Positions 1 to 64,000 of a stretch of DNA of 64,000 bases are shown here, piece by piece; the stretch's first letter is position 1, and each line of letters begins with the position of its first letter. This DNA comes from Promethearchaeota archaeon (GTDB lineage Archaea; Asgardarchaeota; Heimdallarchaeia; Hodarchaeales; Hodarchaeaceae). The notes below the pieces were generated by a model that saw nothing but the letters and a program-made list of their open reading frames with translations, was not told the origin of the DNA and did no database searches. Where the stretch lies: assembly GCA_048938105.1 (NCBI GenBank), contig JBHLMN010000027.1, forward strand, positions 1 to 64,000, given 5' to 3'. The position numbers and the translations under genes were made by a program.

Positions 1-68
1 ATATCATCAATTGACTCTAGCAGGAACTTTCGCATTGCTGTTCGTGATTCGAAAGGTTGTTCAGCCAT
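1..68 (-). CDS. 5' end of an ArsR/wHTH-type regulator running off the window edge (paralogue of 52099-52986)
   Basis: Not in the ORF track. ATG at 68 gives MAEQPFESRTAMRKFLLESIDDI, matching MTDPPFETRANMEQFLLESLNEI at the start of 52099-52986. Confidence 0.75.
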   Translation of the reverse strand, partial: MAEQPFESRTAMRKFLLESIDD

Positions 69-84
69 GAGTAATCAACTGTAT

Positions 85-109
85 TCTTAAAACTTGTTTA
101 ACGGATTTT
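85..109 (-). promoter_or_regulatory. Conserved promoter/operator upstream of the ArsR paralogue
   Basis: TCTTAAAACTTGTTTAACGGATTTT is 21/25 identical to 53004-53028 and lies at nearly the same distance from the start codon. Confidence 0.6.
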
Positions 110-124
110 TAAAGAACTAAATAT

Positions 125-463
125 TTGGAAAAATGGAATCTGATACTCCATGAACTTGTGAACTTTTTTGATTTATCTTCTATAATCTTTTGTGTGAAGG
201 CACTTTTTATTTATTGCATCATATATATGGAGAAAAAGAGGATTATTTTGACATATTGGGTCTATATGTTATTCGTTGGAGATAAATCTCATGGTATGAA
301 TCGTAAAATTTATACTGGATATACTCGTCATCTTATGTCACGAATTGTTCAGCACTCAGGATTAAGTAACACAAAAGGAGCACGAATAACACGAAAACAA
401 CAAATAGAATTAGTTTATCTTGAAAAATTCCCTTCACAAAAATTAGTAATGCAACGTGTGTGA
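125..463 (+). pseudogene. GIY-YIG nuclease family protein, C-terminally truncated
   Basis: YWVYML...KIYTGYT..L..RIVQH...GARITR...LVYLEKF motifs. It stops at MQRV where the conserved RE.xIK helix would follow. True start is probably the TTG near 248. Confidence 0.6.
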
Positions 464-958
464 TCTTGTTAATGTTATTATGGAACTTGAATTGATAATC
501 TCTGTGATTCTACTCATTATATTAGGTATATTAGTAGCCAGATATACAGAATTAACCCCTTATATTATATTTTGGTTAATTTCCAGAGAAACAAGAAAAG
601 TTGACCTAAATTACGTTGAACCTGAAGATCTTGGACTAGTATCTGAATTAGTAGAATTTCATGACGATAACATTCACAGGATATGATAACTGACTATCAT
701 GGCGTTATCTGAAAAACTTGTTCTCCCGAAAGTTTTCCTCCAGGCGCATGAGTTGATGTTGAATGCATTTGCCTTTGACCTAAAGGGGAAATTTTTGTCA
801 AATAGCGAGCCTTACAAAAATAAGACTCTTGGTGTTACAGCTTCAGATCTTGGATTAAGATCTATTTCACGACCATTCTATGATCAGTTCAAATATCGTT
901 GAACGTCAATAGATATTGTATTGACGATTGTACTACATTCTAGAACATATCCAACGTA
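456..958 (+). pseudogene. Decayed membrane-anchored alpha/beta-hydrolase-like gene
   Basis: ORFs 456-686 and 699-902 are in one frame, separated by TGA TAA. N-terminal TM, PEDLGL.SELVEF and AFDLKG...TLGVTASDL resemble hydrolase motifs. Confidence 0.4.
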
Positions 959-1069
959 ATTAGAATATATGGATATTTATGGAAAGGAAAAACGGTTCTC
1001 AAGAAAGTTAACAGTGTATGAAGAAATAATTGCATATATCCATATCTAACACGAAACATCTTACCCATG

Positions 1070-2077
1070 CTAACGCGGAGCATTTTCTATAGCGAGAATA
1101 ACGTACCCGATAATTGCACTGAAAATGGGCAATAAGATCGAAATGGGCAAGAGTGGGAAGGAGGTTGGAATACTTCTCTCACTTGCTAACCGGTATAAAT
1201 TCTCCTGATTGGCGTGAATTAATACTGGATCAGTATCTTCCTCAAATAACAACTGTAGTAACTTCTCTTGTTGACGTTCAATTAATTTATTTTGAATGTT
1301 TTTGAAATTGCGATAGACTTGAATCAGGTCCCTTATTCTCAAAGAAGCCATAAAACCTAAAAAAAGGACTAAACTTACTAGAATTAAAAGAAAAAATAAA
1401 TTGGTGGCGATGATTGAAACAAGAATAGGAAGAGGAAAAGATATTAACGCAAACATGTAAAGAGACACTTCTCCTATCTCATGAAAATATGGGGGGAAGG
1501 TTTTAAAAATAAATGGAGAGAGCCATTCGATTTCCCACCTAATTGAGATTCTTTTTAGTTGAAACGCATTTGTTTCCTTCTGATAATCAGCAAACTCTTC
1601 TAGAAGATCCATTTCATGGAGTTTTTTTGTTAAAGCAAATAGTTGTTCGTGGAAACTTGTCCAAGTCTTATACTCACCAAGAAGTTTTGCAGCAATAAAA
1701 AATATATCTGCAACCAGCATAATACTTCCAGCGAGAAGATACGAGAAGATTGTGACGGGTGCAATGAATAACTCTGGAATACCAAGAAGTGTAAGATAAT
1801 TGTTCTCTGAATAAAAAGTGTTTTGGAAAACCCTCAACATATTAGAGAGTGCTTCACTGAAGAAAAATACAGAAAAAAAACCGATAAGAAAAAGGATGAA
1901 AATATAGCCGAGGTTCTTTACAGTGTTCATTGGACTTGCACTAGTTTTCTTATCGAATTCTTTTAATCCCTCCAAGTATAATACCAAAGTGCTCTTTTGA
2001 GGATCAAAAGGAAGGTTCTTTTTTAATTTGAAAGAAAGATGGAACTCTGATACATCCACAAGATCTAATTCTTTCAT
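1070..2077 (-). CDS. Multi-pass membrane protein, unknown function
   Basis: 335-aa ORF with about 5 hydrophobic segments. Confidence 0.7.
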   Translation of the reverse strand: MKELDLVDVSEFHLSFKLKKNLPFDPQKSTLVLYLEGLKEFDKKTSASPMNTVKNLGYIFILFLIGFFSVFFFSEALSNMLRVFQNTFYSENNYLTLLGIPELFIAPVTIFSYLLAGSIMLVADIFFIAAKLLGEYKTWTSFHEQLFALTKKLHEMDLLEEFADYQKETNAFQLKRISIRWEIEWLSPFIFKTFPPYFHEIGEVSLYMFALISFPLPILVSIIATNLFFLLILVSLVLFLGFMASLRIRDLIQVYRNFKNIQNKLIERQQEKLLQLLFEEDTDPVLIHANQENLYRLASERSIPTSFPLLPISILLPIFSAIIGYVILAIENAPR

Positions 2078-2168
2078 TGATATGCCTTCCTTTTGAATCT
2101 TAAGTTTCCTTTAGATATATTTTTTGAATCTAATTTTATTTAAAAAAGCTTTTAACTAACAAAGTTGC

Positions 2169-2372
2169 ATGCAGAAGAATATGTCATCCGAAGGTCTATC
2201 AATAGAGAAAATCATAAATTATACCCTTTATGTGATTCCGATAGCAATGGGAATTGTAAGCATAATTATTCCTTTAGTACAACCTGACCAAGCAATATCC
2301 ATGATCCTACCACTAGGACTTGGAATGGCATGCTTGGGTATTGCAGGGTTAGATTTATTGGAGATAAAATGA
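2169..2372 (+). CDS. Small two-TM membrane protein
   Basis: 67 aa, two hydrophobic helices. Confidence 0.55.
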   Translation: MQKNMSSEGLSIEKIINYTLYVIPIAMGIVSIIIPLVQPDQAISMILPLGLGMACLGIAGLDLLEIK

Positions 2373-2677
2373 GGATTCACTCTCCTCTTTCTATTGTATT
2401 TATACCGTCTGAATGTCGTTTAACTTCAGTTATATGACACTATACGTATCAATATACGTATATTCAGTACTATATCTAACGCTATCTTCATAATTTATAT
2501 ATAAAAGATCAGACGGACTAGGGTGTTAACCCATCAAATTAGGTTTTGGTAGTTACATTGCGTTATTTTTCTTTATTCTAAAAAGACAAGATTCATCACC
2601 GTCTCTAAGACATTTTTCTTTCACAGTCACAATTTTCGATGCTGTTGGATCTACCTATTTTCATGAATGAAATGGTT

Positions 2678-2986
2678 CTAGCGGTTTGGTAACCAATCAA
2701 CTCTTACTCCCTCTTTTTTCGCCAGTATATTGGCACATTCTAACTGAATTTCTGATATATCTAGTCCGATTACTTTTGCTCCCCATTTAGCTAATACTAT
2801 TGAGTTCTGTCCACCTCCACAACCAAGTTCTAGTATTCTTTTGCCTTTTACATTACCTAGTAAACCTAATTCCTTTTCACCAGGGGCCACAGGGCCATAA
2901 TGAACATCTTCTAACGAGATTCGGTTTTCTCCTTAGTAAGATCTTGAAATAGAATTCCAACTTTCGCGATTTTGGACATCATTCAA
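2678..2986 (-). pseudogene. Class I SAM-dependent methyltransferase, interrupted and truncated
   Basis: TTG start at 2986 after GAGGTG; in-frame TAA at 2935-2933 (SRSY*GENRISLEDVHYGP); motif I ILELGCGGG; ends early at 2678. Confidence 0.8.
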
Positions 2987-3212
2987 TAAAAACACCTCAA
3001 AACTGATGATTTTTACGTCAGAATTATAATTTCTTTGTTATTTTTATTCCATTCTTAATTGATTTTAAGACCGAAATCTCTGTTAGGTCTTGTATCCCGA
3101 AGATAAAAAGCTAGTTAAAAGATCTTGTTGCTTTTTCCCCTCAAGTACTCCTTTAGAGATAAAAAGAATAGAAAGGAGGTAAATATCTCTTCATGGGATT
3201 CTAGAGATGTTT

Positions 3213-5549
3213 CTATTTACATCTTCGTTTGTAAGCCATACTAACAATGAATATAGTGAAAAATCCAATAATAAAATCTATTCCAGGAGTATTTTGGCTA
3301 GTTTCCTCAGTGTCTTCGGAAGAAGTACCCATCGATGTACCTGTAGTAATAGCAGCAGTTGTAGTAGAAGAAGTAGTAGTAGTAGTATCGATCGTAGTAT
3401 CTGTAGTGGTTTCGGAAGTAGGGGGAGGAGGAGGAGATGAACCAGGTGTTGGTGTATCACTAGCAGAAAAATCAGCAGAGTTGTTATTTGTATCCGTGTT
3501 ATATACATCACGAGTCAAAGAGTAGCCAGAATCAACATCTAAAGTAGGAGTACCCTCAAGGCAGCCAGTTGACACTCCTCCAGTATCCCCATATTGAAGG
3601 GCATCTATCACGGTTTTGGTAGTATTGTCAACCAAACGGACACCATCAGGACCGTTTTGAAGATTAGCTCCAGGGTCGATCTGATCATAATTATCTACAG
3701 TATCATCTTGAGCAAGCACGTAGTAATCTTCTCCCTCAATCTCACCAGTGAGATCAATGAGAATGTAAGTTTCTTCATTAGCACCATTCACACCTTCGAG
3801 GATAATATCATGTTGGTCATCATTCAAATTGATCTTCGCTGACCCAGAACTGAAGATTTCAATGAAACAGCCAGTATCTATTGAAACGGTATCATATAAA
3901 ACTTCAGTTATTTTTAATAAACTTACATCGGGAATAATCCCAACAGCCCCAGGTGTTGGAATACTGGTGCCATAGAAATCTTGACTATTATCATCAGTAT
4001 CAGTATTCAGGTCATTTCGGCTAAGGGAATATCCTGGAAGGACATCCATTGCAGGAGTACCTTCAAGGCAACCAGTCGACACTCCTCCAGTATCCCCATA
4101 TTGAAGGGCATCTATCACGGTTTTAGTAGTATTATCAACCAAACGGACACCATCAGGACCGTTTTGAAGATTAACTCTAGGGTCAATCTGATCATAATTA
4201 TCTACAGTATCATCTTGGGCAAGTACATAGTAATCTTCTCCCTCAATCTCACCAGTGAGATCAATGAGAATGTAAGTTTCTCCATTAGCACCATTCACAC
4301 CTTCAAGGATGATATCTTTTTTGCTATCATCTAGATTGATTATTGTAGAACCTACATTATAGATTTCAACAAAGCAACCTGAGTCAGAGCTAATTGAGTC
4401 GTAAAAAACTTCACTTACTACCAAGCTAAGATCAGAAATAATATTACTTACTTCCCCAGGAGTAGCGGTTATAGTTTGATAGAAATCCTCACTATTATTA
4501 TTAGTATCAATATTCAGGTCATCACGTGTCAACGAGTATCCAGAATCAACATCCATTGTAGGAGTACCCTCAAGGCAACCAGTTGACACTCCTCCAGTAT
4601 CCCCATATTGAAGGGCATCTATCACGGTTCTGGTAGTATTGTCAACCAAACGGACACCATCAGGACCGTTTTGAAGATCAGCTCCAGGGTCAATCTGATC
4701 ATAATTATTCACAGTATCATCTTGGGCAAGTACATAGTAATCTTTTCCCTCAACCTCACCGCTGAGATCAATGAGAATGTAAGTTTCTCCAGTAGCGCCA
4801 TTCACACCTTCGAGGATGATATCATGATGGTCATCATTCAAATTGATCTTCGCTGACCCAGAATTGAAGATTTCAATGAAACAGCCAGTATCTATTGAAA
4901 CGGTATCATATAAAACTTCAGTTATTTTTAATAAACTTACATCAGGAATAATTCCAACAGCTCCAGGTGTTGGAATACTGGTGCCATAAAAATCTTGGCT
5001 ATTATCACCAGTATCAGTATTCAGGTCATTTCGGCTAAGGGAATATCCTGGAAGGACATCCATTGCAGGAAAACCTTCAAGACAACCAGTCGACACTTCT
5101 CCAGTATCCCCATATTGAAGGGCATCTATTATGGTTTTAGTAATATTATCAACCAAACGGACACCATCAGGACCATTTTGAAAATTAGCCCCTTCATCAG
5201 TTTGATCTGGAGTAAAATCAACTCCACTTTGGGCAACAACATAATAAGATCCTGCTGCAACAGTACCAGTAAGATCAATCGTGACATACACAGTTCCAGT
5301 AGCACCATTTACTCCCTCAACAATGATATCATGATTAATATCATCAAGGTCTACTGTTGTGGAACCTACGTTATAGATTTCAATGAAGCAACTCGTATCA
5401 GTCCCGATTGAATCATAAAAGATTTCACTAATAATAAGGTTTGAATAATCAGTAGATTGACTATTAACAATAAATATGGTTGTTGAAATCAAGAGGAAAA
5501 AAACAGATAAATATAGAATTGAGTTATTAAATCTCTTCATTTTACACAA
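3213..5549 (-). CDS. Surface protein with four lamin-tail-like (LTD) domains, Pro/Thr linker and PG-CTERM sorting signal
   Basis: Signal peptide; four repeats ISEIFYD...FIEIYN...LQNGPDGVRL...IDALQYG...SL.R...DT.DNS.DF...PTPG; C-terminus TPG-hydrophobic helix-KRRCK. Confidence 0.85.
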   Translation of the reverse strand: MCKMKRFNNSILYLSVFFLLISTTIFIVNSQSTDYSNLIISEIFYDSIGTDTSCFIEIYNVGSTTVDLDDINHDIIVEGVNGATGTVYVTIDLTGTVAAGSYYVVAQSGVDFTPDQTDEGANFQNGPDGVRLVDNITKTIIDALQYGDTGEVSTGCLEGFPAMDVLPGYSLSRNDLNTDTGDNSQDFYGTSIPTPGAVGIIPDVSLLKITEVLYDTVSIDTGCFIEIFNSGSAKINLNDDHHDIILEGVNGATGETYILIDLSGEVEGKDYYVLAQDDTVNNYDQIDPGADLQNGPDGVRLVDNTTRTVIDALQYGDTGGVSTGCLEGTPTMDVDSGYSLTRDDLNIDTNNNSEDFYQTITATPGEVSNIISDLSLVVSEVFYDSISSDSGCFVEIYNVGSTIINLDDSKKDIILEGVNGANGETYILIDLTGEIEGEDYYVLAQDDTVDNYDQIDPRVNLQNGPDGVRLVDNTTKTVIDALQYGDTGGVSTGCLEGTPAMDVLPGYSLSRNDLNTDTDDNSQDFYGTSIPTPGAVGIIPDVSLLKITEVLYDTVSIDTGCFIEIFSSGSAKINLNDDQHDIILEGVNGANEETYILIDLTGEIEGEDYYVLAQDDTVDNYDQIDPGANLQNGPDGVRLVDNTTKTVIDALQYGDTGGVSTGCLEGTPTLDVDSGYSLTRDVYNTDTNNNSADFSASDTPTPGSSPPPPPTSETTTDTTIDTTTTTSSTTTAAITTGTSMGTSSEDTEETSQNTPGIDFIIGFFTIFIVSMAYKRRCK
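3440..5445. repeat. Four 507-bp tandem intragenic repeats with A-B-A-B pattern
   Basis: CCAGTATCCCCATATTGAAGGGCATCTAT recurs at 3580, 4087, 4594 and 5101. Confidence 0.9.
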
Positions 5550-5825
5550 ATCTCCATTATTACGTTTATTTCAGTATATTTACAGTCTAATTTTCAATCA
5601 AACTAAAGTTATATTATTTTGATATTTAATAAGACGGAATATCTTTGTTCAAATCTTTGAAATAAATGGAAAAGGAAATTAGGTTTAAAAACAGTACGGT
5701 ATTAGAATCTCTGATTTCCTATTTTTTTGAGAAAAAAAATTTGATTGGATTAGCTTAAAAAATCGTATTTTTACTAAAAATCTTAATATCGATACTAATT
5801 CATCAATCAATTAAAAGAACATGGT

Positions 5826-6515
5826 TTGATTAATATGTCTGGAAAAGAATTTATTGGAAGTATTGCTGTTTCCCTCCTTGCTATAGGAGCGATAACTCTT
5901 TTTGTATTGCCACAACTCTATCCAGTAATCCAAGCTGGTACTGACGACACCCAAACGGACATTTCTTCCCTTAAATCTGATGTAGAAGAGATACAATCAG
6001 ATATTACAGATCTCCAATCTGAATCTAATGGGATTTTACTGCAAACAAAAAAATTAGTTACAAATGATCATGCAGAAATAACGGAAGAAGACACTACCTT
6101 ACAGTTAATGAATAATACCTCGTTAGTAATCACAGTTCAACAAGGCTCTAGGTTAAACGCACGATTTTCTGGTGTTTTTCGGTTAGCTATGAAATCTTTA
6201 GAAGTTAAACATGCAGATTATAAAATTACATTAATGCTTCAAGGAGTTACTGGCCAAACAACACATATTTCTTACTGGGACTACCAAGGCACGACAACCA
6301 ACAGCCTATATTTAACTTATTCAGTCTACATTGAATTATTAACAGATAGCTTAGATGCAGGAACGTATACAATTGCAGTGTGGTGGCAATCGTTGGAGGA
6401 TTACCATCCGTCTGATCCTTTAATATATAGTCGGCTTTATGCAAGTGATATTGATAATGTTGTACAATATAATGTCTACTCGAGAACAATAATTGTACAA
6501 GAACTAAGTGCATAA
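5826..6515 (+). CDS. Membrane-anchored protein with short coiled coil and beta-rich domain
   Basis: N-terminal TM, heptad stretch ISSLKSDVEEIQSDITDLQ, beta-rich C-terminus. Confidence 0.7.
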   Translation: MINMSGKEFIGSIAVSLLAIGAITLFVLPQLYPVIQAGTDDTQTDISSLKSDVEEIQSDITDLQSESNGILLQTKKLVTNDHAEITEEDTTLQLMNNTSLVITVQQGSRLNARFSGVFRLAMKSLEVKHADYKITLMLQGVTGQTTHISYWDYQGTTTNSLYLTYSVYIELLTDSLDAGTYTIAVWWQSLEDYHPSDPLIYSRLYASDIDNVVQYNVYSRTIIVQELSA

Positions 6516-6545
6516 GATAAAACAATATAGGTAGAGAAAAGAAAA

Positions 6546-9203
6546 TCAAGAAAATCCTGTATCCCCAAATTGATCTATTGCTTGAATAAGGACTTCAGGT
6601 ATTTTATCGATTGACTTCAACTTAATAGAATGTCCATTCATTGTATCTTTTAAAACTTGATTCGCCTCTCCCCATATTTTACCGTGAGATGCTCCTAAAT
6701 ATTGAACTCTTAGATCAGCAAGTCGTTCAGCATGTTTTTTAACTACATCCATTCCCTCTGCAAAACCATAATCACTGAGTAGAAATATCATTTTAAACTC
6801 GCTTTGAGTCATTTCTTCGAATTCTGAAGTAATCCATCGTAAAGCAGCATCTACTTGCGTACCCCCTTTAGCTTTTAAGTCTAATAAATCATCAGCAACT
6901 TCATCTAAATCTCTTTCCTGTTTAAATCCTTTTACAACATGGGTACTTGATTCAAAAAGTGCAATTGCTATTTCCTCAGATTTTAATTTACCAAGAAGCA
7001 TAACTACAGCAATAGCACATACAGCCAATTCTCCACCACTCATAGATCCACTTATATCAATAAGCACTCCAAAAGCGGCTCTGCCTTTTCCAGTATCATA
7101 AACAAACAAATCATCTTCAGTCACCTGATCTAATGTTTTCCCTGCATTAATAATTGAATCAAGAGTCGCTTCGATATCTAATAAATCTAAATCATCACCA
7201 GCTAAATAAGGTCGTGTGCGATTTTGAGGTATTAATCCCTTATCTATAGAACCAGTACCTCGATTAATCCAATCCATTGCAAGATCAAGAAGGGCATCTT
7301 TGGCAATTTCTTTGATTTTTTCTCTTAAACTCCCTCGAAAAGTGTGTCGATGTGTGAACCATTGTTTTAGAAGATTATCCCCTGTTCCTATTCCTTTATA
7401 ATTTAAGCTTTCAGTTGCAAAATCCTCAGGTACACTTTGACTAGCAGTTCCTAAGTTCATTGCGAGTAAAGCGGCCATCCCTTCTTTATTACGGTTTTTA
7501 TGAGCCTGTTGAGCTAAATTTTTTATAATATTATTAGTTGCTCTTTGTTTTGGAATTTTTTTTGCGAGTAAGCGATAACGTTTTGGATCACTAACATTTT
7601 GCTGTATCATTTCTTTTAGTTGAGTTAAGGAGTCCCCAATTCTATCATAAATATCATCAGGATGTACACCAAGTCGGGTACCATGAGCAACAAGCCGAGG
7701 TACATCCTGTATCTTGACATCAGCGTTCAAAAATTGATCTAACATGGGTAAGAATTGGTCTGTATTTATTACTTGATCCATCATTTCTGATGCGAACGAT
7801 GAGGAAAGCTTAGATGCGATCGGATTACTTAAACCTTCTAACTGTCTGACTAAAGGAATAGAATGTAATATTTCATCAGTCACTTCTTGTAATGTGTCAG
7901 ATCGTCCTTTGATTTCCTCAATATTTGATTTAAAGCTTTCTAAATGACGATTAAACGCCTCTTGCGCTATATCTTCCCAACGATTACATTGTACAAAATT
8001 ATCTACTAATTCTTGTAATGTGGGAGATTGGGTGAGACTATCAATCCAATTTCCAAAGATCTGCTCATGTAATGATTTATCAAATGTGTCTTGAAGCCAA
8101 TCAGCTGCCTGCAATGATCGACCAACATTTTCAATTGCAGATGATTTGATAAGTTCATCTGGAGGTTTGATCCATTCTTGAAATCCGTCTAAGATTTCAG
8201 AGAAATCAGTAAGATTAGTTGCTCTGCTTATTCCCGTTTGTTGAAAATCTGCTAGTTTCTGAGGATCAATATGAAAATCATCAGTTTTCATATAGGGGGA
8301 TAAGTATTTGAGAGTTTTCCCGATGACTCTAGCGGTTCCATGATCTAGTATATCATTTAGATGGTTTTGTAAGGTTTGTTGAGCAGTAGAAGTACCCCCA
8401 CCTGCAAGTGCTGAAGCTAGTTCCCATGGTTGTACTGTTTCCTTCTGAAGTAATTCAGAAAACCCAGCTTTACATCCATGATAAAGATGATCAGGAGATA
8501 AATCACCAACCTGACCTCGCAGCATTTCTTGGATGAATTCTTTTGCGGTTGATATTGAAGTCGCATTTACTGCTTGAAGCTCCGCTGGGCCACCATAAAG
8601 ATTTATTAATTCACCAAGACTTATATCTGAACCTTCTTCAGATGTTAAAAGATTTTCAAAAAGAGTAAAAGCTTTAAAATCATCAAAATCATTCTCAAGG
8701 AGACTATCAAAATCAGAGAGATCATCTAAAGCGTTGATATCGACATCTAATTAGGCAAGATCGTTTAAAATCATCTGTGTTGGATCAACGGATTGCTGTT
8801 GTTGCTGAGATTTGATTTGAGGTTGTGTTTGTTGCTGGGGAGGCCCTGGTTGGATTCGTTTTTGAGGTTGATTTCTTCGTTTCCGGGATTTCGTTCCTTT
8901 TTTTGCCCTAGGAAATAGAATTTCATGAGCAATCCTTTCAGCAATATCTTGATCTTCATAGGGAGTGTTAAAAACCGCTGCTTCAATATAATCTCTTGGA
9001 CTTAAAGTGTTCATACGAAAGTAACGAGCAGATAAAAATTTCGGGATTGCTAACGTGGTTCTAATACTTGGAACATGTGAGATATTGGGAATTTTCCTTA
9101 ATCGAGTAACAAATTCAATTGAAAAAGTAATGGGGGACCAACCAACAACCGAATCGTTTTGAAATGAAATCTCTGAAACAGTTTTCTTGGTTATTTTGCT
9201 CAT
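6546..9203 (-). CDS. AAA-lid + Q/P linker + acidic region + vWA (MIDAS) protein, interrupted by one in-frame TAA at 8753-8751
   Basis: ORFs 8751-9203 and 6546-8525 share a frame, and the 75 codons between them are open (LDVDINALDDLSDFDSLLENDFDDF...). MIDAS residues DISGS, KGGT and LLSD are present. Confidence 0.8.
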
Positions 9204-9207
9204 TTAG

Positions 9208-10125
9208 TCACCCAGTTGTTCCTAATACTCTCTTAAGTAAACTGGAAACATATTTCTTGGCATCACGTCCTGGTTTCATCTTAATTGATTCAGTTAGAAC
9301 TAATTTCGCACTTTGAGCTAATGTGGTATTATCTAAAGGTTTATTCAAACGCTTAGCTCTCTCTGATCCTAATCTAGCAAGTCCTATTGAACTCCGAATA
9401 GAGGCTGGTAATTCTACTGCAGGATCATCACGTGTTTGATGGACTAATTCAAGAACTAATTCTATTGTTGATGGATTCAAAGAATATTCTGGACACCGAG
9501 TTTGGATGATTTGTTGTTCAATGGGTTTTTTGGGGTAATCAAGGTGGATCCAGACCTTCACTCGATCCTTTATAGCTGAAGGAAGGCGCCTTGTACCACG
9601 CATTTCAGCAGGATTCATTGCTGCAATTAAGTAAAATTCTGGGTCAACATCATACCAAGTTTTGAGAGAAGGGATATATAATTTACGCTCTTCTAAGGCA
9701 TCTAAGAGGGAGTTCAGAACATACTCGTCTCCCCGATTCAATTCATTAGCTAGGAATACTCCTCCTCCTAAGGTAGAAAGTGTAAATGGACCTGGAATGA
9801 ACGCATCCACAGAAAATCCATACTTGAAGACTAAAGTCGGATCAAATGATCCAATTAGATTTGATGGACGAACGAGGTCACTAAATGTGACCCAATTGAA
9901 TGGTTTATCAAGATCATTTGCGAATTTACGACATAAGGCTGTTTTTCCTGATCCTACAGGCCCAATCAGCCCAACAAATAGTTCAGCATTATACGCATCC
10001 ATCATTGCATTATAAGCTTCTTTATATTGTCCTTCTAGGACTATTTTTTCTTCAGTTTTAAGCTGTTTACTTTCTTTTTCATGTAATAATTTGATATAAT
10101 CTAACATTAATTGTTCCTCACTCAT
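9208..10125 (-). CDS. MoxR-family AAA+ ATPase
   Basis: Walker A GPVGSGKT, Walker B variant FLANELNR, IAAMNP, LPSAIKDR, LDYP, SIR lid motif. ATG at 10125 overlaps the upstream stop; the track starts it at 10167. Confidence 0.9.
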   Translation of the reverse strand: MSEEQLMLDYIKLLHEKESKQLKTEEKIVLEGQYKEAYNAMMDAYNAELFVGLIGPVGSGKTALCRKFANDLDKPFNWVTFSDLVRPSNLIGSFDPTLVFKYGFSVDAFIPGPFTLSTLGGGVFLANELNRGDEYVLNSLLDALEERKLYIPSLKTWYDVDPEFYLIAAMNPAEMRGTRRLPSAIKDRVKVWIHLDYPKKPIEQQIIQTRCPEYSLNPSTIELVLELVHQTRDDPAVELPASIRSSIGLARLGSERAKRLNKPLDNTTLAQSAKLVLTESIKMKPGRDAKKYVSSLLKRVLGTTG

Positions 10126-10648
10126 TTGAATCCTTACTAAAAAAATGTTCAGTTCTAGTGGGCTCAATGACTTCGGGTAATTCTAACTTAATCTTCTGAC
10201 ACTCTTGAATGATCTTATTAAATTCTCCTTGACTCGCAACTTTTCGCTGTTTAGAGAAATCTAAATGCATTAAGATTTGTTTACCGTAATAAGTGTCCAT
10301 CATTTCAGTAATATAATATCTAACTCCAGAACGTGATCCCTTCTTTACAATCTTGATATTTGATAATTCCTTAAGTCTAGCTAATGTTAATAATTTGTTT
10401 AGAATTGGCCAGGAAGTTTGAGTACTGAATTTTTGGTTAAAGGAGGGATTCTCTTCTAACTTTTCATTTAGAAATTGTAAAATTATTCGTTGAATCTTTG
10501 CTGTCACAAGCTGAATATTATTCTCGGTTGAAATATTACTTGGAAGACGAGTCTTTATTTCTCCTAAGCTAATTAATGGTTCATTCGTTTTTTGGGAGAA
10601 ACTATTAACTTCTTCTACAAAATCCATGATTATGTCATCAAATGCCAT
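10118..10648 (-). CDS. Hypothetical soluble protein in the Rad50-MoxR operon
   Basis: ATG at 10648 after GAGGGA; coupled to both neighbours. Confidence 0.7.
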   Translation of the reverse strand: MAFDDIIMDFVEEVNSFSQKTNEPLISLGEIKTRLPSNISTENNIQLVTAKIQRIILQFLNEKLEENPSFNQKFSTQTSWPILNKLLTLARLKELSNIKIVKKGSRSGVRYYITEMMDTYYGKQILMHLDFSKQRKVASQGEFNKIIQECQKIKLELPEVIEPTRTEHFFSKDSNE

Positions 10649-10658
10649 TAAAATCCCT

Positions 10659-13178
10659 CTAACTTGTTTCAATCATTTGTTTACTATATTTCCCGTCCCT
10701 GATTATTTTTATCCGATTCCCTTTAACTGTCCCAGTATTCTGATGTGTTATAAGGAACAGCTGATTAGTAATGTTTAAATTATCCATTTTTGATAACAAT
10801 TCTTTCCTATGTTGGATATCTAATCCATAAGTTGGTTCATCAAGTAATAAGAAGTTAGTAGATCCAGCCATTCTGGCGATGGCAAACTTAAAGGCTAACC
10901 CCAATAACAACTGATGTCCTCCCCCCTGACAAGCATGTGCAGGCACTTCTCTTCCAATATCAATAGGTTTCACATTAATTACATATCTCTTCGGATCGAT
11001 AGAGAGAGTTTGATATTCGTCCGTTATTCCTGATAACTTATCATGCATTTGTAGTGTATCTGAGGCTAGTGTGGATGTGGCATGTTCCCTTAAGTGGTGT
11101 TGAAGTTCTTTAAATCCTTTACTGACTTGTCGATACTTTTTAGCGCTTTCTTTTTTATAATATAAATTGTCTACTTCTTTATTAATTCGTGCGATTTCCT
11201 TTCTTACATTGTTTAACCTTTTCTTCAATTTATTATTGTCTTCTTCTATCCTCGATTTAGTAGATTGTGCATTTTCTATATCATTATCTGCTTTAATAAT
11301 AACAACATTGTAGGCATTCTCTAATCGATGGAATTCTTCTGATAATAATGTAAGAGATTCAACCTTCTCTAAGATTTCAGTACTAACCTTATACTTCGAT
11401 ATTGGTTTGGGCTTTATTTCTGAAAAATCGAACTCCTTAATTTGCAAATCAGGAAAAAGGTTAGAATGATTTAAATTGAATTCTTGAAATCGAGTAAAAT
11501 AAACTTGGATTTCATGAAGCAAAGTTTCATGGGTGGTGACAATATTACTCTCCAACTCTTCTATTTCAGCTATAATATCGGTAATTTTCTTTGAATATGT
11601 ATTATATTGCTTTAATTTTGATTTAATATCAGTAATTGATATTAACAGTGATTTTTGCTTGTTGAGAAGCTCTGTTTTTTTCTTCTCCTCATCTTCTAAT
11701 TGATCACTTGTTGCCTGCAATTCAGTTTCAATATCGATAAGCCTATCCAAAAAGGAATTAATCTCATTTTTCAACTTTGATTCTTTGAATCTATCAATCC
11801 TTTTTTCAAAATCCTTTTTCTGCTCACTTAAACTCTTCAATTCCCCGTCAAGCTTTTTCAGCTGTTTTTTCCAATCAGAAATTTCCATTTTAACCTGATT
11901 TTGATCAATGATCTGGCCACAGGTTTCACATCTGGCATTCTCTCCCTTAAGTAAGCTTGATCTTCGGGTTAATCTACCAGATAAATCTCCTCTCGATTCA
12001 TTTTTCTTGTTAATTTCTGTTTGGATAGAAGTAATTTCTTTTTGACTATCTTGAATTAGCTGTTCTAACTGTGGATCGATGTCTTTGGTTTCATCTATTC
12101 TAGATAATACTGTCTCGTGTAAAGGAAGTTTTTTAGTTGGAATTTCGATTGAAAGGAGTGAAATATTCCTTGAAAGTTGTCCTTTCAACGCTCCTCGAGT
12201 TTCATTAAGTTTATTCATGATTTTATGGTGATTATTAATAGTAATTGTGCATTGTTCAATTGTTTGTTGAAATTGAATATTTTCTTGGGATATCTGTTTC
12301 AATCTGGACTCTAAAGCTTCTTTACTCCCATTTGTTGAAATAAATTCCTCCAATTCTATTTGGATTGCCTTTAACCTTTCCACATCTGATTCCCAACTCC
12401 GAACATTAGTTTCAAACTGATTTTTAGCTTTAATAAGATTTGATTTCAAGTTTTCTGCTTCTGAAATACTTTCTCTGATTGTTTGTAGAACTTTATATTT
12501 CTCAGTTATTTCCTTAAGTTCATCTTGAACTTTTATAACATCCTCCTCTATCTGTGATTGATCAGTTTTTAATTTGTTCAAGGATTCTTCCAGTATAGGT
12601 AAGCTACTGATCTCTTTCTCTTTTTCAAGTGCCATTGATCGTAATTCTTCATCTGCTATTACTGCAGCCGTCACACCTAAAACAATGTCTAATTTAGATG
12701 TTCCTTTGAGAATGCTAGAGATTTCTCCTTGTCGGAACAGAATTGATGTTTCAAATAATCTTTTAGTGATCCCAGTCAGGTCAAAAATCTTTCGTGCAAG
12801 ATCCTCTTCCCGATCTTGAAAATCTGAACTACATAAATACTTTTCATCGTTGTTCTCATTAATTTCTTTTAATGTAAAGTGCCCAATGACTTTTTTCTTT
12901 GATTGAGGAGGTATTTCATGAATCCTTTGTAAGCGGTAAATTCCATCCTTCCGTCCCTTAAATTCCATTTGAACGCCCATCATCTTCTTATTTGGACTCA
13001 TCAATTCACTTGGGGTTTTAAAGCCAGTAACATTGCCAAATAAACAGTATTCCATGGCATAAAATATGGTTGTTTTTCCTACATTGTTGTTACCCTCCAA
13101 AATATTTAGGCCTTTTGTAAAACTTATTTTCTCATCTTTAAATCGGCGAAAATTTCTCAACCAGATGTTCTTGATCAT
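10659..13178 (-). CDS. Rad50/SbcC-like SMC-family ATPase with zinc hook
   Basis: Walker A GNNNVGKTT, Q-loop FRQGEI, coiled coils with central CETC, divergent signature CQGGGHQ, Walker B/D-loop LLLDEPTYGLD, H-loop ITH. Confidence 0.9.
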   Translation of the reverse strand: MIKNIWLRNFRRFKDEKISFTKGLNILEGNNNVGKTTIFYAMEYCLFGNVTGFKTPSELMSPNKKMMGVQMEFKGRKDGIYRLQRIHEIPPQSKKKVIGHFTLKEINENNDEKYLCSSDFQDREEDLARKIFDLTGITKRLFETSILFRQGEISSILKGTSKLDIVLGVTAAVIADEELRSMALEKEKEISSLPILEESLNKLKTDQSQIEEDVIKVQDELKEITEKYKVLQTIRESISEAENLKSNLIKAKNQFETNVRSWESDVERLKAIQIELEEFISTNGSKEALESRLKQISQENIQFQQTIEQCTITINNHHKIMNKLNETRGALKGQLSRNISLLSIEIPTKKLPLHETVLSRIDETKDIDPQLEQLIQDSQKEITSIQTEINKKNESRGDLSGRLTRRSSLLKGENARCETCGQIIDQNQVKMEISDWKKQLKKLDGELKSLSEQKKDFEKRIDRFKESKLKNEINSFLDRLIDIETELQATSDQLEDEEKKKTELLNKQKSLLISITDIKSKLKQYNTYSKKITDIIAEIEELESNIVTTHETLLHEIQVYFTRFQEFNLNHSNLFPDLQIKEFDFSEIKPKPISKYKVSTEILEKVESLTLLSEEFHRLENAYNVVIIKADNDIENAQSTKSRIEEDNNKLKKRLNNVRKEIARINKEVDNLYYKKESAKKYRQVSKGFKELQHHLREHATSTLASDTLQMHDKLSGITDEYQTLSIDPKRYVINVKPIDIGREVPAHACQGGGHQLLLGLAFKFAIARMAGSTNFLLLDEPTYGLDIQHRKELLSKMDNLNITNQLFLITHQNTGTVKGNRIKIIRDGKYSKQMIETS

Positions 13179-13189
13179 ATTCTATCCCT

Positions 13190-13426
13190 CTATTCAGTAA
13201 ATACGTCATCCAAAGATTTTCTACCGAAAATTTCTTCTATACGTGAATGAAGCAGATTTTTGGCACCAATGTTTAGATTTCCTGTTTTAGTAAGGTTTTG
13301 ATCATTGTCAAGCAGGAACTGAATGAAGTCAAAGATCTGGATAGCTTTCTCAGTGAGATCAGGATTACTAGCAAAAAGTTCAGTTTCATTTAGAAAGTTA
13401 AGAATAATCCGATTAGATTGGCTCAT
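13190..13426 (-). CDS. Small helical protein, first gene of the Rad50-like operon
   Basis: 78 aa; ends 11 nt before the ATPase start. Confidence 0.65.
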   Translation of the reverse strand: MSQSNRIILNFLNETELFASNPDLTEKAIQIFDFIQFLLDNDQNLTKTGNLNIGAKNLLHSRIEEIFGRKSLDDVFTE

Positions 13427-13904
13427 TTATTAACCCCTCTGGTAAATATATTACGTAATATTGTGTAAAACAGAGAAATGGAGCAATAAATTTTGTTGGC
13501 CCCGATGTAAATGTTAACTACTTCTAAAAGTCACTATGAGTTATATAATGGTTTTTTAGGCTCTCACTAAAGTAAAAATACAGAAGATATCTAATTAGAT
13601 TTAATAAAACTCTTACCGTAAAATCTTATTAAAATTGAATAAAAGCTGCAGAGATTTCCTAATTATATAAAAAAAATAAATTAAGGATGTTACCAAGATA
13701 TCAAAGATTTGTTTCCAGTACTCCTTATTATCCTCTTCTTGCAATGGTTGTGAATGTTTCTTTTATCCATCTCTTTTGACGCGTGAAATCTTAAATAAAA
13801 TTCCTTGGGCCTCTGCTGTTATCATCCCTATAAATTCAAAATTACAATCTGAAACAATTGAAATCCATATAAACAAATCTATTGGATAGACTACATAATT
13901 AAAT

Positions 13905-15698
13905 TTGTCTTCCAGGAGAAAGAACATGTTAAGCCTTGAACGAACTCATATTCTTCCTGAAAAAGATCTTCCTGATATAAATGAGTTATTAGAGGAGGGA
14001 AAGCATTTGAGTCATGAAGTTACCATTGGTTCTTGTCCTTTTTTAACCACATATGATGTGAAGTCTGAGAATGAGTATAAACGCCAGCGAGCAGCTGAAG
14101 GTACAATTATGCTTCATGGACAGATTGGATATCGAAGTCTTACGAAGAGTAAATCGGCTTACTCTAAGATTTATGAACAAATCGAAGCTGCTGGTTATAG
14201 AATAGATCGATATGGAATATGTCTAGATTGGAGTATGGGGTATCCTGCTGCTCTTCGAGCAAATATGCCTCAAGGAACTGGTTTAATACTTGGAAAACCT
14301 GAAGATTTCATAGATCTAACCCATTCTGCACCTGTTGCTCCTCATTTTGGAGATTTCGTCATTGGAACACCTGCAGCAGTTGAGAACACAGTAAACGCCC
14401 TAAAAGCTGGCTCAACAAGCATTGGTAACATTGGTCAATATTTTACCTTCCGCTTACCGAAATGGCACGATGATGTTAGAACAACAGCTGAAACTGTAAA
14501 GGCCATGGTTCTTTGTGCCAATCAACCAGTTGACATTCTGATCCATTCAAATTTAGATGACGGATTTGCTGCTTTATTTTACGACATGTCTTGTAGTATT
14601 GGAGCAGTGCTAATAGAGAAGTACATTATTGAGGATTTAATCGGTGGGCTAGTTTCGCATTGTTATGGCCACACGTTCTCTGATCCTCTGACTCGATTAG
14701 CGTTCCAACGAGCTTTGGCTCGGGTAACAAAAACCCCTGGAAGTATGATTTATGGTAATACAACTATTTATGTTGCTGGGGAAGTGGAAAATTACGCCAA
14801 TCTTGCCAGTTATCTATTGGTTGATATCATCGCTCAAAATGACCTACCAACAGGTCATGGACTCAATCCTGTTCCCGTTACAGAAGCAATGAGGATACCT
14901 GAAATCGATGAGATTGTGAATGCTCATCTCTTCGCTAACAGATTAATCCGCAGAGCTGAAGGTTTTAAGCACCTATTTGCCATTGATATGGCAGATACCA
15001 CTGCAGAAATGCTGGTTAAAGCAGGTCAGCGTTTCAAAGAACGTGTCCTAAATGGTTTCAAGGAAGCTGGAATCGACATCAACAATCCTTTCGAAATACT
15101 TCTAGCAATCCGTCGAATTGGAGCTAAACAATTAGAGGAATTATTTGGTCCAGGAAAGCCTCATGAAACTTCTTTACGAAAACGAATACCTGTTGTTCAG
15201 GCTACTCCTATAGCTGAACTTGAAACAAAAAGTAGAAGGATAATCACCTCATTTGATCCCTCTGACCGAATAAAATTACAACAAACTATATCTGGAATAT
15301 GTGTTGCTTGTACTGATGTGCATGAATACGGAAAAATCCTTCTGGAACAAGTAATGAAACTATTAGGACTTGAAGTAATTGATGCTGGAGTCAGCGTTGA
15401 TCCAGATGTTGTAGCTAAATGTGCCAAGGCAAATAAAGCCCAATATATTGCTATCAGCACCTACAACGGTATAGCTCTATCCTATCTTCAATCATTATAT
15501 CAAGAGATGAAACGAATTGATTTTGATATACCCATATTCATTGGTGGAAAACTTAACCAGATCCCAGAGGACAGCCCAACAAGCCTTCCTGTTGATGTAA
15601 CTGATGAACTGAGAGCCATGGGTGCTGTAGTCTGTCATCGAATCGAAGATATGTTAGAAAGCCTTCTGAAAAATCAAAGGAGACTAAAAAATGATTAA
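13905..15698 (+). CDS. Cobalamin-dependent mutase-like protein (2-methyleneglutarate mutase-like)
   Basis: C-terminal B12-binding domain DVHEYG...ISTYNG...FIGG. VPVTE..RIP..DEI and F.EAGID..NP segments resemble Mgm as I recall it. Confidence 0.7.
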   Translation: MSSRRKNMLSLERTHILPEKDLPDINELLEEGKHLSHEVTIGSCPFLTTYDVKSENEYKRQRAAEGTIMLHGQIGYRSLTKSKSAYSKIYEQIEAAGYRIDRYGICLDWSMGYPAALRANMPQGTGLILGKPEDFIDLTHSAPVAPHFGDFVIGTPAAVENTVNALKAGSTSIGNIGQYFTFRLPKWHDDVRTTAETVKAMVLCANQPVDILIHSNLDDGFAALFYDMSCSIGAVLIEKYIIEDLIGGLVSHCYGHTFSDPLTRLAFQRALARVTKTPGSMIYGNTTIYVAGEVENYANLASYLLVDIIAQNDLPTGHGLNPVPVTEAMRIPEIDEIVNAHLFANRLIRRAEGFKHLFAIDMADTTAEMLVKAGQRFKERVLNGFKEAGIDINNPFEILLAIRRIGAKQLEELFGPGKPHETSLRKRIPVVQATPIAELETKSRRIITSFDPSDRIKLQQTISGICVACTDVHEYGKILLEQVMKLLGLEVIDAGVSVDPDVVAKCAKANKAQYIAISTYNGIALSYLQSLYQEMKRIDFDIPIFIGGKLNQIPEDSPTSLPVDVTDELRAMGAVVCHRIEDMLESLLKNQRRLKND

Positions 15699-16464
15699 AA
15701 AGGTCGGAATCATTGGGATTGGTCATCTGGCTAGCTATTTAGTTAAAGGTTTAAGGAAAGCATCAACAGATATTGAGATTATTCTCTCACCTCGTAATGT
15801 AGAGAAGTCAGCAAGCTTAGCATCTCAGTTTAGAGCAATAGTTACGAAAAGTAATCAAATGGTTGCGGATACATCGGATATAATTATCTTAACCACTCGT
15901 CCTGAAGATACTGTAGTCGTAGCTAAAGAAACTGATTTCAAACCTAATCATATAGTGATCTCTGTAGCTGCTGGCTTATCACTCGAAACATTGAAACCTG
16001 TAACAATCCCAGCCACAATAGTTCGAGCAATGCCGATATCGTGTGCTGCTATCAATGAAAGTCCAACATTATTATTCCCTGATAATCTTCGTGCTCAAGA
16101 ATTATTAGCTCTTTTGGGCCAAGTTCATATCTTACCAGATGAATCAAGTTTTACTTCTGCTAGTGTCATTGGGGCTTTTTATGGATGGATCTATGCATTA
16201 TTAGAGGAAATAATTTCGTGGACAACTCAGATTGGAGTGCCTCAACATACTGCTCGCAATTTGATTCTTGAAACAGTACGAGGAGCAGTGAATATGGCAT
16301 TAATTGAACCAAAAACTGATTTAAATGTAATATTGGAAAGTTTAACGACTCCAGGAGGTATTACTAAACAAGGGTTGGATGTTTTGTACCAAAAGAAGGG
16401 ATTGGAAGCTTGGATTGAAGCTCTTAATACTGTATATAAGCGATTGAGTGTAAAAAAAGAATGA
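15691..16464 (+). CDS. Pyrroline-5-carboxylate reductase-like NAD(P)-dependent oxidoreductase
   Basis: GIIGIGHLA, ISVAAG, VRAMP, TTPGGIT.QG motifs; overlaps the upstream stop. Confidence 0.85.
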   Translation: MIKKVGIIGIGHLASYLVKGLRKASTDIEIILSPRNVEKSASLASQFRAIVTKSNQMVADTSDIIILTTRPEDTVVVAKETDFKPNHIVISVAAGLSLETLKPVTIPATIVRAMPISCAAINESPTLLFPDNLRAQELLALLGQVHILPDESSFTSASVIGAFYGWIYALLEEIISWTTQIGVPQHTARNLILETVRGAVNMALIEPKTDLNVILESLTTPGGITKQGLDVLYQKKGLEAWIEALNTVYKRLSVKKE

Positions 16465-16473
16465 AAAAGGGAT

Positions 16474-17808
16474 CTAGGTCAAGATCCCCTCACGCTCAAA
16501 GACTTTAGAGGCGATAAACAGACAGATCAGAATCACTACAATCAAGTAGCCAAAGTGGAGCACTAGATCCATAGCAATTCCTCCACCAGGTAAGCCACGA
16601 GTTAAGGCACTGGAAGCATATGTCTGGGGATATAATCCCTTGGAAAGAATAGCAATCGAATGAGCCCAAGGAATGATATAGAGAATGATTCCTGCGCCAC
16701 CAAAAGCTCGCTCTGGGATACCCCCAAACATACCAAGAAAACCCACCCCAAGAGCTGGAACCATCATGAGCATGTTATACATAGATTCAGCAGAACGCAC
16801 ATCTTTAGTCAAGCTAGCCACTGAAATACCTATGCCGATGGCAACAAACGCAGAAAGAAACATCATTGAAACAACCAGGATTAGCATGATTGGCGAAGGT
16901 TCGATTGCAAAAATAGTGGAATATTCCTCAGCACCAATAGTCCCTGCAGCAGCATCAATCATTGCTGTGAATAGGAACAATCCAAAAATATTCATTATTG
17001 CAAAAATCCCAATAAGAGCCATACCAGCGAGAAGCTTTGAGAAAAGAATATTAAAACGAGAAATTGGTAAAGCAAGGAGGGACTCCATAGTCTTCTTTTC
17101 TCTTTCCCCAGCAAAAGACGTCGATACGAACGGTGCTGGCGCTAAAACTGCCACCATGATTGATATCATACCAATAAAACCGATTCCAAACCCAGTTGCA
17201 GCACCTTCTTCCTTTGAGAAAACAACTGGTGAGGAGACAAAACCTACGACTTTATGATATTCCACAATATTGAATTGAGAAACTATCGACCAAACACCAG
17301 CTTCAAGCATAGAAGATCCAAGTATTCCACCTGGGAGAGAGTATAACTCTACCACAGGAGGAATATCACCCTCTGTTGCATTATAGTTCAAATATACTTG
17401 TGTAAAGTTTTTAGGAATGATAATACACGGAGTATAATCACTGGCTGTTTCAGAACTATGAATATTCTCTATTAAGCTTGGATAAGGCAAATCCGCATAC
17501 TTGGTGTCGTTGATTGTTGCTCCGTAAAGAATAGAGTTATTGGTTTGTGTAGCATTTACGAGTCTGTCAAGAAATACATCTCCGAGATTGAGATCGTATG
17601 TTTCATTCCCCTCATCATAATTAACAAAATATATTGTCACCCCTTCTTGAGAGGAGCCCATTACAAACCCCATAAGCATTTGGACTCCACCCTGTAATCC
17701 CCACATGAAAATAGGCATCAAAATGAACGTGAAAATCACATACCGAGTTCGTCGAGCACTTTGAAGTTCCTGTTTTACCAATGCCATTATTTGTTTAACT
17801 GTACTCAT
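16474..17808 (-). CDS. ABC-2 type exporter permease (NatB-like)
   Basis: AGEREKKTMESLLALPISR...SK motif, large extracellular loop, about 6 TMs. Confidence 0.9.
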   Translation of the reverse strand: MSTVKQIMALVKQELQSARRTRYVIFTFILMPIFMWGLQGGVQMLMGFVMGSSQEGVTIYFVNYDEGNETYDLNLGDVFLDRLVNATQTNNSILYGATINDTKYADLPYPSLIENIHSSETASDYTPCIIIPKNFTQVYLNYNATEGDIPPVVELYSLPGGILGSSMLEAGVWSIVSQFNIVEYHKVVGFVSSPVVFSKEEGAATGFGIGFIGMISIMVAVLAPAPFVSTSFAGEREKKTMESLLALPISRFNILFSKLLAGMALIGIFAIMNIFGLFLFTAMIDAAAGTIGAEEYSTIFAIEPSPIMLILVVSMMFLSAFVAIGIGISVASLTKDVRSAESMYNMLMMVPALGVGFLGMFGGIPERAFGGAGIILYIIPWAHSIAILSKGLYPQTYASSALTRGLPGGGIAMDLVLHFGYLIVVILICLFIASKVFEREGILT

Positions 17809-17812
17809 TTCA

Positions 17813-18631
17813 TCACCTTCGTCTTAAAATGCGAGAGATTAATCCTCGCTTTGGCTTCATTGAGTCTAAATCCTCTTCTAAAACGCCTTCTCCTGTTGTT
17901 AAACCAATGAAAACGTCCTCCAGATGAGCTTTTGTGAATTGTTCCTCAAGCTCATCGGGAGTGCCAATCGCGGCGAGCTTTCCTTTTACCAAAATCCCAA
18001 CACGCTCACATAGCTCTTCAACCTCCGATAAATCATGGGTAGTCAGGATTACCGTCTTATGAAGTTCTTTGGCCAGTTTTTTAATTAGGTTCCGTACCGT
18101 ACGAGCACCAAGGATATCAATACCAGTAGTGGGTTCGTCCAGAAAAATTAAATCAGGATCCATCACCAGGGCGCGAGCAACCAGAACTTTTCGTTTCATC
18201 CCACCAGAAAATTCCTTGGTAATATCGTTTTCACGACCCCGAAGACCAATCATGTCAATTAATTCCTCAGTGCGTCTGCGGACTTCTCCATTAGGTACAT
18301 TGCCATAAATTTGACCGTAATACATAATGTTCTCTTTTGCAGTTAAATTTTCGTAAACATCTGCCTCTTGCGGTAGAAGACTTGCTTTCTTTCTGATCTC
18401 CATAATGTCTTTCTTAATATCGAACGGGCCAAGACCATCATATTGGATACGGGCAGTCCCAGAGGTTGGTTTAATCAACCCAATCAGCAGACGAATGAGT
18501 GTTGTTTTTCCTGCTCCGTTAGGCCCTAATAAACCAAAAACCTCTCCCTTTCTAATTGTTAAGGAGACATTATCGAGAGCAATGTTGTCTTTAAACCGTT
18601 TTGTTAAATTCTCGATTTCAATGATATTCAA
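17813..18631 (-). CDS. ABC transporter ATP-binding protein
   Basis: GPNGAGKTT, FSGGMKR, FLDEPT, TTH. Confidence 0.95.
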   Translation of the reverse strand: MNIIEIENLTKRFKDNIALDNVSLTIRKGEVFGLLGPNGAGKTTLIRLLIGLIKPTSGTARIQYDGLGPFDIKKDIMEIRKKASLLPQEADVYENLTAKENIMYYGQIYGNVPNGEVRRRTEELIDMIGLRGRENDITKEFSGGMKRKVLVARALVMDPDLIFLDEPTTGIDILGARTVRNLIKKLAKELHKTVILTTHDLSEVEELCERVGILVKGKLAAIGTPDELEEQFTKAHLEDVFIGLTTGEGVLEEDLDSMKPKRGLISRILRRR

Positions 18632-18804
18632 ATATTATGTCACTCCATTTGTTTCTCTAAAATTTATTGCTTCTGTCTTTTTCTTTAGTTTTCTATGTTT
18701 TTATATCATTTAAACTCATTTACCAGTCATAATTTCTGAGTTCGGCTTTTACACATAATCTTTTTAAACAGATTTAATGCGGAAGTTCAGTAAGATAAGG
18801 AGAA

Positions 18805-19479
18805 CTAATTGGAAATAATCCTCTTAATCTCCCGTAGTTCATTTAACAATTCTTTATGGAATCCTAGTCTTACTGTTGGTGGGGTAGTAGGTTCAACTTC
18901 AGTTGTAGTTACGTATTGCCCACGAAACTGACGAAGCATTTCTAAAATGAAATCTCTGACTTCTATGAAGTTTCTAATTCCCTCAATCTTAGCTTCGGGA
19001 CCCATTTGCTGGCCAGACTTTCCAGCAGTTTCAAGTTCACAAGTACCAATACCAAAAAGCCGATCATAGATACCGTACCTAGAGCTTACATTTGTGATTG
19101 TACGGAATGGAATGTGTTTTACCTCTTTATTGAGAACACCCTTTTTGAGAATGACTTCATTATCTAAAATAACAAATTCCATAGTCCGTACGTAATAATC
19201 TATCAGAAAGAAAAGAATGGGTATAATACAGAACCAAATGAAAAAATACACAATCACAAGTCCAGGCCAATTAGCTGAAATCCACTGGCCAAGATCATCA
19301 CCAGAGGAATCACTATCAAATCCACCCACAAATGCTATAAATGAACCAAGACCAAAGATAGCTGCTGTAATAACAATGAATGCGGTTATTACATACAGAA
19401 AAAATTTACTTCGGAGCGCGGTTAGCGGATAGAAGGGTTTTCCTTTCACGATTTCTTCCAAATACAACATATAAATCAC
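18805..19479 (-). CDS. Membrane protein with bacterial PH domain (bPH_2/YdbS-like)
   Basis: Two TMs, then KKGVLNK..KHIPFRTITNV...DRLFGIGT.ELETAG; C-terminal amphipathic helix. Confidence 0.85.
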   Translation of the reverse strand: MIYMLYLEEIVKGKPFYPLTALRSKFFLYVITAFIVITAAIFGLGSFIAFVGGFDSDSSGDDLGQWISANWPGLVIVYFFIWFCIIPILFFLIDYYVRTMEFVILDNEVILKKGVLNKEVKHIPFRTITNVSSRYGIYDRLFGIGTCELETAGKSGQQMGPEAKIEGIRNFIEVRDFILEMLRQFRGQYVTTTEVEPTTPPTVRLGFHKELLNELREIKRIISN

Positions 19480-20154
19480 CTATTTCTTTAAGAGGACTTC
19501 TTTAATTTGTCTTAATTCCTCTAGTACTTCTTTCTGAAGGGCAACATCTCCAATTGCTTCCTCATATTGAGTGGGGTGTTCAACCTCAGTTGTAGTCGCG
19601 TATTGCCCTCGGAATCTTCTCAGCTCACTCAAGACAACATCTCGTACTTCTCTAAAATTACGAATCCCTTCAATTTTTTCTTCAGGCCCAGTTTGTTGTC
19701 CTGATTTACCAGCAGTCTCAATTTCACAAGTACCAATACCAAAAAGTCGATCATAAATCCCATAACGAGAACTGACATTTGTGATTGTTCTAAAGGGGAC
19801 ATGTTTTATGGTCTTGTTTATAATTCCCTTCTTAACGATGACTTCGGTGTCTTCAATGATATATTCAATATTTCGTACATAATAGATGACTAAGATAGCT
19901 GCAAGAAGCATCAAGATGACACTAATGATAAGATACCAAGATATTAATTCTTGACTATAATCTGTCAACCATTTTCCAAAACCATCACTAGAGGGTTCAT
20001 CATCTAGACTTACAAAAAAGATAATCATTCCTCCAAAAGCAATAATAATCCCTGTTACAACAATGAAGGTTGTTATTATATACAGGAATAGTTTATTCCT
20101 GAACGCAGATACAGGATAGAATGGTTTTTCTTTTTGAATCCTATTTAATTGCAT
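19480..20154 (-). CDS. Membrane protein with bacterial PH domain (bPH_2/YdbS-like)
   Basis: Close paralogue of 18805-19479. Confidence 0.85.
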   Translation of the reverse strand: MQLNRIQKEKPFYPVSAFRNKLFLYIITTFIVVTGIIIAFGGMIIFFVSLDDEPSSDGFGKWLTDYSQELISWYLIISVILMLLAAILVIYYVRNIEYIIEDTEVIVKKGIINKTIKHVPFRTITNVSSRYGIYDRLFGIGTCEIETAGKSGQQTGPEEKIEGIRNFREVRDVVLSELRRFRGQYATTTEVEHPTQYEEAIGDVALQKEVLEELRQIKEVLLKK

Positions 20155-20165
20155 TTTTTACTCAC

Positions 20166-20846
20166 TTACATCTTCTTATTTTTTAATAACTGTTTAATTG
20201 CTTTCAATTCGTTGATCATCTCCCTCTGAATCGTGGTTAGATCTGTTTCGTTATGATTAGGGACTTCTCTTCCCGAGATAACTGAATGATAGATTCGAAG
20301 CTGTCTTAAGATATAATCACGGATTTCATGATATAAGGGTAAGCCCTCTAATTTTTCCTCAGGGCCAGTTGCTCCACCTTTACCTGCAGTTTGAACATTA
20401 ACGCAACCTATACCAAAAAGTCGATCCAAAGGTCCAGCAGTCGTTGAAATATTAGTAACAGTGCGATAAGGGCAGTACTTAACAGTCTTGTTGATCAACC
20501 CTTTCTTAACAATTACCTCATTACCATGCACAATAAACTCCATTCTATTCACGTACAAAGGTAACATAATTATCGAAGGGAGTATAATTGCAATACTTAC
20601 AACCCAGTAAATTATTGTAAATACATTTTGGAAATTCGCTGGTCTAGGTTCTTCTGCAACGAACTCTATAAACCACCCCAATAACACAAACCCTAGACTC
20701 ACGCTAATCCAAACAAGGAATACTGTGAGATAATATTTCCATAGAAGAGCTCGTGTTGGATAGATTCGTCGGACTTCGGGTGTTGGAAATGTTCCTTCTC
20801 CTTTTATTATTTTAACTTGAGATTTTTGATTCATGATATTAGTCAC
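20166..20846 (-). CDS. Membrane protein with bacterial PH domain (bPH_2/YdbS-like)
   Basis: KKGLINK...PYRTVTNI...GPLDRLFGIG.V.VQTAG. Confidence 0.85.
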   Translation of the reverse strand: MTNIMNQKSQVKIIKGEGTFPTPEVRRIYPTRALLWKYYLTVFLVWISVSLGFVLLGWFIEFVAEEPRPANFQNVFTIIYWVVSIAIILPSIIMLPLYVNRMEFIVHGNEVIVKKGLINKTVKYCPYRTVTNISTTAGPLDRLFGIGCVNVQTAGKGGATGPEEKLEGLPLYHEIRDYILRQLRIYHSVISGREVPNHNETDLTTIQREMINELKAIKQLLKNKKM

Positions 20847-21348
20847 CTTCTCTTTTCACCCATCCTTTCTCCTGAATCTCGGAGAAAACATAACGAAACT
20901 GTTCAAGAATAGGTAAAGACGCTTGATTGTTCGATAATACGATATTCCGTTCTCTCTTTATCAAATCAAGAGTTTTTTGACAGTCTGGTCGGCATTTATC
21001 AGAACAATGATGCTCATACCAAGCTAAAATACCTTCTTCGGTAGTAAAGATGATATAAACCTTCGTATCATTCGTCCAATCGTAAGAAACCAACAACCCA
21101 GTATTTTTAGGCATCTTTGCCAAATCAGAATCTAACCGTAAACTCTTGGCAATGTTCTTCAACTGTTCCTCGATCTTCTTCCGTACTACGACTCTAGTCT
21201 TGTAAATACTACTAATACTTGCCTTTGTCTTCTTTTCTTTTCTTTCTTCATTTAGCTTTTTTGCTATGGCTTCCGCGGTCATTCCTTCATTTGTAAGTCG
21301 TAGTACTTCAAACTCGTAATCTGAGAGGAAATTTAGTCTTTGAGTCAT
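20839..21348 (-). CDS. Putative regulator: LuxR/sigma-4-like HTH plus C-terminal His/Cys motif
   Basis: LSDYEFEVLRL...GMTAEAIAKKL N-terminus; WYEHHCSDKCRPDC; paralogue at 50282-50830. Confidence 0.7.
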   Translation of the reverse strand: MTQRLNFLSDYEFEVLRLTNEGMTAEAIAKKLNEERKEKKTKASISSIYKTRVVVRKKIEEQLKNIAKSLRLDSDLAKMPKNTGLLVSYDWTNDTKVYIIFTTEEGILAWYEHHCSDKCRPDCQKTLDLIKRERNIVLSNNQASLPILEQFRYVFSEIQEKGWVKREGD

Positions 21349-21353
21349 TGATT

Positions 21354-21395
21354 CTTACCGTTTAAAGGTAAGGCTTACCTTATATATAAGACTTT
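21354..21395 (-). promoter_or_regulatory. BRE/TATA plus palindromic operator CTTACC-N7-GGTAAG (TTAC-N9-GTAA)
   Basis: Minus strand reads GAAAGTCTTATATATAAGGTAAGCCTTACCTTTAAACGGTAAGAATCAATG. Confidence 0.65.
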
Positions 21396-21756
21396 CCATT
21401 GTGGAAGGTAAGGCAAAAAAACCTTTGATTGAGAACAACAAAGTTCATCGTTCTTTAAGAAAACCAAAATTGAATTAAGTAATTCTATATTCTTTTCCAA
21501 TCCAATTCCCTAAATTTTATAAACTGTAAAGTATTCGATATGAGGGTGTATAAACTCGAAGAAATCAAAGTCCTAAGGGATCAGTGGAATACTAATAATC
21601 ATTATTGAATTTAAAAACAAGTACCCAAAACTTAATTGGGTAACAATACATGATCTAATGATAAAAATTCTTATAACAATATCTAGGACTTAAGTTTGCT
21701 ATATCATCTATCTACCAGTATTAGTACAAGCAGAATTTAAAGGAGATCTTGATATA

Positions 21757-24700
21757 ATGAAAAGAAAGAAATTTTTTACAAAGTTCTTTATTATTCTTTG
21801 TTTAGCAATAACATTAATTCCAACTACTAGTGGTTTTTCTCACACCCAATCAGTTGATTGTATCCTTGTTCATAATTCCCAATGTGGATCCTGTGAGAAC
21901 CGATATAATAAGGAAGTCACTTCATTTTATGAGAAATATCAATCTGATGAGCGGATCAATTTCAAAATATATGATATTGCTAATTTAGAGGAACAAGACT
22001 CCTTTCTCAAAGAGATAGATAGATTAGGTATTGATCTTAACGTGTATGGTGATCTACCATATGTTATTTTTATCTGGGATACCAATATCCAAGTTCTTGA
22101 TGCTACTACATTGAATACAATTGACCAAAATTTTCAAGACATTTTATTAAATTTTACAAATATATCTCCTTCGTCTCCACAAAATAACTCTATCTCCCTT
22201 CTAGATTTCTTACCTGACTTCAATTATCCTATTCTGTATTTTACATTAGTTATTATTGCAATAGGAATATTCGTTATCCACAAAGGATATAGTCGATATC
22301 TAAAGCACGGCGGCTCCTTTATATACCCTCGTAGAATCTCTCCAATCCGTTTCTGGACTCTTCTTGCGTTATCTTCAATCTCTATTTCTCTTTTACTATA
22401 TCAATTTCTGGAAAGATTAGTAGGTGGGTGTGGGTGTGCCTCAGGAGGGGATATTGTACAAACATTGTTATTCCAAAAATACGATCATATCATTATTCTA
22501 GATTATGTAATTCCTATAGCGGCAATTGGAATTCTCTTCAATCTTAGTGTTATTTTGCAAATTATACTTCTTGGAGCGGTACGTTTTCGTCAGAAAAGAC
22601 AAATAATTGTAAAAATTTTATATTTTCTGTTAACAAGCCAAATGCTTGCATCATTATTGAGTTTGGCTTACCTAATTTATCTAGAACTGTTTGTGATCCA
22701 TTTTATTTGTACATTATGCACAGTTTCTCAAGTTATTATAGGTATCAATACAATTCTAATCATTACTTGGCAACCTTGGAAATTCAATGAGAGAAATCTA
22801 TATGTTTCAACTAAAAGAGTATTCAAATTCCCACTGGTTCATCCTAGACTAAAACAGCAATTATTCAAATTTATCTCACTTTCTATTCTTAATTTCGTTA
22901 TCTTAACATCTGTTGCTCCAATTGGCATTCCAACAGAAGAAACAACATCCATCACTGCTTGGAATATGCCAGATTTTCCATCCCAGTTGAATTCAGATAT
23001 GTGCTTTGAATGCAATAATCCTGTGTATAGAGATACGCAAGGGCCATTATCTTTACAAGGTCAGAATCCAGTTTATTCGCAGATAAATGAAATTCTATCA
23101 GATAAACCCGTATTCATCCTCTTCTACGCAGAATGGTGTGGTTTTTGCAAAAAACAGAAACCGATTCTTATGGAGTTGAGAGAGGAGTACTCTGATAGAA
23201 TAGAGTTCCTGTATATCAATGCACCAGAAAATCCCCAAATGATGCAAGATTTTGGTGTGACTGGCTTCCCAACTATGTTTTACATCGACAAGAATGAGGA
23301 GGGATATATTTATCGAGTTTTCCGAGGATTTAATGAGAAAAGTGTTTTAAGTGATTATTTTGATCTTGGTTATGTCGATGTCTCTGCTGATAAAGCAAAA
23401 CAGATAATTGACAGAAATAAAAATGCGATAATCCTAGATGTACGAACTCCCTCGGAGTATGAAACTGTTCGTATTAATGATAGCACATTAATCCCTCTTG
23501 CACATTTAGAAAGTAAAATGGATGAACTAGATAAAGAGGATTTCATTGTCGTTTACTGTAAAAGTGGGGGAAGAAGTCAGGAAGCAAGTAACATTTTGAA
23601 GGAACATGGTTTCCTTTATGTTCATAACATGGAAGGTGGGATAGAAGCTTGGCAAGAAGCTGGATTTCCAGTTGTACCAGAAACAGAGGTATCAGTAAGG
23701 TTCTCGATGGAAGCTGAAACTTGTAACTCCAATATAGATTGCAATACTGGAGAATATTGCGCCAAAAGTGCGGGAGATTGTACTGGTACGGGATTATGTA
23801 AAGATAAACTAAATAGTTGTCCAGAAGTCTGGATACCAGTATGTGGTTGTGATGGTGTGACATATAGCAATACATGCGAAGCGGCTTCCGCGGGGGAAAA
23901 CGTGGCTTATGAGGGAGAGTGTGGAATAACCTGTGCTTCAAATGACGATTGTAGTATTGAGGAGTTTTCCGCAGGAGAAAATGTGATTCACCAGGAGTGT
24001 ATAACTGATGCTGACTGTGATTCTCCTTTCGTATGCAGGAATGGGATATGTAGTGATTGTGTAGATGATACTGACTGTGATACTGGTTTCATTTGCGTCA
24101 GTGGGGTATGTACAACCTATGAGTGTGTAGATGATACTGACTGTGATGCTCCTTACATTTGCAAGAATGATGTATGTATAACCTTTGAGTGTGCAGATAA
24201 AGACTGTGATGATGGACAATATTGTAATGGGGCAGAAGTCTGTGTAGCTGGAATATGCGAATCAGGATCACCCGTGGATTGTAATGATGGAATCAGTTGT
24301 ACAGTCGATCAGTGTGATGAAATTACGGATTCCTGTGAGAATCAACCAGACGATACTCGGTGTGATAACGGCCAATTTTGTGATGGGATCGAGACCTGTG
24401 ATGCACTACTTGATTGTCAAGCTGGAACTCCTTTGGATTGTTCAGATTTCGATGACCAATGTAATGTCGGGATTTGTGATGAAGTTAATGATCAATGTGT
24501 TGCAAATCCAGATCCTTATGAAGGTCAGCCCTGTGACGATGGTGATCCTTATACGATTGGGGATACCTGTTCAGCAGGTGTCTGTATTGGAGAATCTGTC
24601 CAATGTGTCTCGGATAGCGACTGTGATGATGGACAATATTGTAATGGGGCAGAAGTCTGTGCAGCCGGAATGTGTGAACCAGGATCACCCGTGGATTGTA

Positions 24701-27700
24701 ATGATGGAATCAGTTGTACAGTCGATCAGTGTGATGAAATGACGGATTCCTGCGAGAATCAACCAGACGATACTCGGTGTGATAACGGCCAATTTTGTGA
24801 TGGGATCGAGACCTGCGATATCTTAACTGATTGTCAACCTGGGCTAGCCCCGAGTACCGATGATGGTGTGGGCTGTACGATTGATAGCTGTGATGAAACA
24901 ACTGATACAATTATCCACACTGCTGATGACAACCTCTGTGACAATGGATTATATTGCGATGGCATCGAAACCTGCGATGTGGTTCTAGATTGTCAGATGG
25001 GGACACCTCCCTGTGGGGATCTACCCTGTGACGAGGAAACAGATCAATGTGGCGAATGTACCGAGGATTGGCAGTGTGATAATGGCTTATTCTGTGATGG
25101 GGCCGAAATCTGTGTCGACTATCACTGTATGGCTGGTACACCTATAGACTGTGGTGATAGTGTAAGTTGTACAATTGACGCCTGTAACGAGTTGACGGAC
25201 TCTTGTGATCATTTACCGGACAATTCTCTATGCGATAACGGCCAATTTTGTGATGGCATCGAGACCTGCGATATCTTAACTGATTGTCAACCTGGGCTAG
25301 CCCCGAGTACCGATGATGGTGTGGGTTGTACGATTGATAGCTGTGATGAAACGACTGATACTATTACCCACACTGCTGATGACAACCTCTGTGACAATGG
25401 ATTATACTGTGATGGGATTGAGACCTGTGATGCGGTTCTAGACTGCCAAGTTGGAGTTTTTATAGATTGCTCTTCCTTTGAGGACCAATGTAACATTGGG
25501 ATCTGTGATGAAGTAAGCGATCAGTGTGTCGCCTCTCCAAAAACGGACGGCACCTCATGTGATGATGGCCAGTTTTGTACTATCAATGATGTCTGCAGGG
25601 CAGGGATCTGTGTCTTTGGAACTCCTGTAGATTGTACATATCTCGAAGACGAATGTAACATTGGGATCTGTGATGAAGTAAGTGATCAATGTGTCACCTC
25701 CCCGAAAGCGGACGGTACCTCATGTGATGATGGAAATGTCTGTACAACAGGTGATACCTGTTCAGCAGGGGTATGTACAGGGGGAACTCCACTTGATTGC
25801 AATGACGATAATGTATGTACTGATGATTATTGTGATCCATCATCAGGCTGCGTTTTCATTAACAATAATGCCCCTTGTGATGATGGGCTATATTGCACTA
25901 CTAACGATGTCTGTATGGAAGGGATTTGTACTTCTGGAGCTCCTAGGGATTGTACCTATCTCGAGGATCAATGTAACGTGGGGATCTGTGATGAAATAAG
26001 CGATCAGTGTGTCACCTCTCCAAAAACGGACGGCACCTCATGTGATGATGGCCAGTTTTGTACTATCAATGATGTCTGTATGGCAGGGATCTGTGGCTTT
26101 GGAACTCCTGTAGATTGTACATATCTCGAAGACGAATGTAATATTGGGATCTGTGATGAAGTAAGTGACCAATGTGTCGCCTCTCCGAAAGCAGACGGTA
26201 CCTTATGTGATGATGGAAATGTCTGTACAACAGGTGATACCTGTTCAGCAGGGGTGTGTACAGGGGGAACTCCACTTGATTGCAACGACGATAATGTATG
26301 TACTGATGATTATTGTGATCCATCGTCAGGCTGCGTTTTTATTAACAATAATGCCCCTTGTGATGATGGGTTATATTGCACTACTAACGATGTTTGTATA
26401 GCAGGGATTTGTACTTCTGGAGCTCCTAGGGATTGTACCTATCTCGAGGATCAATGTAACGTGGGGATCTGTGATGAAGCAAGTAATCAATGTGTTGCTT
26501 CTCCCAAAGAAGATGGAACCGCATGTAATGATGACCTCTTTTGCACTACTAATGATATCTGCATGGCAGGGATCTGTGGCTTTGGAACTCCTGTAGATTG
26601 TTCATATCTAGATGACCAATGTAATATTGGGATCTGTGATGAAGTGAGCGATCAATGTGTTGCGGATCCAAATCCTAAAGAGGGATTCAGCTGTGATGAC
26701 GGGGACGTATGTACCATTGGTGATACATGTCAATTAGGTGTATGCACTGGTATTCTAGATGAAACTGATTCTGATAATGATGGAATACTCGATTGTACTG
26801 ACCCCTGTCCTAATGACCCTGACAATGATGTTGATAATGATGGTATATGCGGGGACATGGATAATTGTCCTAACTTTACGAATCCCGATCAAACAGATAT
26901 AGATGGTGATGGATTAGGGGATAAGTGTGACCCCTGTCCACATGACCCTGCCAATGATGCTGATAATGATGGCGTATGTGGAGACGTGGATAATTGTCCC
27001 AGTGTTTCGAACCCCGATCAAACAGATACAGATAGTGATGGAATAGGAGATAAGTGTGACCCCTGTCCACATGACCCTACCAATGATGCTGATAATGATG
27101 GCGTATGTGGAGACGTGGATAATTGTCCCAGTGTTTCGAACCCCGATCAAACAGATACAGATAGTGATGGAATAGGAGATAAGTGCGACCCCTGTCCACA
27201 TGACCCTACCAATGATGCTGATAATGATGGCGTTTGTGGAGACGTGGATAATTGTCCTAACTTTACGAACCCCGATCAAACAGATACAGATGGTGATGGA
27301 TTAGGAGATAAGTGTGACCCCTGTCCACATGACCCTGCCAATGATGTTGATAATGATGGCGTATGTGGGGACGTGGATAATTGTCCTAACTTTACGAACC
27401 CCGATCAAACAGATACAGATAGTGATGGGGTAGGGAATGTGTGTGATAATTGTCCCTCTGATTTCAACCCAGATCAAGTGGATACTGACGGGGATGGCAT
27501 AGGAGATGTCTGTGAAAACGCTCCTCCTATTGCGGATGTGGGTGGCCCGTATAGTGGCGATGAAGGAACGATAATAACATTTAATGCATCCAGTTCCAGT
27601 GATCCTGATGGTGATGAATTATACTATCGATGGGATTTAGACAATGATGGAGTATGGGATACAGATTATTCTCCTGAACCGACAATCATACATGTATGGT

Positions 27701-28440
27701 ATGATGACTATATTGGGACAATTGTCCTTGAAGTCTCTGATGGAGAAAAAACAGATACAGTATCAACAACTATCACAATAAGTAATGTTGATCCTGAAGT
27801 ATATATCGATTTGATCTTACCAGAGTTTTTTGCCTTACCAAGCGATATAATATTATTTATTGGTAGTTTCATAGATCCAGGTACTTCGGATACACATACA
27901 ATTATGTGGGATTTCGATGACGGCTCTATAATACTTGATAATCTAGAACAATCCCATATGTATCTCGAACCTGGAATATACAACGTTTCGGTAACAATTA
28001 GTGATGATGATGGAGGTATTGGGACAGAAAATGTCATTGTTGAGGTTATCAGCCTCCAACAAGCATTAGAATCCATTAAGGAGATTATTGCCAGCTTTGA
28101 TACGTGTTACAAACTCAAAAAGATTCTCAAAATACATCTAGAGCTAGCTATCAAATTTTTGAATAAAGCAGATAAATTTAGAACCAAAGGTAAGGAAAAA
28201 CTCGCATTTATCATGCAATGGGTTGCAAAATTACAGTTACGGACCTTTCAAAGGATAATCTATGTCTTTGAAAGAAAAGATTGGATAACTATTGATATGG
28301 CAGAACTCTTGATCGCAATGACAAATAGAATAATACCAAAATTAGGTTTCGAAAATAGGAAGTCTCAGTTTCCCCATCCAGGCCCTCTAACTACTCGTCC
28401 AGGAGTAACATTTGTATGTTCTCCATTCTTTAATACTTGA
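21757..28440 (+). CDS. Giant membrane protein: Trx-like, VKOR, thioredoxin, rhodanese, Kazal, Cys-rich repeats, TSP3 repeats, PKD
   Basis: Signal peptide; CGSC (21883); VKOR YLIYLELFVIHFICTLC (22708); WCGFC (23134) with GFPT; rhodanese LDVRTPSEY/CKSGGRS/MEGGIEAW; Kazal PVCGCDGVTYSNTC; DNCP...NPDQ.D.D.DG.GD.CD repeats; PKD FNASSSSDPDGD..Y.WD and WDFDDG. Confidence 0.9.
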   Translation: MKRKKFFTKFFIILCLAITLIPTTSGFSHTQSVDCILVHNSQCGSCENRYNKEVTSFYEKYQSDERINFKIYDIANLEEQDSFLKEIDRLGIDLNVYGDLPYVIFIWDTNIQVLDATTLNTIDQNFQDILLNFTNISPSSPQNNSISLLDFLPDFNYPILYFTLVIIAIGIFVIHKGYSRYLKHGGSFIYPRRISPIRFWTLLALSSISISLLLYQFLERLVGGCGCASGGDIVQTLLFQKYDHIIILDYVIPIAAIGILFNLSVILQIILLGAVRFRQKRQIIVKILYFLLTSQMLASLLSLAYLIYLELFVIHFICTLCTVSQVIIGINTILIITWQPWKFNERNLYVSTKRVFKFPLVHPRLKQQLFKFISLSILNFVILTSVAPIGIPTEETTSITAWNMPDFPSQLNSDMCFECNNPVYRDTQGPLSLQGQNPVYSQINEILSDKPVFILFYAEWCGFCKKQKPILMELREEYSDRIEFLYINAPENPQMMQDFGVTGFPTMFYIDKNEEGYIYRVFRGFNEKSVLSDYFDLGYVDVSADKAKQIIDRNKNAIILDVRTPSEYETVRINDSTLIPLAHLESKMDELDKEDFIVVYCKSGGRSQEASNILKEHGFLYVHNMEGGIEAWQEAGFPVVPETEVSVRFSMEAETCNSNIDCNTGEYCAKSAGDCTGTGLCKDKLNSCPEVWIPVCGCDGVTYSNTCEAASAGENVAYEGECGITCASNDDCSIEEFSAGENVIHQECITDADCDSPFVCRNGICSDCVDDTDCDTGFICVSGVCTTYECVDDTDCDAPYICKNDVCITFECADKDCDDGQYCNGAEVCVAGICESGSPVDCNDGISCTVDQCDEITDSCENQPDDTRCDNGQFCDGIETCDALLDCQAGTPLDCSDFDDQCNVGICDEVNDQCVANPDPYEGQPCDDGDPYTIGDTCSAGVCIGESVQCVSDSDCDDGQYCNGAEVCAAGMCEPGSPVDCNDGISCTVDQCDEMTDSCENQPDDTRCDNGQFCDGIETCDILTDCQPGLAPSTDDGVGCTIDSCDETTDTIIHTADDNLCDNGLYCDGIETCDVVLDCQMGTPPCGDLPCDEETDQCGECTEDWQCDNGLFCDGAEICVDYHCMAGTPIDCGDSVSCTIDACNELTDSCDHLPDNSLCDNGQFCDGIETCDILTDCQPGLAPSTDDGVGCTIDSCDETTDTITHTADDNLCDNGLYCDGIETCDAVLDCQVGVFIDCSSFEDQCNIGICDEVSDQCVASPKTDGTSCDDGQFCTINDVCRAGICVFGTPVDCTYLEDECNIGICDEVSDQCVTSPKADGTSCDDGNVCTTGDTCSAGVCTGGTPLDCNDDNVCTDDYCDPSSGCVFINNNAPCDDGLYCTTNDVCMEGICTSGAPRDCTYLEDQCNVGICDEISDQCVTSPKTDGTSCDDGQFCTINDVCMAGICGFGTPVDCTYLEDECNIGICDEVSDQCVASPKADGTLCDDGNVCTTGDTCSAGVCTGGTPLDCNDDNVCTDDYCDPSSGCVFINNNAPCDDGLYCTTNDVCIAGICTSGAPRDCTYLEDQCNVGICDEASNQCVASPKEDGTACNDDLFCTTNDICMAGICGFGTPVDCSYLDDQCNIGICDEVSDQCVADPNPKEGFSCDDGDVCTIGDTCQLGVCTGILDETDSDNDGILDCTDPCPNDPDNDVDNDGICGDMDNCPNFTNPDQTDIDGDGLGDKCDPCPHDPANDADNDGVCGDVDNCPSVSNPDQTDTDSDGIGDKCDPCPHDPTNDADNDGVCGDVDNCPSVSNPDQTDTDSDGIGDKCDPCPHDPTNDADNDGVCGDVDNCPNFTNPDQTDTDGDGLGDKCDPCPHDPANDVDNDGVCGDVDNCPNFTNPDQTDTDSDGVGNVCDNCPSDFNPDQVDTDGDGIGDVCENAPPIADVGGPYSGDEGTIITFNASSSSDPDGDELYYRWDLDNDGVWDTDYSPEPTIIHVWYDDYIGTIVLEVSDGEKTDTVSTTITISNVDPEVYIDLILPEFFALPSDIILFIGSFIDPGTSDTHTIMWDFDDGSIILDNLEQSHMYLEPGIYNVSVTISDDDGGIGTENVIVEVISLQQALESIKEIIASFDTCYKLKKILKIHLELAIKFLNKADKFRTKGKEKLAFIMQWVAKLQLRTFQRIIYVFERKDWITIDMAELLIAMTNRIIPKLGFENRKSQFPHPGPLTTRPGVTFVCSPFFNT
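24199..26650. repeat. Nested near-identical intragenic duplications encoding Cys-rich modules
   Basis: Matching blocks at 24202/24619 (417 bp apart), 24781/25234 (453 bp) and 25558/26041 (483 bp). Confidence 0.85.
26795..27430. repeat. About five 129-bp tandem repeats (thrombospondin type-3)
   Basis: ATAATTGTCC at 26861, 26990, 27119, 27248 and 27377. Confidence 0.9.
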
Positions 28441-29981
28441 ATCCCATTAACAAACACATGAACAATACCACTCGCTAATTGATGTGGTTTTTCGTAAGTA
28501 GCATGGTCTTTTATCTTATTAGGGTCAAAAATTACAATATCAGCATAGAAATCCTCTTTTAAGAGTCCCCTATCTGTTATTTTGAGATTTATTGCTGGAA
28601 GTGATGTTAATTTCCGTATGGCTTCTTCTAGCGTAATAAGCTTCTCATCACGACAGTACTTCCCAAGGAGCCTAGTAACATTCCCGTAAGCTCTGGGATG
28701 GCAATTTGATTTCAGAAAAACACCCTCAGGAGCTTCTGATGCTTCATCAGACCCAAAGGACATATATGGAATCTGAATCTTCTTTCTCACATTTTCTTCA
28801 GACATCATAAAATAAACTGTACCTATTCGACTATCATCTTCTACCACCAAATCCATCGCAGTTTCTAGGGGATCCTTTCCTCGTTCTTTAGCTACTTGTG
28901 CTAATGTCATTCCTGTCAACGGTTTTAGCTTTTTAAATGCCACTAATAACATTTTTTCTGGCCCAGCTTCTAGATAAAGATTTTCCCAGGCTTTTGTCTC
29001 GGATAGGACTTCTGTCGTGATCTGTTTCCTCACATCTGGATCTTTTAACCGTTTGATTAATTCTTTGTGCCCTCCCTCATAAGTCCAAGGAGGAAATGAG
29101 GCAGTTAATCCTGTAGCTCCTGCAGTATAGGTATAACAATCCGTAGTTATCTGAAGACCTTTTTCTCTAGCATTATTTATTTTTTCAATTGCTAAATCGA
29201 ATTTATGCCAATTATTTCTTCCCGCTGCCTTTAAATGATAAATTTCTGCTCTAATATTTGCTTCCCTTGCGATAAAGATTAGTTCATCAATAGCTTCTAA
29301 AAATTGAGTCCCCTCACTCCGAATGTGACTTATATACATTCCATTATATCTAGCTGCAACCTTGCAAAGTTCAATTAATTCATTAGTATCCGCATAAAAA
29401 GCAGGAGGATAAATCAGGGCGGAAGCAACGCCAAGAGCTCCTTCTCGCATAGCTTGATCAACTAATCCCTTCATTTTTTCCATTTCTTCAGGAGTAGGTT
29501 TTCGATCTTCATACCCAAGTGTATGTATCCTGACTGTTGTGGCACCAACAAATGATGCAATATTACATGAGACGCCTTTTGCTTCCAAATACTCTAGATA
29601 TTCCGACAGGGAGGTCCAAGAAATATCATATTTGATATCCGATTGACGTTCAAGTAGTTCTTGCTTCATTTGTTCATTTAATGGGCCAGCAGACCATCCC
29701 TCTCCCATAACCTCAAGTGTTACACCCTGTCTTATGTCACTATAAGATCTACCATCTTCAATCAAGGAATCGGTAGCCCAGCTGAGCATGTTGATGAAAC
29801 CTGGGGTAATTGATAGGTTTTGGGCATCAACTATTGATTCCGCAGTATCCTGTTCTAAAGATCCTATCCCAGCAATCCGATCCCCATTGACTGCTATGTC
29901 TCCACGGAACGGGGGATTCCCACTTCCATCATAAACTGTACCATTTCGAATGATTAGATCGTAGTGTGTGATTTTTCTCAC
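28365..29981 (-). CDS. N-acyl-D-amino-acid deacylase family amidohydrolase
   Basis: IRNGTVYDGSG, QGVTLEV.GE, SHIRSE, CHPRAYG, ADIVIFDP. Confidence 0.9.
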   Translation of the reverse strand: MRKITHYDLIIRNGTVYDGSGNPPFRGDIAVNGDRIAGIGSLEQDTAESIVDAQNLSITPGFINMLSWATDSLIEDGRSYSDIRQGVTLEVMGEGWSAGPLNEQMKQELLERQSDIKYDISWTSLSEYLEYLEAKGVSCNIASFVGATTVRIHTLGYEDRKPTPEEMEKMKGLVDQAMREGALGVASALIYPPAFYADTNELIELCKVAARYNGMYISHIRSEGTQFLEAIDELIFIAREANIRAEIYHLKAAGRNNWHKFDLAIEKINNAREKGLQITTDCYTYTAGATGLTASFPPWTYEGGHKELIKRLKDPDVRKQITTEVLSETKAWENLYLEAGPEKMLLVAFKKLKPLTGMTLAQVAKERGKDPLETAMDLVVEDDSRIGTVYFMMSEENVRKKIQIPYMSFGSDEASEAPEGVFLKSNCHPRAYGNVTRLLGKYCRDEKLITLEEAIRKLTSLPAINLKITDRGLLKEDFYADIVIFDPNKIKDHATYEKPHQLASGIVHVFVNGIQVLKNGEHTNVTPGRVVRGPGWGN

Positions 29982-29991
29982 CTCGGGAAGT

Positions 29992-31254
29992 TTAAAGAAT
30001 TAGCTTACCTTGTTGTACCAGAATCTTACCATCTTTTATTACATAATCAATATTCTCATTATTTTCTAACAGTTTTATGTCCTCAAGCGGATTTCCATTT
30101 ACAAGTACTAAATCAGCAAATTTTCCCACCTCAATGGAACCAATTAATTCATCCATTCGGATTGCTCGTGCAGCATTAATAGTTGCAGCTTGTAAAGCTT
30201 CAACAGTAGTCATTTCCATGTTATCGACCATCAATACTAATTCTTGGGCAGAATTACCGTGATCACTCGCTACAGGAGCATCTGTTCCGAGTGCAATTTT
30301 TACTCCATTCTTATAAGCCAATTTATGATTTCCAATAGTTATTTCAGCAATTTGTTCCGCTTTTTGAATAATCTCTGGTGAAAAAACTGCTTTCTTCTCT
30401 GGACTCAAATTTAGAAAAAAAACAACAGCAGATTGAGTAGGTACCAAGTATGTCCCTTTTTCTACCATTAACTGTGCAGTTTCTTTAGTTATCAGTGATC
30501 CATGTTCAATGGTGTGAATACCAGCTTGAACTGCATTATGAATTCCTAAATTATCATGAGCATGAGACGCAACATGCATTCCCAATCGTTCTGCTTCAAC
30601 TACCATTGCTTTCAATTCATCGTTATTCCACAAAGATAGTTCAATTGAGCTTTCCTGACCGTGAAGCACCCCTCCTGTCGTAGCTGTTTTAATAAAATCC
30701 GATCCATCTCTTTTTCGATCACGGACCGCATGGATGAGGCCATCAGAACCACTAATTACTTCATCTCTTCTCATAAATGTAATCCAATCTTGTGGCCCAA
30801 ACTCTTCTTGGTTCCCCCACTGAGCAATAACTTTTTGTGATACCAGTAACCTTGGACCTGGAAAAACACCCCCATTGAAAAGTTTTCGAAGGGAAGAGGG
30901 TGCTAATGTCATAGACCCACAATCACGGAGTGTAGTGAAACCAGACTTGAGATGTTCTTGTGCATTTTTCAAGGCTAAATATCCAAACATTGCATCTTAA
31001 TTACGCAGAATAGCTCGTTCAATGTTATAGATAAATTCGTGCAAATATTCTAGATGAACATGGATATCCATGAGGCCAGGAAGGATAATTTTTCCACTAA
31101 CATCAATAATATTGTCATTTTCTTTTTTTCTATAGGAACTATCAGGACCAATCCAATCAATCTTTGTATCTTTGATGATAATTGTCTGATTTTTAATTAA
31201 TCTCCCTGAAAGAGAATCAAACACATTTCCATTTTGTAAAACGAATCTTGACAT
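29992..31254 (-). pseudogene. Metal-dependent amidohydrolase (prolidase-like) split by one in-frame TAA at 30999-30997
   Basis: 85-aa ORF (LPGLMDIHVH) and 332-aa ORF (GFTTLRDCG, HAH, IEHG, GTDA) share a frame: ERAILRN*DAMFGY. Confidence 0.85.
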
Positions 31255-31403
31255 TTTTTATTTGACTCCACAAGGCTTTACGAATAAACACAGAATATTA
31301 TTAGATCAAATAAAACTCTTAGCGCCTATCATCCCCAACACACATATTTGATTTTGGTCTCCTGAAATGAACATTTTTCATCTAAATCCTATGCTGCTGA
31401 TGA

Positions 31404-31777
31404 ATGGCTTGTTGTATATTGACCAATCAAAACAGCGTAGACACATTAGAAAATAAAGCTCTATTAAATACGTTTTCACCAAGAGAATCAACTAAATATT
31501 ACTATATTGAGACCGAATGGTGTAAAAGACTTGTATTACGCCTAGTGAAGAGCGATCAATCAGGGAATCGGATGATTGTATATTATAATAATGAAAACAT
31601 ACTAAAATATCTAAAACTTAGAAATAAAGTCTATTAATTCAATCTACATCTAAATCTTCAGCAACTACTACTTCAAAACCTGAAGATAGTCCTTTACCAG
31701 GTTGGTTATTCAGTCTAATCCTATTAACAGTTTTTACCGCGATCAAGACGAGAAGAACAAACAAAAGAAAACCTTAA
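31404..31777 (+). pseudogene. Remnant of a surface protein gene ending in a PG-CTERM-like sorting signal
   Basis: 31637-31777 reads IQSTSKSSATTTSKPEDSPLPGWLFSLILLTVFTAIKTRRTNKRKP*, with no start codon and out of frame with ORF 31404-31637. Confidence 0.55.
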
Positions 31778-31857
31778 TTGTAATTCTTTCTTACAAAGTA
31801 ATCACAGATTTCATTTATTCCAACTTCACTTGAAGAAATTTAATGATTTATTACGAT

Positions 31858-32232
31858 TCAGGGCTTAATCTTCGCAATTTCTTTCTGGATCTCTTGTATC
31901 AGTTTATCATAAGGGCACAAGAGGCATAAATCTATATTCTCTATTTCTTTAAGATCATCGATGTTGAATCGTGTCCCTGTATCGACTAATTGTGGTAGTC
32001 CAGTTGGCACATACACAATACCTCTTCTAATAAGTCGAAAGATTTCCTTCAATATAGCTTTTTTTTCTTTGAGGGTACGAATACCTAGCAAATTCATTAT
32101 GAATCGAAGGTTTTGAGTATCAGTTTCTTTAAAGGATAGTAAAATGAGAGCTCGATCAGCTAACTGATTCATCTCTTCTTCGGTTATCACTAGCTCGTTA
32201 TATGGTTTTCTCTCGGGAGTCATTGTCTTCAT
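31858..32232 (-). CDS. Hypothetical protein, possibly winged-helix
   Basis: 124-aa ORF; ILKEIFRLIRRGIVYV pattern. Confidence 0.55.
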   Translation of the reverse strand: MKTMTPERKPYNELVITEEEMNQLADRALILLSFKETDTQNLRFIMNLLGIRTLKEKKAILKEIFRLIRRGIVYVPTGLPQLVDTGTRFNIDDLKEIENIDLCLLCPYDKLIQEIQKEIAKIKP

Positions 32233-32439
32233 AAATTCCTTAAATTAGTTTAAGAATTCTAATCTACGAATAATAATGTTTTATTCCTTCTTCAGAGCAT
32301 ACTAATCTGTTTTTGAAAGATTTTTTAAACACTCTGGTATAGGCTTTATATATGTGACCAAAAGAGCCTTAAGGTATTTCAACTTAAACATACATGGCAA
32401 AATTTTTATCAAAAAACCAAATATTGAATTCTTTTTTTC

Positions 32440-32607
32440 TTAAAAAAGAAAAGAACTCCTAATAGCCTCCTTTGGCAACTCAGTGATAAGATTGCATTTA
32501 TCATCTATAATGATGGTTTTTCTGTATTTATATTTGTGGGGGGGATTATCAGGATAATAGGTGAATTCAGATTCTACAATCAGTCTTTAAGAATATGTTA
32601 TTCTCCA
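32440..32607 (-). pseudogene. 3' half of the gene interrupted by the IS607 element
   Basis: WRITYS*RLIVESEFTYYPDNPPHKYKYRKTIIIDDKCNLITELPKEAIRSSFLF* continues naturally from ...DAGEG of 34740-34910. Confidence 0.6.
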
Positions 32608-32730
32608 CCGTTCCTTTCATTATAGACATCTATTCCAGTGTCTATCCGTTCATCGATATTTGAACAGAGGCCCCGCGAGGACAGTTGCGCGGGATACCAG
32701 TACCCATATAGGACACTGGCTTTGCTAGTT
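32592..32730 (-). ncRNA. Putative TnpB omegaRNA (scaffold plus flanking guide); 5' end uncertain
   Basis: Four consecutive hairpins: CCAGTGTCC/GGGTACTGG, CCCGCG/CGCGGG, TCTGTTCA/TGAACGGA, ATAGACA/TGTCTAT, then AATGAAAGGAACGG at the inferred element end. Confidence 0.6.
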
Positions 32731-34231
32731 TTAAGTGAAAGCGCTTGTGTTTTTGTTCTTGATACATTCGATAAATGTTAATTGAGGCAATATAGTCACG
32801 ATCAGCTGTGTAGTCACAATGAGGACACAAAAAGAAGCGACCTAGGGGATCAACAGTCTTACTATGTGGATCACGAATTTTCTGACCTTTCGTTCCACAG
32901 CGGGGACAATAACTGGACGTCCATCGAGCACTGACTCGTTTAATTGTAATTCCAAGTCGTTTGGCTTTATAGAGTAACACCTCATATATAGATCCACGTA
33001 ACCAGTTGGAGAGTTTACGGGAGAGACTATGTTTATTTTTAGGAGGATCGTAGGTACGTAAGTCTTCTAGCACTAATATCTGGCATTGCCAAAGCAAAGC
33101 AGCTTCTAGAAGATGATTACTCGCCAGATGGAGGATAAGTTCCCGATACCGATTCAACTTCCGATAAAGTCGCTCTCGCTCTTGTTCACGCTTCCCTTGC
33201 CCTATCCAATCCTCTGGATAAAGGCCGAGTTTCTTCTCCAGGCGTACAATATGATGATACAGTTGTTCGATTCGATATAATAGTTGCTTATTAGGTGACC
33301 AGAAGATGGGGTGACTAATCTGTGACCCAGCCTCACATATCACCGAGGTCGCTAGATTAATGACACCAAGATCGGTTGCCATGACTCGGTTTGTCCGAAG
33401 TAAAAGTCTTTCCTCAGACTTGATTGACCAAGCAAACTCAAGAAAAGGTAGCGATAATCCACCTTTCAGAGTAATGTACCGTAAAGTGGGCAGATGGAGT
33501 GTACTTGTAGGAGCGTGAACTCTTTGATAAATTTTAGACGGAAAAGGGAGTGAAAGAGATACCCAGTGCCAATCGTGTCTGTTTAAGGGGTAACTTTTTC
33601 TAGGAAGTTTCAGTCGAACCGCAATGTTGTCTTTGTCACTATCTAATTGGATAACTTGGCCATCATCGGGAGTATAGGGCAGAATGAAAGACCAAATAGA
33701 TGGTTTAACAATTTGAGTATAAGGGAATCGTGTTAATACCTCGAGATCTAATCCTAGCTTATAATAATATCTCCGAAAGGTGCGTAAGGTCTGCCGAATT
33801 AATACTCTCCGATAATATTTGCCTTCAAAGTTCATCAACGTTAGTGCAACGGTTTTCACCAGTGTATCTAGCTTTCCTTCGACCCCAGTGGCTTGGACGA
33901 TCCTTAACACATCAGTATAACATGCATGTCGTACAGCTTGTGACCGAAGAATCCGTCCTACCTGTTCAGCAATACAACGCCTGATTCGTGAGGGTAGATA
34001 GAGCTGCTGGCCCTGATAGTCCAGTTGAACCTGATTCTCACCAATTACTTTATATGCTTTTTTTATTCTCGTTTTTAAAGTTTCCAACCACTTTTCTGAC
34101 CATAATCGCTCTAATAACTGTTGACCTGCTTGCATAGTCAGTTCTTTAAGATAATCAAGCTGTTGACGGAGCTCTCCTTGTTGTGGTAGCTTTAAGGGAT
34201 AGGATTGTATGGTTTGAGTCATGTCTGACAT
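32642..34231 (-). CDS. tnpB: RNA-guided endonuclease TnpB (long form)
   Basis: RuvC-I ATDLG, RuvC-II VLEDL, zinc finger CPRC/CPHC, RuvC-III ADRDYIASINI. The start may be the ATG at 34222. Confidence 0.9.
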   Translation of the reverse strand: MSDMTQTIQSYPLKLPQQGELRQQLDYLKELTMQAGQQLLERLWSEKWLETLKTRIKKAYKVIGENQVQLDYQGQQLYLPSRIRRCIAEQVGRILRSQAVRHACYTDVLRIVQATGVEGKLDTLVKTVALTLMNFEGKYYRRVLIRQTLRTFRRYYYKLGLDLEVLTRFPYTQIVKPSIWSFILPYTPDDGQVIQLDSDKDNIAVRLKLPRKSYPLNRHDWHWVSLSLPFPSKIYQRVHAPTSTLHLPTLRYITLKGGLSLPFLEFAWSIKSEERLLLRTNRVMATDLGVINLATSVICEAGSQISHPIFWSPNKQLLYRIEQLYHHIVRLEKKLGLYPEDWIGQGKREQERERLYRKLNRYRELILHLASNHLLEAALLWQCQILVLEDLRTYDPPKNKHSLSRKLSNWLRGSIYEVLLYKAKRLGITIKRVSARWTSSYCPRCGTKGQKIRDPHSKTVDPLGRFFLCPHCDYTADRDYIASINIYRMYQEQKHKRFHLKLAKPVSYMGTGIPRNCPRGASVQISMNG

Positions 34232-34728
34232 GCTTCCAACGCTTTTTTTGCACGAAGTCTAATAGAACGTCTATAATAAAGATAAGTACAAAACGACGTA
34301 AGAAAGTCAATTATATCTTGAACCAGATCATCTTTGCATTCCATATCGTTGATAACGAGGATATTTCTGTTTGTAGCCTGTAATGAAGCTTCTAGGTATT
34401 CAAATCCAAATCGAGTTAGACAATCTTGTTGTTTTACTACAAGAGTCGTACTAGAATTGTCTTTTAAGAACCTTAATAATTTTTTCCGTTTACCATTCAG
34501 GGCGCATCCGATTGCTGTGATTTCTTGCGTAATATCCAGACCTTAATTTGCATAATAATCGCTTAATCGCTGCACCTGTCGTTTTAAATCCTCCTTTTGA
34601 TCGTAAGATGAGACACGGGTATGAGTAACTGTTTTTTCTTGTTGTCCCTCATGATTTGTTTAAACAATTATCCTTCCTGTCGGTAATTGTTCTGTTGGAT
34701 GAGGAATTTTCCCTTCTTTATACATCCG
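34219..34728 (-). pseudogene. tnpA: IS607 TnpA serine recombinase, decayed
   Basis: Not in the ORF track. RMYKEGKIPHPTEQLPTGRIIV*...HTRVSSYDQKEDLKRQVQRL...N*...LNGKRKKLL...LTRFGFEYLE...DDLVQDIIDFLTSFC; TAA at 34662-34660 and 34545-34543. Confidence 0.85.
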
Positions 34729-34731
34729 TCC

Positions 34732-34910
34732 ATTTTCCACCCTTCACCTGCATCTGTATGTACTCTTTCAGGCTTATTGATATTATCGATTTCACAATTA
34801 GCATATCCTAAATGACCGCTACCACCAACTTGTTCGCCAAGGTTTTCATCGTAGCTGATCTTGGCTCGAATGATGTTTCGTAGTTCTGATTCTGTAAGCA
34901 TAAGTGTCAC
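34732..34910 (-). pseudogene. 5' half of the hypothetical gene disrupted by IS607
   Basis: ORF 34668-34910 runs into tnpA-derived sequence after GEGWK. Confidence 0.6.
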
Positions 34911-34920
34911 ATTTTATGTT

Positions 34921-35736
34921 CTATTTTTTCCCAATAAAGAATAAATGAGAAGCTGAAGCTGAACCTGTTCTTCTCACTCTTTCCTTTAATAATTCTCCTT
35001 CTTCCTTTAAATTTTTATATTCAGGATGGTCTTTTAATTTCAATAAACGTTTAAGGTCACGATCAATTCCCTTAATTACATAATTAATTATTTCTTCATT
35101 CTTTGGATCCTCACAATTAAATTTCTCCTCACAATACAAGCATTTAACGAAGTGGGACGATTCAATAGTTATGAGCTCCCGTAATTCTACTTTCCTAACA
35201 AATTTTTCTGTTTTTTGTTTGGAAAATGTAAAAGTATGGGGAATATTAAGCAATGTATCGATTTTTGATCCCCAATGATGCTGACCTATATCTGTTAGTT
35301 GTGCTTCTGTTTGTACACCATCACAAAATGGTTCCTGAATAATAAAATAACCATCAGGTTTCAAAACTCGTTTCATTTCGGATAGTACCTCATTAATTTT
35401 CTCAAGGTGATGTAAAGAATGAGCAATTGACACAGTATCAAATGAATCGTTTTTAAATTCCATAATTTCAGCGTTCATTTCTATAAATTTAACAGGTTGT
35501 TTTTCAAACTCCTTTCTTAGGGATTCTATCTCTTTGAATGAAATATCAATACCTACAAAGGAATCATAATCTTTTAGAGTTGTCATCAAGGTATTAATGA
35601 AGTCACCCTTTTGAGTTGCAACGTCTAGTACTTTCCCACCAGAAATTGATCTCAATTGTTCCCCGATTTTCACTGCACCAGAATTTGCTAATCCTTTAGG
35701 GAGATCTTCCATATTGTTATTCCTCTTGATTTTCAA
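34921..35736 (-). CDS. Class I SAM-dependent methyltransferase
   Basis: VLDVATQKG, GIDIS, SFDTV...SLHH...EMKRVLKPDG. Confidence 0.85.
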   Translation of the reverse strand: MKIKRNNNMEDLPKGLANSGAVKIGEQLRSISGGKVLDVATQKGDFINTLMTTLKDYDSFVGIDISFKEIESLRKEFEKQPVKFIEMNAEIMEFKNDSFDTVSIAHSLHHLEKINEVLSEMKRVLKPDGYFIIQEPFCDGVQTEAQLTDIGQHHWGSKIDTLLNIPHTFTFSKQKTEKFVRKVELRELITIESSHFVKCLYCEEKFNCEDPKNEEIINYVIKGIDRDLKRLLKLKDHPEYKNLKEEGELLKERVRRTGSASASHLFFIGKK

Positions 35737-35807
35737 AAGAGTATATAATTTACTTATTCAAAGCGACCTTATAACTCATTGTTTGTATGTAAGTTAATTT
35801 TGGTTAA

Positions 35808-36578
35808 TTAACTTACTAATCCCAAAATATTTTGAATTGAATCGAGAATAAAATCAGGTTTGGAATCATTAGTTAAATCTCCCTCGTGAAATTCACCCGT
35901 ACGTAATAAGATGGATCTAATTCCAAAACTTTGCGCTCCTTTTATGTCAGTAGAGACTTGATCCCCAACCATTATTACTTCTGATTTAGCAAGATTCATA
36001 CTCTTCAATGTCAGCTCAAACATATATGGATTAGGTTTACCAATATATGTTGCTTTTACTCCAGACGCTTTATCTAACATTTGGCCCCATGAACCAACAT
36101 TTAATTCTATTTCCCCCATGCTATGGTCTACAAGTTCAGGTATCATTATGATGAATTTGGCTCCTTTTAATAATAACCTTAACGTTTTATTCAGGTTCTT
36201 AAAATTAAAATTGTTTCTAAAATCACCCATTATAATATATTCAGGACTTTCCAAATCATGTATAAACTGCTTGAATTCATTAATTCCTTCTCTTTCTAGC
36301 ATTACCCAGCAAGATTTGGGATGAAGATTTTGTAGATATACAGCTGTTGCATATGAAGCTGTAAATACCTCTTCTTCAAAGATACAAAACCCTTTTTTTT
36401 TCAATTCATTAGTACAGGATTTCCTGCTTTTTAATGTGCTATTAGTCAAAAATCTTAGTATAAATCCATTATCTCGCAAAGAGTCAATTGTATTAACAGC
36501 GCCAATGCATACTTCTCCCTGAAATTCTAAAACACCATCAATATCAAAAATTAATCCTCTTATACTCACACTCATCAC
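35808..36578 (-). CDS. HAD-superfamily IIA hydrolase (NagD/LHPP-like)
   Basis: FDIDGVL, LTNST, IGKP, MVGDQVSTDI.GA. Confidence 0.92.
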   Translation of the reverse strand: MMSVSIRGLIFDIDGVLEFQGEVCIGAVNTIDSLRDNGFILRFLTNSTLKSRKSCTNELKKKGFCIFEEEVFTASYATAVYLQNLHPKSCWVMLEREGINEFKQFIHDLESPEYIIMGDFRNNFNFKNLNKTLRLLLKGAKFIIMIPELVDHSMGEIELNVGSWGQMLDKASGVKATYIGKPNPYMFELTLKSMNLAKSEVIMVGDQVSTDIKGAQSFGIRSILLRTGEFHEGDLTNDSKPDFILDSIQNILGLVS

Positions 36579-36596
36579 ACTTATTCTGATTAAACA

Positions 36597-37856
36597 TTAT
36601 CTTTGAATCATAAAATAAGAAATCATGTCATATACTAACGAATCCCAACCATAATTTGGAGCTCCAAAACCATGTCCAGTATGAGGACAAAAATATTCCC
36701 AAAAACCGTTTTTTCCTACAAGATTTATTGACTTCTGTGCAATTTCCTTAGCTAATTTTGCTTTATGTTGATTTATTAAACCTTTTATTATCAACCAATT
36801 CACTTGGATCCATATATTCCCACGCCAATATTCTTTTGGATTAAAGAATGGATGGTCTAACGATGTTGTCGGAATTCCGTATTGTGATGCGAATTTGTGT
36901 CTATTCAATAGATATTTTTGAATAATCTCTTCATAATCAAATGGATAATCGAGAAGCATTGGAAAAAACATTGCTGCTGATTCTACCTCTGAGAGAGTAC
37001 CATCTTGAAAAAGATCGCAAAAAGTAATTCCATTATACATTTTACTGAAGATTCTTTTAATTATATGTTGATATGTGGTAGAGTACCAAGAATCATCACG
37101 TCCAATAATAGCACACAACTTCGACATTAATTTCAGATTCCACGCATAGATTACGTTGAAATCGATAGGTTTTACAACAAACTTGTTAAGGTTAAACATC
37201 TCTGAAGTTTTCCAATGAACCCTTTGGTATTCTCCGATCAATTTTGCTTTAGCAATATCAATTTCTGATTGTTTTCCCTTTTTTATTCTATACAACTTAT
37301 CCCAACGTTGAGAATCATCCCATCCACTTTCCCACGAATGAAGAATTGCTAATAAACTATCATTATCATGATCCCTTTTTGTTAAAAATTTGTAATATAA
37401 TTCGAGTTTAGGAACAACGTTCTGAATAAATTCGATGTCTTTAGTAGTCTCAAATATGTGGTGTACAGCCATTGCAATGATAGGAGGCTGAATGAGATTT
37501 GAATGATATGGAGAAGACCAAAATTCAGAGAGGATATTTTGATATTTCTCAGGTACTCTTTGTCCTTCACCAGTGAAATAAATCATGTGAGGAATAAATC
37601 CTTCCTCATTCATGTGAGTGAGAATAGAGAGAATTTCATTTTTAGCGATGTTTGGTTCTCTATCTGCCAGAATATATGCATGAAAACATGAATCCCAGAA
37701 AGCTTGCATTTTAATATAGTGAGGATGACCTTTACTAGCAACTGAGAAGACATATTCTTTAGAAGTAATTCGATTATTAACAAGAACTGAATAGGCTTGT
37801 TCACGAATTTGTCGAAGTTTATTTTGTGTTATTTTCAGCCCAAGCTTACTCTCCAT
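36597..37856 (-). CDS. MGH1/GH63-like glycoside hydrolase
   Basis: FWDSCF, IQPP, WESGWDDS.RWD, YWRGNIW, FWEYF.P.TG.G.GA. Confidence 0.85.
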   Translation of the reverse strand: MESKLGLKITQNKLRQIREQAYSVLVNNRITSKEYVFSVASKGHPHYIKMQAFWDSCFHAYILADREPNIAKNEILSILTHMNEEGFIPHMIYFTGEGQRVPEKYQNILSEFWSSPYHSNLIQPPIIAMAVHHIFETTKDIEFIQNVVPKLELYYKFLTKRDHDNDSLLAILHSWESGWDDSQRWDKLYRIKKGKQSEIDIAKAKLIGEYQRVHWKTSEMFNLNKFVVKPIDFNVIYAWNLKLMSKLCAIIGRDDSWYSTTYQHIIKRIFSKMYNGITFCDLFQDGTLSEVESAAMFFPMLLDYPFDYEEIIQKYLLNRHKFASQYGIPTTSLDHPFFNPKEYWRGNIWIQVNWLIIKGLINQHKAKLAKEIAQKSINLVGKNGFWEYFCPHTGHGFGAPNYGWDSLVYDMISYFMIQR

Positions 37857-38326
37857 ACGGTTATAGCATGTTTGTAAGGAGTTACTTTTTATTTTCCTGT
37901 TTGCTTTTTTTCCTACATGAATATCATAGTTTCTTCTATCTATTTGGTAATCTGCCTAATAACCTTGATAAGGACAAAAATAAATAGATTTAGCAATACT
38001 ATCCCAAAAATCAACAGAAGGAGAAGAAAACGATCATCCGATGACATTCAGGATTACACCTTATGATTTCTCTATATTTATCTGGAAATAAACCTCATTT
38101 TTAGAGAATTTCTCTTTCAGTAAATCTAGGGATTCTGTTGTTAAATGTTGATAGTAGTGCTAATACTGATTAAGGTTCCATTGATTTCGAATTTAATAAA
38201 AAATTGTAGTAATTAGTCCTAAAATTGTACTATTTTCTTAGTAAAAGCAATCCAAAAATTGTACCTCAATAGTTAAAAATGGAGAATTGAATCGATTGCT
38301 ATCAAAGATAAATTCTCCTTAAAGAA

Positions 38327-40252
38327 TTGAGAATAATGGATAAGCGATCATTTTTTAAAATATTACTATTTATTGGGTTAGCAATAACGATTATAGGAAC
38401 TTTTATTCACATTTGTTGTCCCACAGAATTGGATTCAACTCATTTCCATCTCAAGTCTGAAGAAGTGTATGTTAAACAAATTAAAATGGAAAAAACAATC
38501 ATTGGTATTACTTATTATCTACATTTGCGGATTAATCTTCATCCAAACTTTAATGGAACAGATTACTCTAGCCCAGACGCTATGGTCCTAATATTAAACG
38601 AAACGGAATATTTGAAGTTTGAGGAATCCTCAAGTGATCTGGAAGAATTAAAACCAATCACAACAATGGAAAGATTAGATGACTCGTCTGGGTTTACTCT
38701 GAATTTAGAATTGTCCCATTACTTTTCTGAACCAATTCACCTGATTTTCCTGATTTCTTGTTCTCAAACTGAACCACTTTCAGGTAATTATTATCTTGGA
38801 ATTACTGCTTCAACATATTATCTAGGGATTATTATTGTTGTAATTGGTTTAATTATTGTCATATTGACTCTTATCTATTGGTTTTCAGGTTGGAAAAGAT
38901 ACTTAACACTTGGAATCAGTGTCAATGTACTCATTTTTCTTTTTCGGATTTTAACAATAGGTAAATACAACAGTATTGGTATGCAATACGCCTTTTTTGG
39001 TGATCTAATAACTCCAGAGATGTATAATGACTTTGAGTTTTGGTATATGTCCTGGCTTGAACCTTTTTTAAAAGGTGCTTTCCCTTATGATTCTCTATAT
39101 ACTCCAAATCTGAATGAAATGTTTCATTATCAAATGCCACCACTTTTCATCATTACTCTAGGATTATTTGGATTAATCCCATTATTACCAGGATGGAAAA
39201 TAGCTATACCAATGTTTTTAAGTCATATTGCTACTGGAATTTTAGTATTTTTGATAAGCTACAGAAATCTCGATTATTCTGAGGAGGCCTCAACCAAGGT
39301 GATGCTATTCTATTATTTAAATCCGATTTCATTAATTTATGCTAGCTTTTGTTGGTTTAATCCACCAATCTTTACCTTTTTTGTACTTATAACGTTCTAT
39401 CTAATTACGTTAGAGAATAGAGAACTCAGAATAATGAATATTACAGTCACATCATACGATATAGCTTTATTGACTTTAGGAATAGCTACAATGTATAAAC
39501 AATTTGCTGCGGTATTCTTTCCAATGGTTATTATAACTACAATCAAACAAAGGAATATTTCTGATAGGAGTGGTGTTCTCACAGCAATCATACGATATTC
39601 TATGATTTTTTTAACAACTATTTTGATTATTATCCTTCCTTTCATTATGATCGATTTTTCAAAAACAGTAGAATCTATTCTTATTTCAACTACTGAGTTT
39701 GGGATTTGGTGGACAAAAAGAATAGGTTACTCATTCCCAGTAAATTTTAATTCATTCTTCGTAATTCTGGGATTACCTGACATTGTAACTGATTTAATTG
39801 GATTTTTAATCTCTTACTGGATCTTATTAGGAGTATCAGCTTTGACAATTTATTTTTTGTTCTGGTGTGACTTCGATAGATCAAAAATTGGGGAAAATAT
39901 TCTAAAAAAAGTCCTTTTTTTTTGGGTATTAATACTGGTTATCTGTGTCCATTTATTCTATCCTAGAGGGACCTTCAAATTCTATCTAATACTCTTAATC
40001 CCTTTTTTTTCACTCAACTTAAATATAACACATTCTTTTACTGCAATCGATCAATCAATGAAGAGAACTCAAAGTATGATTAAAAAATGGTACCCTATAT
40101 CATTAGAATTTGCTGGATACTTCCTACTCCTGATGATAGTCGTGTTAATAAATCGGTACGTTTATTTCATGATTCTACTCGGATTAATTATCTATATATA
40201 CGTAAAAAAAAGAAAAATTAATTTGAATAATGTTGTATTCAGTATAGAATAA
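38327..40252 (+). CDS. Polytopic GT-C-fold glycosyltransferase (GT87/PIG-M-like) with N-terminal extracellular domain
   Basis: YNDF...Y.MPPLF, YYLNPISL, LGIATMYKQF motifs; many TMs. Confidence 0.65.
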   Translation: MRIMDKRSFFKILLFIGLAITIIGTFIHICCPTELDSTHFHLKSEEVYVKQIKMEKTIIGITYYLHLRINLHPNFNGTDYSSPDAMVLILNETEYLKFEESSSDLEELKPITTMERLDDSSGFTLNLELSHYFSEPIHLIFLISCSQTEPLSGNYYLGITASTYYLGIIIVVIGLIIVILTLIYWFSGWKRYLTLGISVNVLIFLFRILTIGKYNSIGMQYAFFGDLITPEMYNDFEFWYMSWLEPFLKGAFPYDSLYTPNLNEMFHYQMPPLFIITLGLFGLIPLLPGWKIAIPMFLSHIATGILVFLISYRNLDYSEEASTKVMLFYYLNPISLIYASFCWFNPPIFTFFVLITFYLITLENRELRIMNITVTSYDIALLTLGIATMYKQFAAVFFPMVIITTIKQRNISDRSGVLTAIIRYSMIFLTTILIIILPFIMIDFSKTVESILISTTEFGIWWTKRIGYSFPVNFNSFFVILGLPDIVTDLIGFLISYWILLGVSALTIYFLFWCDFDRSKIGENILKKVLFFWVLILVICVHLFYPRGTFKFYLILLIPFFSLNLNITHSFTAIDQSMKRTQSMIKKWYPISLEFAGYFLLLMIVVLINRYVYFMILLGLIIYIYVKKRKINLNNVVFSIE

Positions 40253-40403
40253 GTTAATTTAGATAATCTTTGAATAGAAAATCTTTATTTAACTAACATA
40301 TTCCATAACCAGTCTTTTTATATATTGGCAAGTAGAACTAGTGTTAAAAGAAAACAAATATCTAAGAAGTTTGTTTTTGTTACTATTGGTTGGTTGATTA
40401 AAT

Positions 40404-40613
40404 TTGGATAAAACTCTTCGAATTCTAATAAGTATGCTTTTGTTATTTATTGGTGTTGTTGTTTTACTTATCTTTTTTGTAATTGGATTTCTACTCAGAG
40501 GTTCTGGCTCAAATTCCACTTCTAACGATTCTGTCTTTCCTATTATAATATTGGTTCCCATCTTTTTTGGAGTAATTATACCAATAATAGCAGCAATAAG
40601 AAAGCGACATTAG
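40404..40613 (+). CDS. Small two-TM membrane protein
   Basis: Two hydrophobic helices and a basic tail. Confidence 0.55.
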   Translation: MDKTLRILISMLLLFIGVVVLLIFFVIGFLLRGSGSNSTSNDSVFPIIILVPIFFGVIIPIIAAIRKRH

Positions 40614-40739
40614 TTAAAAACATTTTTAAAAAAAACTTCAGAAACTTCCATTTTACTACCTTTACCTAGTAGGATAGACATTAATTAGTAATGATCTTTC
40701 AATACTTATATTTCAAAGTAGTTAAACTAGTGGAGTAAC

Positions 40740-41303
40740 ATGTCAAAGATTAAAATTAAATCCAATGTTTCCCCTTTTCCAATGCCAGTCGCCATTATTG
40801 GATCACTTGTCAATAATCGTCCTAATTTCATGACTGTTGCATGGTTTAATCGTCTTAATGGCAGACCCCCAATCTGGGGTATAGCTTTGGGGAAGAAACA
40901 ATACACCCTTGAAGGAATAAGGGAAAATAAAACCTTTAGTATAAATATACCTAATGTAGACTTAGTAAAAAAAGCTGACTATTGTGGGATTGTATCTGGA
41001 AGAAAGGTTGATAAATCAAATCTATTCAACATCTTTTATGGAGGGCTAGAATCAGTACCTATGGTTCAGGAATGTCCCCTGAGTTTAGAATGCCGCGTTT
41101 ACGACATCATTGAACTTCCTGAAATAACTCTAGTACTTGGTGAAGTAATGGCAGCTTATACAGAAGAACAATACATGACAGAGGGAAAATTAGACCCAAA
41201 GAAAATTAATCCTTTCACATTTTCGCAACCTGATAACAAATATTGGGCGCTTGGTGATCTGGTAGCCGATGCTTTTAGCATTGGTAAGGTACTGAAAAAA
41301 TAG
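40740..41303 (+). CDS. Flavin reductase family protein (flavoredoxin-like)
   Basis: PMPVAIIG...NFMTVAW, FSINIP, YCGIVSGRKVDK, ECPLSLEC. Confidence 0.9.
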   Translation: MSKIKIKSNVSPFPMPVAIIGSLVNNRPNFMTVAWFNRLNGRPPIWGIALGKKQYTLEGIRENKTFSINIPNVDLVKKADYCGIVSGRKVDKSNLFNIFYGGLESVPMVQECPLSLECRVYDIIELPEITLVLGEVMAAYTEEQYMTEGKLDPKKINPFTFSQPDNKYWALGDLVADAFSIGKVLKK

Positions 41304-41337
41304 GTTGAGGATCATCACCCATATAGACCTATAAGCT

Positions 41338-42717
41338 TTAATTTATGGATTCAGATTGTTCACGTTTTTCAACCATCATCTGACTATCTAATGAGATAAT
41401 TTTAGAACCACGTTTCTTGAGATATGTTCCAATTGCGATTAACATGAATCCAATACTAAATACTGTAAGAATAACAGCCACACCTGCTACTAATCCAAAA
41501 CTGTCTATAATTTGACCAGCAGCGGGAAGTAAAGGAACACTGAACAATGCTGTGATAGTAGGTATCAAAGAATATATAGAATTTCTATTCTCAGATGGTA
41601 CAAAATCTACTAATAACCTCATTCTTAATACTTCTGCAGTTCGATAGATCGTACTGGCACTTATGTTTATTATAATTATTGTAGACAGGAAACCAATAAG
41701 ATTAAATTTATTTTCTAAAGGTACAAGGATTAAGAGGCTAATTACTGCAGGGAAGAACAAAAATAGAAAAACCAATAGTATTAATGGATAATGTTTCGTT
41801 GAAAATTTTTTACTGAATTTAGCAATCAACAATCCAAGAGGAACACCATTGAGCATAATAATTGTTCTAAGGAGATTTGCAACCAGATCATCTCCAGAAT
41901 ATCCGAAATAAAGCGGAAAAAGTATTAAGGATCCCCAAATCCACACCCAGGTGTTAAGAATTCCAATACCTAGGATCAGAAAGAACGCAGCTTTGCTTGA
42001 CAACATAAATCTCATTCCCCCTTTAAGATAGGTAAGGTATGAACTTTCTCTCTCCTTTTTCTTGTTCTTAATGTCTGACTCGGTTATTACGATAGATATA
42101 TCTTTAATTTTATATAAAACAAATATTACCATGATTAAAGAAAACCAAATTTGCAGAAAGAATACGGTTTGACGAGAAAAAGTTGTAGAGAGAAATCCCC
42201 CAATCATATAAGATGCTGCCAAAGCTAAATTGTTTAATGTATTTATTTGGGAACGAGCAAATCCGTAGATTTTTCGATCACGATCAATAAAATCAACCTT
42301 CTTATAGTTTGAATCTAACCAAGTATCTAAAGCTCCAGAAAATTGAGCATTTCCAAAACCATTTACAATAGCTATTACAAGAAAATGAGTAAAAGTTTCT
42401 GCTATACTTAATGCAAAAAAGGCGAGTCCAAAACATAGATAAGCGATGGTAAGTACCCAACGCTGTCCAATATAATCCCCCATTGATCCAGAGGGATAAT
42501 CGAAAACAAATTGAGTTAACAGCATGATTGCCATCATTACCCCTGTTAAGGCGAACCCAATCCTATCTATCGCATATAAAGTAAAAAAAGTCCCCGAAAT
42601 ACTCATTAAAAGCGAGTCAACTAAAGTAAATGAAAAAAAGGTTTTTAGTAATGATTTAGCTTCTAGTGACAAATCTTGGATTCCCAAGAATTTATTCATT
42701 ATCATCTGAATTTTCAC
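41338..42717 (-). CDS. MFS transporter
   Basis: About 12 TMs; DYPSGSMGDYIGQR (motif A). Confidence 0.9.
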   Translation of the reverse strand: MKIQMIMNKFLGIQDLSLEAKSLLKTFFSFTLVDSLLMSISGTFFTLYAIDRIGFALTGVMMAIMLLTQFVFDYPSGSMGDYIGQRWVLTIAYLCFGLAFFALSIAETFTHFLVIAIVNGFGNAQFSGALDTWLDSNYKKVDFIDRDRKIYGFARSQINTLNNLALAASYMIGGFLSTTFSRQTVFFLQIWFSLIMVIFVLYKIKDISIVITESDIKNKKKERESSYLTYLKGGMRFMLSSKAAFFLILGIGILNTWVWIWGSLILFPLYFGYSGDDLVANLLRTIIMLNGVPLGLLIAKFSKKFSTKHYPLILLVFLFLFFPAVISLLILVPLENKFNLIGFLSTIIIINISASTIYRTAEVLRMRLLVDFVPSENRNSIYSLIPTITALFSVPLLPAAGQIIDSFGLVAGVAVILTVFSIGFMLIAIGTYLKKRGSKIISLDSQMMVEKREQSESIN

Positions 42718-42794
42718 AACCTCAAGATTAAGTATTTAAACAAAAATCATTTTTTATTACGTTTTGATTAAGTCCAAATCGTAATTCACTGACG

Positions 42795-42815
42795 ATTCGA
42801 ATTAGATTCGAAACG
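42795..42815. promoter_or_regulatory. Palindromic operator TTCGA-N7-TCGAA upstream of the MFS gene
   Basis: Adjacent to a TATA element; same motif at 44949-44969. Confidence 0.6.
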
Positions 42816-42897
42816 TAATCTTATATAAATACCTATCTAAATAGGTAAGAAGAGCCAAAAAAAATAGAAAAAAGAGTATTATCGGATTGATAATAAT

Positions 42898-43815
42898 CTA
42901 ATCAGCTAAAATCTTAATCCCCTTATCAAGTCCGAGTAATAGATTCTCTTCGCTCCAACTTCCGAAATTTCTACCAGCCAGCTCAAGGTAACCAATTTTA
43001 TGAGGATTTTTCCCCAAAATAGTACTCACAAAGGCGTCCAACTCAATTGGATTTTTAGACGCTGAAACAAACCCAGGATTTTCCCGAGTCTCCCACTTTA
43101 AGGTATCAGGGTCTCTTAAAGATGCTGTAAATACCGCTTCGACAACTCCAAAGATATTGAAGAGAGAATCATAAACCTTGTAAATATCTACAATGCTCTG
43201 ATTTAGCTTACTATGATTCTTTCCATGAAATATCCCTCTATCAGGACCAGGGATCATACCAAAAAAATTTTTTACAGAAAAGGATACAATCATAGGTGCC
43301 TCCAAAAGTCTCAGCTTCGCCAAGCTGAGTAGATCACCTCCCCTCATCTCATAAAGCTGTTCAGGAATAAATTCATAGAATTCCTCTCGCTCAAATGTAG
43401 AATGTTTGTTTTTGACAATCTCTTCTATTGAATCTCGGTCCGCAGTCCGATTAGCCCAATTTTCCTCTGTGATATTTAAGAACTGTACATCATGTTTCTT
43501 CAGGATCTCTCCGATACCAGAGTATTCCAAAAACCATTTGTCACTTTTACGGAGATCCTCACGTTCAAAAGAACCCCATCCTCCAGTTTTTAGTGCTTCT
43601 TTACTTCGAGCCCATCCGTAACTCTCTACAACGAGTGCTTCACCATTAATTGCTGAGAGAACCCAATCTAAAATTATTGCCTCTGTGAAGCAGACTGAAA
43701 ATCCCCAGTTTGGTTTGATGACAACTGGTGTTTTCAGATCTAGATCTTTGATGATTTGTTTGAAAGACTCTTCATTCACAGTCTCTTCTATGACAATATC
43801 CCCTATCTTAACCAT
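42898..43815 (-). CDS. DUF362-family protein
   Basis: VVIKPN, LVVES, SVKNFFGMIP....FH, AS.NPIELDA. Confidence 0.75.
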   Translation of the reverse strand: MVKIGDIVIEETVNEESFKQIIKDLDLKTPVVIKPNWGFSVCFTEAIILDWVLSAINGEALVVESYGWARSKEALKTGGWGSFEREDLRKSDKWFLEYSGIGEILKKHDVQFLNITEENWANRTADRDSIEEIVKNKHSTFEREEFYEFIPEQLYEMRGGDLLSLAKLRLLEAPMIVSFSVKNFFGMIPGPDRGIFHGKNHSKLNQSIVDIYKVYDSLFNIFGVVEAVFTASLRDPDTLKWETRENPGFVSASKNPIELDAFVSTILGKNPHKIGYLELAGRNFGSWSEENLLLGLDKGIKILAD

Positions 43816-43826
43816 AATATAACCTT

Positions 43827-44864
43827 CTACTCGTAATTGCGATGATTCTCTAATAAATCGTAAGTTTCTCCATGATAAAGACCTTTATTTCCTAGGAGGA
43901 ATCCTTTAGCGAATCCATATTTAAAATCAACTAATTCTGCTAATCTTTGACAATGATCATTTGTTATCTCGAATTCCAAACATTGCAAATTATCTTCTAG
44001 TTGCTCCAAGGAGGTTACACCAAATATTGGGATAAAAAGACCATCCTGTTTTCTGATCCAGTTAAGCGCAACATTTGCAGAAGAGCATCCTATTTCATCC
44101 GCAATTTTATCTACTTCTTTCGCGATTTTTAATCTGTCTTCTGGAGGTGCACCCCATTTTCCCTCTGTTAACCTCCCTGGAGTTGGATTTTCCCTTGTAT
44201 ATTTTCCTGTATATAAACCAGCTCCCAAGGGAGCCCACACTGTCATAGCCAAATCCAATTTTTTACACATTGGAATTATTTCCCTCTCTGGATCTCGGAA
44301 AGATAGATTGTAAGGAAATTGGAATGCTACAAATGGGTTCCATCCCCGTATCTCGGCTATAGTATTTGCTCTCGAAACGATCCAAGCAGGAGTATCTGAA
44401 ATACCAATATAATGGATTTTTGTTAAAGCAATTAGATCATCTAAGGATCGAATAACCTCATGAATAGGAGTTGTATAATCCCACATGTGCAAGTAGAGTA
44501 AATCAATATAATCTGTCCGTAATCGTTCTAAACTCTCCTTAACTGTTCTAAGTAAGTTCTTACGTTGATTTCCTCCAGCATTGGGATCATTCTTCCAACG
44601 ATAGTCATGAAGAGTATATTTTGTAGCAATCACATAACGATCACGATCTCCTTCAGTAAATTCTCCAACGAATTTCTCACTGGTTCCATCAGTATAATTA
44701 CACGCTGTATCGATAAAATTTCCACCTTCATCGGTATATTTTTCAAAGACTTGTTTGGCCATCTCTTTTGAACTTCCCCAACCCCAATCCTCTCCAAAAG
44801 TCATTGTTCCTAAGCAAAGTTCTGATACTCTTAGTCCGCTTCTTCCTAACAATTTATATTTCAT
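43827..44864 (-). CDS. Aldo/keto reductase
   Basis: LGRSGLRVSELCLGTMTFG, FIDTA..Y, IATKY, DYIDLLYLH. Confidence 0.95.
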   Translation of the reverse strand: MKYKLLGRSGLRVSELCLGTMTFGEDWGWGSSKEMAKQVFEKYTDEGGNFIDTACNYTDGTSEKFVGEFTEGDRDRYVIATKYTLHDYRWKNDPNAGGNQRKNLLRTVKESLERLRTDYIDLLYLHMWDYTTPIHEVIRSLDDLIALTKIHYIGISDTPAWIVSRANTIAEIRGWNPFVAFQFPYNLSFRDPEREIIPMCKKLDLAMTVWAPLGAGLYTGKYTRENPTPGRLTEGKWGAPPEDRLKIAKEVDKIADEIGCSSANVALNWIRKQDGLFIPIFGVTSLEQLEDNLQCLEFEITNDHCQRLAELVDFKYGFAKGFLLGNKGLYHGETYDLLENHRNYE

Positions 44865-44948
44865 TTTTATTATACATCCTCATAGTATTCTCATAATTAT
44901 TATTTTTCAATACGTCTTAATTAGCATTTGAATCGTTACACGATTAGT

Positions 44949-44969
44949 TTTCGAGGATGAATCGAAACG
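44949..44969. promoter_or_regulatory. Palindromic operator TTTCGA-N7-TCGAAA between AKR and the divergent regulator
   Basis: Next to TATATATA; matches 42795-42815. Confidence 0.6.
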
Positions 44970-45076
44970 CAGACAACGATATATATATTTCGTTTATGAC
45001 AAAATAATCAAAAGTGAATTTAATTACTGATAGATAAAAGCATATCAGTAGTTTAAAAATTAGAGGATGACAGTCA

Positions 45077-45763
45077 ATGACAAAAGATCGTCAGAAACTC
45101 TTTGATCACTGGAAAAATATCCCTCAATTTGTGTTTGTCAATGTTCCAAAAGAGAAATATTTCTCTCATCCTGTTCGAAGGAAAATTATCCGACTTTTAA
45201 GAAAAGGAATTGAAGAGGAATCTCCTGATGGAAATTTCAAGGTTCGTCATGCGCTGAATGTTTCTGAAATTGACGATATACTCAGTCAAACTAATGAAGC
45301 TTCTATCAGCAAAACAACTCTCTATTTTCATTTAGATATCTTAGTTGAACTTGGGTTAATCAAAAAAGTTGCAACATTGCTTGAAGGGCCTGAAAAACGA
45401 AATAAAACAAAATATTATGGTAGAGTCGCTAGGAATCTATTTGTATCCAGCAGACAGTATATTTATGAGAACTATAGGTTGTTATTTGATGAATTTCATA
45501 AATTTGCCAGTTTAATAGGTCTTAATCTCCCTACCAATTATTCTGATATCCCAAAACAGTTTTCTGAAACTAATGAACATTTCTTTCGAGTTTTTGGGGA
45601 ATGGTTAATCAAATATGAGGAGCTAATAGATAAAAATCAGATTGATATGAATCTGTTGTATGAATTTCTACAAACTGTTAATTGTACTCATTCTAATTAT
45701 ATCAATCTTTTAAATGATCTGTCTCAGGTTCTTAAAAAGAATATTCCAAATCTAAATTCATAA
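45077..45763 (+). CDS. ArsR-like winged-helix regulator
   Basis: HPVRRKIIRLL...LNVSEI...TTLYFHLDILVELGLI...KYYGRVAR. Confidence 0.85.
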   Translation: MTKDRQKLFDHWKNIPQFVFVNVPKEKYFSHPVRRKIIRLLRKGIEEESPDGNFKVRHALNVSEIDDILSQTNEASISKTTLYFHLDILVELGLIKKVATLLEGPEKRNKTKYYGRVARNLFVSSRQYIYENYRLLFDEFHKFASLIGLNLPTNYSDIPKQFSETNEHFFRVFGEWLIKYEELIDKNQIDMNLLYEFLQTVNCTHSNYINLLNDLSQVLKKNIPNLNS

Positions 45764-45835
45764 AATCAAAAAGTTAAGAAAAAAAAGAAAGGAAAAAAGA
45801 ATAAGAGAGGAAGATTAAGAGTTTATGATCATAAA

Positions 45836-46762
45836 CTAATTACTACCGACAGAAAACTCCTTAACAGCAGTCCGAACTTCAATATTTCCATAGATACTCT
45901 CAGCTTTAATATCTACAACATAATATCCGTTAGCTAATATTCCGAGATTTACAGTGAACACACCACTTTTCTCTTTAAGCTCAAATGAGCCGATTAATGT
46001 TTTTTCATCAGAAGTAAGTAGAGAAAGGTTGATACTCATTCTCCTAATGATTTCTTTATCAGATGATTCAACTGTAATAGTATATTTCCAACCTTGTTCT
46101 TCCTTTTCAAATGAAATGTCCACAGAAAGAGTATAGGAATACCCCAGAGCATTTGCAATGGCATATGAGAATTCCTTGTAGTTTGGAGGGGATGCAGTAA
46201 TGATAGTACCATCAGTAACAACAGTGGCTCCATCAATATAGATTCCGCCTGCTGTTGTCAGATTAGTAACAATTGAACTGTGAGTAGTGAACTTTTTACC
46301 ACTGATTATACCTGTTTTAGCTTGAACAAGTGTTCCATTACCTATTCCTGCAATTACTAGTCCCTGTTCATTTGCATCGTTAAGAAGACGTCCTACATGT
46401 TGATCGTCAGTAAGACTTGAGATTTTTTCTCCTCCAGGAATGACTAATGCATCGTAGTGAGTTATATCATCAATGTCCGAAATAAGGATATCAGTCATGA
46501 TCGAACTTTCTGTTGTTGTATGATTATCAGATAAGCCTGAGACAATTATGGTTCCGTGCCATTTATCCAGATATTCTTTTACTCCTTGAAAATCAGTTTC
46601 TGAATATCCATCTGTTACAAAGAAAACAACATCAGCTCCTCTGATAGACATTCCTTGGTCGAAAGCAGATTTCATTGCGTCAAAGTACATCCAAAGGATT
46701 ACTTGACCAATAAATGTAAAAATAAAAAAGCCAATTAAGATAATTCTCAACGTTTTATTCAT
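45836..46762 (-). CDS. Membrane-anchored DJ-1/PfpI-fold protein lacking the catalytic Cys
   Basis: YDALVIPGG, VVTDGTIITA; IAGIGNG replaces the IAAICHG elbow; Ig-like C-terminus. Confidence 0.8.
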   Translation of the reverse strand: MNKTLRIILIGFFIFTFIGQVILWMYFDAMKSAFDQGMSIRGADVVFFVTDGYSETDFQGVKEYLDKWHGTIIVSGLSDNHTTTESSIMTDILISDIDDITHYDALVIPGGEKISSLTDDQHVGRLLNDANEQGLVIAGIGNGTLVQAKTGIISGKKFTTHSSIVTNLTTAGGIYIDGATVVTDGTIITASPPNYKEFSYAIANALGYSYTLSVDISFEKEEQGWKYTITVESSDKEIIRRMSINLSLLTSDEKTLIGSFELKEKSGVFTVNLGILANGYYVVDIKAESIYGNIEVRTAVKEFSVGSN

Positions 46763-46812
46763 TTATTTCACCACAATTTTTAGTAAAAAAGAGGGAAAAG
46801 TGAGATTAGATT

Positions 46813-48429
46813 CTATTCCATGTTACCGAGTTTCTTTGCTCCAAGCGACAACATTGTTATTCCAAAGACCCATTGTAAAGCAGTATAAATTACTGCAACA
46901 GGATATAGTGCATCTGCGATAGCAAAGAGATCCCAGAGAATCTGATCTAGGGGGATCAATAAAACAAAGAATGGAATCATGACACCAAATACACAAATTT
47001 GGATATTTATCATGAATTCACCACTCTTATCTGTGAATGCGGGGTTTACTAGAAACAAACCGAGAGTGAAAGTTATTGATGCTGCAGCAATTAAAAGTGT
47101 CAAAATAACATTAAGAAACAATTGTTCTAAGATTATATCTGGGACAAGCAAGTTAATTGTGGTTTCAACTACAAATACAATAGGAAGAATAGTTAGAAGA
47201 TATTGGTTCAATTTAATTCTAAGATACTTTCCTGTTCCTGTAGGGGTTTGTTTATAGAGTAATAAATTTTCTTTACCCTGAAGACTAATATCGGAAGTAA
47301 CAAAAGCTGCCAGGAGAGGCCCTATGAATAAAGACATGACAAAAGCACTCTCTGGATCATCAGGCTGAGAAAGAAAGATATTCATTACTACAATTAATCC
47401 CACACCATAGATTATCCATGCAATATTTTTTGCTTTGCGGAAATAGCTCTTAAATCCTGAAGAAAGAAGAAGACCAGAGGATCCACCACCACCAAGTTTT
47501 TTGATGGAGTTATAGAATAAGCTATCCGTTTTTGACTTAGATGGGCTAAAAGATGTTGGTTCGAGGTTGTAAACTCGATTTGCTATAATTCCACCAATCA
47601 AGAGAGAAGCACAGAAGAAAGTAACTAATGCACTAAATTGTAAGATTGTTGTGAATTCAGTAGCTAGGATATCTCCAGGATTTTGTGCAAATGTAACAAT
47701 GATCTCTGAACCCCATCCCCATGGAAAGTATCCAAAAAGATCCTTTACAAGTTGTGCATTTTGAGGATCTTTAAGAACTTCATAGTACCCACCTATTACT
47801 AGATATATGACAGCAACTAATGGTATAATAACAATGATTGCTAGTCCTTTTCCAATGTCTCTTCCACGAGCCGTTTTCATTAGAATTGATCGTAAGAGAA
47901 CACCAATCATTGTTCCTACCCAAGTAGCTGCTAAAAAGAGAATAATGAAGACAGCAACGATAATAAAAATCTGAGATATGTCTAAATCAAGTGGGAAAAG
48001 GGCTGCAGTAAAAGTCCCACCAATGATTGCTGCAAATGTAGCATAGAAGGGGATTTTTCCTAAGAACTCACCTATCAAGATATCACTAGGTTGGACAGGG
48101 GAAGACAAATAGATCTCTATATGTTCTGTTTTAATATCCTGTATAGTGGATGCAACTGGTAGGGAAGCGAACATGACAAAGAATACAAAAAAGAAGACAT
48201 CAATGAGAGCAACAGCTACTGCTGAAAGTAATAATTCATGCAATTCATCGACAAAAGCATCAATGATATAGGGGGCAATGAATAAGGTATAAATTGCTAA
48301 TCCCCCAATTAAAATATAGGGGAGATAAGGCCTGATTTCACGAATACGGCTTGTAGATACCCGATATTCAGTTTTTGCAATCGATAACCAAGTGGTCCTT
48401 CGAAGAGAAATCAACTGTGGTTCCTCCAA
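46813..48429 (-). CDS. ABC exporter permease
   Basis: About 12-14 TMs, tandem ABC-2-like halves (YLSSPVQPSDIL; LYKQTP); overlaps the ATPase gene. Confidence 0.8.
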   Translation of the reverse strand: MEEPQLISLRRTTWLSIAKTEYRVSTSRIREIRPYLPYILIGGLAIYTLFIAPYIIDAFVDELHELLLSAVAVALIDVFFFVFFVMFASLPVASTIQDIKTEHIEIYLSSPVQPSDILIGEFLGKIPFYATFAAIIGGTFTAALFPLDLDISQIFIIVAVFIILFLAATWVGTMIGVLLRSILMKTARGRDIGKGLAIIVIIPLVAVIYLVIGGYYEVLKDPQNAQLVKDLFGYFPWGWGSEIIVTFAQNPGDILATEFTTILQFSALVTFFCASLLIGGIIANRVYNLEPTSFSPSKSKTDSLFYNSIKKLGGGGSSGLLLSSGFKSYFRKAKNIAWIIYGVGLIVVMNIFLSQPDDPESAFVMSLFIGPLLAAFVTSDISLQGKENLLLYKQTPTGTGKYLRIKLNQYLLTILPIVFVVETTINLLVPDIILEQLFLNVILTLLIAAASITFTLGLFLVNPAFTDKSGEFMINIQICVFGVMIPFFVLLIPLDQILWDLFAIADALYPVAVIYTALQWVFGITMLSLGAKKLGNME

Positions 48430-49220
48430 GCTAGGAGTTCTTTTTCATCAATGCCTCCAGTTAAGGCTATAAAAGCTTCTTCTAATGTTTTTGTTCCTGC
48501 TTGAGTAATGATCTCGTCTACTGTACCCACTGCAACGAGTCGACCTTGGTTAATTATACCAATTCGATCGCAAAGCTCCTCTACGATGGGAAGCATATGA
48601 CTACATATAACAATAGTCCTTCCAAGCTGATCTGCTAACCCTTTAATTAAATCTTTAACCATATGAGCAGCACGAGGATCCAAGGCTGCTGTGGGTTCAT
48701 CAAAAAATATGATCGAAGGATCGTGAATCAACGCTGCGGCAATTAATACTTTCTGTTTCATTCCCGAACTAAAACCTTCGAGGAGATAATCTTTCCTATC
48801 AGTCAGACCAAAAAGTTTCAAAAGCTCTTTAATCCGCTCTTTTAGAATGTTTCCTTTAATGTTATACAAGGCTCCCATGAATTCGAGAAACTCATAAGCA
48901 CTGAGCTTTTCGTATAACCCTGGTGACTCAGCCAACAGGCCAGTGATGGTTTTTACTTTAATTGAGTCTTTCAAGATATTAAACCCATTTACATCAGCAG
49001 TACCACTAGTTGGTTTCAGAATACAGTTTAAGAGGCGAACGGTCGTAGTTTTCCCAGCACCATTTGGTCCAAGGAGTCCAAAAGTTTCACCCTCATAAAC
49101 TTCAAGATCAAGCTCATCAACAGCTCTGATCTCTTTCCCATAATACTTAGATAACTTATCCGTACGGATAAGAACCTTTCTTTTTTGTTTTGTTTCAGCT
49201 ATTATTTCTTGTAATTGCAT
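48411..49220 (-). CDS. ABC transporter ATP-binding protein
   Basis: GPNGAGKTT, FSSGMKQ, FFDEPT, CSH. Confidence 0.95.
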   Translation of the reverse strand: MQLQEIIAETKQKRKVLIRTDKLSKYYGKEIRAVDELDLEVYEGETFGLLGPNGAGKTTTVRLLNCILKPTSGTADVNGFNILKDSIKVKTITGLLAESPGLYEKLSAYEFLEFMGALYNIKGNILKERIKELLKLFGLTDRKDYLLEGFSSGMKQKVLIAAALIHDPSIIFFDEPTAALDPRAAHMVKDLIKGLADQLGRTIVICSHMLPIVEELCDRIGIINQGRLVAVGTVDEIITQAGTKTLEEAFIALTGGIDEKELLAWRNHS

Positions 49221-49242
49221 TTATTACACCTTTAATTTGATC

Positions 49243-49704
49243 TCAATTTACCCTCCACCCACAGGAGGCACAAAATCGATCATCTGGTTCTAATTCTGTT
49301 CCACAATTCATACAGAAAAACGAGGAAGACTTTGGCTCTGATCCCCAATAATAGTCATTTCTAGTTTCATTTTTGCAATAGGGAGTTCTTCTTGGTCTCT
49401 GTCTTATATGATGAGAAATTAAATTTGAATTTCGATGGGAGGAATCATCCTGAGTTCCTTCATTTTGATCCAGAGTTTCAGTGAAACCAACTGCAACTAT
49501 AACTATTATTCCAATCATAAAGATGAATATTAGTAGAAAAATTGTCATTGAACTATCACTATACATCCCGAGGATGAGTGCTAGAGGTACAAAAAGTCCC
49601 ATTACGAGGCTTAAGATAGTAATCAAGACCACCAACTTACCTGGTTTTTTACGCCGTCTTCCATCTTCAGCGCATGCTGCGGCAGCTGCAGCTATCCATG
49701 CCAT
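49243..49704 (-). CDS. Two-TM protein with C-terminal zinc ribbon
   Basis: FCMNCG...FCASCG. Confidence 0.75.
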   Translation of the reverse strand: MAWIAAAAAACAEDGRRRKKPGKLVVLITILSLVMGLFVPLALILGMYSDSSMTIFLLIFIFMIGIIVIVAVGFTETLDQNEGTQDDSSHRNSNLISHHIRQRPRRTPYCKNETRNDYYWGSEPKSSSFFCMNCGTELEPDDRFCASCGWRVN

Positions 49705-49913
49705 TATCCTATACCTCCATCTATCGATATGTTCTTTATTCGCTTAGATTTAGCTACAGAAGAAATTATGAACACTAATCCGAGTATAAAGAACAGTGGA
49801 TTAGTAGCTCCTAGACAGAGCCAAACAATTCCTAGAGTTTGCAGCGCTTGAAGCTGTTCAAACTCTTTATCCATTTTTATGTGAGTTTTTTCTTTTATTT
49901 CTTGATTAAGCAA
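49704..49913 (-). CDS. Small membrane protein
   Basis: TTG start after GGAG; stop overlaps the next ATG. Confidence 0.55.
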   Translation of the reverse strand: MLNQEIKEKTHIKMDKEFEQLQALQTLGIVWLCLGATNPLFFILGLVFIISSVAKSKRIKNISIDGGIG

Positions 49914-49985
49914 TTTCTATGCTCCTTTCAAATTAGTAACTACCTAAAATGCGTTTGTTAATTTCCGTTACCAATTTTTCTTCTG

Positions 49986-50015
49986 GTTACTATTTTTTAG
50001 TAACATATTTATAAA
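49986..50015 (-). promoter_or_regulatory. TATA plus perfect palindrome GTTACTA-N5-TAGTAAC (TTAC-N9-GTAA)
   Basis: Minus strand TTTATAAATAT-GTTACTAAAAAATAGTAAC; same core and spacing as 21354-21372. Confidence 0.65.
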
Positions 50016-50281
50016 TGTTTATATTTAGGAAAAGTTAAAAAAAGAGGGGTATGGAATATATTTCAAAAGGTTATATACTTTAAAGATTGTTTATTAGAAG
50101 AAAAATGGATATTAATCCTTATTTTATAGAAACAAAAGATTTATATAGGTTTATTGAAAATGAGTATGTGAATACTTATTGGTAACGACATTTAGTAAAA
50201 TTTGTTGATCTACTTGTTAAATGTTTATAAGTGAAATTCTCTGTGAGTAAGTATTAGTAACATAAATCATCACGAGGATTA

Positions 50282-50830
50282 ATGATGACTACTCAATTAT
50301 CAGATTCAGAAAAAATCGTAATAAGGGAAGTCTTCATAAATCCTCATGTCAATTTCGAAGATATTGCCACTATCTTAAAAGCAGAAAGAGAGAGGAAAAA
50401 GAAAAAAGATCAACGATTTCAAAATGAAGTAGATGTCCGAACTATCTCTAAATTCAAGTCAGTTGGTCTAAAAAAAATCCGTCAAGGCCTGGAACAACTA
50501 GCTGACACATCACGTTTAGATCGTTCCATTCAAGACAAGGAAGAAGAAGCAAGATTAGAAATACTTCAAAGGAATGGCATTCTTTATGGGCACGATTTTA
50601 GAATTGATAGAAAAGTTTACATCCTTTATTCTTTGGAAGAAGGATTTATTCTATGGCAAGAACATGTATGTAATATTAAATGTCAGGTTCAATGCGATGA
50701 AATTCTGAATCTTATTCGAAAGGAGCATGGACTTGATGAATTGACCAATGGTAAACTAACACGAGAGAAATTTGAAGATACATTTGATGAAATTGTTGAG
50801 AGAGAAAAACAAGGAAAGAAAGAAGAATGA
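50282..50830 (+). CDS. Putative regulator, paralogue of 20839-21348
   Basis: LSDSEK, IRQGLEQLA...RLD, KVYILYS.EEG, WQEHVCNIKCQVQC. Confidence 0.7.
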   Translation: MMTTQLSDSEKIVIREVFINPHVNFEDIATILKAERERKKKKDQRFQNEVDVRTISKFKSVGLKKIRQGLEQLADTSRLDRSIQDKEEEARLEILQRNGILYGHDFRIDRKVYILYSLEEGFILWQEHVCNIKCQVQCDEILNLIRKEHGLDELTNGKLTREKFEDTFDEIVEREKQGKKEE

Positions 50831-51576
50831 ATGAAGTCAAAATAATCAAGGGATCTGACATCCCACCTCCACCTGGAAAACCAAGAATTATTCGTCCAAG
50901 TAGGAATCTTCTCTGGAAAAATTATTTATTATATGTCTTAGTGTTTATCATTTTCACAACTGCTTTGTTAATTATTTTCACTATGTTTGGTTTGTGGTTG
51001 GGTTCTGAACTTGCAGATCCGCAGAGAGAAATATTATATCAAACTTTTCTTTGGATGGGTGTCATCTACATGGCAATCTGGTTTGGAATCACCGTTTTTT
51101 ATGTGTTAGGTATGCGATTATATATAAAATCCATGTTATTTATCGTTCACGGTCATGAGATTGTTGTTCACAAAGGATTGATTAATAAATCTGAAAAGCA
51201 TGTACCTTATCGAACAGTGACAAATATTAACATGAAGACTGGCCCCTTCGACCGATTATTTGGGATTGGTACTATTGAAATTCAAACAGCAGGTGGAAAG
51301 GGGTATTCTCTTGATGAGACTGCAGAGGAGAAATTAGAAGGCATCAAAGTTTACAGGGAGGTGAGAGATTACATTCTCACTCAATTACGGCAATTTCAAG
51401 CTGCCTATGGAACTACCGTTCCTAAAGATGAGGAAGAACCTAGTGAATCCGTACCTTACCAAATAGTCTCTGAATTAAGAGAGATTAAAACTTTGATGAG
51501 TACAAGATTAAAAGGAATGGAATCCAAATTAGAGGAATTAGATAAGAAGTTAGAGAGATTACAAAGACCTTATTAG
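50827..51576 (+). CDS. Membrane protein with bacterial PH domain and C-terminal coiled coil
   Basis: Closest to 20166-20846 (VKIIKG, FIVHG.E..V.KGLINK, GP.DRLFGIG); ATGA overlap with the regulator. Confidence 0.85.
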   Translation: MNEVKIIKGSDIPPPPGKPRIIRPSRNLLWKNYLLYVLVFIIFTTALLIIFTMFGLWLGSELADPQREILYQTFLWMGVIYMAIWFGITVFYVLGMRLYIKSMLFIVHGHEIVVHKGLINKSEKHVPYRTVTNINMKTGPFDRLFGIGTIEIQTAGGKGYSLDETAEEKLEGIKVYREVRDYILTQLRQFQAAYGTTVPKDEEEPSESVPYQIVSELREIKTLMSTRLKGMESKLEELDKKLERLQRPY

Positions 51577-52098
51577 TTCGAACATTATCATGTCTTCCCA
51601 GGTGAAATTTTAGTATGGAAAATACTGAATTGTATTTATTAGTCAGTATTTTGGTATTTGGAGTACTCATTCTCGGTTTTTTTATAATGATCTTCATGAG
51701 ATTTCTTAGAAAGATCACTAGATAGCTTAAAAAAGAAGGTGGAAGAAATAAATGACAGAAATTCCTATAATCCTGATCTTGCTTTTCTTAGGACTGATAA
51801 TTTTAAGTTTAGCCTATTTTATCAGATTTCTTTTAAAAATAACTAGATAAATGAGTCGAATTAGTTCATATGTTGTATCTACTTTTAATTAAAGAATAAT
51901 ATTAATCCTTTTCAATGCTATTTGTCGGAATCTTTTGAAAAGCTCTTCCATGTTTCTCGAATCTTTTTTGCATTTATAAGATAAGCTCGTAGATGTTGAT
52001 ACTTCAACGACTTTTCTATCGGAGTTTCTTGAGGTTTTATTTCTTCCAATGTCAAAGCTCATCTGTTTATTTAATGCAGTAACTTCTTCAGAAATGGA

Positions 52099-52986
52099 TC
52101 ATACCTCTTTAATGGGACAGTAAAGATCGAGAGCTAAATCTTCAGGAGATGCCTTAGGGTTGAGGGGTTTTTCTAGAAACTGATGAGCTCCAAAATCATA
52201 TTTACTTGATTTCTTTACCCATGTAGCAAGTTTTTTCCAAGCAGGGATTATATTCAATTCAGGATCAATAATTAATCTAGTTGTTGTGACGGCGTATAAT
52301 CCTCCTTTAAACTCTTTCACGTTAATATCCCCCTCAGGTTGGATCTCGGAGTCGATTTTAATCCAAAATTCATACCCATACTCTGCTTTATCAGGGGAGG
52401 GATCTGGATTGTTGAAGCCGAAGACAGGATATTTTTCGTGATCATCCAACAGTCCTTTTTCATTTGCCCAAGATCGCATCTTTTCCCAAGCATCATTTTC
52501 TGGACTTTTACTTATAACTCGTACACTAGCTACTCGCATCGGTTCGAGAGTGGCTATTCGTACATCTAAATCGGTTGCTATTTTTGGTTCATCATTCATG
52601 ACTTCATCTCCATAGGTTGTATATTTTCCAATAAGACGTTGTATTATTTCCAACCTTTCCTGTTCGCGAACTTTCATCTCTAAATAACCTTGAGCAATAT
52701 GTTGAATAATATCCTCGCCATCTTCAGTAAGTCTGTATTGCCCACGATCTATCTTTTGTATCAAATTCTTATTACTCAAGATGCTAAGATGATTACTTAA
52801 AGCACTTTTTTGAAGACCAGTTTTTTTCATTAAGTACTTGAATGTCTTAGGTTGATCAATCAGCATAGTTAGAATTCGCATCCGTTGAGGGTGATCGATA
52901 GATTTTAGAAGGGATATTATCTCATTAAGTGATTCTAATAGGAATTGTTCCATATTAGCACGTGTTTCGAAAGGCGGGTCAGTCAC
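52099..52986 (-). CDS. ArsR-type wHTH fused to a GyrI-like effector-binding domain
   Basis: HPQRMRIL...SALSNHL..L; LEPMRVASV...YGYEFWI...FKGGLYAV...LDLYCPI. Confidence 0.88.
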   Translation of the reverse strand: MTDPPFETRANMEQFLLESLNEIISLLKSIDHPQRMRILTMLIDQPKTFKYLMKKTGLQKSALSNHLSILSNKNLIQKIDRGQYRLTEDGEDIIQHIAQGYLEMKVREQERLEIIQRLIGKYTTYGDEVMNDEPKIATDLDVRIATLEPMRVASVRVISKSPENDAWEKMRSWANEKGLLDDHEKYPVFGFNNPDPSPDKAEYGYEFWIKIDSEIQPEGDINVKEFKGGLYAVTTTRLIIDPELNIIPAWKKLATWVKKSSKYDFGAHQFLEKPLNPKASPEDLALDLYCPIKEV

Positions 52987-53003
52987 GAAAGTCTCTCCTA
53001 CGA

Positions 53004-53028
53004 TCTTAAGACTTGTTTACTGAATTTT
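53004..53028 (-). promoter_or_regulatory. Conserved promoter/operator shared with 85-109
   Basis: 21/25 identity and matching spacing to the start codon. Confidence 0.6.
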
Positions 53029-53106
53029 CGGAAGTCATGAACTTCTGAACATGTTAACATTTTTAACTAATCCTACAATAAAGAATAAACAAGTAGAGAT
53101 TATTTA

Positions 53107-53559
53107 TTACTCCTTTAATGTTTTATTTGAGTAGTAAATCATTTGATAATGAGTGTCAGTTTCACTCTTTAAAATAAATCCCAATGACTTGTACAATCCG
53201 AAGGCTTTTTGATTCACCTTAAAGACTTGTAATTCAACATTTTTCTTCTCTTGTAAGCCTTTATTGATTAGATCTCGGATCAATGAACTACCGATACGCT
53301 TATTTTGATACTTGGGTATGATTTCGATAATATTAAGGAAAAATTTGTCTGGATGCTCCTCAACAGAAAAACAACCAATATCCTGTCCATCTTCTTGTAT
53401 GATGCAATATTTTTCTGGTTTAAAGTTCTTTTGATGGAAGTTACGTTGAACTTCTTCATCCCACCCCCAAATAATCGTAATGTATTCCTTTAATGTTTGC
53501 TTCTTAAGCTGAAAAAGGAATTCTGAGTCATCTTGCGTCGCAGGACGAAAATGAATCAT
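53107..53559 (-). CDS. GNAT-family N-acetyltransferase
   Basis: IIPKYQNKRIGS, VN.KA..LYKSLGF. Confidence 0.9.
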   Translation of the reverse strand: MIHFRPATQDDSEFLFQLKKQTLKEYITIIWGWDEEVQRNFHQKNFKPEKYCIIQEDGQDIGCFSVEEHPDKFFLNIIEIIPKYQNKRIGSSLIRDLINKGLQEKKNVELQVFKVNQKAFGLYKSLGFILKSETDTHYQMIYYSNKTLKE

Positions 53560-53853
53560 AAGTTACACTCAACTCACTCAAAATTAATATAAAAATCTCA
53601 GAATTTTCAACTTCTAAAATCACTTTAAAATATTTGATTTTCATTTAGTGTCGTTCATAATACTGTATATTAAACTAAATTTTTCCATTAGAATGTTTCA
53701 TTTCTTTAATATCTTCAATAGATAACAGTAATCTTATTGTTGAGGACTAATTATATAATAAGTAAAGGTTTATTTCAATTTTTCAGGGTTTTTTACATCA
53801 GGGATAACTAATGTGACACTTTTTTGGTCTTTTACAGCTAATAAGCTGTATTT

Positions 53854-54579
53854 TCAAAGATTTAGCTTCATTGTTCTCATATAATATGGCCCAGCTAGTG
53901 TATAAAACAAAAAAAACAAGAAAACACCTAAACCTGTCCAGAAATTTGATAAAAAGACAAACATTAATATTGTGATATAACCTATTCCTCGGAAAATTTT
54001 GTAGAATGTAGAGTAAGACACATGGGAGGGGTACTTTAAGTGGGTTATCATTAGGAGGCTTATACAAATTACAATAAAGCCAATATGGATTCCTTTGTTA
54101 AGAAGAAATGTAAGTTCTGGAGGACTGGCTGAAATAAGAACATTTAAAGATCCAATAATCAACGCTGCAATAGATGCTGGTAGCCCTTCAAAATAAACGC
54201 CTGTTTGGTGCCTCACAAAGCGAATAAGCCTATAACAACCGCACACAATGTAGACCAAAGCAATCGGAATTATAAATTCTAGTTGACCATTTTGTTTAAT
54301 AAAAATCAAGATAAATGATGGGACTAATATATAGGTAATTGCATCAGCAAAACTGTCCATATATACTCCTATATTTGAGTGTTGTTCAGTTTTTCTGGCA
54401 AAGAATCCGTCCAAAAAGTCAAACCCTGCTCCAATTATTATCAACCTAAGTGGCCAAAAAATATCTCCGATAATCGCGAAGTAGATACCCAGTAATCCCG
54501 CCAGACCATTTAATCCAGTAAAGATGAATGAGAGGATCCTGAAAATCCTCTTTTGATCGTGATAAAGAAAAAAGGTCAT
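53854..54579 (-). CDS. CDP-alcohol phosphatidyltransferase (PssA / archaetidylserine synthase-like)
   Basis: DFLDGFFAR...G.YMDSFAD signature; YRL.RF...FEGLP. Confidence 0.88.
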   Translation of the reverse strand: MTFFLYHDQKRIFRILSFIFTGLNGLAGLLGIYFAIIGDIFWPLRLIIIGAGFDFLDGFFARKTEQHSNIGVYMDSFADAITYILVPSFILIFIKQNGQLEFIIPIALVYIVCGCYRLIRFVRHQTGVYFEGLPASIAALIIGSLNVLISASPPELTFLLNKGIHIGFIVICISLLMITHLKYPSHVSYSTFYKIFRGIGYITILMFVFLSNFWTGLGVFLFFLFYTLAGPYYMRTMKLNL

Positions 54580-55562
54580 ATCTCTTCTTGGTTCCTATAA
54601 TCAAACTTAATAAATGAAGTTTGGAAATCTAGATTCATTTGGATCAATTTGGGATCTTTATTATTTGAATATAAGATAAATTTTTGCGATGGAATTAATA
54701 AGCGAGGGAAAGACAATAGTTTTGCCAAATAGACAGGATTCAAAGTAGAAATTAACACATTAGTTTGAGGAAGGATACGGAATATTGAAGTGAATATAGA
54801 TCGAACTATTGATGGGTGAACCTTTAAAAGATGATTAAATATAGAAAAATACCGTATTTGGCCAGTACGTAATAAGACAGAAAATTTATTAATTTTTCTA
54901 CCCTGTACTAGATGAATTGGTTGCGTTACTTGAAGAATGCACATTAATCGGTTCCTGAAATAGAAAGAGAACCATACTGGACGGTTATCCCAAGAAAGTT
55001 GAGGTACCCAATACTTCTGTTCCTTAAATACAAAATCCATCCAAAATTTTGGGGGAAAACGTGATTTTATAATTTTCATAAGGATACATTGTTTAGTTCT
55101 TGTAAAAAAAAAGTAGCGAAAGAGAATGGTTGTTGAAACACTCAGAACAGGATATAACTCTGTTTTTCTGGCATTATTCAGCATTTTAGTATTTGTTGCA
55201 TTGATTAAGAAGAGGTTTTGGGCTTTATTAGAAACACATTCTTTCTGAAAATAAGCTGCCATTTGTTTGTAAATCCCTTTATTTTGCCAAGCTGGATCAA
55301 CCTTTATGTTATGAACCCAGAAAAACGGTAAATTGATTGGTTCATTGTTTCTGAAAATTTCTAATGGATGTGCCCACAGCTGACCAATTATTTTTTTATC
55401 TTTACGAGCTACAACTGTGTGTACCCCTTTTGTTGAAAGCCATTGTTTATATTGGTTACTAGAGATAATAGGAGCAATTCTATTTTGGTAGAGGGAATAA
55501 TCATTCTGTAAAAGAGAAGGAATGTCTTCGATTGAAATATTTGATGAAATTTTAAACGTCAT
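54576..55562 (-). CDS. GNAT-fold protein
   Basis: IKVDPAWQNKGIY acetyl-CoA motif; ATGA overlap with the downstream gene. Confidence 0.7.
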   Translation of the reverse strand: MTFKISSNISIEDIPSLLQNDYSLYQNRIAPIISSNQYKQWLSTKGVHTVVARKDKKIIGQLWAHPLEIFRNNEPINLPFFWVHNIKVDPAWQNKGIYKQMAAYFQKECVSNKAQNLFLINATNTKMLNNARKTELYPVLSVSTTILFRYFFFTRTKQCILMKIIKSRFPPKFWMDFVFKEQKYWVPQLSWDNRPVWFSFYFRNRLMCILQVTQPIHLVQGRKINKFSVLLRTGQIRYFSIFNHLLKVHPSIVRSIFTSIFRILPQTNVLISTLNPVYLAKLLSFPRLLIPSQKFILYSNNKDPKLIQMNLDFQTSFIKFDYRNQEEI

Positions 55563-55696
55563 CGGGTTTTCACTTTAAATAGTCCTTTAGATTCCACCAT
55601 AATATCTTCTTTAGTTTTCTCTTTCACCTAAAATTAACTATATAAGTGATTAATTCTTAATAAATACATGCTGTATATAAATCAAGGAATTGAAAG

Positions 55697-56215
55697 ATGA
55701 ATATTCAAAAAAAGATAAGAATTAGCTTAATCCTTTTTTTCTTAATTATATTATATTTCTTAGCAATAAATTTAATTTATTTCGCTCCCCTGCCATATTC
55801 AGTAACAGAAGGAAGGTTTTCATTAGCAGCTACCGAAGATCAAATTATTTATGAACAGTGGAGTCGAAAAGTAACGGTGGATATTGAGCTGGTTACAGGA
55901 GGGCCCCTATTACTTATTCATACCATGATAAGTGATGATATTACAGACGAAATCACGAATGAAGGAACTTATCAGGATCAATTTCAAACGTGGAGGATCA
56001 CATTGAGCACGTGGGGAACTAACGCCACAAACGCTACAGGTACATACAAAATTATTGACCACACATCCCCTCTCTTGCCAAAGCCAAAACATAATTATGT
56101 TTCGTCATTTGAGATATATATCCGGTTTATGTTTTACGCAACAATCTTATTAATGGGATTAGGTTTTTTCATGTTCATTCTTATTGGCTTGTTTTACATA
56201 ATAAAGAAGAGATAA
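55697..56215 (+). CDS. Protein with N- and C-terminal TM helices
   Basis: 172-aa ORF. Confidence 0.65.
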   Translation: MNIQKKIRISLILFFLIILYFLAINLIYFAPLPYSVTEGRFSLAATEDQIIYEQWSRKVTVDIELVTGGPLLLIHTMISDDITDEITNEGTYQDQFQTWRITLSTWGTNATNATGTYKIIDHTSPLLPKPKHNYVSSFEIYIRFMFYATILLMGLGFFMFILIGLFYIIKKR

Positions 56216-57235
56216 GATCGTTACCAAGTTATCTATCAAAAGCCACTACTTAAGTCTAATTACTAGAAACGGTATTTTTGAGTAATATTGAAGATTAATA
56301 AATAAACGGAATTAATCGCTTGGTATGTTTCATATAATCTCTATATTCATCTCCAAAGAGTTCGATTAATTGTTTTTCTTCTACTTTAATACGCATAGCA
56401 TGAAATCTAATAACTAAGATGAGTATGATAATTGTGCTACCAAAACTGCAAAATGCCAAAGGATACCCGATCATAAGAAACATCGTGCCTAAATAAATCG
56501 GATGGCGTATATAGCGATATGTTCGACGCGTAATGAGCTTATGTTGTTCAGAGGTAACAACCATTGGCGTACCAAAACGTCCTAAAGTGACACGACTTAT
56601 CAATGTGATTATCCCACCAATAACCATAAAACAAATACCAAGAGTCCATATTATGACCATTGCCAATGATTCTGGAGGGAAATATGATTGAATAAGAATA
56701 ATATACTCTAAATATGGAACCATAGTCCATAAAGGAGCTGTAAAATCAAGCAAGATTATAATTATGGTGGTACAGGAACTAAGGTCTTTCTTACCCTTCT
56801 GATAGAATAAAGGACGGATAAGAATGTCCGCATCCAAAAAAAAATGAAACACTATAAAAATCGCTAAATACCTAATGTCGGTATAGATCTCTGGATAAAA
56901 GATGATAAAACCAATATTAAAGAAAAATAGCAAAAATAAAATTACTACAAGCTTTTTCCAAACTGCTGGAATTCGATAAAAGAATGTATCATTTTCTGCC
57001 ATAGTATCGCCATTTTCTTTAAGACGATAATATTAGTAGTCCTTATAAGATTTCTACTAATAATATATCCATTGATAGTATAGCCCCTCTCTTATCAAAA
57101 CCAAAGTATAATTACGTTTCGTCATTTGAGATATATATCCAGTTTATGTTTTACGCAACAATCTTATTAATGGGATTATGTGTTCCCATCCTCATAAGAA
57201 TTGGTCTTTTTTTACGTAATAAAGAGTAGAAAGTG
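56067..57235 (+). repeat. About 150-bp diverged direct repeat (56067-56212 and 57084-57235) flanking the ICMT gene
   Basis: Both copies contain GTTTCGTCATTTGAGATATATATCC(G/A)GTTTATGTTTTACGCAACAATCTTATTAATGGGATTA. Confidence 0.85.
56295..57002 (-). CDS. Isoprenylcysteine carboxyl methyltransferase family protein
   Basis: YRYIRHPIYLG, RIKVEE..L...FGDEYRDY...TKRLIPFIY. Confidence 0.9.
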   Translation of the reverse strand: MAENDTFFYRIPAVWKKLVVILFLLFFFNIGFIIFYPEIYTDIRYLAIFIVFHFFLDADILIRPLFYQKGKKDLSSCTTIIIILLDFTAPLWTMVPYLEYIILIQSYFPPESLAMVIIWTLGICFMVIGGIITLISRVTLGRFGTPMVVTSEQHKLITRRTYRYIRHPIYLGTMFLMIGYPLAFCSFGSTIIILILVIRFHAMRIKVEEKQLIELFGDEYRDYMKHTKRLIPFIY

Positions 57236-57357
57236 AAATAGTGTACTGGTAGGAGTCTATTCCAAAGATTTTTAAATCAAAATGCAAGTACAAATTGCAA
57301 AACGCAAGCGAATGTGGCCAAGAGTATTTTCGAAACTAGCTGAAGGAGTATGTAATT

Positions 57358-57756
57358 ATGACTTTTACTAAACGATGGAAAGCAGAATTAGGTATTTCTG
57401 TATTGATTTTCTTGGAATTTGGAGGAGTCGCCATTTGGGCGTTTATCACTCAAAATAATAATATTTTCATATCTTCTACCGTTCTTTCTGGAATTGGTTT
57501 TGTGTTTATTGCTTTCAAATTTTATGAGGTTAAATATCAGAAAAAAAGACTTGATGATGAAAGAATTGAGATGCTAACAGAACAAGCATATTTGATTTCA
57601 GCCATTGCAGGGGTAATTATGCTTCCACAAATAGCAATATTCGAAATTTTCACTGGTAATACTATTAGTGCCCTAGACACATTCGTTATTGTAGCAAATA
57701 CATTTCTAATTGTTTTTCTTGTGGTTGAAGTTTTTCAACAATACTTCTTATCGTAA
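57358..57756 (+). CDS. Four-TM membrane protein (DUF2178-like)
   Basis: DDER motif after TM2; paired with an XRE regulator. Confidence 0.7.
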   Translation: MTFTKRWKAELGISVLIFLEFGGVAIWAFITQNNNIFISSTVLSGIGFVFIAFKFYEVKYQKKRLDDERIEMLTEQAYLISAIAGVIMLPQIAIFEIFTGNTISALDTFVIVANTFLIVFLVVEVFQQYFLS

Positions 57757-57764
57757 TAATTGCG

Positions 57765-57968
57765 GTGATGAGGATAAAAAACCGTTTGAAAGTATTTCGA
57801 GCAGAAAACGATTGGACACAACAAGATGTTGCAGATAAATTAAATATAAGTAGACAGACTATTTCAGCAATCGAAAAAGAAAAATATAATCCTTCTCTTA
57901 CTCTGGCATTTAAGCTAGCACAAGTATTTAACTGTAAAATTGAAGATATTTTCATATATGAGGAATAA
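57765..57968 (+). CDS. Cro/C1 (XRE) HTH regulator
   Basis: WTQQDVADKLNISRQTISAIEKEKYNPSLTLAFKLA. Confidence 0.95.
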   Translation: MMRIKNRLKVFRAENDWTQQDVADKLNISRQTISAIEKEKYNPSLTLAFKLAQVFNCKIEDIFIYEE

Positions 57969-57994
57969 ATTGATTTAAATTAGAGGATAAGATA

Positions 57995-58747
57995 ATGGTT
58001 GAAGATCAAGATATTCAATTTAGAATCCAAGAATCTAAGAATGAAAACTCATCAAAATCGAATAAAAGATTTCATAATGACAGAATCATGATTACAACTC
58101 TCTTTTTTGCTTCTGTGATAACATTTCTCTTCTATACTGTGCCTGATTGGGTTTTCATTGAGATTCCCACTCGTGATATTATTCACAATTTACTGAACCT
58201 CCTAGGAATAGAAAACATCCTCATCCCCACTATGGATCCCAACACTGTAGTCCCTGAATCTTTACGAGGGGGATCCTTTCCTTTTTTAGAAGCTACAGTC
58301 CACACTCCAGGCATTAGAATTCCATACCCAGACCCCATTCCAGACGGAGATTACTGGATTGTCAAAGCATGTACAGGAATGCAAGCAGGAGGATTACTAA
58401 CTGGTATTATTATTGTAACAGAAGCCCCAAAGATTGCGAAAATTCGGGCTATTCTTGCATTTCTTACCGTACTCTTTATTGGGAATGCTCTACGGATTAC
58501 ATTCCACTTATGGTGTGTTTATGTTCTAATTATGCAGTTTCAAATGGATCCTAATCAAGCATTTTACTGGGCACATGATGTTTCTACTAAAGTTATTGGT
58601 TTTTTTGGAACAATTTTGTTTGCATTCATTATTGAGAGAATTGGGGGTGTTCCAATCATTGATCAATTCGCAGATTGGTTAGATTGGATGTGGTGGCGAC
58701 TTATATATGTAAAGTCTAAATTAGTTATTTTTCTAGGCTATAGATGA
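57995..58747 (+). CDS. Archaeosortase/exosortase family protein
   Basis: Catalytic triad context ACTG (Cys), NALRI (Arg), AHD (His); multiple TMs. Confidence 0.85.
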   Translation: MVEDQDIQFRIQESKNENSSKSNKRFHNDRIMITTLFFASVITFLFYTVPDWVFIEIPTRDIIHNLLNLLGIENILIPTMDPNTVVPESLRGGSFPFLEATVHTPGIRIPYPDPIPDGDYWIVKACTGMQAGGLLTGIIIVTEAPKIAKIRAILAFLTVLFIGNALRITFHLWCVYVLIMQFQMDPNQAFYWAHDVSTKVIGFFGTILFAFIIERIGGVPIIDQFADWLDWMWWRLIYVKSKLVIFLGYR

Positions 58748-59009
58748 CCTGATTACCGATCAAATTGCCAATTAGCGCGATTATTTCTATTCAATAGAAA
58801 ACAACTAAATTCTTTTCCCAAGGAGCTTCTGTTAATTCAAGAATCTTTAAAAATACTTGAAGTGAATTTAAATTCACGAAATCATGACTCTCTAAATAAG
58901 ATCGATTTAATCTTTCGGTTTCTCATATTAAGATGAAGAGGCCTTTTTTACTTAACTAAATGAATTTAACCAATAATGCAACACCAAATGGTGAACTGAG
59001 ATCGTTAGC

Positions 59010-60461
59010 ATGGAGCATTTCTTAATACTAGAATTCATTAATGCCTTTAATACGACATTATGTTCCATATTCATTGTAATTATCATCATATATCTCATTG
59101 AAAATCCTAATCTCCGCACAAATAAGAATAACGCTTTGATTTTAACATTTTTATCGCTTTCTCTTTTTTTCTTTAGTAATTATCTTTATTATTCCTTTGA
59201 TGCCCATCAGATATTTGTCTATCCATATATTGAGGGCTTCTTAGATTTTCTTTTGAGTGTAACTGTCTTTCTTTGTTTGATATTCTATACTCTGTTCTTA
59301 TTCTTGGAAACCCAAGAAAAAATACTTCTTTTTCAAATGATTTTTATTATTAGTTTATTCATCATCTTGGGAGTTGTAGTAGTAGGTTTAATATTAATAA
59401 CGACAGGTATTGAAGAAATATTTCTTTATAATGTACTTGCCATTGGAGGTACCGTAATAGGCTCAATACTCGGATCCATTACGTTATCAAAAACAGCTCG
59501 TGAAAAATTATTTCCTGTACAAGATCGCTTATTAATGAGACGGAAAAATCTAAGGTTTTTAGGAATAGGAATCGTGTTTATCAGTATAGGATCATACTTA
59601 CAACTCTTAACTATTTCTATGCCTGAAATAATTTTTTTAATAGTCATCATGATGTCTGCAGGTGTTTTTTTGTTTTTCATTGCAATTACAAAAACTCGTG
59701 AACATCTGAGAGAAGTGTCATTACGAATCATCGAGAGTCAGCTAGACGATTTGAGAGAAGTTGATCGATTAAAAACTCAGATAATTGATATTTCATCGCA
59801 CGAGATGCGTACACCGATCGCAGTGATTAAAGGCCATTTTGATTTACTTGCTTCTGATGAAACTAACAATCAGATGACCTCTCACACACGAGAAAAAAGC
59901 TTTAAAGCAATAAAACGAAATATTGAACGAATAGAACGCTCATTAGTCAATATCTACGACTTCTCTGCAATAAGGAGAGATGTGTTTGATTTTCATTTTG
60001 AAAAAGCTGACTTGGTTAATGTTCTTAATAACACTATCAACGATATGAAAGGTTTGGTAGAACAAAAAGGATTGTCTATCTCGTTTGAGACAGCCAACAT
60101 CCATAACTGTTTTCTTAAAATGGATCCAGTTCGCATTTCTCAAGTTATTCGAAATCTTCTAGAAAATGCAATTAAGTATTCAGTAAAGGGAGAAATTGTA
60201 GTTCGACTACAAGAAACGAAAAATAGATACATTGTCTCTGTAACCGATCAAGGCGTTGGTATTGATGAAGAGACTATGAAGACTGTTTTTGATCCATTTA
60301 AAGGACAGATTCAATCAACAGTAGATGTCAAAGGATTAGGCCTAGGATTATTCATTTCTAAGAATATTATTGAAGGGCACAACGGGAGAATCTGGGTAAC
60401 ATCAGAGGGGAGGGGAAGTCAATTTTACTTTAGTCTTCCTAAAGTGGCAATTAGATCGTAG
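59010..60461 (+). CDS. Membrane sensor histidine kinase
   Basis: About 7 TMs; SHEMRTP, NLLENAIKY, DQGVGI, GLGLGL. Confidence 0.92.
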   Translation: MEHFLILEFINAFNTTLCSIFIVIIIIYLIENPNLRTNKNNALILTFLSLSLFFFSNYLYYSFDAHQIFVYPYIEGFLDFLLSVTVFLCLIFYTLFLFLETQEKILLFQMIFIISLFIILGVVVVGLILITTGIEEIFLYNVLAIGGTVIGSILGSITLSKTAREKLFPVQDRLLMRRKNLRFLGIGIVFISIGSYLQLLTISMPEIIFLIVIMMSAGVFLFFIAITKTREHLREVSLRIIESQLDDLREVDRLKTQIIDISSHEMRTPIAVIKGHFDLLASDETNNQMTSHTREKSFKAIKRNIERIERSLVNIYDFSAIRRDVFDFHFEKADLVNVLNNTINDMKGLVEQKGLSISFETANIHNCFLKMDPVRISQVIRNLLENAIKYSVKGEIVVRLQETKNRYIVSVTDQGVGIDEETMKTVFDPFKGQIQSTVDVKGLGLGLFISKNIIEGHNGRIWVTSEGRGSQFYFSLPKVAIRS

Positions 60462-60483
60462 TTTACTTACATTAACTTGGATA

Positions 60484-62566
60484 TTATTTTTTATTATTTA
60501 AGTATTGATCGATTTCAGTTCCAGTTTTTAAAGGGAGAGAACATGTGAAATTTTTACAGATGAACGAAGTACCATCAAACCAGTCTTGATTATCCTGTGC
60601 TTTAAGTCTTTGTTCAATCAGGGGTAGGCTCTTTATGTCATTAATAGTATTGACATTCACCTGGAGAAAGACTGCTTGAGGTAGAAATGTGGTGCGTAGA
60701 TATTTCTCTGAAGAATCAGAATTAGTGAGCTCCCTACTGTTGAAAGAGATTATTTCTATAGGTTTATTGAAAAACATATCCAAAGCAATAAGAGTATCAC
60801 CGCTTAAGTAACCATGTTCTTGAAACCAACCAATTAAGAAATAAACCTGTTTTTCAGCTCTTTCTAAGTAGTTATTATTACCTGTATAATGATACAATCT
60901 AAGAAGATTCTCAAGGCTTATTGCATTTGCACTAGGAAGAGAAAAAGTAATTACTGGCTTTTCTGGGACAGCTAAGTCCTCTTGCCAACTTCCACTAAAA
61001 AAAATATCCATTATTGTCTGAATCCCAGAATTCCTTGTCATAAATGGTTTGCAACTGGATTGCTTCATCTAAATAGATTTTCTTTCCAGATTTTGAGAAG
61101 AGCTCCAATAGTGCGTATATCATAAGAGCATAATCTTCTGCAAAAGCCAAGGATTTTACTTTGTCCCGAAAATTGCGATATAATCTTCCTGAGTCTTCTC
61201 GTAAACGAGTGAGAATGAAATTAGCTGCTTTTTCAGCTGAAACTAAATATGTGGGTTCATTCAGTATAAAAGATGCTTTGGTTAACGCATGTATGGTCAA
61301 TGCATTCCAAGCTACTATTATATTGTCATTTAAGATTGGTTTTTCACGTTTTTCCCGGTGTGAGAACAGTCTATACTTGAGTTGTTTAACTTCATTCCAA
61401 GTTATATCCTTTTGAATAGCTGAAGATAACTCTGGTGTTTCATGGAGGACGGAATATCCATTTTCAAAGTTACCGTCTTTCGTTACTCCGTAATAGGTAC
61501 TGAATTTATTTCCATCTTTATCACCTAGGATATTTTTAATTTCATCCAGCGTCCAAACAAAGAATTTCCCCTCAATACCCTCAGAATCAGCATCTTGAGA
61601 AGAATAGAATCCACCATACTCTGGATGAACCATTTCCCTGTTTAAATATTCAATTATTTCTCGCACTATTTCAGCATATCCTTGATTCTGCGTTGCTTGA
61701 TAAGCCTCTAGATAGAGTAAAATCAGCTGTGCGTTATCATAGAGCATTTTCTCGAAATGAGGGATTAACCATTTCCTATCAACGGAATACCTATGAAAAC
61801 CATAGCCTAAGTGGTCATAAATCCCTCCAGCTGCCATATTATAAAGAGTTAAGGTAACAGGTTTGAGTAGCTCACGATTTTTTTGCCGACGATAATAGGA
61901 TAAAAGTAAAAAACGAAGATCACTAACCTGAGGAAATTTTTGTTGGAAACCGAATCCTCCAAAGATATTGTCAACTTGATCTGTTAATCGGATCAATGAT
62001 GAATCGAGTATGTCACTTAACATTGAAACATCGTTAATAGCTTGTACAGAAGATTGAGATTTGAGATTTAAGAGAACTTGTTGAGTTATTTCTTGAATCT
62101 GTTGAGGATTCTTATGATATTCACTTGAAACGGATTGAATGACTTGTTTGAAACTCGGAAGACCATAAGTAGCAGATTTGGGAAAATAGGTTCCTCCAGC
62201 AAAAGCATCCCCAGTTGGAGTAGCGAAAACAGTAAGAGGCCATCCTCCACCTCTCCCAGTTAATAGAGAAACTGCTTTCTGATAAAATGAGTCTAGATCT
62301 GGTCGTTCTTCTCTGTCTACTTTTATATTTATGAATAGCTTATTCATTAGCGCGGCAGTTTCTAAATCCTCAAATGATTCCCTTTCCATAACATGGCACC
62401 AATGACACGCAGCGTAGCCTATTGAAATAAGCAGTGGTTTGTTTAATTGTTTTGCTTTCGTCAATCCTTCTTCCCAGGAATACCATTCAACAGGATTATA
62501 CATATGTTGATGAAGATATGGACTTGTTTCATCAGCTAAATGATTGGTTTGTCTGTTCTGATCCAT
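60484..62566 (-). pseudogene. YyaL/SPATA20-like thioredoxin-domain protein, frameshifted at an 8-T run
   Basis: SPYLHQH, CHWCHVMERESF, PHFEKMLYDNA. GYFF is followed by TAG; removing one T (run at 60997-61004) joins it to SGSWQEDL...PSANA...FTCSLP. Confidence 0.85.
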
Positions 62567-62927
62567 GGATAATCCAATCCACTTATATAATCATTTTTAC
62601 TTAAAAATAAAAAAGAAAATGTTTTCAATTTCGAAAAGTAGTGTCTTAAATAATTATTAGCAAAAAAAAAAGTTTTTATACAACCAAAACCTTCAGAAGA
62701 ATAAAATGACTTTTATATCTGAGATGTTTATGTCGAAAAACACTAGAAACAGTTATTCTGCTAATATTGCTAATTTCCATTTCCTAACTGATTTATATGT
62801 TTCTTATTCCCGATAGAGAACGCAAACGACATGAATGACTATTACTAGTCGTGAATAAAAAGATGAACGTTCCCAATCTCGAAAAATAGCTAAAAAGAAG
62901 GGATTAGGATTTTAATAAATGATTCTT

Positions 62928-64000
62928 TTATTTAATAGGACATTCTAGAGTATCTGTACCGCGTATGGTTTCATAACAAGAATTGCAGCTCACACATAAG
63001 GCTGGAGAGAGATCGCCACTCTTCCATCGGTTAGGAAGATCGGGTTCGTAAATTAATGGCCTACTTATCGATATAAAATTAGCTATCCCCTCTTGGATAA
63101 ATCTCTCTGCTGATAAAGGATTTCTAATCCCCCCCATAAGGATAATTGTACAATTATTTGTAATCTTTCGTATTTCTTCAGCAACGGGTAAAAAATAGTT
63201 TTCATCTTCAGGGGATTTGATTATAATACTAGGAAAGAATTTATCAGTATCTACAAGATCACCACTTCCACCACTAGGTTCGATTGCATCAAAACCTGTT
63301 TCTGATACAACCTTAGCTATTTCTTTTCCTTCATCCAAAGATAAGCCACCAGCTAAATCCCCATCATGTGTTTGTAATTTAATAATTATCGGAAATTCCT
63401 TCCCTACTTCGTCTTTCAGGCCATTGAAAATGTCTATTAAAATTTTGGTGCGATTTGGAATACTTCCTCCAAATTCATCAGTCCGCTTATTAATAAAAGG
63501 AGTTAAAAAACTCCCCAACAAATATCCGTGAGCAGCGTGTAATTGTACCATGTCATATCCGCTCTCAAAAGCCCTCCGCCCACATTCTACAAATAATTTG
63601 ATGATATCAGTCTTAATTTCTTCCGTAGTCAATGTTCGTGGAACTCGTCCTGTTATAGGGTATGGAATTGATGATGGCGCGACTGCTTCAAGTCTCCTAT
63701 TCCCGCTTTGACGGCCTGCGTGAACGATTTGAGCGCATATTTTAACATCGTAATCATGAACTACATCAACTAACTTCTTATGACTTACAATAAATTCATC
63801 ATTGTAGAGACAGCTAGCATTCTTCGTCAGGGTGCTCGAAGGATCAACTGCAATCGCTCCTGTAATAATCATTCCGACTCCACCTTTTGATAAACCAGTA
63901 TAAAGGTTAATAAGATTCTTACTCGGGTGTCCAGCCTCTGCCATATTCTCAGCTGTTGCTGATCTTATAATTCGATTTTTAATTAGAATTTTTCCGATTT
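62928..64000 (-). CDS. NADH:flavin oxidoreductase (old yellow enzyme family), starts beyond the window
   Basis: KNRIIRSAT at the edge, QIVHAGRQ, QLHAAHGYL, NKRTDEFGGS, C-terminal CVSCNSC. Confidence 0.92.
   Translation of the reverse strand, partial: IGKILIKNRIIRSATAENMAEAGHPSKNLINLYTGLSKGGVGMIITGAIAVDPSSTLTKNASCLYNDEFIVSHKKLVDVVHDYDVKICAQIVHAGRQSGNRRLEAVAPSSIPYPITGRVPRTLTTEEIKTDIIKLFVECGRRAFESGYDMVQLHAAHGYLLGSFLTPFINKRTDEFGGSIPNRTKILIDIFNGLKDEVGKEFPIIIKLQTHDGDLAGGLSLDEGKEIAKVVSETGFDAIEPSGGSGDLVDTDKFFPSIIIKSPEDENYFLPVAEEIRKITNNCTIILMGGIRNPLSAERFIQEGIANFISISRPLIYEPDLPNRWKSGDLSPALCVSCNSCYETIRGTDTLECPIK

Follow-up and report, generated by a model that had tools for sequence, protein, structure and literature searches.

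What might a Rad50-like ATPase do when it is encoded without a nuclease and alongside a protein-remodelling pair? Rad50-family ATPases are known as partners of a nuclease (Mre11/SbcD) or, in defence systems, of an effector, and MoxR-vWA motors are known for remodelling metalloenzymes, Rubisco or ribosome precursors. The two kinds of component are found together on contig JBHLMN010000027.1 of a Promethearchaeota archaeon, of which a 64-kb stretch (positions 1 to 64,000, 'the window') was analysed. Five genes, designated A to E, follow one another there on the minus strand, from position 13426 down to 6546. According to the ORF listing, gene A (13190..13426) encodes a 78-aa acidic helical protein without known family. 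It is followed by gene B (10659..13178), an 839-aa Rad50/SbcC-like ABC ATPase with a zinc hook and without a nuclease partner; gene C (10118..10648), a 176-aa alpha/beta protein without known fold; gene D (9208..10125), a 305-aa MoxR-class AAA+ ATPase of the CbbQ/NorQ/GvpN type; and gene E (6546..9203), a vWA adaptor of 884 codons plus one internal stop. The lengths of C and D are counted from ATG; TTG codons at 10672 and 10167 are alternative starts, giving 184 and 319 aa, respectively. The junctions consist of an 11-nt gap (A/B), a 10-nt gap or a 14-nt overlap (B/C), an 8-nt overlap (C/D) and a 4-nt gap (D/E).

The sequence-only reading of this DNA had described five co-oriented genes with overlaps or gaps of at most 11 nt, and no Mre11/SbcD, HerA or NurA. 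The coordinates bear it out, and none of these proteins is encoded within the window. A separate and complete NurA-HerA-Mre11-Rad50 operon does lie on another contig of the same genome (C15). Gene B is therefore an extra paralogue, and not, as the same reading had warned could be the case, the only rad50 of a genome with its mre11 elsewhere. The GC content of the cassette is that of the host genome.

Gene B is organized like Rad50 and SbcC: its ABC head is divided between the two ends of the protein, and its long antiparallel coiled coil carries a zinc hook at the apex. Its best matches in the PDB (Rad50 heads, E = 2e-13) and in NCBIfam are to Rad50, and it matches Pfam AAA_23 with 58 bits. 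As in Rad50, Walker A (GNNNVGKT), Q-loop (RQGE, residue 149), Walker B (LLDEPT, 778), D-loop (GLD) and H-loop (LITH, 809) are all present; they are kept across 40 sequences, Walker B reading DEPT in 38/38 homologues. The hook, CETC (11919..11930, minus strand; residues 417-420 of 839), lies in the middle of the coiled coil, and all 38 full-length homologues have CxxCG. What sets gene B apart from the canonical complex is, besides the missing Mre11/SbcD (the Mre11 of this genome, on C15, is next to another Rad50), its possession of conserved partners of its own, A and C, its distance from the Rad50 equivalogs (100.7 bits for NF041034, cut-off 1000, and 99.6 bits for NF003034, cut-off 700), and its ABC signature. 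The latter is QGGGH (10914..10928, minus strand; residues 751-755) in place of LSGG[QE]; [QE]GGG is found in 37 of 38 homologues, G752-G754 being invariant. On these motifs, gene B is classed as a Rad50-family ABC ATPase with a zinc hook and an otherwise intact catalytic set, and it looks catalytically competent. DNA sensing by gene B would be a property expected from its family membership.

Gene D scores above cut-off with Pfam AAA_5 (67 bits, cut-off 22) and AAA_3 (53 bits, cut-off 27), carries the Walker A motif GPVGSGKT, and matches a MoxR (2r44), NorQ and CbbQ in a PDB profile search. A special affinity of gene D for midasin was rejected: the 104 bits obtained add up the scores of six AAA domains, of which the best alone reaches 35 bits, against 46 for 2r44. 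Its Walker B motif, FLANE (9742..9756, minus strand), has Asn instead of Asp and keeps the catalytic Glu. ANE is found in 51 of 53 family members, sister operons included, and in an alignment with the AAA domains of midasin the Asn stands opposite their Walker B Asp. Both variants had been pointed out before, as CQGGGHQ (residues 750-756 of B) for LSGGE and as LANE for hhDE in MoxR, and both are present. The decay suggested by the words 'altered motifs' is not upheld: since the variants hold family-wide and the other catalytic motifs are all retained, they are traits of the families. The Ser-to-Gly change in the signature of B and the Walker B Asn of D may make these proteins slow or switch-like ATPases rather than motors.

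Gene E begins with an AAA-lid-like segment, continues through a basic/QP/acidic linker and a helical solenoid of about 420 aa, and ends in a MIDAS vWA domain (Pfam VWA_2, 39 bits, cut-off 27); the lid likeness is weak (BLASTP 6e-4, hhalign E = 0.04). A model of its 734-aa part (pLDDT 89.8) has helices over residues 1-495 and the vWA domain over 500-734, for which the best structural matches found with Foldseek were NorD (4.6e-7), Rea1-MIDAS and MDN1-MIDAS. The MIDAS is complete: its motif DISGS (DxSxS; 7044..7058, minus strand) is DxSGS in 41/41 homologues, and D565, S567, S569, T631 (in GGT) and D660 (in LSD) are invariant columns.

Together, D and E are a NorQ/NorD-type pair, that is, an AAA+ ring with a MIDAS adaptor. 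In NorQ-NorD and CbbQ-CbbO, a MoxR AAA+ ring carries one vWA/MIDAS adaptor; NorQD inserts iron into nitric oxide reductase and CbbQO reactivates Rubisco. Here too, an AAA_5-type MoxR of about 300 aa has as its neighbour a long protein ending in a MIDAS vWA domain, whose best structural match is the NorD of the NorQD complex. The cassette differs in that the putative client is a Rad50-like ATPase, not a metalloenzyme or Rubisco, in the family-wide ANE, in the extra conserved adaptor C, and in the solenoid, lid-like N-terminus and acidic linker of E. Midasin (Rea1) consists of six AAA_5 domains, a linker, a D/E-rich region and a MIDAS. The cassette is of this AAA_5 class too, has its parts in the same order (AAA, helical linker, acidic stretch, MIDAS) and resembles midasin in the MIDAS domain, but its ring and adaptor are separate proteins.

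In this genome, gene E is split into 150 and 734 codons by an in-frame TAA (8751..8753, minus strand), which was overlooked when the lid-vWA gene was first read as one ORF. The next in-frame ATG, GTG or TTG comes 75 codons further on, at 8525. Homologues have D, A, L or S at this position, inside the conserved motif IL.DLA-x-L..DLD; both sides of the TAA are still conserved, and there is no further stop and no frameshift. A recoded codon was ruled out, since TAA ends 1261 of the 2320 long ORFs in this genome, more than any other stop; the TAA in E is thus either a nonsense codon or a sequencing error. This copy of the cassette is probably broken or mis-sequenced and, given the premature stop, may be inactive.

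Conservation of the gene order, a check proposed by the initial reading, indicates a conserved, self-contained unit. All five genes were present in order at 28 of the 30 independent MoxR-anchored genome loci for which both flanks were available. Over the MoxR-anchored loci, B and C were linked in 37/41, and E in 33/34 of those with a downstream flank. Carriers are Lokiarchaeia, Thorarchaeia, Heimdall-group archaea, Myxococcota and Gemmataceae, with unrelated neighbours, and metagenome contigs with unrelated flanks have the identical A-B-C-D-E order. This recurrence exceeds chance, and the five genes have been passed on as a set in two domains of life. The cassette is rare: the search found no copy in 19-20 genomes of the same genus, and a copy in roughly 10 of 300 sampled genomes of the phylum. 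Accessory genes are distributed in this way, and defence would fit the pattern too. Since the bacterial sequences fall inside the Asgard ones in the MoxR tree, the cassette is a candidate for archaea-to-bacteria transfer. At one locus (L041) gene B is split, and on one contig the cassette is repeated in tandem together with a group II intron reverse transcriptase, perhaps as a small mobile element.

The two small proteins belong to the unit as well. Gene A immediately precedes the Rad50-like gene in 39 loci and has a conserved core, Q[FY]LLDDDxNLTKTGNL..A+..L..R, with D40, T46 and E65 invariant; it had zero matches in Pfam, NCBIfam or PADLOC. Gene C is modelled by AlphaFold with a pLDDT of 90.7. 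A PDB match that convinces was not obtained: Foldseek gave none, and the best VIA Z, 5.4, lies under the noise level. The family numbers 99 representatives among 1.84 billion proteins. Towards its C terminus, gene C has a motif, PEVIEPTRTEHFF (10139..10177, minus strand; residues 158-170), with P158, T164, E167 and F170 invariant; this is the peptide predicted to bind lobe I of the B head. In complex predictions, C and the B head gave an ipSAE of 0.63 (0.65, 0.63 and 0.58 in three runs), against 0.00 for the best control. Of 80 solved complexes 58 attained this mark, as did 2 of 110 mismatched pairs, in a calibration from which the present prediction differed by its four chains, split head and own alignments. 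At least 61% of contacts were common to the runs, and the partner pLDDT was at least 74. The predicted contacts join residues 161-170 and 102-109 of C to residues 6, 8, 66-70, 84-86, 100-102 and 114-120 of B, and are family-invariant on both sides. The prediction thereby places the C-terminal peptide of C against the outer sheet of lobe I, which is conserved.

An independent check on this coupling is offered by sister operons in which D, E and a C-like protein are kept and the Rad50-like gene is absent. There, the core of C is retained and the C-terminal motif is missing (0 of 3 copies, compared with 40 of 43 in the cassette). The complex prediction, with its controls, supports a direct contact of C with the Rad50-like head, and we propose that C is the adaptor between this head and the MoxR-vWA motor. 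Docking of the 13-residue motif, as predicted, would be cheap to probe first.

The only recurring neighbour of the cassette is Mre11-Rad50, in some Lokiarchaeia. In four Loki loci it immediately precedes the cassette in the same orientation; these loci belong to one clade and were counted as one event. At locus L053 a Rad50 is convergent with the cassette, and on one metagenome contig a NurA-like/HerA/Mre11/Rad50/ligase cluster is divergent from it. Mre11-Rad50 adjacency was thus confined to two Loki clades and this one contig, and was absent from the window and from all bacterial loci. The flanks examined held transporters, ribosomal proteins, UvrC, a glycosyl hydrolase, a B12 mutase and a lamin-tail-domain protein, and no defence genes.

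We tentatively read the whole as an accessory operon in which a nuclease-free Rad50-like machine is coupled to a MoxR-vWA remodeller, a plausible account that stops short of being probable; its likeliest role is that of an accessory DNA-end or clamp-remodelling system. B would dimerize, with A and C bound, and hold or tether DNA as Rad50 does. C would join this complex to a D hexamer bearing one E adaptor, in the manner of NorQ6-NorD1, and the ATP-driven movement of the ring would be transmitted through the MIDAS domain. As a result, the Rad50-like clamp might be opened, unloaded or reset, or proteins might be pulled off the DNA that it holds, a motor standing in for the Mre11 nuclease of the canonical complex. 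In the cell this would amount to accessory handling of DNA ends or breaks and not to the killing of invaders. Repair is favoured over defence because of the Mre11-Rad50 neighbours in some Lokiarchaeia and on one metagenome contig, the lack of an effector, the lack of defence genes in the flanks examined and the host-like GC content.

The opposite choice, anti-phage or anti-plasmid defence, appears rather unlikely. The Rad50-like ATPase would then sense foreign DNA ends or structures, like LmuB in Lamassu or JetC in Wadjet, and the MoxR-vWA pair would be the output, sequestering or remodelling an invader or host factor, for example, or switching on a nuclease from another locus. Lamassu (LmuA-LmuB-LmuC) and Wadjet (JetABCD) are likewise accessory systems built around an SMC/Rad50-like ATPase, and the best PADLOC match of gene B is an LmuB model (E = 9e-30, 102 bits), with Rad50, DndD, PbeC and GajA models also matched. 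By PADLOC and Pfam, however, the cassette has neither an LmuA-type effector nor LmuC, and no JetA kleisin, JetB KITE or JetD Toprim; conversely, we know of no MoxR-vWA pair in Lamassu or Wadjet. The patchy distribution within genus and phylum, the crossing between Asgard archaea and two bacterial groups, the possible mobile element at the tandem cassette and the decay of some copies (the TAA in E here, the split B at L041) would all suit a defence system, and MoxR-vWA pairs are known in conflict systems (PMC7159879). Such ternary systems (Kaur et al. 2020, PMC7159879) resemble the cassette in adding a third component to a MoxR and vWA core, and differ in carrying effector domains together with VMAP or iSTAND partners; the terms SMC, ABC and SbcC are absent from the text of that paper, and gene D reaches 18 bits with the bpMoxR model, below the cut-off of 27. 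In none of the five proteins did Pfam, NCBIfam or PADLOC, or the model of E and its structural matches, reveal an effector domain, be it a nuclease, protease, NADase, membrane or other one. PADLOC, a check recommended at the outset, was empty for A, C and E, gave only weak matches for D, and placed the cassette in no known defence system. No flank examined resembles a defence island, and a MoxR that is 65-73% identical between the archaeal protein and its bacterial homologues is unlike fast-evolving defence genes.

A chaperone-client operon seems improbable. Here the MoxR-vWA pair would only assemble or mature the Rad50-like complex, for instance by loading zinc at the hook or assembling B, A and C, and the complex alone would work in chromosome organization or tethering. 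In two published accounts, NorQD is a MoxR/vWA complex that remodels its target, and the well-studied pairs of this class each serve one dedicated client encoded nearby (PMC9976466, PMC13036017). The closeness of NorD to the vWA domain of E and the metal site of B, its CxxC hook in 38/38 homologues, agree with this; yet canonical Rad50 and SMC proteins require no such chaperone, and the sister operons retain D, E and a C-like protein without the Rad50-like client. This alternative differs from a coupled clamp and remodeller only in when remodelling takes place, at assembly or during the working cycle. It is also quite possible, though not probable, that the cassette of this genome is a decaying remnant without present function. 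The TAA falls in a conserved motif, is the main stop codon of the genome and leaves no start for 75 codons, and the cassette was not found in the 19-20 genomes of its genus. Yet it is the only lesion along 6.9 kb; no family-invariant residue has been lost from either half of E or from the other genes, and no frame is shifted. One wrong base, or a minority variant in the metagenome assembly, would give the same picture. Such a verdict would in any case cover this copy and not the nature of the system.

Literature searches found no published description of the five-gene cassette, in agreement with the earlier suggestion that the system is undescribed. A Rad50-like ATPase and a MoxR-vWA pair in one conserved operon would represent a new handling of DNA-bound complexes, by ATP-driven remodelling as opposed to cutting. 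A more far-reaching scenario, which we consider doubtful, is that the cassette is a Rad50 machine in which an AAA+/MIDAS motor has replaced Mre11: the clamp would find DNA ends or blocked DNA, and the motor, tethered by C, would strip proteins or force the clamp open without any cutting. It would have arisen in Asgard archaea, where the Rad50-less sister operons are found, and spread later to myxobacteria and planctomycetes. If this is true, AAA+/MIDAS control of SMC-type rings would be an archaeal invention older than eukaryotes. The range of the cassette takes in Asgard archaea, Myxococcota and Gemmataceae, and the cassette enlarges the DNA-maintenance repertoire of the Asgard archaea, the closest prokaryotic relatives of eukaryotes.

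The cassette occupies 13426-6546 on the minus strand, its genes arranged head to tail, and the proposal of a single operon of five same-strand genes, made in the sequence-only reading, was borne out. They encode a 78-aa protein (A), at the 5' end of the block; an 839-aa Rad50-like ATPase (B); a 176-aa protein (C, ATG at 10648); a 305-aa MoxR AAA+ protein (D, ATG at 10125); and a vWA protein (E, 9203..6546), the gene for which is interrupted by an in-frame TAA. The successive junctions are gaps of 11 nt and 10 nt, an overlap of 8 nt and a gap of 4 nt, and the cassette is bordered on one side by a divergent gene (13905) and on the other by a convergent gene (end at 6515). GC content within the cassette (0.32-0.38) agrees with that of the genome, about 0.35. 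Scans for sigma-70 promoters and terminators gave counts at shuffle level, the sigma-70 model being uninformative for an archaeon. Approximately 1 kb past the 3' end of the cassette, beyond a convergent gene of 229 aa, the minus strand (3213-5549) encodes a 778-aa protein that contains four stretches of lamin-tail domain (LTD).

B has few homologues, a search of 5.8 billion proteins giving 24 clusters, and all long contigs carrying one showed the order A-B-C-D-E, amid unrelated neighbours. A reverse test was anchored on MoxR: scanning 185,579 species genomes yielded 49 cassette-type loci. B and C were present at 37 of the 41 loci with enough upstream sequence, E at 33 of the 34 with enough downstream sequence, and all five genes at 28 of the 30 with both flanks. 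The gene order, the conservation of which had been left for checking, is kept across archaea and bacteria. Linkage was missing in a few Gemmataceae, where MoxR stands by itself, and on two Loki contigs that are poor or rearranged. At the Gemmataceae loci L028 (7250-8897), L042 (3242-4144) and L064, a MoxR near-identical to the cassette type has none of the other four cassette genes nearby, and the one in L028 comes after a MarR-like regulator. Another locus (L025, 1-19571) has three tandem copies of the cassette that repeat every 8.36 kb or so; in each copy the vWA gene is split, and a reverse transcriptase of the group II intron type follows. Either a small circular element in concatemeric form or an artefact of long-read assembly may account for this repeat.

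B can be assigned by sequence to the Rad50/SbcC family of ABC ATPases. Its Pfam match is AAA_23, its PDB matches are Rad50 heads, and it scores about 100 bits against the NCBIfam Rad50 models, for which the cut-offs are 700-1000. Walker A, Q-loop, Walker B, D-loop and H-loop are retained, a CETC in the middle of the protein corresponds to the zinc hook, and the ABC signature reads QGGGH. The zinc hook and a DEPT Walker B were found in all 38 full-length homologues, and [QE]GGG in 37 of the 38; the odd signature is therefore a family trait. The altered motif that had been pointed out in B is thus present, but it does not reflect decay. Asgard B proteins, the window copy included, are 838-871 aa long, while in bacteria shorter coiled coils reduce the length to 624-710 aa. 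The host genome also has a canonical break-repair operon, on contig C15 (locus L084, 1640-11456), which encodes NurA, HerA, Mre11 and a Rad50 of 789 aa, followed by an MrfA/Hrq1-like helicase. The helicase has an MZB zinc domain, and a ParA-like ATPase lies downstream of the operon. Since a second Rad50 is accompanied there by Mre11, the objection foreseen in the sequence-only reading, that B might be the only Rad50 and its Mre11 be encoded elsewhere, does not hold.

By Pfam, D is an AAA_5-type MoxR. Its Walker B reads FLANE, the Asn being aligned to the Asp found at Walker B in midasin domains; 51 of 53 family members share this variant. A special kinship between this MoxR and midasin was rejected: the 104-bit profile score is a sum over six AAA domains, and the best single midasin AAA domain gave 35 bits against D, a bacterial MoxR scoring higher (46 bits). 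The C-terminal domain of E is a vWA domain, and its MIDAS is complete. The 734-residue part of E was modelled (pLDDT 89.8) as a helical solenoid preceding the vWA domain, and the closest structural matches were NorD in the NorQD complex and the MIDAS domains of Rea1 and MDN1; the N-terminus is weakly lid-like (BLASTP 6e-4; hhalign E 0.04). A and C matched no family in Pfam, NCBIfam or PADLOC. The fold of C was modelled with confidence (pLDDT 90.7). Foldseek against the PDB returned no match to it at E <= 0.001, VIA-align against 48,161 chains gave a top Z of 5.4 (T4 UvsW N-terminal domain), under the stated noise level, and feature and structure searches of the ESM Atlas gave sub-threshold rows only. 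Fusions of the C-like domain gave no clue to function: distant relatives (460-800 aa) showed no Pfam domains, and their contigs were too short for gene context. In one database protein, P0048 (371 aa), the C-terminal portion of a Rad50-like head (SMC_N) is continuous with a complete C domain, either because B and C are naturally fused there or because the gene was called across a frameshift.

The C terminus of C consists of an invariant motif, LPE..EPT.TE.FF. A complex of the B head (residues 1-230 and 650-839) with A and C was predicted, C being the scored partner. The ipSAE was 0.63 (0.65, 0.63 and 0.58 in separate runs), and 0.00 for the best control; in the calibration, from which this job differed, 58 of 80 solved complexes reached the 0.63 mark, as did 2 of 110 mismatched pairs. 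At least 61% of contacts were common to the runs, and the partner pLDDT was at least 74. The predicted interface involves, in C, the C-terminal motif (residues 161-170) plus residues 102-109 and, in B, residues 6, 8, 66-70, 84-86, 100-102 and 114-120, among which G68, V69, R85, T102 and Y114 are invariant in the family. This prediction supports binding of C to the B head. An independent check came from the sister operons, MoxR-vWA relatives that retain the core of C and have neither its C-terminal motif nor a Rad50-like gene. Because of this predicted tail-head interface, and of the absence of the motif from operons devoid of Rad50, C is read as an adaptor, the tail of which would hold the Rad50-like head. 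Its core, which the sister systems also have, is probably turned towards the MoxR-vWA motor.

The cassette is an accessory gene set. Its archaeal carriers are Lokiarchaeia (including the complete genome of Ca. Lokiarchaeum ossiferum), Thorarchaeia, Kariarchaeota and another Heimdall-group archaeon, and its bacterial carriers are many Myxococcota, together with Gemmataceae. Within the genus, searches of 20 genomes for B and of 19 for the cassette MoxR found neither. Of 300 genomes sampled from the phylum, only about 10 had a MoxR at 59% identity or above, and about six further genomes had the sister form (52-58% identity). Two Asgard families (f11 and f14) have, almost universally (53/76 and 57/68 genomes), a third MoxR paralogue with 40-46% identity to D. 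The sister operon encodes a protein of about 250 aa and one of 350-400 aa, then MoxR and vWA, without a Rad50-like gene. It was seen at L069 (6020-11472), L073 (1811-7187), L075 (6169-14428) and L072 (7926-11086); the hosts are Hermod-, Jord- and Heimdall-type archaea, and Ca. Lokiarchaeum ossiferum has it as a second copy. These operons share an ANE-type MoxR and a vWA protein of 860 aa. The C-terminal half of the 350-400-aa protein resembles C; the upstream proteins had no Pfam match, and in L075 an extra 1009-aa WD40 protein is found downstream.

The MoxR tree places the sister forms, seen only in Asgard archaea, outside the cassette clade, within which Loki and Thor are opposed to a group made of Kari and Dive100, then the window, then all bacteria (supports 99/95 and 97/94). 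Taken by itself, this tree suggests an Asgard origin of the cassette and a later transfer to bacteria. We hold the direction loosely, because the Rad50-like tree cannot be reliably rooted: its canonical Rad50 outgroups are on branches of 5-8 changes per site.

The in-frame TAA of gene E, at 8753-8751 on the minus strand, had been overlooked in the sequence-only reading. Homologues have D, A, L or S at this position, within the conserved motif IL.DLA-x-L..DLD, and the gene is well conserved both before and after it. The first in-frame codon at which translation could restart lies 75 codons 3' of the TAA. Reassignment was ruled out, TAA being the commonest stop codon of the host genome. On these grounds, the TAA is taken to be one nonsense change or a base error, and neither a natural gene boundary nor recoding. 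Because of it, the copy in this genome may be dead, whatever the role of the system. A second damaged cassette in a Heimdall-group genome was observed in the Dive100 archaeon (L041, 5249-7437), where the Rad50-like gene forms two overlapping ORFs, with an apparent frameshift in the coiled coil. The D ORF is open on this contig, so a 'TAA inside MoxR' recorded for its genome (G195) is probably an artefact of an alignment running beyond the MoxR start.

The operon was undescribed in full-text searches combining MoxR, vWA, Rad50, ABC ATPase and Asgard, the scope of which excluded the 2020 ABC ATPase classification (NAR gkaa726). SMC, ABC or SbcC partners are absent from the main MoxR-vWA survey (PMC7159879). 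A role in defence, one of the two functions first proposed, would fit the patchy, cross-domain spread of the cassette and the LmuB-like match of B, but the cassette has neither an effector nor a defence-island context, and we regard this role as unlikely. Searches of Pfam, NCBIfam and PADLOC and the structural matches of E revealed no nuclease, protease, NADase or membrane domain in the cassette proteins. The flanks examined hold ordinary genes, the only recurring neighbour being Mre11-Rad50. In four Loki loci, all of one clade, this pair immediately precedes the cassette in the same orientation; in another Loki clade Rad50 is convergent to the cassette, and on one metagenome contig a NurA-like/HerA/Mre11/Rad50/ligase cluster is divergent from it.

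The working of such motors is shown by NorQD and CbbQO (PMC9976466, PMC13036017), in which the MoxR hexamer bears one vWA adaptor, the MIDAS of which grips the client. That the MoxR-vWA pair of the cassette acts purely as an assembly chaperone is a third possibility, and seems unlikely. We tentatively favour, at somewhat less than even chances, an accessory DNA-end or DNA-clamp system. In such a system, the AAA+/MIDAS motor would remodel or unload the Rad50-like complex or, alternatively, would act on proteins bound to the DNA that this complex holds.

Follow-up and report, generated by a model that had tools for sequence, protein, structure and literature searches.

In eukaryotes, QSOX makes disulfides and relays them through a fused PDI-like thioredoxin within one chain, and it acts on extracellular-matrix proteins. 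QSOX relies on an Erv/FAD module with oxygen, in place of VKOR with quinone; it is either soluble or single-pass, and its client is a separate chain. In the VKOR-thioredoxin of Synechococcus (PDB 3KP9, 4NV2/4NV5/4NV6), a four-helix core with a CXXC in TM4 and a pair of loop Cys (C50...C56) is followed by a fifth TM and then by an outward thioredoxin-like domain with its own CXXC. The VKORs of Chloroflexus and Roseiflexus are preceded by an N-terminal Trx-like CXXC domain, and these taxa have no C-terminal Trx-like domain (Bevans et al. 2015, PMC4555120). Another protein, MauE, which also occurs fused to thioredoxin, replaces DsbB and has the active site CGC; in the preprint on MauE, non-thioredoxin fusions are only counted as a category and enzyme-client fusions are not described (bioRxiv 10.64898/2026.03.05.709764). 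Finally, according to the account in PMC5403849, which cites Chng et al. 2012, disulfides form again in the absence of DsbA when the periplasmic single-Cys rhodanese of E. coli, PspE, is overproduced; it acts together with a Trx-fold protein.

The locus considered here lies in a window of 64,000 nucleotides (the whole stretch of DNA that was analysed) from contig JBHLMN010000027.1 of a Promethearchaeota archaeon, an Asgard of Heimdall/Hodarchaeales type. As claimed in an earlier note on this DNA, positions 21757-28440 (+) constitute one open frame of 2227 aa without internal stops, and the motifs named there are all found in its translation: CGSC at aa 43, C225-G-C227, CTLC at 318, CFEC at 416, CGFC (within WCGFC) at 461, and C601 in CKSGGRS. 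A Pfam domain search gave matches to Thioredoxin, Rhodanese, TSP_3, PKD_4, VKOR and Kazal_1. The features, in order, are as follows.

21757..21834, + strand: signal peptide or N-terminal anchor, aa 1-26 (MKRKK, a hydrophobic core, then TSG/F)
21835..22221, + strand: N-terminal Trx-fold domain, aa 27-155 (C43-G-S-C46, putative cis-Pro P101), predicted to face outward
22225..22281, + strand: TM helix back to the cytoplasm, aa 157-175 (hydropathy 2.21; a loop with 6 K/R follows)
22342..22767, + strand: divergent VKOR four-helix core, aa 196-337 (Pfam VKOR, Foldseek, VIA)
22843..22929, + strand: TM5, aa 363-391, taking the chain back outside (hydropathy 2.02; a loop with 8 K/R precedes)
22942..23076, + strand: flexible linker, aa 396-440, with C416-F-E-C419 (pLDDT <50)
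23077..23367, + strand: PDI-like thioredoxin with WCGFC, aa 441-537 (Pfam Thioredoxin at aa 445-533, 62.5 bits)
23368..23691, + strand: single-domain rhodanese with the C601-KSGGR loop, aa 538-645 (Pfam at aa 543-635, 63.9 bits)
23692..23931, + strand: Cys-rich lead-in and one Kazal domain, aa 646-725, 10 Cys (Kazal_1, Kazal_2)
23932..26736, + strand: about 18 Cys-rich repeats, aa 726-1660, 138 Cys (Dicty_CTDC, DUF7107, self-comparison)
26737..27651, + strand: TSP3 calcium-binding repeats, six 43-aa units and flanks, aa 1661-1965, 24 Cys
27652..28071, + strand: two PKD domains, aa 1966-2105, no Cys (PKD_4, 78.4 bits, two stretches)
28072..28440, + strand: basic C-terminal tail (22 K/R) and stop codon, aa 2106-2227

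At the N-terminus, a hydropathy peak at aa 6-24 is preceded by 4 K/R, and the orthologues share this start. The C-terminal tail has no family match, no paralogue in the genome and no hydropathy peak that would mark a C-terminal TM. A convergent ORF (28365-29981) overlaps the 3' end of the fused gene by 76 nt.

Such a gene could arise as an artefact of assembly or gene calling, in which a membrane redox gene is joined chimerically to a repeat-protein gene; the assembly consists of 65 contigs, contamination stands at 7%, and short-read contigs split within the internal repeats. However, at both junctions where the earlier note advised a check (22850-23100 and 23680-23950), contigs from elsewhere, namely other samples and a further study, run across the join. 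In run X1, possibly the source sample itself, one contig extends over 21500-24231; run X2, from a different sample with a SNP-bearing strain, covers 23148-24231; and runs X3 and X4, from a different study, cover 22599-23021, 22894-23323 and 23521-23814. Furthermore, the same fusion is present in the closed genome G015 (a contig of 3,155,959 bases) and in P0010, and the GC3 of the ectodomain (0.29-0.33) is like that elsewhere in the gene and in neighbouring genes. The junctions are real, and an artefact is effectively refuted there. The repeat count, from about 24231 to 27399, is uncertain, as short-read contigs break up among the Cys-rich repeats and one omits 553 nt.

Hydropathy gives TM helices at aa 6-24, 157-175 (also helical in the AF2 model), 199-217, 254-272, 287-310, 313-335 and 373-391 (within TM5), and the basic loops (176-198 with 6 K/R, 272-286 with 5, and 335-375 with 8) are all on the same side. 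Consequently, the N-terminal domain, the CGC loop, CTLC and everything beyond residue 395 are placed on the outer face. The outward topology that had been proposed from counting TMs, with the VKOR CTLC on the same side as the repeats, is thus supported. As in the Synechococcus VKOR-thioredoxin, TM5 leads the chain outward.

The VKOR is divergent, with a profile E-value to solved VKORs of 0.46 and 14-18% identity to the Synechococcus protein. Its Pfam score (aa 251-334) is 24.7 bits in the whole protein, 28.0 for residues 1-345 alone and 30.2 in the genome scan, where the cut-off is 27.5 bits; 13 of the 16 family members match. The best 14 Foldseek matches are all VKOR structures with a probability of 1.00, after which there is a sharp drop, and the best of 48,161 chains in VIA is the Synechococcus VKOR 4nv2_A (Z 13.0; 161 residues aligned, TM1 to TM5; model range 45-242 with residues 17-183). 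The core comprises the C225-G-C227 loop, a horizontal helix and beta-hairpin, and C318-T-L-C321, where TM4 begins. Its loop pair, CGC, departs from the canonical ~Cx6C, and only 12 of 16 members retain the loop Ser/Thr. Invariant in 16/16 members are C43, C46, P101, C225, G226, C227, C318, C321, T322, S324 and Q325. Judged by Pfam score and modelled fold, the predicted assignment to VKOR holds.

The N-terminal domain is modelled by AF2 as beta-alpha-beta-alpha-beta-beta-alpha (pLDDT 88-96), with the CxxC starting helix 1. The fold, the CxxC and Pro101 all fit the earlier description of it as Trx-like, while sequence searches gave no significant match to a known family. In domain order, it recalls Chloroflexus and Roseiflexus VKOR, as does the short form described below; unlike those proteins, the archaeal fused protein has both N-terminal and C-terminal Trx-like domains. 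Relative to the Synechococcus protein, which remains the best structural match, it adds the N-terminal Trx-fold with its own TM, the rhodanese and a 1580-aa ectodomain.

Beyond TM5, the PDB sequence matches of the thioredoxin are thioredoxins and PDI a-domains (pLDDT 90-96), and the rhodanese superimposes on 3gk5 with TMt 0.90 and rmsd 1.5 (Foldseek). The latter is, like PspE, an exported single-domain rhodanese, but whereas PspE is a free protein, the archaeal rhodanese is fused between thioredoxin and client and is missing in one orthologue. Seen in at least two of four orthologues, it appears to be accessory; it may be a PspE-like helper oxidant or may, with the thioredoxin, handle sulfane sulfur or persulfide in sulfidic sediment.

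The ectodomain (aa 646-1965) contains 172 Cys, with 4 or 8 per repeat unit. From Kazal through TSP3 it extends for about 1320 aa, rather than the roughly 1250 first estimated. Kazal_1 scores 35.4 bits at about aa 681-722 and Kazal_2 27.3; Dicty_CTDC scores 29.1 bits in the whole protein; and TSP_3 scores 51.8 bits, with genome-scan matches at 26821-27408. The Cys-rich repeats, of about 25-55 aa each, include recent tandem duplications that are up to 96% identical. The single Kazal here is protease-inhibitor-like; the G015 orthologue has a 12-Kazal array.

VKOR-TM5-Trx is fused to a Cys-rich ectodomain in four species, which form one clade with support of 100/100. The G012 orthologue is 78% identical, and its contig ends at aa 490; the P0010 orthologue is 67% identical across aa 1-650, a stretch that takes in the rhodanese and the first part of a Kazal domain, and is then cut; and in P0002, from G015, VKOR-TM5-Trx is followed by 12 Kazal domains without a rhodanese. 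The CxEC linker motif is present in G012 and P0010 and absent from P0002. In the sister species, the family is represented only by a protein of about 365 aa, a Trx-fold plus VKOR; this short form is the usual one in the genus, and no Cys-rich ectodomain was found in these species. Conversely, among the family members examined, none was found that had the TM5-Trx extension but lacked a Cys-rich ectodomain. When the architecture was sought among 40 relatives, the Cys-rich ectodomain and Kazal domains were found in G000 and G015 only, and TSP3 repeats in G000 only; as far as these sequences indicate, all are confined to the fused ORFs. Since there is one clade and probably one origin, the co-occurrence of VKOR and Cys-rich ectodomain probably counts as a single evolutionary event. 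The earlier view that the architecture is undescribed is partly upheld: no paper describing VKOR-Trx-rhodanese fused to a Cys-rich ectodomain was found among those searchable, but orthologues are already deposited, annotated as hypothetical or "rhodanese-like, partial".

Within its own genome, the fused ORF leads with 187 Cys; a cytoplasmic Fe-S type protein comes second with 41. The fused ORF is the sole Cys-rich exported protein and holds the sole VKOR. No DsbA-family gene was found in the genome. A quinone sink is plausible because the genome encodes cytochrome bd (489.7 bits) together with two NuoH-like proteins and more than 10 of the UbiA family; neither a menaquinone (futalosine) marker nor a heme-copper oxidase was found in it.

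These findings are best explained by a model, to which we assign a probability of roughly 65%, in which the protein carries in cis the catalyst for its own approximately 86 disulfide bonds. In this model, a membrane-anchored surface protein would use its first 540-650 or so residues as an outward disulfide-generating relay, whose main client would be the 1320 residues that follow. Emerging cysteine pairs would pass electrons to C461/C464 of the thioredoxin and/or C43/C46 of the N-terminal Trx-fold, then to the VKOR loop pair C225-G-C227, to C318/C321 in TM4 and to membrane quinone, with a terminal oxidase as the final sink. The thioredoxin would be translocated just ahead of the ectodomain, tethered beside TM5 by a flexible linker some 45 residues long, and would therefore meet all 172 ectodomain Cys at very high local concentration. 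We infer which way the electrons flow, that a quinone accepts them, that the module acts in cis and how the two Trx-fold domains share the work. The cis proposal of the earlier note is thus the best-supported reading on comparative evidence: TM5-Trx occurs only with a Cys-rich ectodomain, Kazal and TSP3 occur, among 40 relatives, only in these ORFs, and the genome's only Cys-rich exported protein carries its only VKOR. "Self-contained", as the note had it, is too strong, as the module still requires membrane quinone and a terminal sink.

A considerably less probable reading is that the VKOR module is a housekeeping generator of the DsbB/DsbA type, to which the ectodomain is tethered or for which it is one client of many. 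The prevalence of short forms without an ectodomain suggests that the ancestral module works in trans on other clients. That this is the genome's only VKOR, in a genome where DsbA was not found, is also consistent with such a role, as is a free-standing paralogue of the N-terminal domain that adjoins the VKOR of G018. However, in a crude secretome analysis the even-Cys fraction is 0.48 in exported and 0.45 in cytoplasmic-like ORFs, no bias; exported ORFs are Cys-poor (0.85% vs 1.17%); and the other giant secreted ORFs have only 0.2-0.6% Cys. The restriction of the extra TM5-Trx unit to Cys-rich ectodomains likewise argues against it. The trans role and the cis module are compatible rather than mutually exclusive.

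It is improbable that the thioredoxin and rhodanese instead handle sulfane sulfur, persulfides or polysulfide at the surface, with the Cys array a reservoir for redox, sulfur or thiophilic metal. The active-site Cys of the rhodanese is intact, the runs that match best carry sediment and mangrove metagenome labels, and transfer of sulfur between rhodanese and thioredoxin is established for GlpE and PspE (PMC2593051). In addition, many giant surface proteins, Cys-poor ones among them, begin with closely related rhodanese-Trx cassettes, and thus the cassette may have another role. However, sulfur transfer needs no VKOR, Kazal and TSP3 are classical disulfide-bonded folds, Cys numbers are even in every repeat unit, and the G015 orthologue couples VKOR-Trx to its Kazal array with no rhodanese. 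The suggestion that the rhodanese feeds a redox/sulfur reservoir is consequently unsupported.

Related designs occur in bacteria, where MauE/DoxX-Trx giants with EGF/teneurin or TSP3/PKD domains (P0006, P0008, P0049 and P0051) combine a 4-5-TM thiol oxidoreductase with an outward CxC, one or two thioredoxins (37-51% identical to the archaeal one) and a large, often Cys-rich ectodomain, with up to 13.7% Cys and with TSP3 and PKD in P0008. Their membrane module belongs to another family, in place of VKOR, and their hosts are bacterial; they look like convergent analogues. The archaeal architecture is confirmed as a real protein that joins a membrane disulfide-forming machine to a Cys-rich extracellular domain, and its mature ectodomain is most probably an adhesive or matrix protein that binds calcium.

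The earlier note had described 21757-28440 (+) as one uninterrupted ORF, and this has proved correct. The frame encodes a single protein of 2227 aa in which every motif named in that note is present, and its outward placement of the thioredoxin-fold (Trx-fold) domains, the VKOR CxxC, the rhodanese, and the repeats was reproduced by hydropathy and the positive-inside rule. The features along the protein are as follows (residue positions; Pfam scans of the whole protein unless another scope is given).

6-24, 157-175, 199-217, 254-272, 287-310, 313-335, and 373-391: seven membrane helices by hydropathy
CGSC43: CxxC of the N-terminal domain
C225-G-C227: loop cysteine pair of VKOR
251-334: span of the Pfam VKOR match
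CTLC318: CxxC of VKOR
CFEC416: linker motif
445-533: thioredoxin, 62.5 bits, carrying WCGFC461
543-635: rhodanese, 63.9 bits, carrying C601-KSGGRS
about 681-722: Kazal (PF00050/PF07648), 35.4 (Kazal_1) and 27.3 bits, over the cut-off in a separate scan of aa 645-760
Dicty_CTDC and DUF7107 repeats, also matched
TSP_3 (PF02412), 51.8 bits, over the cut-off; six units of 43 aa
PKD_4 (PF18911), 78.4 bits, over the cut-off; two domains
2106-2227: C-terminal tail, with no family match in Pfam or NCBIfam and no paralogue in the genome

The topology was assigned from hydropathy, the positive-inside rule, and homology to the solved VKOR-Trx structure. The Lys/Arg-rich loops at 176-198, 272-286, and 335-375 all fall on one side of the membrane, which places the acidic N-terminal domain, the CGC loop, the CTLC motif, and everything after residue 395 on the outer side. 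The rhodanese is predicted to be of the catalytically active type, given its profile match and the Cys that opens its six-residue active-site loop (C601-K-S-G-G-R), and its closest structural match is 3gk5 (Foldseek, TMt 0.90). By family, the Kazal domain is a putative protease inhibitor. This description of the protein is almost certainly right.

The large ORF and a convergent amidohydrolase ORF (28365-29981) overlap at their 3' ends by 76 nt (28365-28440), and in a related strain a 1-nt insertion at 28353 would alter the last residues of the C-terminal tail. The opposite strand upstream (16474-21348) encodes three bPH_2 membrane proteins in tandem, an ABC ATPase and permease, and a 169-aa ORF that Pfam does not match; this last ORF and the large gene are divergent, with a 408-nt spacer between them. 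At the orthologous locus of the closed genome G015 the upstream neighbours have no homologues, and in the absence of synteny the neighbours give no hint on function.

The genome assembly (5.85 Mb, 65 contigs) is 99% complete with 7% contamination. A chimeric join at 22850-23100 or 23680-23950, the two junctions that the earlier note had singled out for checking, was considered and rejected, since both are bridged independently by contigs of other samples and studies. A contig from sequencing run X1, possibly the source sample, matches 21500-24231 without a difference; run X2, from another sample with an SNP-bearing strain, covers 21825-22836 and 23148-24231; and two mangrove runs of a different study cover 22599-23021, 22894-23323, and 23521-23814. 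Farther downstream, the region of internal repeats (24231-27399) is fragmented in short-read contigs, so that the exact repeat number is uncertain there. The repeats of the protein are up to 96% identical (e.g., aa 1242-1400 vs 1403-1561), and one X2 contig passes straight from 26102 to 26656, leaving out 553 nt. Together with the fragmentation, this skip suggests repeat-number variation or collapse. A foreign origin of the ectodomain, whose GC content reaches 0.44, was likewise rejected: its GC3 of 0.29-0.33 resembles the values elsewhere in the gene and in the neighbouring genes, and the higher GC is consequently attributed to its content of Cys, Asp, and Gly.

The assignment of the membrane domain to VKOR required more than a profile score. 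Against Pfam PF07884, with its curated cut-off of 27.5 bits, the domain scores 28.0 bits when residues 1-345 are used and 30.2 bits in the genome scan, both over the cut-off, and 24.7 bits, just under it, when the whole 2227-aa protein is used. Thirteen of the 16 family members match Pfam VKOR (best E 2e-8), and the G015 orthologue, P0002, scores 32.1 bits. When a family-alignment profile was compared with PDB sequences, the likeness to solved VKORs was marginal (E 0.46-0.92) and limited to TM3-TM4. Because the sequence evidence is unconvincing alone, comparison with the VKOR fold, a four-helix transmembrane bundle, was relied on. A 650-aa model returned only thioredoxin and rhodanese matches in Foldseek, and residues 150-400 were therefore modelled separately (AF2, 18-sequence alignment, pLDDT 78, pTM 0.70). 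With this model, Foldseek ranks 1-14 are all VKOR structures, from Synechococcus, human, and Takifugu (TMq 0.35-0.48, probability 1.00), after which the probability falls to 0.2. Furthermore, the top match of a VIA search of 48,161 chains is Synechococcus VKOR, 4nv2_A (Z 13.0, rmsd 3.5, 161 residues), with model positions 45-242 aligned to 17-183 of 4nv2_A from TM1 through TM5.

VKOR has four conserved Cys, two in a loop and two in the CXXC of TM4 (Goodstadt & Ponting 2004, cited in PMC4555120). All four (C225, C227, C318, and C321) are invariant in the 16-sequence family alignment, as are T322, S324, and Q325; the loop pair has the non-canonical spacing CGC, the canonical one being longer. 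Two positions after C227, 12 of the 16 members have Ser or Thr, a candidate counterpart of the canonical loop Ser/Thr. As in the Synechococcus-type VKOR-Trx protein, there is a TM5 (aa 373-391, preceded by a loop with 8 Lys/Arg) followed by an outward Trx domain with a CXXC. By profile, modelled fold, and cysteines, the protein is thus assigned to the VKOR family, as a divergent member because of its CGC loop, and thiol:quinone oxidoreductase activity of the domain is predicted by analogy. A CGC active site has been shown by mutagenesis in MauE, a DsbB-like protein that substitutes for DsbB (bioRxiv 10.64898/2026.03.05.709764).

The N-terminal domain is more elusive, as aa 1-160 match no Pfam or NCBIfam family. 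Aligned to the thioredoxin profile with hhalign, it is in register but weak (probability 5.9%), and its profile finds tryparedoxins in the PDB at E 0.1-1.6, which is not significant. Its AF2 model is a minimal thioredoxin fold (b-a-b-a-b-b-a, pLDDT 88-96) in which the CxxC opens helix 1 and an invariant Pro precedes strand 3. A Trx fold is therefore predicted, the basis being AF2 topology and motif register only. An assignment to DsbA (PF01323) was rejected, since there is neither a profile match nor an inserted helical domain in the predicted fold. In the related genome G018, a free-standing 203-aa paralogue of this domain with a C-terminal TM anchor (L006, 2695-3306, -) directly adjoins the gene of a short VKOR form and may act as a DsbA-like partner in its own right.

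In a sample of 300 genomes over the phylum, Pfam VKOR occurs in 47, all in the class of the window's genome; the large sister families have none (0/76 and 0/68, for example). VKORs from other families of the class are canonical and stand alone (150-200 aa, 54-90 bits), and that of the window's genus is divergent (26-38 bits) and has the N-terminal Trx-fold domain. The usual form in the genus is a protein of about 350-385 aa that consists of a signal peptide, the Trx-fold CxxC domain, a TM helix, and VKOR, and that stops after TM4. A long form, in which TM5, thioredoxin, and a Cys-rich ectodomain follow, is carried by four sequences: the window's protein; that of G012 (78% identity), whose contig ends at aa 490; P0010 (MFX1518213.1, annotated by NCBI as "rhodanese-like domain-containing protein, partial"), which is 67% identical over aa 1-650 and ends inside the first Kazal domain; and P0002 (55% identity), in which 12 Kazal domains and then a C-terminal TM come directly after VKOR-TM5-Trx, and which has neither rhodanese nor CxEC linker. 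Within the 300-genome sample, long open frames are confined to the window's genome, G012, and G015, and no further long-frame protein with this VKOR came from searches of 5.8 and 1.8 billion proteins. Of 40 relatives, only the window's genome and G015 were found to have the Cys-rich region and Kazal domains, and only the window's genome TSP3 repeats, in each case inside the fused ORFs.

It had been postulated in the earlier note that the protein carries the catalyst for its own ectodomain in cis. Comparative evidence now supports this idea: the TM5-thioredoxin extension precedes a Cys-rich ectodomain in every known case, even though the ectodomains themselves differ (12 Kazal domains in G015 vs Kazal, Dicty-type repeats, and TSP3 in the window's protein). 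However, all of this comes from one clade. When a tree is built from the 345 N-terminal residues that the sequences share, all four long forms make up a single clade with 100/100 support, and the co-occurrence consequently counts as a single evolutionary event that was maintained and diversified rather than as several independent ones.

The census of the genome also bears on this idea. Among six-frame ORFs, the window's ORF has 187 Cys and the runner-up, a cytoplasmic Fe-S type protein, has 41. The ectodomain accounts for 172 of these Cys, in repeat units of 4 or 8 (4 in each TSP3 unit), which is consistent with up to 86 predicted disulfides. The VKOR of this ORF is the only one in the genome, and no DsbA-family gene was found there. 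Dozens of giant signal-peptide ORFs (1500-8856 aa) are also encoded, with 0.2-0.6% Cys. A crude secretome test gave no even-Cys bias and a mild Cys depletion among exported ORFs, which, although the method is rough, speaks against numerous clients in trans. Taken together, these results favour a module whose main action is in cis, on the ectodomain of the same protein, a reading to which we assign a probability of roughly two in three.

In this model, Sec insertion would come first, leaving the VKOR loop and the N-terminal Trx-fold domain, the ancestral one, facing outward. TM5 would then return the chain to the outside, where the PDI-like thioredoxin (WCGFC) and the rhodanese would fold before the remaining 1580 aa pass the translocon. 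Electrons would flow from nascent Cys pairs to the Trx-fold CxxC, to the CGC loop, to CTLC, and finally to quinone, the last steps being modelled on the Synechococcus VKOR-Trx relay. A quinol sink appears to exist, judged from gene content: the genome has a cytochrome bd (489.7 bits), two NuoH-like genes, and many UbiA-family genes, and neither a futalosine (menaquinone) marker nor a heme-copper oxidase was found in it, which is not taken as proof that they are lacking. The tethered thioredoxin would provide a very high local level of catalyst for the 172-Cys client, with other exported proteins avoiding Cys. The design does not require the rhodanese, as this domain is absent in G015; the rhodanese might, speculatively, strip persulfides off client or catalyst Cys in sulfidic sediment. 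Precedents are the restoration of disulfide formation by PspE and DsbC together (Chng et al. 2012, cited in PMC5403849) and rhodanese-thioredoxin sulfur transfer, which is established (PMC2593051). From its TSP3 repeats, 18.5% Asp, and PKD domains, the mature ectodomain probably binds Ca and functions in adhesion or as a matrix protein, headed by a Kazal domain; that of G015 looks like a multi-headed protease inhibitor array.

The nearest relatives of the thioredoxin domain reside in other giant proteins. Members of one bacterial set begin with a five-TM MauE/DoxX module that carries a CxC near residue 109 and continue with one or two thioredoxins and then large, often Cys-rich regions. Since MauE substitutes for DsbB, these giants look like a convergent version of the oxidase, thioredoxin, and client design, built on a different membrane oxidase.

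Database proteins compared with the window's protein
P0006: Chloroflexota; EGF/teneurin, ephrin-receptor-like, and TNFR-like domains; 11.8% Cys
P0051: MauE/DoxX set; 8.1% Cys
P0049: MauE/DoxX set; 13.7% Cys
P0008: MauE/DoxX set; TSP3 and five PKD domains

In a second set, a signal peptide, rhodanese, and thioredoxin are followed by 1000-4000 aa of surface domains. Some members contain 3.7-5.4% Cys and others 0.6-1.3%; the Cys-poor members make a role other than self-folding conceivable for the thioredoxin-rhodanese pair. Many surface proteins of 1000-4300 aa, among them P0004, P0005, P0024, P0025, P0037, P0039, P0064, and P0067, start in this way, their rhodanese and thioredoxin being close to those of the window's protein.

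VKOR-Trx fusions are textbook knowledge (PDB 3KP9), and DsbB/DsbA, VKOR-Trx, and MauE have been described as catalysts for separate clients. VKORs with an N-terminal Trx-like domain are already catalogued in Chloroflexi (PMC4555120), and about 9% of the entries for VKOR carry a fused thioredoxin-superfamily member (bioRxiv 10.64898/2026.03.05.709764). The earlier note knew of no described protein with this architecture, and this stands, as the architecture is absent from the literature searched on VKOR, Asgard, rhodanese, disulfide, and thrombospondin. That literature contains no VKOR flanked by two Trx-fold domains, none with a rhodanese in the same chain, and no relay fused to a giant disulfide-rich client and conserved across species of an Asgard genus.

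These comparisons have led to a broader hypothesis, which we offer tentatively and with somewhat more doubt than conviction. Enzyme-client fusion may be a general route by which prokaryotes with Cys-poor secretomes acquire eukaryote-like disulfide-knotted domains (Kazal, TSP3, EGF), which would be viable solely in fusion with a membrane thiol oxidase and a PDI-like thioredoxin. The route would have arisen at least twice, with VKOR in Hodarchaeales-type Asgards and with MauE in bacteria, and in the archaeal lineage often placed nearest eukaryotes it would represent a one-polypeptide forerunner of the ER logic of VKOR/PDI and a secreted Cys-rich matrix. A whole relay conserved in fusion with what is apparently its main client would represent a different principle of organisation. 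The protein also offers a clean comparison of oxidative folding in cis and in trans, and possibly a tool for producing disulfide-rich proteins. Heimdall-type Asgards have VKOR, a thioredoxin of PDI-like type, and domains of matrix type (Kazal, TSP3) united in a single gene, a combination that bears on how the secretory oxidative-folding and extracellular-matrix toolkits of eukaryotes could have come together.
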